IMG/VR virus record: IMGVR_UViG_3300025673_000016
Span: 1-26,151 of that record
Length of the DNA: 26,151 bases
Direction: 5' to 3' (one strand)
From: a virus
Lineage: Duplodnaviria; Caudoviricetes
Shown here: piece by piece, positions 1-26,151 of the stretch
Position numbering within the stretch: position 1 is the first letter of the stretch
How the letters are laid out: each line of letters begins with the position of its first letter
Made by a program: the position numbers and the translations under genes
Notes under the pieces: model-generated
What the model was told of the DNA's origin: nothing
Seen by the model: the letters and a program-made list of their open reading frames with translations, nothing else
The model's database searches: none

Positions 1-17
1 GGCATGGGGAAGAGGAC

Positions 18-230
18 ATGATTGAGTGGTTGAATCGGTGGGTAAAGCCTCCTATCGATATCTTTGATTACAAGACGTATGGTTACAAAAACAGGCCAGA
101 TAATAAGTGTTGGTGCGGTGGTGGACTTGTTCGGTTTTACAGTAAGGGCTACAGTCAGTGTGTTGATCTGGAATCATGCGGTCGGAAGTATGATACTGAC
201 GACGGTGTAGAGATAAAGCATCAACGATAA
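18..230 (+). CDS. Small hypothetical protein, possible Zn-ribbon
   Basis: 70-aa ORF with RBS-like GAGGA upstream; CWC...QC...SCG cysteine pattern. Confidence 0.55.
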   Translation: MIEWLNRWVKPPIDIFDYKTYGYKNRPDNKCWCGGGLVRFYSKGYSQCVDLESCGRKYDTDDGVEIKHQR

Positions 231-242
231 GGAGATAGGATA

Positions 243-380
243 ATGGCGTGGCAAGAAGACGATGATGAGTCGAAGGATAAGCGGTACGAGTGCCGAGCGT
301 GTGGCGATCCGTGTGAAGAGGATGGTTCGTTGTGCGAAACGTGTGACTATCTGTTAGATAAGGAAGACAGTAAGGATTAG
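243..380 (+). CDS. 45-aa acidic zinc-finger-like microprotein (not in ORF track)
   Basis: Manual translation MAWQEDDDESKDKRYECRACGDPCEEDGSLCETCDYLLDKEDSKD*; CxxC...CxxC; preceded by TAAGGAG; fills the gap between neighbouring ORFs. Confidence 0.6.
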   Translation: MAWQEDDDESKDKRYECRACGDPCEEDGSLCETCDYLLDKEDSKD

Positions 381-382
381 GG

Positions 383-574
383 ATGAACGATAGGATAAAG
401 GAATTAGTGAAGCATATTACTGCTGCAAACAATAGGTTTTACCATGCGGCGCAGTGTGTGGCTGATGAGAAGGAGATTAAGTTGAGAGTGAGTAAATGCT
501 TAGAGGCGTACGATGCGTTGAGCGATGCGCTTGATGCTGGCGTGATGCGTGAACCGTGGGAAAGGGGGGAGTGA
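383..574 (+). CDS. Hypothetical protein
   Basis: 63-aa ORF tightly packed between neighbours; TAAGGA upstream. Confidence 0.55.
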   Translation: MNDRIKELVKHITAANNRFYHAAQCVADEKEIKLRVSKCLEAYDALSDALDAGVMREPWERGE

Positions 575-575
575 T

Positions 576-1049
576 ATGCCAGGTATGCCGGAGAGAAGAA
601 GGCGTAACGAGATGGCCGATAAGAAGATGGCAGATGCGTTCTTTTGGGAGGATCTGTTCACTAGGGTGAGTCATGGGTTGTCGATACAGGAGTACGCCAA
701 GACGAGGGACGTACCGTACAAGCGGATGATGGCACGGATTAAAGAGGATGAGGCGTTGAGCCAAGGGTTGGATGAGGCTAAACACGCTAGGGCTTGGGGG
801 TATTTTGAGGATGTGGATAGGGTTACTGACCTGGTAGAAGAGGGGAAGATAGACCCGAACTCTGGGAGGGTGGTGATACAGTCACGGCAGTGGCAAGCTA
901 AGATGATGAACAGGCAAGACTTTGGTGATAGGCAACAGGTAGAGCTGAAGGTGGAAGATGTAACGCAGAAGCACCTTGATGCAGTGCGTCAGATGTCAGC
1001 ACCGGAGGTTGTTGAGGGTGAGGTGATAAGGGGTGAGGACGACGGTTGA
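576..1049 (+). CDS. terS: Terminase small subunit (Sf6-like)
   Basis: N-terminal HTH-like segment, then EAKHARA...RVVIQSRQWQAKMMNRQDFGDRQQV resembling the Sf6-type TerS signature; lies upstream of terL. ATG 576 preferred over 549 because GGGGGAG precedes it. Confidence 0.75.
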   Translation: MPGMPERRRRNEMADKKMADAFFWEDLFTRVSHGLSIQEYAKTRDVPYKRMMARIKEDEALSQGLDEAKHARAWGYFEDVDRVTDLVEEGKIDPNSGRVVIQSRQWQAKMMNRQDFGDRQQVELKVEDVTQKHLDAVRQMSAPEVVEGEVIRGEDDG

Positions 1050-1094
1050 GCCGCACCGTCGCACCGGTCCACGCACCCGCGCGATTGTACCGCT

Positions 1095-1122
1095 ATTTAA
1101 CATAATCTGGCAATCAACACCG
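1095..1122 (-). promoter_or_regulatory. dif-like site: perfect XerD arm, degenerate XerC arm
   Basis: Minus strand reads CGGTGTTGATT GCCAGA TTATGTTAAAT; TTATGTTAAAT equals the E. coli dif XerD arm. Confidence 0.5.
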
Positions 1123-1169
1123 TACCTAAGAACAGGGTTGTCCGAGCAGTAAAGTGCTAGGACAGTGGG

Positions 1170-1193
1170 TTGACGGTAACTTTGACGGTAACT
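1170..1193. repeat. Perfect 12-bp tandem direct repeat
   Basis: TTGACGGTAACT at 1170-1181 and 1182-1193. Confidence 0.9.
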
Positions 1194-1223
1194 GCTGACC
1201 TGGTGCATCAGTAAACCTAAGTA

Positions 1224-1236
1224 AATCAATGACTTA
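1224..1236 (+). promoter_or_regulatory. IHF consensus site
   Basis: AATCAATGACTTA matches WATCAANNNNTTR exactly. Confidence 0.55.
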
Positions 1237-1409
1237 GTATGCCAATGTGATCCCTGTACTCGCCTCCACATCGGCCTAGGGTGCCAACCGGCTGCCTGGA
1301 TGACCTCGATGCCCCCCCTTCGGCCCAGCGGCGGGGGTCATGATAATTATCACCCCCTGACACACACGAACAACCCCCCACCTAATTTAAAAAATAATAA
1401 ATAAAATCC

Positions 1410-1438
1410 TTGCTAATACTTAGATATAAGTACATACT
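1410..1438 (+). promoter_or_regulatory. Sigma70-like promoter with operator-like inverted repeat in the spacer
   Basis: TTGCTA (1410-1415), 17 bp, CATACT (1433-1438); AT-rich UP-like tract upstream; TACTTA-GATA-TAAGTA at 1417-1432; palindrome GTTGAATTCAAC at 1442-1453. Confidence 0.6.
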
Positions 1439-1474
1439 GTAGTTGAATTCAACAACAACCAACCGGAGAGAATC

Positions 1475-2002
1475 ATGAAATACCTAAGATTATTAACTGG
1501 CCACCAAGACCCAAAGTTATCGAAGATCGAACTGTTCTACAGTAGAAAGAACGCTGAAGGCTCAGCGAAGGAGTTCAACGATGAGATCATTGAGGATGAG
1601 TACGATGGTAACGAGGATGCTTGGTTGAATGATGGCAACGCGCAAGCGTACTCAGTTGTTGATCTGGATATTCAGTTCCCATCAGGTGCTGATGGTGACT
1701 ATGGTTTGCGTAATGATTTTTTCAACTTCAGAGCAGTGATCGATGGCGTTGACTACGAATGTCAGTGCTGTGCTGATGGTGCTGGTAGTATTGATTTTAG
1801 GGATTGTGGCTATGATGATGGCATGACATCAGAGGTTAATGAGGATTTGGCCCAGCTTGTCGGATGGGATGGAGTGCTTGAATTAATCGAATACGCCCAT
1901 GCTCAGTGGGAAAACGAACCACCAGCGAAGGAGAGAAAAAGGCATATAGAATTGTTAGCCAACGCATGGCCTCGCTCGTCTAAACCCAAACAAACTCATT
2001 AA
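1475..2002 (+). CDS. Acidic hypothetical moron protein
   Basis: 175 aa, about 36 D/E versus 17 K/R by hand count; GGAGAG RBS; own promoter. Confidence 0.75.
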   Translation: MKYLRLLTGHQDPKLSKIELFYSRKNAEGSAKEFNDEIIEDEYDGNEDAWLNDGNAQAYSVVDLDIQFPSGADGDYGLRNDFFNFRAVIDGVDYECQCCADGAGSIDFRDCGYDDGMTSEVNEDLAQLVGWDGVLELIEYAHAQWENEPPAKERKRHIELLANAWPRSSKPKQTH

Positions 2003-2014
2003 GGAACCCAACTA

Positions 2015-2179
2015 ATGGCTAGAAACACACCAGAAATCAACGCCCGCCACCAACGGGAGTTTGGTGAGCGAATGAAGGAGCAAGGGCTGGTAAAAAGGTG
2101 CTTTTGGGTAAAAAAGGAGAAAGTGGAAGAGATCAAGGAATACATCAAGATTATTAATAATGTGGTTGGAGTAAAATAG
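2015..2179 (+). CDS. 54-aa putative ribbon-helix-helix/MazE-like (DUF3018-like) DNA-binding protein (not in ORF track)
   Basis: Manual translation MARNTPEINARHQREFGERMKEQGLVKRCFWVKKEKVEEIKEYIKIINNVVGVK*; TAAGGA RBS; RxxxxxERMKxxGL plus alternating strand ending WV resembles DUF3018-type proteins. Confidence 0.6.
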   Translation: MARNTPEINARHQREFGERMKEQGLVKRCFWVKKEKVEEIKEYIKIINNVVGVK

Positions 2180-2216
2180 GGAAAAGTACCGTCGCTACTA
2201 TATTAAAAGAGGCAGC

Positions 2217-3620
2217 ATGCACAAAAACCCATACATAGATTTCATCGCCAAGTACCGGAGCAATCCGGTGCTGTTCGTTAAGGACGTTCTGCAAGTTCAC
2301 CCAGACGAGTGGCAAGCTGAGTTTCTAAGTCACATTGCCAGTGGCGAGAGGAAGATCAGCGTTCGATCTGGTCACGGTACTGGCAAGTCCACCGCAGCAA
2401 GCTGGGCGATGGTCTGGTACTTAACGACAAGGTTCCCATGCAAGATCGTGGTCACCGCGCCTACGTCATCCCAACTATTCGATGCGCTGTTCGCAGAGCT
2501 TAAAAGTTGGATACGCAATCTCCCGCCATACGTCGGTGAGTTGTTTGAAGTGACAAGCGACAGGGTGGTACTTAAAGCAGCGCCAAGTGAAGCGTTTATA
2601 TCGGCACGGACAGCAAGGGCAGAAACGCCCGAAGCGTTGGCTGGTGTGCATAGTCAGAACGTCTTACTGGTCTGTGACGAAGCGTCTGGGATCGATGAGA
2701 AGGTGTTCGAGGCAGCAAGTGGCTCAATGTCTGGTCACTCAGCAACGACTGTATTATTAGGTAACCCAACCCGATCATCTGGCCTGTTCTACGACACCCA
2801 TCACCGGGTTAAAGCAGACTGGAAGACCATGCACGTTAGTTGTTTAAAATCCCCCCGCGTGAGTGACGAGTTCGTTAGGGAGATGGAAGTAAAGTATGGA
2901 GCTGAAAGTAACCAGTTTAGGGTGCGTGTGCTTGGTGAGTTTCCATTAAAAGAAGACAACACCGTTATCCCAGCCGATACGGTCCAGTCTGCTCAGAAAC
3001 GAGACATCGAGAGTGATCCCGATACCGTTCCGGTGTGGGGGTTGGATGTTGCTCGGTTCGGTGCTGATAGCAGTGTTCTAGCGATCAGACACGGCAACGC
3101 CATTACAGAGTTAATATCCTGGAAAGGACTGAGCTTAATGGAGTTAACCGGGCGGGTGGTAGATCGGTACAACGGTCTGATCCCAAGGCAGCGACCAACC
3201 GAGATCCTAGTCGATAGTATTGGGCTAGGCGCTGGCGTGGTAGATCGGCTGCAAGAGCTGGGCCTACCGGTCAGAGGGATTAACGTGGGTGAAGCAAGCT
3301 CTATGAGTGGTACTTATCTGAATCTGCGGGCAGAGCTGTGGTTCAAGCTGAAGGATTGGCTGGCTGCAAAGGACTGTAAACTGCCAGTTGATAGTGCCTT
3401 ATTCTCCGAACTAGTGTCGCCCAGGTACCAGTTTACGTCCAGCGGTAAGATGAAGATCGAATCGAAGGACGAGATGCGTAAAAGGGGACTACCGTCGCCC
3501 GATAAAGCCGATGCGATCTGTTTAACGCTGGCAAGTGACGCAGCGACTGCCACTTTTGGATCAAAACACAGCGTTCAATGGAAGAAACCATTGAAAAGAG
3601 CGGTGAAAGGAGTAGTATAG
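2217..3620 (+). CDS. terL: Terminase large subunit
   Basis: Walker A SGHGTGKS, Walker B LLVCDEAS, coupling motif GNP, RNase H-like GLDVARFGADSS and SPDKADA. Confidence 0.95.
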   Translation: MHKNPYIDFIAKYRSNPVLFVKDVLQVHPDEWQAEFLSHIASGERKISVRSGHGTGKSTAASWAMVWYLTTRFPCKIVVTAPTSSQLFDALFAELKSWIRNLPPYVGELFEVTSDRVVLKAAPSEAFISARTARAETPEALAGVHSQNVLLVCDEASGIDEKVFEAASGSMSGHSATTVLLGNPTRSSGLFYDTHHRVKADWKTMHVSCLKSPRVSDEFVREMEVKYGAESNQFRVRVLGEFPLKEDNTVIPADTVQSAQKRDIESDPDTVPVWGLDVARFGADSSVLAIRHGNAITELISWKGLSLMELTGRVVDRYNGLIPRQRPTEILVDSIGLGAGVVDRLQELGLPVRGINVGEASSMSGTYLNLRAELWFKLKDWLAAKDCKLPVDSALFSELVSPRYQFTSSGKMKIESKDEMRKRGLPSPDKADAICLTLASDAATATFGSKHSVQWKKPLKRAVKGVV

Positions 3621-3624
3621 TAAC

Positions 3625-3738
3625 TGTCGATGTTTGTTGGGCAACAGCATAACACCTGACAATGTCTGAGGTTCCTTGTACGGTCCACAAAAGACAGTGT
3701 GGCCTGATCGGTGCTCGATACACCGGTTGGGCTTTTTA
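3625..3738 (+). ncRNA. Putative sRNA unit 1 / structured 3' region
   Basis: Possible promoter TTGAAA(3591)-16bp-TAGTAT(3613); short hairpins; ends in an intrinsic terminator. Confidence 0.35.
3702..3737 (+). terminator. Rho-independent terminator
   Basis: 12-bp stem GCCTGATCGGTG / CACCGGTTGGGC with 3 G-U pairs, 7-nt loop, then TTTTT. Confidence 0.8.
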
Positions 3739-3771
3739 ATGCCTGAGATACGCAGCGTGGTATAATTACTC

Positions 3772-3848
3772 CGTCGGTAATTGTTTCCTCATAACACTTC
3801 TCCGATAAAAGCTCGGTCCTTTTACGCGATAGGGGATCGGGCTTTTTA
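3772..3848 (+). ncRNA. Putative sRNA unit 2 with anti-RBS loop
   Basis: Extended -10 TGGTATAAT at 3758-3766; no + strand ORF of note; pyrimidine-rich TTCCTCATAACACTTCTCC; own terminator. Confidence 0.5.
3807..3847 (+). terminator. Rho-independent terminator
   Basis: AAAA, 12-bp stem GCTCGGTCCTTT / AGGGGATCGGGC with 4 G-U pairs, then TTTTT. Confidence 0.8.
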
Positions 3849-3921
3849 ATGCCGTAAATAGGGCAGAAACCCCACAAATACTTAGAAATAAGGCGTAAAT
3901 AGGGACAGTTCCCCACTTTCA

Positions 3922-3950
3922 TAGTCAAAACACCACCATAAGCGTATAAT
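3922..3950 (+). promoter_or_regulatory. Sigma70-like promoter for the portal/head operon
   Basis: TAGTCA (3922-3927), 17 bp, TATAAT (3945-3950), downstream of two terminators. Confidence 0.6.
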
Positions 3951-3983
3951 AGCCCCACCAGTGGCTTATTTGTGGTGCGATCC

Positions 3984-6101
3984 ATGTACGAAAACCCCGC
4001 CGAAGGTGGCATTGAGGAACCGATAGAGGTCATCGAGATCGATGATAAATCGCTCTCAGAAGAAGACCTTCAAGCTATTATCACCTCAGAGATAAGCTCC
4101 GCAGTCGAATTTATCGACAACGACGTTGGCCCTCAACGTGCCAAAGCGACCAAGTATTATAAGGGTGACAAGTTTGGCAACGAGGAAGATGGGCGCTCAC
4201 AGATAGTATCGCACGACGTAAGGGATACGATTGGCGCGATAATGCCATCACTGATGCGGATCTTCTTTTCTACCGATAAGGTGGTGGAGTTCGTACCGAA
4301 GAACGCCGAAGACGTTCCACGCGCAGAGCAAGCAACAGACTATATTAATTACATATTCACTCAGGATAACCCTGGGTTCCTGACGCTGCAATCGGCCTTC
4401 AAAGACGCGCTGGTTCGTAAAGTCGGCATAATCAAATACTGGTGGGATGAAGACGTAGAAGTCACCACTGAGCATTTTAGCGGCCTCAATCCAGAAGCCT
4501 TGCAGTTTTTGGCCTCTGATCCCCAGGTTGCGGTCGCTTCCCAGGAACTCGCAATGGAGATGGACGAGATGGGTCAACCCATCGGAATGCCATCAATCGA
4601 AGCGACAGTAACCCGCCGGGTAGACAAGGGTCGAGTGAAAGTTGAAGCCGTACCACCGGAAGAGTTCTTAATAGATCGTGACGCTAAGACCTTGGAAGAT
4701 GCAACGATTGTTGCTCACCGGACTACTTTAACGGTTAGCGACTTGGTGGCCAGAGGCTACGAAGAAGAGTTAATTCTAGAACACGCTGGCGATACCGATA
4801 TCTTGAACTGGAGCGACGAATTAGCTGCACGGCAAGAAACACAGAGCTATGGTCAGGCGACTCGATCAGACGATGCCGCCAAAGACGTTAGCTACACAGA
4901 AAGTTACATCAAGGCTGATATGGATGGCGATGGAATTGCCGAACTGATCAAAGTTTGTAGCATTGGCCCATCTAATAAGGTGTTGTTCTGGGAACCCGTT
5001 GCCGATATTCCTTTTGCGACGTTCTGTCCTGACCCCGAACCCCATACCTTTTTTGGAATGTCTGTAGCTGATTCAGTCATGGATATCCAACAGACTAAAT
5101 CTACTGTTTTACGAAATATGCTCGACAGTTTGTCGATGAGTATCCACCCGCGTACTGCGATTGTGGAAGGCCAGGCTAATATCGACGACGTTTTAAATAC
5201 TGAGGTTGGCGCGATCATTCGCATGAGAAGTGCCGGATCGGTCCAACCGTTCGCTATGCCTTTCGTAGGCAAAGAAGCATTTCCAATGATGCAGTATCTC
5301 GATGAGTTACGCGAGAACCGCACCGGCATTTCTAAAGCAGCCGCTGGACTAGATGCAGCAGCCCTTCAATCAAGCACAGCATCGGCGGTCAACGCAACGG
5401 TCAGTCAGGCACAACAGCACATCGAGATGATCGCTCGTATCTTTGCCGAGACAGGCATGAAGCAACTGTTCAAAGGGATCTTGAAGCTAATCACGACGCA
5501 TCAGGACGAGGAACGGATGACCCGGTTAAACAACCAGTTTGTCCCCATCGACCCAGCGTCGTGGAATGCTGACATGGATGTCGTCTCTAACGTCGCACTA
5601 GGTCAAGGGACCGACACAGAGAAGATCGCAGCACTGTCGCAGATCGCTGGTAAGCAAGAAGAGCTGATGAAGCTACTCGGTCCGGTGAACGCTTTGGTCT
5701 CTCCCAAACAATACAGCAACACGCTGGCTAAGATTGTCGAGCTAAGTGGGTTTAAAGATCCCTCGATGTTCATCAACGCGCTGCAAGATGGGCAACCATT
5801 AGTCCCACCGGAAGCATCGCAGAACAAGAAGAAATCACCAGAAGAATTGTTAGCTGAAGTTCAAGCGCAAAGCATCCAAGCAGACATCCAGAAGAAAGCA
5901 GCAGAGCTGGAATTGAAGCGTGACGAGATGATGAGGAAAGATGACTTGGAGCGTGACAAGTTGGATGCTGATATCCATCTTAAAGCAGCAGAGATCCAAG
6001 GCAAGCACGGCACCTCAGTCAACGTCGCACAGATCAAGGCTGACGTAGATCGTGACAGAGAAATGATTAAAGGTATTCAAGCTGGAAGAGGTGTTCGGTA
6101 G
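3984..6101 (+). CDS. Portal protein (P22/SU10-type)
   Basis: About 705 aa after terL; YYKGD...GRSQIVSHDVRDT, VPPEEFLID, PEPHTFFGMS, C-terminal coiled-coil barrel. Start is ATG 3984 or GTG 3972. Confidence 0.92.
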   Translation: MYENPAEGGIEEPIEVIEIDDKSLSEEDLQAIITSEISSAVEFIDNDVGPQRAKATKYYKGDKFGNEEDGRSQIVSHDVRDTIGAIMPSLMRIFFSTDKVVEFVPKNAEDVPRAEQATDYINYIFTQDNPGFLTLQSAFKDALVRKVGIIKYWWDEDVEVTTEHFSGLNPEALQFLASDPQVAVASQELAMEMDEMGQPIGMPSIEATVTRRVDKGRVKVEAVPPEEFLIDRDAKTLEDATIVAHRTTLTVSDLVARGYEEELILEHAGDTDILNWSDELAARQETQSYGQATRSDDAAKDVSYTESYIKADMDGDGIAELIKVCSIGPSNKVLFWEPVADIPFATFCPDPEPHTFFGMSVADSVMDIQQTKSTVLRNMLDSLSMSIHPRTAIVEGQANIDDVLNTEVGAIIRMRSAGSVQPFAMPFVGKEAFPMMQYLDELRENRTGISKAAAGLDAAALQSSTASAVNATVSQAQQHIEMIARIFAETGMKQLFKGILKLITTHQDEERMTRLNNQFVPIDPASWNADMDVVSNVALGQGTDTEKIAALSQIAGKQEELMKLLGPVNALVSPKQYSNTLAKIVELSGFKDPSMFINALQDGQPLVPPEASQNKKKSPEELLAEVQAQSIQADIQKKAAELELKRDEMMRKDDLERDKLDADIHLKAAEIQGKHGTSVNVAQIKADVDRDREMIKGIQAGRGVR

Positions 6102-6290
6102 ATGGCTGGACTCTTAGCCAATAACTACTCGCAACGCAATCCACCAGCGTTAGGTGATGCGTTGTCGGGTCTGTTGGGTAACTGGGGTGGCAATATCGAG
6201 CAAGGGCTATTAACTTCTTTCCCATTTTTAGCAGAAAACGATCCCTATAAGATCGGACAGAGTTTACTCCGTGAGGGTGTGGGTCTAGGA
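6102..6290 (+). repeat. Leader repeat copy 1 (copy 2 at 7655-7843)
   Basis: 63 codons, 50/63 aa identical to copy 2, with many synonymous differences. Confidence 0.95.
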
Positions 6291-7658
6291 ACCATAGCTG
6301 GAGTTAATGCCAAGACGTTAAACCCTAAGACCTTAGAACTAGCCGAGCAGATGCGTGACTCTGGAGCAAGTAGAGATGACATCTGGAAATCAACCGGTGA
6401 GCAGTTTGGTCAACCGTCTTGGTTTGATAACGGTCAATTTATGTGGGAGATAGACGACTCAGGCGCTAAGTATCTGACACCAGCCGAAGTTCTTGAAGAG
6501 TCTAAAAGGTTAGAAAATAAGTTAGTTAGCAATAAAGATGTAATCAAAACTAATGCAGATTCACTAAAAATACAAGGCGATATCTGGGAGAAAGACCTAA
6601 AAAAGACTCTCACCGGACTTAGGCGAGAAAATAAAGATATCAGAGGTCTGTTGGATGATTATGAAGGTGTTACTAGGGTTGCCGATGGGACTGGTTCCGC
6701 CTACTGGAGTACACCACTAAAAACCGTATTTCAGCACAAAGAGCTAGAGGCTGCCTACCCTGGAATCTTCGATTATCGGGCAAACTATTTTAAACCATCC
6801 CAATATCAAGACTACAGGGGTTTTCATCTACCTAACACCAAAGAGATGGGTTTAAGAGATGATTTAGGCGAGGACATGACCTCTGTTGGGTTGCACGAAG
6901 TTAATCACGCAATACAGACCGATCAAGGTTTTCCGAGAGGAAATAATCCAGATCAGGTTGTGCAGTCGAGAGTCAATTATATAGATGATGTTTTTGGAGC
7001 AAACGAAGACAGTTTACAAAAGTGGCGTGAACTTAGTAAGACGCACAAAGAAATGGAAGCGTACGCGGGGATAGATAATATTCTCGACTTCATGGATATC
7101 AAACAGCCGAGACATCTATTTAATACCCAACAGTATCACGAATATTCACACTATTTAAGACTGGAGTTAGGTCCACCACCGAAACGAGGACCGGAACGGT
7201 TGAAGTGGGCGCAAGACGCTGGACAGTTGATCGCGCACGAAGAGATAGGAAAGGCGAAGGGTCACCAATGGTGGACTTTCTATGAAGAAGACGGTTTTAA
7301 GTCAAAACTAGCTGAATATAGTAAAGACAGGAAGAGTCTCAAAAACAAGAAACGAAGACTGGATCGCAGACTCAGTAATTTGAGAAGTGACACCGAACAG
7401 GTGAGATTACTGAAGAACGAACGTGGCAGACTAGCCGAAGACCCTAACAGTTCACTACTGCGTCACTTCACTCCAGAAGAGCGTTATCAGATGTATCTGC
7501 GCGAACACGGGGAAGCAATGTCTAGGGCAGTGCAGCATCGAATGGGTATGTCGTTAGATGAGCGGATTAATAAGCCCATCTGGAAATCCTTAGACGTTCC
7601 AGAGAGTGAAATATTCAGACAATACCCCGAAAGCGTAGCGAAACAGGGACTCCTATGA
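6102..7658 (+). CDS. Polyvalent-type cargo protein 1: shared leader + LPD23-like domain + zincin metallopeptidase
   Basis: AEQMRDSGASRDDIWKSTG...MWEIDDSGA (LPD23-like); HKELEAAYP; HEVNHAIQ...GFPRG (HExxH); YLREHGEAMSRAVQHR; ends KQGLL. Confidence 0.7.
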   Translation: MAGLLANNYSQRNPPALGDALSGLLGNWGGNIEQGLLTSFPFLAENDPYKIGQSLLREGVGLGTIAGVNAKTLNPKTLELAEQMRDSGASRDDIWKSTGEQFGQPSWFDNGQFMWEIDDSGAKYLTPAEVLEESKRLENKLVSNKDVIKTNADSLKIQGDIWEKDLKKTLTGLRRENKDIRGLLDDYEGVTRVADGTGSAYWSTPLKTVFQHKELEAAYPGIFDYRANYFKPSQYQDYRGFHLPNTKEMGLRDDLGEDMTSVGLHEVNHAIQTDQGFPRGNNPDQVVQSRVNYIDDVFGANEDSLQKWRELSKTHKEMEAYAGIDNILDFMDIKQPRHLFNTQQYHEYSHYLRLELGPPPKRGPERLKWAQDAGQLIAHEEIGKAKGHQWWTFYEEDGFKSKLAEYSKDRKSLKNKKRRLDRRLSNLRSDTEQVRLLKNERGRLAEDPNSSLLRHFTPEERYQMYLREHGEAMSRAVQHRMGMSLDERINKPIWKSLDVPESEIFRQYPESVAKQGLL

Positions 7659-7843
7659 CCGGCCTTCTAACCAACAGCTATAGCCAACGCAACCCACCGT
7701 CACTCGGTGAGGCTATGTCAGGTCTGCTCGGCAACTGGGGTGGCAACATAGAGCAAGGGTTGCTGTCTGCACTTCCAGTGTTAGCTGAGAATGATCCCTA
7801 TAAGATCGGGCAACAACTACTGCGCGAAGGTGCGGGGGTTGGC
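7655..7843 (+). repeat. Leader repeat copy 2
   Basis: MTGLLTNSYSQRNPPSLGEAMSGLLGNWGGNIEQGLLSALPVLAENDPYKIGQQLLREGAGVG. Confidence 0.95.
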
Positions 7844-8476
7844 GGGATATCCGACGTTGGGGGTCTAGTTAAAGCAAAAGCTATGGGATTCGATCCATCT
7901 GCGGTATTTAGGCATGATAGATCTTATCGATATCCTAATCCTGATGAGGGGTCTATTAAGGAAATATTAACAGGGTCTGACAATACCGCGTTCGACGGGA
8001 TATTTGCTGAAAATATCGGAGGTTATCACTCAGGTATGGAGTTATTAGACAATGATTTTATTGTTAAGAATCATGCGACTCACAGTAAATTCAACACGGC
8101 AGTTGATGGCAACCCATTAACGATGAGAAATGTGCTTGATGATGAGTTGGGGATATCTGCATTATCGCCTGGCCAGAAGTCTGAGCTAGAAGACCTTATT
8201 CGCGAGGATGAAGATGATGTGATTTCCTTATGGCAGACTGAATATGAAGGGGTGCCTGTGTGGGTTAATGAACTGTTTGGGACCGATGATCTAGGTGAGA
8301 TATCTTGGGAGCTGCAGAGGTTAAGAGGAAGGGTAGCCAAGGCGCTTGGGTTTGACGCAGTAGATATGTCGGATGAGTTAGGAATATCTACACTGTTATT
8401 GGACGGAAGTGGAGTGAGAAATGTATCAGCGAATTTTAACCCGAAACACGCTGAGTCAAAGGGGTTATTGGAATGA
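7655..8476 (+). CDS. Polyvalent-type cargo protein 2: shared leader + divergent ADP-ribosyltransferase-like (ART-PolyVal-like) domain
   Basis: KAKAMGFD..VFRH, DGIFA, LGFDAV..DELG, VRNVSANFNP...GLL resemble the layout of phage polyvalent ART domains; the match is degenerate. Confidence 0.5.
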   Translation: MTGLLTNSYSQRNPPSLGEAMSGLLGNWGGNIEQGLLSALPVLAENDPYKIGQQLLREGAGVGGISDVGGLVKAKAMGFDPSAVFRHDRSYRYPNPDEGSIKEILTGSDNTAFDGIFAENIGGYHSGMELLDNDFIVKNHATHSKFNTAVDGNPLTMRNVLDDELGISALSPGQKSELEDLIREDEDDVISLWQTEYEGVPVWVNELFGTDDLGEISWELQRLRGRVAKALGFDAVDMSDELGISTLLLDGSGVRNVSANFNPKHAESKGLLE

Positions 8477-8712
8477 GTAAATCAAAACAAACAATCCGCG
8501 ACGAAGGGCAGAAGGCCTTGACCATCGTCGATGATGAACTATTCAACACCGTCGTGGATGAGGTGAAGCATGACCTTTTCCATGAGTGGATGCGAACAGA
8601 AGACACCAAGGAAAGAGAAGCACTGCACGGACTCGCCATCTCGATGGAAGTGATTCTAACGAGATTACGCGCGAAAGCAGATAATTTAACAATTGAAAGG
8701 AACACCCAATGA
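8473..8712 (+). CDS. Small helical head-region protein
   Basis: 79 aa; ATGA overlaps on both sides; sits immediately before the scaffold gene. Confidence 0.7.
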   Translation: MSKSKQTIRDEGQKALTIVDDELFNTVVDEVKHDLFHEWMRTEDTKEREALHGLAISMEVILTRLRAKADNLTIERNTQ

Positions 8713-9734
8713 CAACACCCAACACCCCAGAATCTGGAATTGGATTGTACGACGGAGTCGAACAGATATCTAACTTGGCTGGCTTGATGGACCCAGAGAT
8801 GGACACACCAGAAGAGCAAGTCGAAGCGGTGACCGAAGAGGTATCCGTGACTGACGAAGAGCTGGCTTATGAAGCGAGTGAAGAATCAGTCGAGACGGAG
8901 GAACAAGAACAAGATCTTTCGGCAGAAGAAGAGCAACCTGATATCTACACTGTTCGAGTGAACGGTGAAGATGTTGAGGTCACGTTCGATGAGCTGACGA
9001 AGGGTTACTCTAGGGAATCTGATTACCGACGGAAAACTCAGGAAGTAGCAGAGCAGCGCAAAACTGTCGAGAGACAGATTCAAGAGGCTCAAGCGCAATT
9101 CCAAAAAACACAGCAGATGGAACAGCAGTACGCTGAACTCCTTCCTAAACTTGCACAACAACTACAGGCCGATAACCAACCCGAACCTGATTGGAACGCC
9201 GCATATGAGGCCGATCCCATTGAGGCAACGAAGTTAGAACGCCAGTACCGAGTGCAAAAAGAGGACAGAGCTAAGAAGCTGCAAGCGATCCAATCTGAAC
9301 AGCAACGACTGATGCACGAATCCCAACAGGGTCAACAAGCCCGATATCAACAACACCTTGCAGAGCAAGCGCAGTTGTTGCCGGAATTGATCCCATCGTG
9401 GGCCGATGAAACAGTCAAAGCAACCGAAGTTGAAGCAATGCGAAAGTGGGCAGTGGATAGTGGGAGAGTTAGTCCTGATCAGATTAACCAAATCTCAGAC
9501 GCTGGTCATGTTGCATTACTACATGACGCTTGGAAGTTCGGAATTGGACAGGCGAAGGTGCAATCAAAGCGTAAACCGGCCACATCGAAAAAGGGTCAAG
9601 CAGTTCGCCCCGGATCGAAAGCCGGAACGCCAAACGCACAACGCACTGCTGTGAAGAACGCCGCCGGTAAATTAAAACAGACTGGGAGCTACCGCGATGC
9701 GGCAGATCTCCTAATGAACTTAGACCTAGACTAA
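8709..9734 (+). CDS. Capsid scaffolding protein
   Basis: Acidic N-terminus, YTVRVNGEDVEVTFDELTKGYSRESDYRRKTQ motif, Q-rich coiled coil, directly upstream of MCP. Confidence 0.85.
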   Translation: MTTPNTPESGIGLYDGVEQISNLAGLMDPEMDTPEEQVEAVTEEVSVTDEELAYEASEESVETEEQEQDLSAEEEQPDIYTVRVNGEDVEVTFDELTKGYSRESDYRRKTQEVAEQRKTVERQIQEAQAQFQKTQQMEQQYAELLPKLAQQLQADNQPEPDWNAAYEADPIEATKLERQYRVQKEDRAKKLQAIQSEQQRLMHESQQGQQARYQQHLAEQAQLLPELIPSWADETVKATEVEAMRKWAVDSGRVSPDQINQISDAGHVALLHDAWKFGIGQAKVQSKRKPATSKKGQAVRPGSKAGTPNAQRTAVKNAAGKLKQTGSYRDAADLLMNLDLD

Positions 9735-9746
9735 AGGAATTTAACA

Positions 9747-10697
9747 ATGGCTATCGTAGCAAATACTTTTACTCGTTACTCTTCTGTGGGCATCCGCGAA
9801 GAGCTATCGAATGTAATCAAAAACATCTCACCGGAAGATACTCCATTCCAGAGTAACATCCGTTCTGAGAGCGTAAGCAACACTTACTTTGAGTGGCAAG
9901 AAGATGCACTTTCGGCAGCAGCCGCGAATGCACAATTGGACGGTGACGATATTTCGTCATTCTCTGCGGTCACTCCAACGACTCGCGTAGGTAACTACAC
10001 GCAGATCATGCGTAAAGATTTTGTACTTGCTGATAGCTTAGAGTCTATCGACGCGGCGGGTAGAAAATCAGAATTAAGTTACAACCTCGCAAAAGTTGGG
10101 TCTGAACTTAAACGCGACGTAGAATTTAATCTACTGAGCAATCAGGGTCAGGCTGCTGGATCAACGACTGTTGCTAGAAAATCAAGGGGCTTGCCCGCTT
10201 GGATTTCGACCAACATAAGCAAAGCTAGTGGCGGCGCAAACGCTACGTCTGCAACCGCGGCTAGAACTGACGGTACTCAACGTGCCATGACCGAGGCGAT
10301 GTTGAAAACCGTCGTTCAGTCTATGTGGAATGAGGGCGGCAAACCTTCAATGGTTATGGTTGGCCCACACGTTAAAACTGTTATCTCAGGATTCTCTGGA
10401 ATCGCGGGACAACGCTTTAATGTCGATGGCAACAAGCCAGGTACGATCATCGGTGCTGCTGACATTTACGTTTCTGACTTCGGGAATCTTGAAATTGTAC
10501 CTAACCGTTTCCAACGTGCCAGGGACGCTTTTGTACTTGATCCCGACCTATGTTCGGTTGCGACTTTACGTCCAATCAAACAGGTCAAATTGGCGAAGAC
10601 CGGGGATGCAGAAAAACGCATGGTCATCACTGAGTTGGGCTTGAAAGTAGATACTGAAAAAGGATTAGGCTTGATCGCCGATCTATCAACTTCTTAA
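9747..10697 (+). CDS. Major capsid protein (DUF5309/SU10-type)
   Basis: GIREELSNVIKNISPEDTPF, FEWQEDAL, RVGNYTQI, LAKTGDAEK; strong TAAAGGA RBS. Confidence 0.9.
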   Translation: MAIVANTFTRYSSVGIREELSNVIKNISPEDTPFQSNIRSESVSNTYFEWQEDALSAAAANAQLDGDDISSFSAVTPTTRVGNYTQIMRKDFVLADSLESIDAAGRKSELSYNLAKVGSELKRDVEFNLLSNQGQAAGSTTVARKSRGLPAWISTNISKASGGANATSATAARTDGTQRAMTEAMLKTVVQSMWNEGGKPSMVMVGPHVKTVISGFSGIAGQRFNVDGNKPGTIIGAADIYVSDFGNLEIVPNRFQRARDAFVLDPDLCSVATLRPIKQVKLAKTGDAEKRMVITELGLKVDTEKGLGLIADLSTS

Positions 10698-10706
10698 TTT
10701 AGGAGA

Positions 10707-10740
10707 TGAGGTGTGGTGGGGGAAACCCCACCCCATTTTA
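10707..10740 (+). terminator. GAAA-tetraloop hairpin after MCP (terminator or translation element)
   Basis: GGTGGGG-GAAA-CCCCACC core, extendable to 10707/10740 with one mismatch and G-U pairs. Confidence 0.65.
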
Positions 10741-10743
10741 ATT

Positions 10744-11055
10744 ATGGCTAAACGATTACTAAGCGAAAACAGAATGACCGGCACGAAAACGTATCACGAT
10801 TACGATGCGTCGAGCGATCAGTCCGTCATTACGACATCAGCAGATGTCACAGACATTATTGAGTCGAACAAATCACAGTTCAACGATACAGACGAGCGGG
10901 CGAGATACGGCGACATGAGTAAGGTCGCAAGCATCCCGATGAACGTCTATTTCGACTTGAAGAAGAAAGGGATTCTGAACGATCAGAAGAAAATGAAGGC
11001 ATGGTTGAACGATCCCGATAACCGCTATTTTAGAACCCGACCAGGCAGAGTCTAA
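10744..11055 (+). CDS. Conserved-type phage protein following MCP
   Basis: KVASIP...WLNDPDNRYFRT motif; ATG 10744 preferred, GTG 10711 alternative. Confidence 0.75.
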   Translation: MAKRLLSENRMTGTKTYHDYDASSDQSVITTSADVTDIIESNKSQFNDTDERARYGDMSKVASIPMNVYFDLKKKGILNDQKKMKAWLNDPDNRYFRTRPGRV

Positions 11056-11672
11056 TGGCAATAACGAATTATGGGCAACTGAAAACAGCCGTCGCAGATT
11101 GGCTAAACCGCGACGACCTTACTTCAGTTATTCCGACCTTTATAGACCTCGCTCATGCGAAGTTGAACAGACGGTTAAGAGTGCGTGAAATGATCCAGCG
11201 CTCAACGGCAAACGTCACTTCGCAGTACACGAAACTCCCCGGTGGATTTCTGTCGATGCGAAACATTCAACTGAATGTCAGCACACCGAAGTCGCTTGAG
11301 TTTCTGAGTGTCGAGCAGATGGACCAAGAACGAGCGTTAGGTAATGTTGCGCGGGAACCGGTTTACTACACGATAATTGGTGACACTATAGAAGTGTTTC
11401 CGTCACCCGACGCGACTTACGAAATTGAGTTAGCTTATTACAAAACGCTACCAGCACTCAGTGCTGATGCCGATACGAACTGGCTCTTGACCAAGGCTCC
11501 AGATTCTTACCTTTATGGCGCTCTGCTCCAAGCTGCACCCTATTTGAAAGACACCGCAGAAACCTCGCTCTGGCTCCAGGCTCATGACATGGTTGTCGGC
11601 GAACTGGAGACAGATAACGAGAAAGCGCTTTACGGTGGCTCGACATTGAAAGCCAGACACAGGACTTTCTAG
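11055..11672 (+). CDS. Head-tail adaptor / tail tubular protein A-like
   Basis: MAITNYGQLKTAVADWLNRDDL...NWLLTKAPDSYLYGALLQAAPYL; position after the capsid genes. Confidence 0.8.
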   Translation: MAITNYGQLKTAVADWLNRDDLTSVIPTFIDLAHAKLNRRLRVREMIQRSTANVTSQYTKLPGGFLSMRNIQLNVSTPKSLEFLSVEQMDQERALGNVAREPVYYTIIGDTIEVFPSPDATYEIELAYYKTLPALSADADTNWLLTKAPDSYLYGALLQAAPYLKDTAETSLWLQAHDMVVGELETDNEKALYGGSTLKARHRTF

Positions 11673-12254
11673 ATGACGACCTGGGCAATCGACGGCAACT
11701 CATGGGACGGTGACCAGACTAACTGGGACACGGCACCGATATTAGGTTTCGACATCGATACCTGGGATAGTTCGGTGGGGACTTGGGCTGCGGATGTCAC
11801 GACCTGGGATTTTAATATCTTGTCGATGTCCTCGTCAGTAGTAGCGTCAGCGCAGCAAGCGATGGCCAACGCTACCTCGATCAGCACACCCAGCACCATT
11901 AGCACAGATGGCGCGGGACGGTTTACTGAAACGACCAGCGTCAGCGCTACCAGCGCAATTACTGGGGCGGCGGCGCATCAGATGGCCGAGTCAGTCGGCG
12001 TTAGCGCGGGAGCCACAACCACAGCGGTACAGCAGATGACTTTGGTTGGCGCGGCTACTGTTGAGGGTTCAGCCTCTCTAGATACTGTTTGCAACGGCGT
12101 ATATGTGTCAGGCATTAACTTGAATGGTACGGTCACGCTGGTAGTCGACGCGCGACTATTTTGGGAACACAGCACCACCGACGACAGCACCTGGACTGAA
12201 TCAACAGACGCAACAACTGCATGGGCTGACAAGTCCGACGACACAAAACCTTAG
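11673..12254 (+). CDS. Virion structural protein with periodic Trp repeats
   Basis: W at 7-aa spacing near the N-terminus and 10-aa spacing near the C-terminus; A/S/T-rich middle. Confidence 0.7.
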   Translation: MTTWAIDGNSWDGDQTNWDTAPILGFDIDTWDSSVGTWAADVTTWDFNILSMSSSVVASAQQAMANATSISTPSTISTDGAGRFTETTSVSATSAITGAAAHQMAESVGVSAGATTTAVQQMTLVGAATVEGSASLDTVCNGVYVSGINLNGTVTLVVDARLFWEHSTTDDSTWTESTDATTAWADKSDDTKP

Positions 12255-12266
12255 AAGGAAAATGAA

Positions 12267-12749
12267 ATGAAATTGATTGAAGAATTTGGATTTAACAACT
12301 TATACAAGGTGATATGTCGCGGCGCTGATGGTGAAGTTAAGTGGGTCGAAGAGCAGCCTAATTTAGTGACAACCGAGGGCAAGAATCATCTGCTTAACAC
12401 TGGGTTTCACGCTGGGACGGCAGTGACTACCTGGTACATTGGATTGAAGGCTACGGGTACGGCAGTTGCTGCCGACACACTGGCATCACACGCAAGCTGG
12501 GCAGAGTCAACAGGTTACTCCGGTACGCGCAAAGAGTGGACCGAGGGGGCAGCCAGCAGCGGATCAATCACTAATGCAAGCAGCGTCGATTACGCTATCA
12601 ACGCAACGGCAACGGTTGCCGGAGTGTTTTTAGCCAGCGCTACGTCCGGTACGACCGGTACGCTGTTTGGCGCTGCGGATTTTAGTGCAGCTCGTAATGT
12701 GATCTCCGGCGATACGCTGCAAATCACGCTAACCGTGACAATCAGCTAG
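12267..12749 (+). CDS. Virion structural protein (beta-rich, tail associated)
   Basis: KWVEEQPNLVTTEG...WYIGL...GDTLQITLT; AAGGA RBS. Confidence 0.7.
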   Translation: MKLIEEFGFNNLYKVICRGADGEVKWVEEQPNLVTTEGKNHLLNTGFHAGTAVTTWYIGLKATGTAVAADTLASHASWAESTGYSGTRKEWTEGAASSGSITNASSVDYAINATATVAGVFLASATSGTTGTLFGAADFSAARNVISGDTLQITLTVTIS

Positions 12750-12759
12750 GGAGACTATT

Positions 12760-14604
12760 ATGGGTTTAGAAACATTTACCTACGTCGATAGCCTCAACAC
12801 ATCGAACCCGACATCAAGTGACCCGAAGTCAGAGGGTGACGACCATCTGCGTGGGATAAAGACCGCAGTCAAAAACACGTTTCCGAACGTCACCGGTGCT
12901 GTGAATCCGACGCACACCGAGCTTAATTATGTGGACGGAGTAACCTCAGCGATTCAGACTCAGATCGACAGCAAACAAGCCAGTGATGCTGACCTGACAA
13001 CCCTAGCTACCAACGGCATTGGCACATCGGCTAATCAAATTGTTCAGCTCGATGGGTCGGCACAATTACCTGCGGTATCGGGTGCGTTGCTGACGAATCT
13101 TCCAGCTGCTGGAGGAACAATAACAGCAGTGGCTTCAGGTGCTTTGGCGAATGGTGATACTGTTATTCTCAAATCTGATGGCAAAGTTGAGGTTGTAGCA
13201 AGTACGAGTTATTCTGAGAGTATTCCAACTGGGTCAGAAACCCAATTTCATAATGGAATGTTCAATTACTTTTCGTCTGCGTCCGACCCACTTGACTCAA
13301 CGAAATTCGTTCTAGCTTTTCAGAATACTGTTGCTGGCAGTAATCAATATTATATGGGTGTTTTGGTAGGAACTGTATCTGGTACGACTTTGACGTTTGG
13401 CACAACCTATTATTTGTCAGAATATAACGCCAAAACACCTAGCGTTGCATATGACCCGAATACATCTGGGAAAATAATAATTGCCTATCGTGGAGATGCC
13501 GCACCAAATGCCGACGATGTGCGAGTGCTTGCCGCAACTGTGTCAGGTTCAACATTATCGTTTGGCTCAGTGTATAGCCCTACGGGGACAACCAATGGAT
13601 ATGACCCTAAAGTTGCTTTCGACCCAAATACTACAGGCTCTTTCGCAATCGCTTTTCGGGATGAGAATCATTATGGCACTGTGGTTGCTGGGACTATCTC
13701 TGGCACGACTTTGACGTTTGGCACAGCAACAGATTTCACAACATACGCAGTTAATTATTATTTGAATTACCCCTATAATACCCAAACTATAGCTATCCAG
13801 TTTGACCCTAATAATGTTGGCAAGTTTGCTGTCGCCTATAGTAAAGCGTCAAATGGCTACGGCTACAGCATCATTGGCACTGTGTCGGGAACAACTGTTA
13901 CCTACGGTTCTGAAACCGCTTTCAATTCTGCGGCTTGTGGGAATCTGTCGTTGTCGATGATAAAGAAAAAAGACTCTGATTTTGCTATCTGCTATCAAGA
14001 CACTTCTCGCCTTTCACACACCCGTATAATTAATAGTTCAGCGACTAGCATCGATACCGTTGCGTCTGCTGTTGCAACAGCAACGACAGGCTCTCACTCA
14101 CGCTCTCCAGAAATGGTCTTTGATGAAAATTCTTATAAATGTATCATCTACTATATCAACGGTAGTGATTCAGTCATAGTTGTGGGAGAAGTTAGCAGTT
14201 CTTCAAATACATTGACATTCGGGACACCTGTCAACATCGATACAGCAAATAACGAGGATGCTCACGCACTTAACTTTTTAGGCGGACTGGAGGAATTTGG
14301 CAAGTTTTTCATTGCATATAGAGATGGAACTAGCAACGATGGTCAGTGTCGTTTAGGTCAAATAGCAACCACTTACAACAACCTCACAGCAGACAATTTC
14401 ATTGGCATAGCAGATGCCGCATACGCAGATACAGCAACAGCAACTATTCAAGTCGTGGGGGCAACGGATGATGCCCAATCAGGATTGACGGTTGGCTCAA
14501 AACACTATGTTCAAAATGATGGGTCACTTTCCACAACTGCCGCTTCACCGTCCGTATATGCCGGACTTGCACTTTCTGCTACTAGCTTACTAATCAAAGG
14601 ATAA
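12760..14604 (+). CDS. Tail fibre / receptor-binding protein with propeller-like repeats
   Basis: N-terminal anchor MGLETFTY...EGDDHLRGIKTAVKNTFPN (podovirus fibre type); repeated GT(V/I)SGTTLTFGT units. Confidence 0.8.
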   Translation: MGLETFTYVDSLNTSNPTSSDPKSEGDDHLRGIKTAVKNTFPNVTGAVNPTHTELNYVDGVTSAIQTQIDSKQASDADLTTLATNGIGTSANQIVQLDGSAQLPAVSGALLTNLPAAGGTITAVASGALANGDTVILKSDGKVEVVASTSYSESIPTGSETQFHNGMFNYFSSASDPLDSTKFVLAFQNTVAGSNQYYMGVLVGTVSGTTLTFGTTYYLSEYNAKTPSVAYDPNTSGKIIIAYRGDAAPNADDVRVLAATVSGSTLSFGSVYSPTGTTNGYDPKVAFDPNTTGSFAIAFRDENHYGTVVAGTISGTTLTFGTATDFTTYAVNYYLNYPYNTQTIAIQFDPNNVGKFAVAYSKASNGYGYSIIGTVSGTTVTYGSETAFNSAACGNLSLSMIKKKDSDFAICYQDTSRLSHTRIINSSATSIDTVASAVATATTGSHSRSPEMVFDENSYKCIIYYINGSDSVIVVGEVSSSSNTLTFGTPVNIDTANNEDAHALNFLGGLEEFGKFFIAYRDGTSNDGQCRLGQIATTYNNLTADNFIGIADAAYADTATATIQVVGATDDAQSGLTVGSKHYVQNDGSLSTTAASPSVYAGLALSATSLLIKG

Positions 14605-14607
14605 CAA

Positions 14608-14892
14608 ATGAAAACAATACTATTTAACGACTCGAATATATCTGCATATCAATTTGATGATGCAACTGCAATCACAATGTCATCAGAGAATATCACCACA
14701 CCTGATTTCATAATTGGCGACCTAAACAACACCAATTCAACGCTTGTTGAAAACGTCACCCCACCAGATGATTGGCAGGGTGGAAGATACACTTTTGCAG
14801 GTGGGACATGGACTCAGGTCGTGGGTTGGGTTGACCCAAAGCAACAAGAAATCGAACGTCTTGAAGCTGAGTTGGCGGCGCTGAAAGCGTAG
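14608..14892 (+). CDS. Putative tail fibre assembly/chaperone-like protein
   Basis: 94 aa directly after the fibre; PDDWQGGRYTF..GTW motif and C-terminal coiled coil. Confidence 0.6.
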   Translation: MKTILFNDSNISAYQFDDATAITMSSENITTPDFIIGDLNNTNSTLVENVTPPDDWQGGRYTFAGGTWTQVVGWVDPKQQEIERLEAELAALKA

Positions 14893-14922
14893 ACCGTATT
14901 TAAGGATTAAAAAGGTAACGAA

Positions 14923-15933
14923 ATGGCAGATACTACGACAACGAACTATGCGCTCACGAAGCCAGAGGTTGGGGCATCGAGCGACTCATGGGGTGGCAAG
15001 ATAAATACAGACCTCGATACTATCGATACCACCATCAAGTCGGTATCTGATGTGGCGAATGCCGCAGCAGTCAAGGCCAGTAATCTGTCGGACCTAGCAA
15101 GCGCTCCTACGGCGCTGACTAACTTGGGATTAACAGCGACAGCGGCAGAATTGAATCGGTCTGACATCACCACCGAAGGCACGGTGGAGGTATCTAAAGT
15201 GGTCACAGCAGATGCCTCTGGCAATATCACTGTACCGGCGACAAAGACAATCGACGGGAGAGACATATCGGTTGATGGTGCAAAGCTCGATACTGTTGCT
15301 ACGAACGCTAATAACTATGCGCTTCCAGCGGCGACAGCATCTGTGCTTGGTGGTGTGTCTGTCGGCGGCGGTTTAGCTGTCACGGCGGGTGGCGCACTGT
15401 CAGCGGAGGACATTACCCCGGCGATGTTGGATAGTGCATTTCAACTCAGCACGTCAGGATCCATAGCCAGTTCAGCGATGCCATCTGGATCGATACTAGT
15501 ATCGAGTAGGGCGTGTTTATGGGAGGGATCAAACGGTACTCCCGCCAACGGAGTTTTCGATGCACCAACTGCGGCGCGACAATCGTACAGCATCACCCCC
15601 AGCGCCGCTGACCAGTTCAATCTCAGCAGCGGAACATTTTTGAGCATGTATTTGGAATTTGAGTGCGTTAATGCTGAAGATGGTTTTGCGGTGGGCGATG
15701 TTATCGCGAGAGATACAGCCAGCGTTAATGGCAGCGACAACGAGCAATGGCCGATATGGCATAATCATGGGGGCGATTTTAGCCACACTGATATGAGAAT
15801 TAATTTTAACATCGGCGACAGTTACTCCAACTATCTTTTTCATCTGTACACACAGCCTGGGGGCAGTGCTAGTGCCGCTTGGTATCAATTTAGCAATTTC
15901 GCGTTGTATGCTCGGCTATATTACACACCGTAA
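14923..15933 (+). CDS. Second tail fibre protein
   Basis: [28 protein letters not shown] anchor; LSDLAS...TNLGL and [14 protein letters not shown] fibre motifs. Confidence 0.75.
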
Positions 15934-15944
15934 GGGGATTAAAA

Positions 15945-17420
15945 ATGCCAATCCTACCAATAAAAATCCCACCTGGCGTTTACAAAAACGGCACCGAGTA
16001 TCAGTCGAAAGGACGTTGGTCCGATGCTGATTTAGTACGCTGGCACGAAGGTGCGATGCGTCCAATCGGCGGTTGGAGACAACACACCACCACTGCCTTC
16101 AGCGACAAGGCCAGAGCGATGTTAGCGTGGGGCGACAACTCCGGTGACCGGAAAATAACTATTGGCACGGCATCTAGCCTGTATGCTTTGGGGGAAGGTA
16201 CAACTTTATATAACATCACACCGACAGGGCTTACAGCTGGCAGCGTTGATGCCTTCAAAGCGACCGGTTATGGATCGCAACTTTATGGCAAACACAACTA
16301 CGGAACAACGCGACCTGATACGGCAACGTACCAACCCGCGACAACGTGGTCACTGGACAACTGGGGAGAGAACCTCGTCGCCTGTTCGACCTCCGATGGC
16401 AAGATCTACGAGTGGTCGCTAGTGTTCGCTACTGTGGCCGCTACGGTAGCCAACGCACCCGTAAGTAATCAGGGCATCGTCGTGACCTCGGAACGATTTC
16501 TGTTTGCGCTAGGCGCTGGTGGTAACAATCGTAAAATACAGTGGTCAGACCAAGAAGACAACACAACGTGGACACCCAGTGCTACGAATCAGGCGGGTGA
16601 CGTTGATCTCATCACCGATGGAGAAATTCGGTGTGGCGCGAGAGTAAGAGGGCAGACTTTAATACTGACCACAACTGACGCTCATGCAGCGACCTATCAG
16701 GGCGCTCCCTATGTCTATGGTTTTGAGAAAGTGGGATCGGCTTGTGGAATCATTGGACCAAAGGCGCTGGCGACGGTAGACACCTTTGCGGTTTGGATGG
16801 GGAATAGCTCATTCTTCGTGTACGATGGATATGTGAAAGCGTTAGATTGTGATGTGGCAGATTTCGTGTTCAACAATATCAATGTCGATCAACGCGCGAA
16901 GATCTACGGATTACTAATCAGTCAATTTAATGAGGTATGGTGGTTTTACCCATCCGCCGGGTCCACTGAGTGCGACAGTTATGTGAGCTGGGACTGGGTT
17001 GAAAATCACTGGAATGTCGGTAGTCTAGCCCGCACCGCTGGCGTTGATAGTTCTGTTTTCAGATCGCCATTTTTAGCTGGCACTGACGGTTATATGTATG
17101 AGCATGAAACTGGATTTACATACGATTCCAGAACCCCATACGCGGAATCTGGACCCTTAGAAATTGGTAGCGGCGAGAACGTGATGAACGTCACCGGTAT
17201 GATTCCAGACGAGGCTAATTTAGGTGATGTCCAGGCTAAATTTAAAACACGATTCCACCCAACTGATACGGAACGTACCTACGGACCATACTCAATGACC
17301 AACCCAACATCGGTGAGATTTACTGGTCGACAAGTGAAGATGCGTGTTGAGTCAGCGAAGAACACCGACTGGCGTGTGGGTGATATGCGACTCGAAGGCA
17401 AGGTGGGAGGTCGTCGATGA
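15945..17420 (+). CDS. Tail nozzle / packaged-DNA stabilisation protein (P22 gp10 / tubular protein B-like)
   Basis: 491-aa beta-rich, W-rich protein; IQWSDQED...W, CGIIGP, EVWWFYPS; position before the ejection genes. Confidence 0.8.
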   Translation: MPILPIKIPPGVYKNGTEYQSKGRWSDADLVRWHEGAMRPIGGWRQHTTTAFSDKARAMLAWGDNSGDRKITIGTASSLYALGEGTTLYNITPTGLTAGSVDAFKATGYGSQLYGKHNYGTTRPDTATYQPATTWSLDNWGENLVACSTSDGKIYEWSLVFATVAATVANAPVSNQGIVVTSERFLFALGAGGNNRKIQWSDQEDNTTWTPSATNQAGDVDLITDGEIRCGARVRGQTLILTTTDAHAATYQGAPYVYGFEKVGSACGIIGPKALATVDTFAVWMGNSSFFVYDGYVKALDCDVADFVFNNINVDQRAKIYGLLISQFNEVWWFYPSAGSTECDSYVSWDWVENHWNVGSLARTAGVDSSVFRSPFLAGTDGYMYEHETGFTYDSRTPYAESGPLEIGSGENVMNVTGMIPDEANLGDVQAKFKTRFHPTDTERTYGPYSMTNPTSVRFTGRQVKMRVESAKNTDWRVGDMRLEGKVGGRR

Positions 17421-17623
17421 AGTTACCACGACCACCAAGCACCTACTCGGCGCAACATGAGCATCAACGCAACTTGCTAATCGAACTCGATGCTCAGAGC
17501 AACTTGAAGAGCAATCGAGATATCGAAGTTGGCGATGGAAGGCTAATTTTAACTTCTGCTAACGGAACGCGCTATGCACTTTCAGTTAGCAACGCTGGAA
17601 CACTATCGACGGTGGTTGTGTGA
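17417..17623 (+). CDS. Small tail-associated protein
   Basis: Overlapping start/stop with neighbours; LILTSANGTRYALSVSNAGTL. Confidence 0.7.
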   Translation: MKLPRPPSTYSAQHEHQRNLLIELDAQSNLKSNRDIEVGDGRLILTSANGTRYALSVSNAGTLSTVVV

Positions 17624-18033
17624 GGTTACTCGAAGTCCCCACTACCCATGTCCACCAAGCGTGGCCGAAGATGGTGCCATTTCTGGAAGATGTCGCGCCA
17701 CACGGCAACGGCGAGGGGTCGGTTGAGCAATCAAAAGTATCACTGATCAATGGTAGTAGCACAGCGATCATTGTGATTGATTTATCCGGTGAGACAATCG
17801 GCGTGATCGTGGGTGAATGGAAAATGACCCCGGGCAAGCGGATCTTTTTTATCACTGCGTGGGCGGGCAGTAATGCTATGCCGGATGAGCTGTATGAAGA
17901 TGTCGAAAAGTGGGTTAAGAAGAACGGTGGCACGGCAATGCAATGTGCCGTCAGGGACTCGATGGGTAGGATGTTAAAACAACGATGGAAATATGCGAAA
18001 GTTTACACAATATTTGAAAAGGAAATAGTATGA
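17620..18033 (+). CDS. GNAT-fold-like protein (P22 gp14 / T7 gp13 position)
   Basis: 137 aa between the nozzle and the first ejection protein; alternating beta/alpha pattern. Confidence 0.55.
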   Translation: MRLLEVPTTHVHQAWPKMVPFLEDVAPHGNGEGSVEQSKVSLINGSSTAIIVIDLSGETIGVIVGEWKMTPGKRIFFITAWAGSNAMPDELYEDVEKWVKKNGGTAMQCAVRDSMGRMLKQRWKYAKVYTIFEKEIV

Positions 18034-18947
18034 AAATGCTGAAGAAATCAATCTACACTCTGCTCCCTTCGTTAGCATTTCTGACGTTCAGAGGTAAGGG
18101 GAGTGGTGGGGGTAGTTCACACAGCGTCACCAAACAGGAACTGGACCCAGATGTAAAAAAGAAGTGGTTGGCGATGTATGACACCGCTGAAGATGTCGCA
18201 GATAGAGAATATGTCCCATATACCGGTGACATGATTGCCGGGTTTGACCCGCTGCAAACCAAAGGTTTTGGAATGTATGAAAGTGCGGTGGGTACTGGAG
18301 CGGATGCTCTGTCCCGTGCAATTTCAACAGCTAACACCTCCGCTGGATACACACCGGACACCGTGAACACCCGAACGATGGGATCGACTTTTGAAGATTA
18401 TCTTAATCCATATACTGGTGAAGTTATCGATACAACCATGCAAGACATGGAAAGGCAGCGGCAGATGGCAATGGGAAATATCGCGGGATCGGCCCAAGCA
18501 GCTAACGCTTTTGGCGGGAGTCGGCATGGCATTGCGGAGTCTGAAACTAACCGAGGGTTCGCTGACGAAATGGGGCAGATCTCAGCTCAACTTAGGGACC
18601 AAGGATTTAACACGGCAATGCAAGGCTTTATGGGCGATTCAGCTTTGATGCAGCAAGGTGATATAGCTAACCAAGCGGCGGGTCTTGATGCGAATAAACA
18701 GTCGCAGTCTGCGTCTGCGTTACTCGCGGCGCTGTCTGGTCAGGAGCGAGATCAAGCGTTTGGTGATGCACAGATGATGGTCGATCTAGGGGCCGAGCAA
18801 CAGGGTATGGCTCAATCGGAACTAGACTTGGCCTACCAAAAGTTCACCGAAGAACAGGACCATCCACTGCGGCAGTTGGAAACATTGATGTCGGCCTACG
18901 GCATATCTCCTCAACTGTCTGGAACTACCACCACAACGAAAAGCTGA
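18030..18947 (+). CDS. Ejection (DNA transfer) protein, P22 gp7-like
   Basis: Leader then GKGSGGGS; YLNPYT, AFGGSRHG; A/Q/G-rich helical composition. Confidence 0.7.
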   Translation: MKMLKKSIYTLLPSLAFLTFRGKGSGGGSSHSVTKQELDPDVKKKWLAMYDTAEDVADREYVPYTGDMIAGFDPLQTKGFGMYESAVGTGADALSRAISTANTSAGYTPDTVNTRTMGSTFEDYLNPYTGEVIDTTMQDMERQRQMAMGNIAGSAQAANAFGGSRHGIAESETNRGFADEMGQISAQLRDQGFNTAMQGFMGDSALMQQGDIANQAAGLDANKQSQSASALLAALSGQERDQAFGDAQMMVDLGAEQQGMAQSELDLAYQKFTEEQDHPLRQLETLMSAYGISPQLSGTTTTTKS

Positions 18948-19390
18948 TGAGTGACTTAGCGCTAAAAGATAAGATCCTTGAGCTAGAGGATAAAATCGCG
19001 GCGATGCCGCAGGTCGAGGGGAGGGTGGATCACATCTTCTCCGATGGTCTGTACGCTCGAACGCTTTATATTCCAGCGGGGTCAGTGCTTACTGGGAAGG
19101 TCCATAAACGTGACCACATCAACTTTCTGATGAAAGGCACCATTAGGGTGATGACTGATGAGGGTATGAAATTACTGGAAGCACCCCAAATCATCTCATC
19201 GAAGAAGGGAATAAAAAGAGCTGGGTTCGCTATCTCAGACACGGAATGGACCACAATTCACGCGACTACGGCTACCGATGTGGAGACAGCAGAGGAGGAG
19301 TTGGTGGAAGAGGGCAGACCGCATATACTGAAATTACTGGATGAACAGAAATCTGTTCATAGACAAAAGGAAATAGGAGAAGAATCATGA
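18947..19390 (+). CDS. Cupin-fold protein
   Basis: HIFSDGLYARTLYIPAGSVLTGKVHKRDH...KRAG...WTTIH cupin-like pattern. Confidence 0.7.
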   Translation: MSDLALKDKILELEDKIAAMPQVEGRVDHIFSDGLYARTLYIPAGSVLTGKVHKRDHINFLMKGTIRVMTDEGMKLLEAPQIISSKKGIKRAGFAISDTEWTTIHATTATDVETAEEELVEEGRPHILKLLDEQKSVHRQKEIGEES

Positions 19391-20058
19391 GTTTTGGATT
19401 AACAATGGCTGGTGTAAGTAGTTTTCTTGCTCCTATGGTAGTTCCCGCGCTAACGGGTGCTGGGGTTGGGTTAGCGTCCGGCGCTCTCAGTGGCGACGGA
19501 TTTAGTGATGACGACTGGTGGCAGAATATGCTGTTAGGTCTTGGAACTGGAGCTGCGGCGGGTGCGTTCAGCGGAGCCGGACCCATGTCTGGAAAGATAG
19601 AAGGTCTGCTTGGTGGTAAATCTATGACAGGATCACAGCTCGGTGCTAATTTAGGAACTGGCCCAGCACATATATCGAGCTATGCAAATAACCCTGCCGC
19701 AGCCAAGTTCATAGATCCAAGCATGGTTACCGAATCTGGCATGGATTACACCGGAATGTGGAACAACGTCAACAGCGCTGGAGAATATATTGGCACGAAC
19801 CCAGATCTTATCGGCCAAGGTGGAGGGATGTTCGGAAGCATGATGCCTTCTAAAGACACTATGGTGAAAGGATTACTCGGATCACAGATTCTCAAAGGCA
19901 TGACGAAACAAGATCCAAAACCCGCAGCACAACAAGCTCGGATATCACCTATCAGTAAGGCGGGAGCGCCGATGAAGTTATCTCGCCGAGGCGGTCAACC
20001 CGGTGGAGCTTTCATGGGTGGTGGACCAAGAGGACCGTTAGGATCAAGGAGATATTAG
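19387..20058 (+). CDS. Gly-rich putative ejection/membrane-active virion protein
   Basis: Glycine-zipper hydrophobic N-terminus; two GLL motifs; GGAG RBS. Confidence 0.6.
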   Translation: MSFGLTMAGVSSFLAPMVVPALTGAGVGLASGALSGDGFSDDDWWQNMLLGLGTGAAAGAFSGAGPMSGKIEGLLGGKSMTGSQLGANLGTGPAHISSYANNPAAAKFIDPSMVTESGMDYTGMWNNVNSAGEYIGTNPDLIGQGGGMFGSMMPSKDTMVKGLLGSQILKGMTKQDPKPAAQQARISPISKAGAPMKLSRRGGQPGGAFMGGGPRGPLGSRRY

Positions 20059-20060
20059 AA

Positions 20061-21221
20061 ATGGGATTACTCGATATGTTCGGTGGTAGTGATGCCGCAC
20101 CAACGCCAACCGGTGGAGGGATGTTTGATGCCTACTCCCCACAGAATCAAACTAACCTACAGATGGCAATGCTGGCTGATATCGTGGGCAACGTTATGGG
20201 CAAAGACGTTAACGCCATGCAGACTGCCATGCCACTGGTTGAGAACGCGAGGAAGTTGCGGTTGCAGAATGAGCAACGAACTGCTATTTCTAACGCATTA
20301 TCTGGAGCAAACCCCGCTATGCAAGCACTAGCTCAAAGCTACCCTCAAGCGTTTGCTCAGGGACTGGCCACCAACATGAACAGGGATAGTTTCCGGCCAG
20401 CGACGCAAGCGGAAATAGACTCGCTAGGGTTGACGTTAAAACCAGGTCAGTTACTACAGGTAAACTCTCGGACAGGGCAGTACGACATTAAGGGTGGCGC
20501 TGGTATGTCTATTAACAACTTCCCTAAAAACCAGCTATCCGATGTCTTCGGCGGGCAGATTAAGACCGCGATGGATGCGGGAGCTGAGAGCGGTGACAGC
20601 GCAAGGCAGTCACTCCCGATGATTAACAACATGATTGACCTTCTTGGGTCGGGCAGATTTGACACAGGAATGGGGGCAGAGTATGCGCTAGATGCAAAAA
20701 GAGCATTTCAAACCCTCGGATTTGATGTTGATGCCGAAGCTATTGCTAACGCTGAATCGTTCGTTGGTCAGTCTAATAAGATCATCCTACCGGAAGTTAA
20801 ACTATTGGGTGTTAACCCTACAGATAAGGATTTGGATTTCATCGTCAAAGGCTCACCAGATTTGTCTAAATCTAAACGAGGCAATATGTTGATGTTGAAA
20901 GCCTTACAGATTTCCAAGCAGCGTGCGATTGCGATGCAAGATCATATGGAGAATTGGCTAGAGAATGAGGGGGTTAAGTTTCAACACCCTGGTGCCTTCC
21001 TAGTAGGGCGGAATAAGGCCAGAAGATCATTTAACAATAACCCATTCAATGAAGCTATAAGTTCGTTGCGTAGCAGTGTGAATGCCGAGGTTAAAAGTGG
21101 TAAGGGTAATGAGAGTGGCAACGCCGCTACTGGCCGCCACACATCACACAACCCAAACACAGGGGAAACGGCTGAGTGGGACGGTACTAAATGGGTTCGT
21201 ACTACAGGGGGTGGTCAATGA
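20061..21221 (+). CDS. Ejection (internal virion) protein
   Basis: Starts MGLLD; helical; GVNPTDKDLDFI...PDLSKS; ends NPNTGETAEWDGTKWV. Confidence 0.65.
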   Translation: MGLLDMFGGSDAAPTPTGGGMFDAYSPQNQTNLQMAMLADIVGNVMGKDVNAMQTAMPLVENARKLRLQNEQRTAISNALSGANPAMQALAQSYPQAFAQGLATNMNRDSFRPATQAEIDSLGLTLKPGQLLQVNSRTGQYDIKGGAGMSINNFPKNQLSDVFGGQIKTAMDAGAESGDSARQSLPMINNMIDLLGSGRFDTGMGAEYALDAKRAFQTLGFDVDAEAIANAESFVGQSNKIILPEVKLLGVNPTDKDLDFIVKGSPDLSKSKRGNMLMLKALQISKQRAIAMQDHMENWLENEGVKFQHPGAFLVGRNKARRSFNNNPFNEAISSLRSSVNAEVKSGKGNESGNAATGRHTSHNPNTGETAEWDGTKWVRTTGGGQ

Positions 21222-23215
21222 GTAAAATCCCAGAACCACCAGAGGGGTTTGTCTTAGATAGTAAAATCCCAGATCCACCAGAGGGGTTCTTACTAGATAA
21301 TATCGAAGACCCTTACGGACCAATCCGTACAGGTTTGCAAGGTCCAACGCTCGGATTTAGCGACGACATCTATGGAACCTATAGAGGGTTTACTGATGAT
21401 GAGCTTATAGCGAGAGCAAAGGCGAAGGGAGTTAGTCCGACAGAACTAGGTCGAGAAGAGGAATACAACAAGCTCCGCGCCTACCAAGATAAGTATCCTG
21501 GTAAAGCTCTCGGTGAAGAAGCGCTGGCATCATTCGCTACGCCAGCTATAGGACAGATAGCTGGAATACCTCGTTGGATGAATATATTAAACCGGACTAA
21601 TAAATTAATTCGAGACAACCCTGTTGCCTCGGCAACTGGATTAGCTGGTGTGGCTGGCGCTGGGCATAGCGAGCCTGGTGGTGAAAATATCGTGCAGGAC
21701 ACGTTAACAAGTGCGGGTCTAGGTGGAGCGCTTCAGACCGGAATGAAGGTGGTAGGTGCCGCAGCACCAGTGGCCGGTGAATATCTCAGCGCTGCGATAG
21801 CTCCAAAAGCGTGGGCAAAACATACTGGTGGGCGAAGAGGAAGAAACGCTGTTCGACAGTCACTTAATAACGATGGTGTTGCCGATATCAGCGCTCATAT
21901 CGAAGATCTAATCAGATCGAAAAAACCACTAACATTAGCCGACAAGAACCCGAACACACTTGGGTTAGTCGATGTCACTAAGAACCACCCAGGGCCTGGC
22001 AGAACCGCGATAACTGAGCATCTTGACCAACGCGACAAGATGTCACTAAGTCGCCTCAATGCCGACGTTGACGAGGTAGCGGGTAAGGGAAGCTATTACG
22101 ACACTATGCAATCGATGATTGCGTCTAGGAAAGGTAGGGCTAACGAACATTATACAAGAGCCTACGAACAGCAGATCCCGGTTAACGATGAACTTGTCAG
22201 CATACTGCGAACACCGGCTGGGAAAAAGGCGTTAAAAGATAGTTACAAGTTAGCGGGTAACGAGCGTATGAACTTACCGAGGGTCAGGTTTACTGATGAT
22301 GGGAAGTTAGTGACTGAACAGGGTGGTAGGATCGTTGCCATCGATACTCGTCACCTAGATTTCATTAAGAAGTCACTGGATCACGACATCGGGAAGAAGC
22401 TGGGTTTCGCCTCCGGCGAAAGTGGTTCAAGCAATACTAGAGCTGTTATAGAGCTAAAGAACAAGTTACTGGATATTATGGATGAAGTTAATCCAAACTA
22501 TAAAACTGCGCGTAACATCTTTGCGGGAGATAAATCGATAGAGAACGCTATGGAAAGTGGGAGAACCATTCTAAGCGAAGAGTTCCCAGAACACGTTCGA
22601 GATATGGTTAAGGTTATGTCGGAATCTGAAAAGACAGCATATCGCATGGGCGCGATGAGTGCGATCCGCGATAAGTTCGGTGGATTCGTAGAGGGTGCCA
22701 CTGTTACGAATATGGCGGGGAACAAAGCCTACAATCTACTGAAGAACAATAAGGGCGTTCAATCCATCAGGGAAACATTTCCTAGCGGGGATCCTGGCAC
22801 CAAACAGTTTAATAGTTTTATGAAAAAGCTCGGCGACGAGATGGATATGAAGCGTACACACTCGCGGGTAATGGCTGGTAGTCAGACTGCGGAAAGACTC
22901 GCTAACGAGGCTAATTTACTCCCCAACATCCAACCCAAACCACTAGCGCAGTTTCTTGAAAATCTAAATCCTGGTTGGCGACAAGGTGCCAAGAATAATG
23001 AGATGAGCGAGATAGCTAGAATGTTGACCACAGATGCGCTAGATCCCGCCGGACTAAGAGCGCTAGGTAAGCAGTTGGGGGGAGCTGAGTCAAACACTTG
23101 GATGGACCCGATGGGTAGACTGCTAAAACCTGGCAGTGTCGGACTATCTGCCAACACTGCTGGAATGATGGCCCCATCAGCGTCGCAGGGGCTGTTAGAT
23201 TTGATAAACAGGTAA
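21218..23215 (+). CDS. Large ejection (internal virion) protein
   Basis: ATGA overlap favours a start at 21218; QGPTLGFSDDI, NPNYKTARNIFAG, GSQTAER; ends GLLDLINR. Confidence 0.7.
   Translation: MSKIPEPPEGFVLDSKIPDPPEGFLLDNIEDPYGPIRTGLQGPTLGFSDDIYGTYRGFTDDELIARAKAKGVSPTELGREEEYNKLRAYQDKYPGKALGEEALASFATPAIGQIAGIPRWMNILNRTNKLIRDNPVASATGLAGVAGAGHSEPGGENIVQDTLTSAGLGGALQTGMKVVGAAAPVAGEYLSAAIAPKAWAKHTGGRRGRNAVRQSLNNDGVADISAHIEDLIRSKKPLTLADKNPNTLGLVDVTKNHPGPGRTAITEHLDQRDKMSLSRLNADVDEVAGKGSYYDTMQSMIASRKGRANEHYTRAYEQQIPVNDELVSILRTPAGKKALKDSYKLAGNERMNLPRVRFTDDGKLVTEQGGRIVAIDTRHLDFIKKSLDHDIGKKLGFASGESGSSNTRAVIELKNKLLDIMDEVNPNYKTARNIFAGDKSIENAMESGRTILSEEFPEHVRDMVKVMSESEKTAYRMGAMSAIRDKFGGFVEGATVTNMAGNKAYNLLKNNKGVQSIRETFPSGDPGTKQFNSFMKKLGDEMDMKRTHSRVMAGSQTAERLANEANLLPNIQPKPLAQFLENLNPGWRQGAKNNEMSEIARMLTTDALDPAGLRALGKQLGGAESNTWMDPMGRLLKPGSVGLSANTAGMMAPSASQGLLDLINR
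21221..21298 (+). repeat. 39-bp in-frame tandem duplication
   Basis: Encodes SKIPEPPEGFVLD / SKIPDPPEGFLLD. Confidence 0.9.
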
Positions 23216-23219
23216 ATAA

Positions 23220-23495
23220 ATGGATAAAACGACAACAACTTTAGGGATAATTATGAGCGCTGGAGTTTCAATTATTACCATGTCGATAGGGGCGTTGCTT
23301 TGGGCGGATGCTAGATATGTTTCTGCTGAGACTTTTGAACAGGCTCAGACTCAGACGCAAAAAGAGTTCAGCAACATTCGTAAAAACGATCTGGAGGACA
23401 AGATATTTGAGCTTCAACTGCTCGATAATCCAAGCAATCTTGACAAGGCGAAAATAGACCGATACCAGAGACAACTAGATGAGTTAATGCGATGA
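23220..23495 (+). CDS. Membrane-anchored coiled-coil protein (lysis region)
   Basis: N-terminal hydrophobic helix then coiled coil. Confidence 0.65.
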   Translation: MDKTTTTLGIIMSAGVSIITMSIGALLWADARYVSAETFEQAQTQTQKEFSNIRKNDLEDKIFELQLLDNPSNLDKAKIDRYQRQLDELMR

Positions 23496-23680
23496 GTACA
23501 CCGGAGAAATGTAGCGAAATGGAAACCATATTAAAAGTTCACAGGAGTCGAATTGACGACTTAGATAAAATGCTCAGTAGTATCAATACGCAATTGATCC
23601 AAATAAAAGCATGCGTATATGGGGCGCTAGGATATGCGGTCGCCACACAGCTAGGCGTTATCGAAGCGATTAAGTTGTGA
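23492..23680 (+). CDS. Small coiled-coil plus C-terminal TM protein (XhlA/holin-like)
   Basis: 62 aa; heptad N-terminus, hydrophobic C-terminus. Confidence 0.55.
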   Translation: MSTPEKCSEMETILKVHRSRIDDLDKMLSSINTQLIQIKACVYGALGYAVATQLGVIEAIKL

Positions 23681-23800
23681 GTGAGCTACTACTTCTTCAG
23701 ATTCCCAATTTTAATTATATTGTTAGCAGTAGCCGCAGTAATAGTGCTGATAGCGATAGGTATATACGAGATGTTTTATGTCATTCAAGATTATCTTTGA
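23681..23800 (+). CDS. 39-aa single-TM peptide (not in ORF track)
   Basis: GTG start; MSYYFFRFPILIILLAVAAVIVLIAIGIYEMFYVIQDYL*. Confidence 0.45.
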   Translation: MSYYFFRFPILIILLAVAAVIVLIAIGIYEMFYVIQDYL

Positions 23801-23888
23801 TCTACTCACATTTATAGCGTTAGCCGTTGCGGCTGCATCTGTCGCCACATGGCTATTGCACCATTGGTTAGGAGTATATTATGTTTAA
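23778..23888 (+). CDS. 36-aa single-TM peptide (not in ORF track)
   Basis: MSFKIIFDLLTFIALAVAAASVATWLLHHWLGVYYV*; overlaps both neighbours. Confidence 0.45.
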   Translation: MSFKIIFDLLTFIALAVAAASVATWLLHHWLGVYYV

Positions 23889-24249
23889 AAATAAGTTAAA
23901 GATTGAAGCAGTACCAAGGGAAGATGCTTATTTACTTACCAGTCGTCTCTCATACATTACCTCGCTTGGGGATAAAATTATCATCCCTAAACATTTTAAA
24001 ACCAACTTCGCGTCAGTTCCGCGCCTAGCTAAGTTCTACATCGATGATGATGACTGGCAGATCAGAGCGCCCTCTGTAGTTCATGACTATTTATATAGCG
24101 CTGAGTCAGCAGAATTAGGCTTTACCAGAAAACAGGCAGACGAAGTGCTGCTTGAAGCGATGATGGGTTTAGGGATGCGTAAAACCAAAGCATTGCTCAT
24201 CTATTTCGTACTAAGATTATTCGGGGGTCCAAATTATGAAGCACGATAG
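23881..24249 (+). CDS. DUF1353 family protein
   Basis: IPKHFKTNFASVPR...SVVHDYLY...RKQADEVLLEAM...LRLFG signature. Confidence 0.85.
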   Translation: MFKNKLKIEAVPREDAYLLTSRLSYITSLGDKIIIPKHFKTNFASVPRLAKFYIDDDDWQIRAPSVVHDYLYSAESAELGFTRKQADEVLLEAMMGLGMRKTKALLIYFVLRLFGGPNYEAR

Positions 24250-24466
24250 CATCACGTTGCCAAGCTGGTTCAATTTATTGCTCATTATGTTGATAGCGAT
24301 ACCGCTGCTTACTGCCTGTTCAGCCGCAACAACCATAGCAAACGGAGCCGACTTTGCCGTGTCCAAATATTGCAAGATTCCCAGTGCTGGGCGAACAGCA
24401 GTACGAGCGGCAGTGGGTCGCGCTGTGTCTCCAAATAGAATTGAGATAACCTGTGCAAAAGATTAG
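24236..24466 (+). CDS. Lipoprotein (possible spanin-like)
   Basis: Signal peptide with lipobox LTAC; located in the lysis cassette. Confidence 0.6.
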   Translation: MKHDSITLPSWFNLLLIMLIAIPLLTACSAATTIANGADFAVSKYCKIPSAGRTAVRAAVGRAVSPNRIEITCAKD

Positions 24467-24824
24467 CCAGCATTTCGCCAGAAGCGAGTTCGCTTGTCAG
24501 TGCGGAAACTGTCCACAGTCGCAAGATCCTACGGTTGATGTGACGTTGATTCAGATACTGGAAGAATTGCGACGGCATTTTAACGCCCCTATAACCGTCA
24601 CCTCCGGTGTCAGATGTAAATCACATAATGCTTCAGTAGGGGGATCAGTTTTTTCCAAGCATCTCGAAGGAAAAGCAGCAGACGTTTTACTGAAAGGGGT
24701 AACGCCGGACAGGGTTTATGATTACTTAGTTGATCGGTATCCAGGGTATGGTTTTGGTAAATATGAGACCTTCACACACATCGATAGTCGTGGGTTAAAA
24801 GGGAGATGGGAAGTGAAGGGCTAA
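24453..24824 (+). CDS. Peptidase M15 family endolysin
   Basis: HFARSEFACQCG, VTSGVRCKSHNASVGG..SKHLEGKAAD, FTHIDSR. Confidence 0.9.
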   Translation: MQKISQHFARSEFACQCGNCPQSQDPTVDVTLIQILEELRRHFNAPITVTSGVRCKSHNASVGGSVFSKHLEGKAADVLLKGVTPDRVYDYLVDRYPGYGFGKYETFTHIDSRGLKGRWEVKG

Positions 24825-24828
24825 AAAC

Positions 24829-25070
24829 TTTACTTCTAATTTACTTCATAAAAACCTTACTTCACTTTTACTTCAGTACCCTCGTCAGCCCAGTAAACTC
24901 AAGGCGTGACGGTGTCTCCCATGAGCTTTGAACGTGTTATGTGCGTTTATGGGTATTAGTGGGTATTTGTAGTAAAAACAAGCACTTAGCCTGATCTACC
25001 AGCAGCTCCATTTGTGTTTTTCGTTGCAAAACTGGGTAAAAAGCGATATGGTTTACTTCAGATTTACTTC
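24829..25070. mobile_element. attP region: arm-type repeats flanking a tRNA-like core
   Basis: (T/C)TTACTTC at 24829, 24840, 24856, 24867, 25052 and 25063 (three pairs, 11-bp period); core 24911-24933; IHF-like AAACAAGCACTTA near 24976; adjacent to the integrase. Confidence 0.75.
24911..24933 (-). other. tRNA 3'-end fragment (putative att core)
   Basis: Minus strand G-TTCAAAG-CTCAT-GGGAGAC-A-CC parses as T-loop, T-stem, acceptor strand, discriminator, CC. Confidence 0.6.
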
Positions 25071-25085
25071 AGGTGGGGATCTGAA

Positions 25086-26051
25086 ATGGCTAATTTTACC
25101 AAGGTCGGTAGGCGATACCGTGCCTCAGTGTGCGTGAATGGAATTAGGAAATCAAGGAGCTTTCGGACTAAGACAGAAGCGAGAGGCTGGGCGTTGCAAA
25201 CTGAGATAGAAATAGATACTGGTGTGGGTGATCCGACGCATTATCTCTTTGAAGATGCGCTGATTCGATATCGTGATGAGGTGACGGTACTCAAAAAAGG
25301 TAAGAAGCAAGAGGGTGATCGAATCAATGCGATGCTACGCCTTCCATTGGCACAGATGCGGCTCGACGATATTACCAGCGATGATCTTGGTAAGTACCGT
25401 GATGAGCGGTTAAAGATCAACGGTGGTGGGACCGTTAATCGTGAGCTGAGTCTGATGTCAGTAATATTCAATCGCGCTAGGATCGAATGGAAGTGGGTCG
25501 AGAAGAATCCAATATCAGATGTGACCCGCCCCAAGAATCCAAGGCCCAGAGATCAACGGATTAACGATGACGAGATCCAGCGGGTGTGTGACGCTTTGGG
25601 TTATGCCGGTGGTGAGATAAATAGTTCTACCGATCTGGTCGCCGTGCTGTTTCTTCTAGCTATCGAAACCGCGATGAGGCTGGGTGAGTTGTGTGCGGTG
25701 GTGCCGAGTAGTGTACATTTGAGTGACCGGTACGTCGAAGTGACCGATTCTAAAAACGGTGATAAAAGGAAAGTACCACTATCAAAGAAGGCTGGTGATC
25801 TTTTTGGCAAGGTCATCCACGCTCAAATGAAGATCACTTCAGCCACTGCCGGAGCAATTTACCGTCAGCATCGAGGTGCAGCAGACATGGACCACTTTAA
25901 CTTCCACGACACACGGCACGAAGCGATCACTAGGCTCGCTCAGAAACTGGACGTACTGGACCTCGCCCGGATGATCGGGCATCGAGATCCTAAATCACTG
26001 ATGATCTACTACAATGCAACGCCGAGCGAAATTGCTAGTCGGCTTGATTGA
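25086..26051 (+). CDS. int: Tyrosine recombinase / phage integrase (Rci/HP1-like)
   Basis: Catalytic set TAMRLGE (R), SKNG (K), HDTRH (HxxR), IGH, IYY; short arm-binding N-terminus; ATG 25086 preferred over GTG 25014. Confidence 0.92.
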   Translation: MANFTKVGRRYRASVCVNGIRKSRSFRTKTEARGWALQTEIEIDTGVGDPTHYLFEDALIRYRDEVTVLKKGKKQEGDRINAMLRLPLAQMRLDDITSDDLGKYRDERLKINGGGTVNRELSLMSVIFNRARIEWKWVEKNPISDVTRPKNPRPRDQRINDDEIQRVCDALGYAGGEINSSTDLVAVLFLLAIETAMRLGELCAVVPSSVHLSDRYVEVTDSKNGDKRKVPLSKKAGDLFGKVIHAQMKITSATAGAIYRQHRGAADMDHFNFHDTRHEAITRLAQKLDVLDLARMIGHRDPKSLMIYYNATPSEIASRLD

Positions 26052-26151
26052 TACGCTCACCGATCCACCGCATCACAGGAACAGCCATTGAATTGCCAAG
26101 TGCCTTATATCTGGGGCCATCAGGACAGTCATCTGCACTCTTTTTGCGGTA
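26035..26151 (-). CDS. C5 cytosine DNA methyltransferase, C-terminal fragment (partial, not in ORF track)
   Basis: Minus-strand translation YRKKSADDCPDGPRYKALGNSMAVPVMRWIGERINQAD*, the motif X pattern of Dcm-family enzymes. Confidence 0.85.
   Translation of the reverse strand, partial: YRKKSADDCPDGPRYKALGNSMAVPVMRWIGERINQAD

Follow-up and report, generated by a model that had tools for sequence, protein, structure and literature searches.

A gene cassette directly behind the portal gene of an environmental short-tailed phage carries a 65-residue leader that has been recombined onto unrelated payloads and that probably routes them into the prohead, to be ejected with the DNA. The cassette lies in a stretch of 26,151 nucleotides (IMG/VR record IMGVR_UViG_3300025673_000016, hereafter the window). 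This virus record is about 71% complete by a completeness estimate and encodes a short-tailed phage structural module (SU10-type portal, capsid and adaptor proteins) plus an integrase. The metagenomes holding most of this stretch are sediment samples. The features of the cassette and its surroundings are listed in Table 1. An assembly artefact was ruled out, because identical proteins are found on two IMG/VR contigs. A contig from a second run, assembled independently, covers positions 5819-8595 with 0 differences. The start codon of each cargo gene overlaps or abuts the preceding stop, so co-translation with the head genes is probable. Promoter and terminator scans of positions 3500-9000 returned 9 sites each, where shuffles averaged 6.7 and 4.4, respectively, and none was informative on the cassette. 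RNA run X14 gave short contigs only and was uninformative on expression.

Table 1. Features of the post-portal slot and related genes in the window
Feature	Position (nt)	Strand	Basis and remarks
Portal protein, SU10/LUZ24-like; left slot border	3972..6101	+	PF23899 E 1.8e-210; phrog_1216
Cargo gene 1, 518 aa: leader + LPD23 + zincin-like metallopeptidase + C-terminal GLL	6102..7658	+	
Leader copy 1, 65 codons	6102..6296	+	GLL at aa 3, 23, 35; predicted helical, fold low-confidence
LPD23 domain, aa 65-123	6294..6470	+	PF18838 E 1.3e-8, 34.9 bits vs cut-off 27
HExxH zinc motif, aa 265-269	6894..6908	+	E471 = likely third ligand, 7512-7514
Cargo gene 2, 273 aa: leader + predicted AcrIF11-family ADP-ribosyltransferase + C-terminal GLLE	7655..8476	+	
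Leader copy 2	7655..7849	+	nt 7849 = payload swap point (contigs, DNA alignment)
AcrIF11-like domain, aa 100-247	7952..8395	+	NF052490 E 3.4e-14; D240/E241 at 8372-8377
Conserved 79-aa head-module gene; right slot border	8473..8712	+	phrog_8161; after slot in relatives
Head scaffolding protein; candidate leader reader	8709..9734	+	phrog_3927 E 1.7e-47
Major capsid protein	9747..10697	+	PF17236
Three candidate ejection (internal virion) genes with GLL	19387..23215	+	Position after phrog_4287 'DNA ejection protein'

The shared leader and payload exchange

The two adjacent cargo genes begin with near-identical leaders, as a sequence-only reading of this DNA had noticed: 50/63 residues and 134/189 nucleotides are identical, and the codons divide into 22 identical, 28 synonymous and 13 non-synonymous. 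That reading had also proposed selection on the leader peptide, and the rates agree with it. For the window pair, pN was 0.14 and pS was 0.74, with synonymous sites near saturation, and pN was below pS in 78/78 pairs of 13 leader alleles (mean ratio 0.16). Purifying selection acts on the leader peptide, not on the leader DNA. Recent duplication was ruled out. The abrupt divergence described after the leader was confirmed, as identity between the two proteins drops past residue ~65-70 (52/70, 52/80); the break at nt 7849 refines the module to 65 codons. Both proteins close with the reported GLL(E), ending KQGLL in gene 1 and KGLLE in gene 2 immediately before the stop codon.

The leader had no PHROG match (13 leaders) and no PDB sequence match, and no Pfam match was found across the leader region of either window protein. 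A leader profile run against 1.84 billion representatives gave 18 matches, of which 15 were true leaders and 3 were noise. With 15 true leaders and no known-family match, the leader is therefore new but confined to a single phage clade. Its fold model was weak (pLDDT 54, pTM 0.21) and too poor for a structure search. A complex prediction that paired aa 1-66 of the leader with a single portal chain (aa 28-660), run without controls, scored 0.00 and is uninformative on binding. Atlas features of the leader gave leads below 0.9 only, such as P22 gp16 at 0.81, which were not counted as evidence.

Homologue searches returned 46 distinct sequences that bear the leader, which is N-terminal in 45. The 45 leader proteins with a payload were clustered by first module into 12 classes. 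The named classes are LPD23-zincin, AcrIF11-like, PBECR5, DUF7178 and a phrog_2579 domain; the ART-PolyVal-like and GNAT-like classes rest on matches below the cut-off, and five of the 12 have no annotation. Among payload domains, PBECR5 and LPD23 lay above the cut-off. P0004, which has a motif likeness to ParB, had no Pfam or PHROGs match. P0006 was kept in the counts despite its chimeric-looking C-terminus; rows P0161-P0163 were dropped as repeat noise, and L036, with a stop in the portal range, was excluded from alignment A3.

The complete slot is displayed by ten contigs whose portals are 87-100% identical, and the number of leader genes in it varies from 0 to 3. Portal and scaffold lie 233 to 4702 nt apart (17 loci, 10 contigs). 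On 14 of the 17 leader contigs, the start of the first leader gene lies 1 nt behind the portal stop codon. In 2 others the 79-aa gene directly follows, and the last has only 42 nt upstream, which resemble a portal end. The leader thus lies in the post-portal slot on 17/17 contigs, as far as contig extent shows. In L011 the slot is empty and the 79-aa gene is still present, and in L007 it holds an untagged PAPS-reductase-like gene; position alone is therefore no proof of cargo. The searches for the leader, which the sequence-only reading had proposed as its check, found many C-terminal domains, always post-portal, and the polymorphic cassette with interchangeable payloads that it had postulated was borne out. 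It had named restriction to just two payloads, or a match to a known domain, as evidence against itself; the leader is carried by 12 payload classes and matches no family.

Contigs of two runs part from the window precisely at nt 7849, and one of them continues into an ART-PolyVal-like payload. On another contig, the 79-aa gene is joined straight to gene 1. Leaders with 85-90% DNA identity run into unrelated payloads. Two unrelated payloads carry an identical 62-aa leader, and leaders on either side of the sole strongly supported split are joined to the AcrIF11-like payload. These alignments indicate that payload exchange is recent. The two leader copies of the window are members of different leader groups and are only 71% identical in DNA; exchange is therefore mainly between genomes, not between these copies. 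The suggestion that the leader serves as homology for payload exchange is supported by the exchange at the leader end, and less so for the two copies in the window.

Predicted functions of the two payloads

LPD23 in gene 1 was found by Pfam above its cut-off, and the HEVNH motif and E471 are invariant in 6/6 aligned homologues, which upholds the LPD23-like and HExxH zincin motifs first read in payload 1. The zincin layout is known from polyvalent proteins (PMC5512222). Payload 1 had no PDB sequence match, and tblastn of gene 1 and of the DUF7178 payload against cultured phages gave no match. An LPD23-zincin homologue lies within large proteins of F116-like phages, whose annotation is that of structural proteins or of internal virion proteins.

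Payload 2 matched NCBIfam NF052490 (AcrIF11) with 53.9 bits (cut-off 50), also carries a precomputed PF26151 assignment, and matched 6KYF (E 7e-5) and 8DWQ in sequence. Its AlphaFold model had a pLDDT of 74. In Foldseek, 6KYF was the best and only match below E 0.001 (E 1.5e-5), with prob 1.00, TM 0.45/0.61 and rmsd 5.7. D240/E241 align with the catalytic D146/E147 of 8DWQ, whose double mutant lost activity (bioRxiv 10.1101/2024.08.26.609590). In the N-terminal NAD site His87 is present and the HGS motif of the family is altered, in a region where the model has pLDDT <60. The data indicate that payload 2 is a predicted AcrIF11-family ADP-ribosyltransferase. The earlier assignment as a polyvalent ADP-ribosyltransferase holds for the predicted activity; the family is more precisely AcrIF11. 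Family model, fold and catalytic Asp-Glu loop are shared with AcrIF11 (6KYF, 8DWQ). AcrIF11, however, is normally encoded as a free-standing protein, whereas payload 2 is fused to a leader, lies in a head operon and has a larger helical region. A literature search covering mainly openly accessible papers found no description of a virion-packaged AcrIF11.

The GLL motif and relatives of the cassette

The tripeptide Gly-Leu-Leu (GLL) is enriched about 7-9-fold in leader and cargo proteins. Within 12 unrelated payloads, with the leader and the last 15 residues removed, 16 were observed and 2.3 expected. Payload homology was the sole criterion for distant cargo, which avoids circularity in the counts; 9 such proteins had 27 GLL vs 3.0, and 5 had 22 vs 2.0 in shuffles. 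Nine candidate ejection proteins had 13 vs 4.0, which barely exceeds the largest shuffle (12); in the candidate ejection genes of the window, GLL stands at the start of one and near the end of another. No excess was found in 21 other window proteins (2 vs 2.1) or in 78 core head and packaging proteins (9 vs 12.9), and GLL occurred once in 120 free AcrIF11-like proteins (18,791 aa). The control tripeptides ALL, SLL, GLA, GVL and GIL, none of which overlaps GLL, showed no excess. GLL or GLI lies within the last 15 residues of 39/45 leader proteins. At several junctions, the codons of the C-terminal GLL run into the ribosome-binding region of the following gene. An origin at the level of DNA or of Shine-Dalgarno sites was ruled out as the whole explanation, because GLL is encoded by all four Gly codons and the excess survives removal of the ends. 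GLL is absent from P0003 and from phiGT1 gp5, described below. We consider GLL the best candidate for the recognised core of the tag, because it recurs across unrelated cargo and candidate ejection proteins. In a literature search covering mainly openly accessible papers, no description of a GLL cargo motif or of the leader was found.

In phages with portals 30-59% identical, the portal-scaffold gap is <600 nt in 78/84 loci, which were not de-duplicated and many of which come from one clade. In several of these distant phages, the same payload families lie before the portal or terminase, behind unrelated N-termini. A second leader family is common to L065, L076, MW202710 and P0024 and carries LPD23-zincin or AcrIF11-like payloads (L159 vs P0024, E 9e-9).

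The cultured Sulfitobacter phage phiGT1 (MT584811) has a portal 34% identical to that of the window and two genes in the same slot. One of them, gp5, shares the commonest payload of the leader family, the ART-PolyVal-like one (E 1e-20 to 1e-27). In purified virions, gp5 was detected with 12 spectra and SC/MW 0.29, against 0.67 for the portal and a contamination level stated by the authors as <0.2; it is listed there merely as 'head module', with no function given (PMC10386132, with Table S3). By analogy, this supports the slot and the payload class as virion cargo. The N-terminus of gp5 is unrelated to the window leader and resembles that of the injection protein gp19 of phiGT1 itself (pairwise E 2e-6). 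Without the window leader, gp5 is therefore silent on the role of the leader. An ejection protein of the related phage Pa223 binds to the perimeter of the portal (bioRxiv 10.1101/2025.06.11.659172), and cargo C1 of crAss001 binds the portal wing (PMC10172136). These cases indicate possible docking sites only.

Proposed mechanism, rival explanations and known systems

Based on these comparisons, we believe that the leader is likely a packaging address. The cargo proteins would be made late, together with the head genes, and the leader would recruit them to the prohead, where the scaffold, the portal or the ejection proteins may read it. The cargo would then leave the head along with the DNA, as pre-formed enzymes for counter-defence or host takeover. 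Payload 2 may ADP-ribosylate a host protein, possibly the type I-F CRISPR complex, before phage gene expression, and payload 1 may be a zinc protease that acts on cargo or a host target. The arsenal would be renewed by recombination both at the leader end and at the C-terminal tail. Against this reading stand the confinement of the leader to one clade, the unrelated N-termini of homologous payloads elsewhere, and phiGT1 gp5, which is in virions with neither the leader nor GLL. A wider proposal is tentative and, in our judgement, doubtful: a dispersed Gly-Leu-Leu code, common to ejection proteins and lineage-specific cargo leaders, may sort swappable enzymes into the heads of a large group of environmental podophages with SU10/LUZ24 portals, and this phage would thereby deliver a pre-made AcrIF11-type anti-CRISPR enzyme that disables CRISPR before phage gene expression.

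The payloads may be virion cargo whose leader works at or after ejection, either as amphipathic Gly/Leu helices that engage the membrane or channel or as a processing site. Helices are predicted at aa 17-39 and 48-61 of the leader, and the hydrophobic moment is modest (shuffle fractions 0.02-0.12). The GLL marks of the candidate ejection proteins and the gp19-like N-terminus of phiGT1 gp5 also agree with this role, and so do P0026 and P0029, in which the module joints coincide with GLL. However, the leader profile found no significant match in the ejection candidates of this phage (best E 0.047), and a scan of 29 window proteins, in a record about 71% complete, turned up no head protease. We regard a role at ejection as unlikely.

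Alternatively, the leader could be a translation-start or recombination handle for moron-like late-operon genes, whose products are not packaged and act in the infected cell or lysogen. The convergence of swaps at the leader end fits such a handle, as do the untagged gene in the slot of L007, the payload-free leader-leader-tail product P0158, the integrase of this phage and the free-standing nature of AcrIF11. But a DNA handle would keep its nucleotides, whereas here the synonymous sites are near-saturated, the peptide is kept and GLL is spelled with all four Gly codons. Anti-CRISPR action would also fit late expression poorly unless the protein is packaged, and phiGT1 gp5 is present in virions. 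These points make a mere handle quite unlikely.

MuF polymorphic toxins share the post-portal position, the conserved N-terminus and the variable C-terminal enzymes with the cassette, but they have a MuF1/MuF2 domain and are mostly siphoviral (PMC5576092). The cassette differs from them by tandem arrays of up to three genes and has no payload-specific immunity gene. As the sequence-only reading had stated, no MuF domain is recognisable: Pfam (PF04233/PF06152) gave no match at E<=0.05 in either protein, and PHROGs gave none for 13 leaders. That the cargo are MuF-like toxins which the phage delivers to kill competitors that are not lysogens, paired with an immunity gene downstream, is very improbable despite the common slot and layout and a small conserved minus-strand ORF after one payload type, given the missing MuF domain, a downstream 79-aa gene that is constant whatever the payload and present at the empty slot, and a payload 2 family that is anti-defence, not toxin. 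By these Pfam and PHROG comparisons, the cassette falls outside the MuF family and uses the MuF slot with the polyvalent domain set.

By analogy, the best reading of the cassette is T4 internal-protein-like: injected counter-defence cargo addressed by a tag. The capsid-targeting tag of T4 is about 10 residues long and is cleaved off by gp21. T4 internal proteins are diverse defence proteins with the capsid-targeting sequence alone in common, and their packaging is by way of the scaffold core; once injected, they block specific defences (PMC3012670, PMC12373910). The T-even Ip1-3 likewise have an N-terminal tag shared by unrelated, dispensable, polymorphic proteins. The T4 proteins differ in being GmrSD binding inhibitors of a myovirus (PMC3012670, PMC12373910), whereas the cassette has a 65-aa leader on payloads of ~165-620 aa, most of them predicted enzymes, within the head operon of a podophage. 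PHROG and PDB comparisons showed no homology of the leader to the T4 capsid-targeting sequence or Ip. Polyvalent proteins share LPD23, zincin MPTase, ART, PBECR and GNAT domains and are predicted to be packaged and injected (PMC5512222). They are, however, one large polypeptide (PMC5512222), whereas the domains of the window are spread over separate leader-tagged genes, two in gene 1 (LPD23 + zincin) and one in gene 2. A shared leader or GLL motif was not found in the searched passages of PMC5512222. The cassette had been put forward as a candidate for an undescribed system; this does not hold, as its logic is already known from T4 internal proteins, MuF and polyvalent effectors.

The choice of accessory proteins for packing and ejection in short-tailed phages is largely an open question. 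The cassette offers a natural swap series for it: a single leader joined to 12 payload classes at a junction defined to the nucleotide, and a candidate three-residue motif open to mutation. New anti-defence enzymes may be sought among the unannotated payloads, and phage-based delivery of proteins to bacteria would profit from a portable loading tag. Anti-CRISPR proteins that are synthesised only once the phage has entered are limited by delay. If packaging of the payloads is true, a virion-borne anti-CRISPR enzyme would bypass this delay of post-entry synthesis.

Growth and joints of the cargo cassette

In two relatives, the conserved 79-aa head-module gene is intact downstream of the third cargo gene, and some 29 nt from its 5' end are repeated upstream of that cargo gene. 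The partial and intact copies around the third cargo gene are a footprint of recombination-driven cassette expansion. An internal Gly-Leu-Leu (GLL) immediately precedes the added modules of three proteins; the junction peptide is identical across the three, and P0026 and P0029 have the added module in common. The homologous protein P0158 (118 aa) consists of two leader types and the C-terminal tail of the ART-type cargo, with the payload missing, and is either a recombinant or an assembly chimera.

Coordinates of the features (L, loci or contigs of relatives; P, individual homologous proteins)
Feature	Location	Strand
Two ORFs between small and large terminase genes	window 1475-2179	
Terminase-portal spacer	window 3621-3971	
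Long terminator-like hairpin in spacer	window 3701-3733	
Promoter-like site in spacer	window 3922-3950	
Gene shorter than homologues	window 18030-18947	
Partial copy of 79-aa gene 5' end	L014:10890-10921; L045:1-32	
Extra module behind internal GLL	P0026; P0029; L007:2450-3412	
Conserved antisense-oriented ORF	L014:10510-10788; L012:4533-4883	minus
PAPS-reductase-like gene within slot	L007:3409-4206	
201-aa slot gene	L009:2093-2698	
Second leader family, members	L065:2679-3764; L076:2550-3647; L159:4956-6218; P0024	
gp5 of Sulfitobacter phage phiGT1	L158:4918-5280	
phiGT1 gp19, injection protein	L158:16421-16840	

Other genes in the slot, and variation outside it

The conserved 92-116-aa minus-strand ORF follows one payload type, the DUF7178 family and its shortened form, and is a candidate partner or immunity gene. 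In L007 the slot between the portal and 79-aa genes holds a PAPS-reductase-like gene with neither leader nor GLL, and in L009 it holds a gene for a 201-aa protein with GLL at both its N- and C-terminal ends, for which neither a recognisable leader nor a family match was found.

Elsewhere, close relatives differ in the length of the terminase-portal spacer, which is 73 nt at its shortest and 538 nt at its longest. The terminase gene interval of the window holds a 54-aa ORF and an acidic 175-aa ORF, the latter matching no family. For one window gene, the homologues in four of five relatives encode products longer by about 100 aa. L155 and L156 have other genes in place of the last two ejection candidates.

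Other leaders and their possible source

A second leader family, unrelated to the window leader, is joined to the same payload classes, and its genes in L065 and L076 are positioned before the portal. The N-terminus of phiGT1 gp5 and the phage's own injection protein gp19 have a 46-aa segment in common (37% identity, pairwise E 2e-6). This shared segment hints at ejection proteins as the source from which leaders are borrowed.
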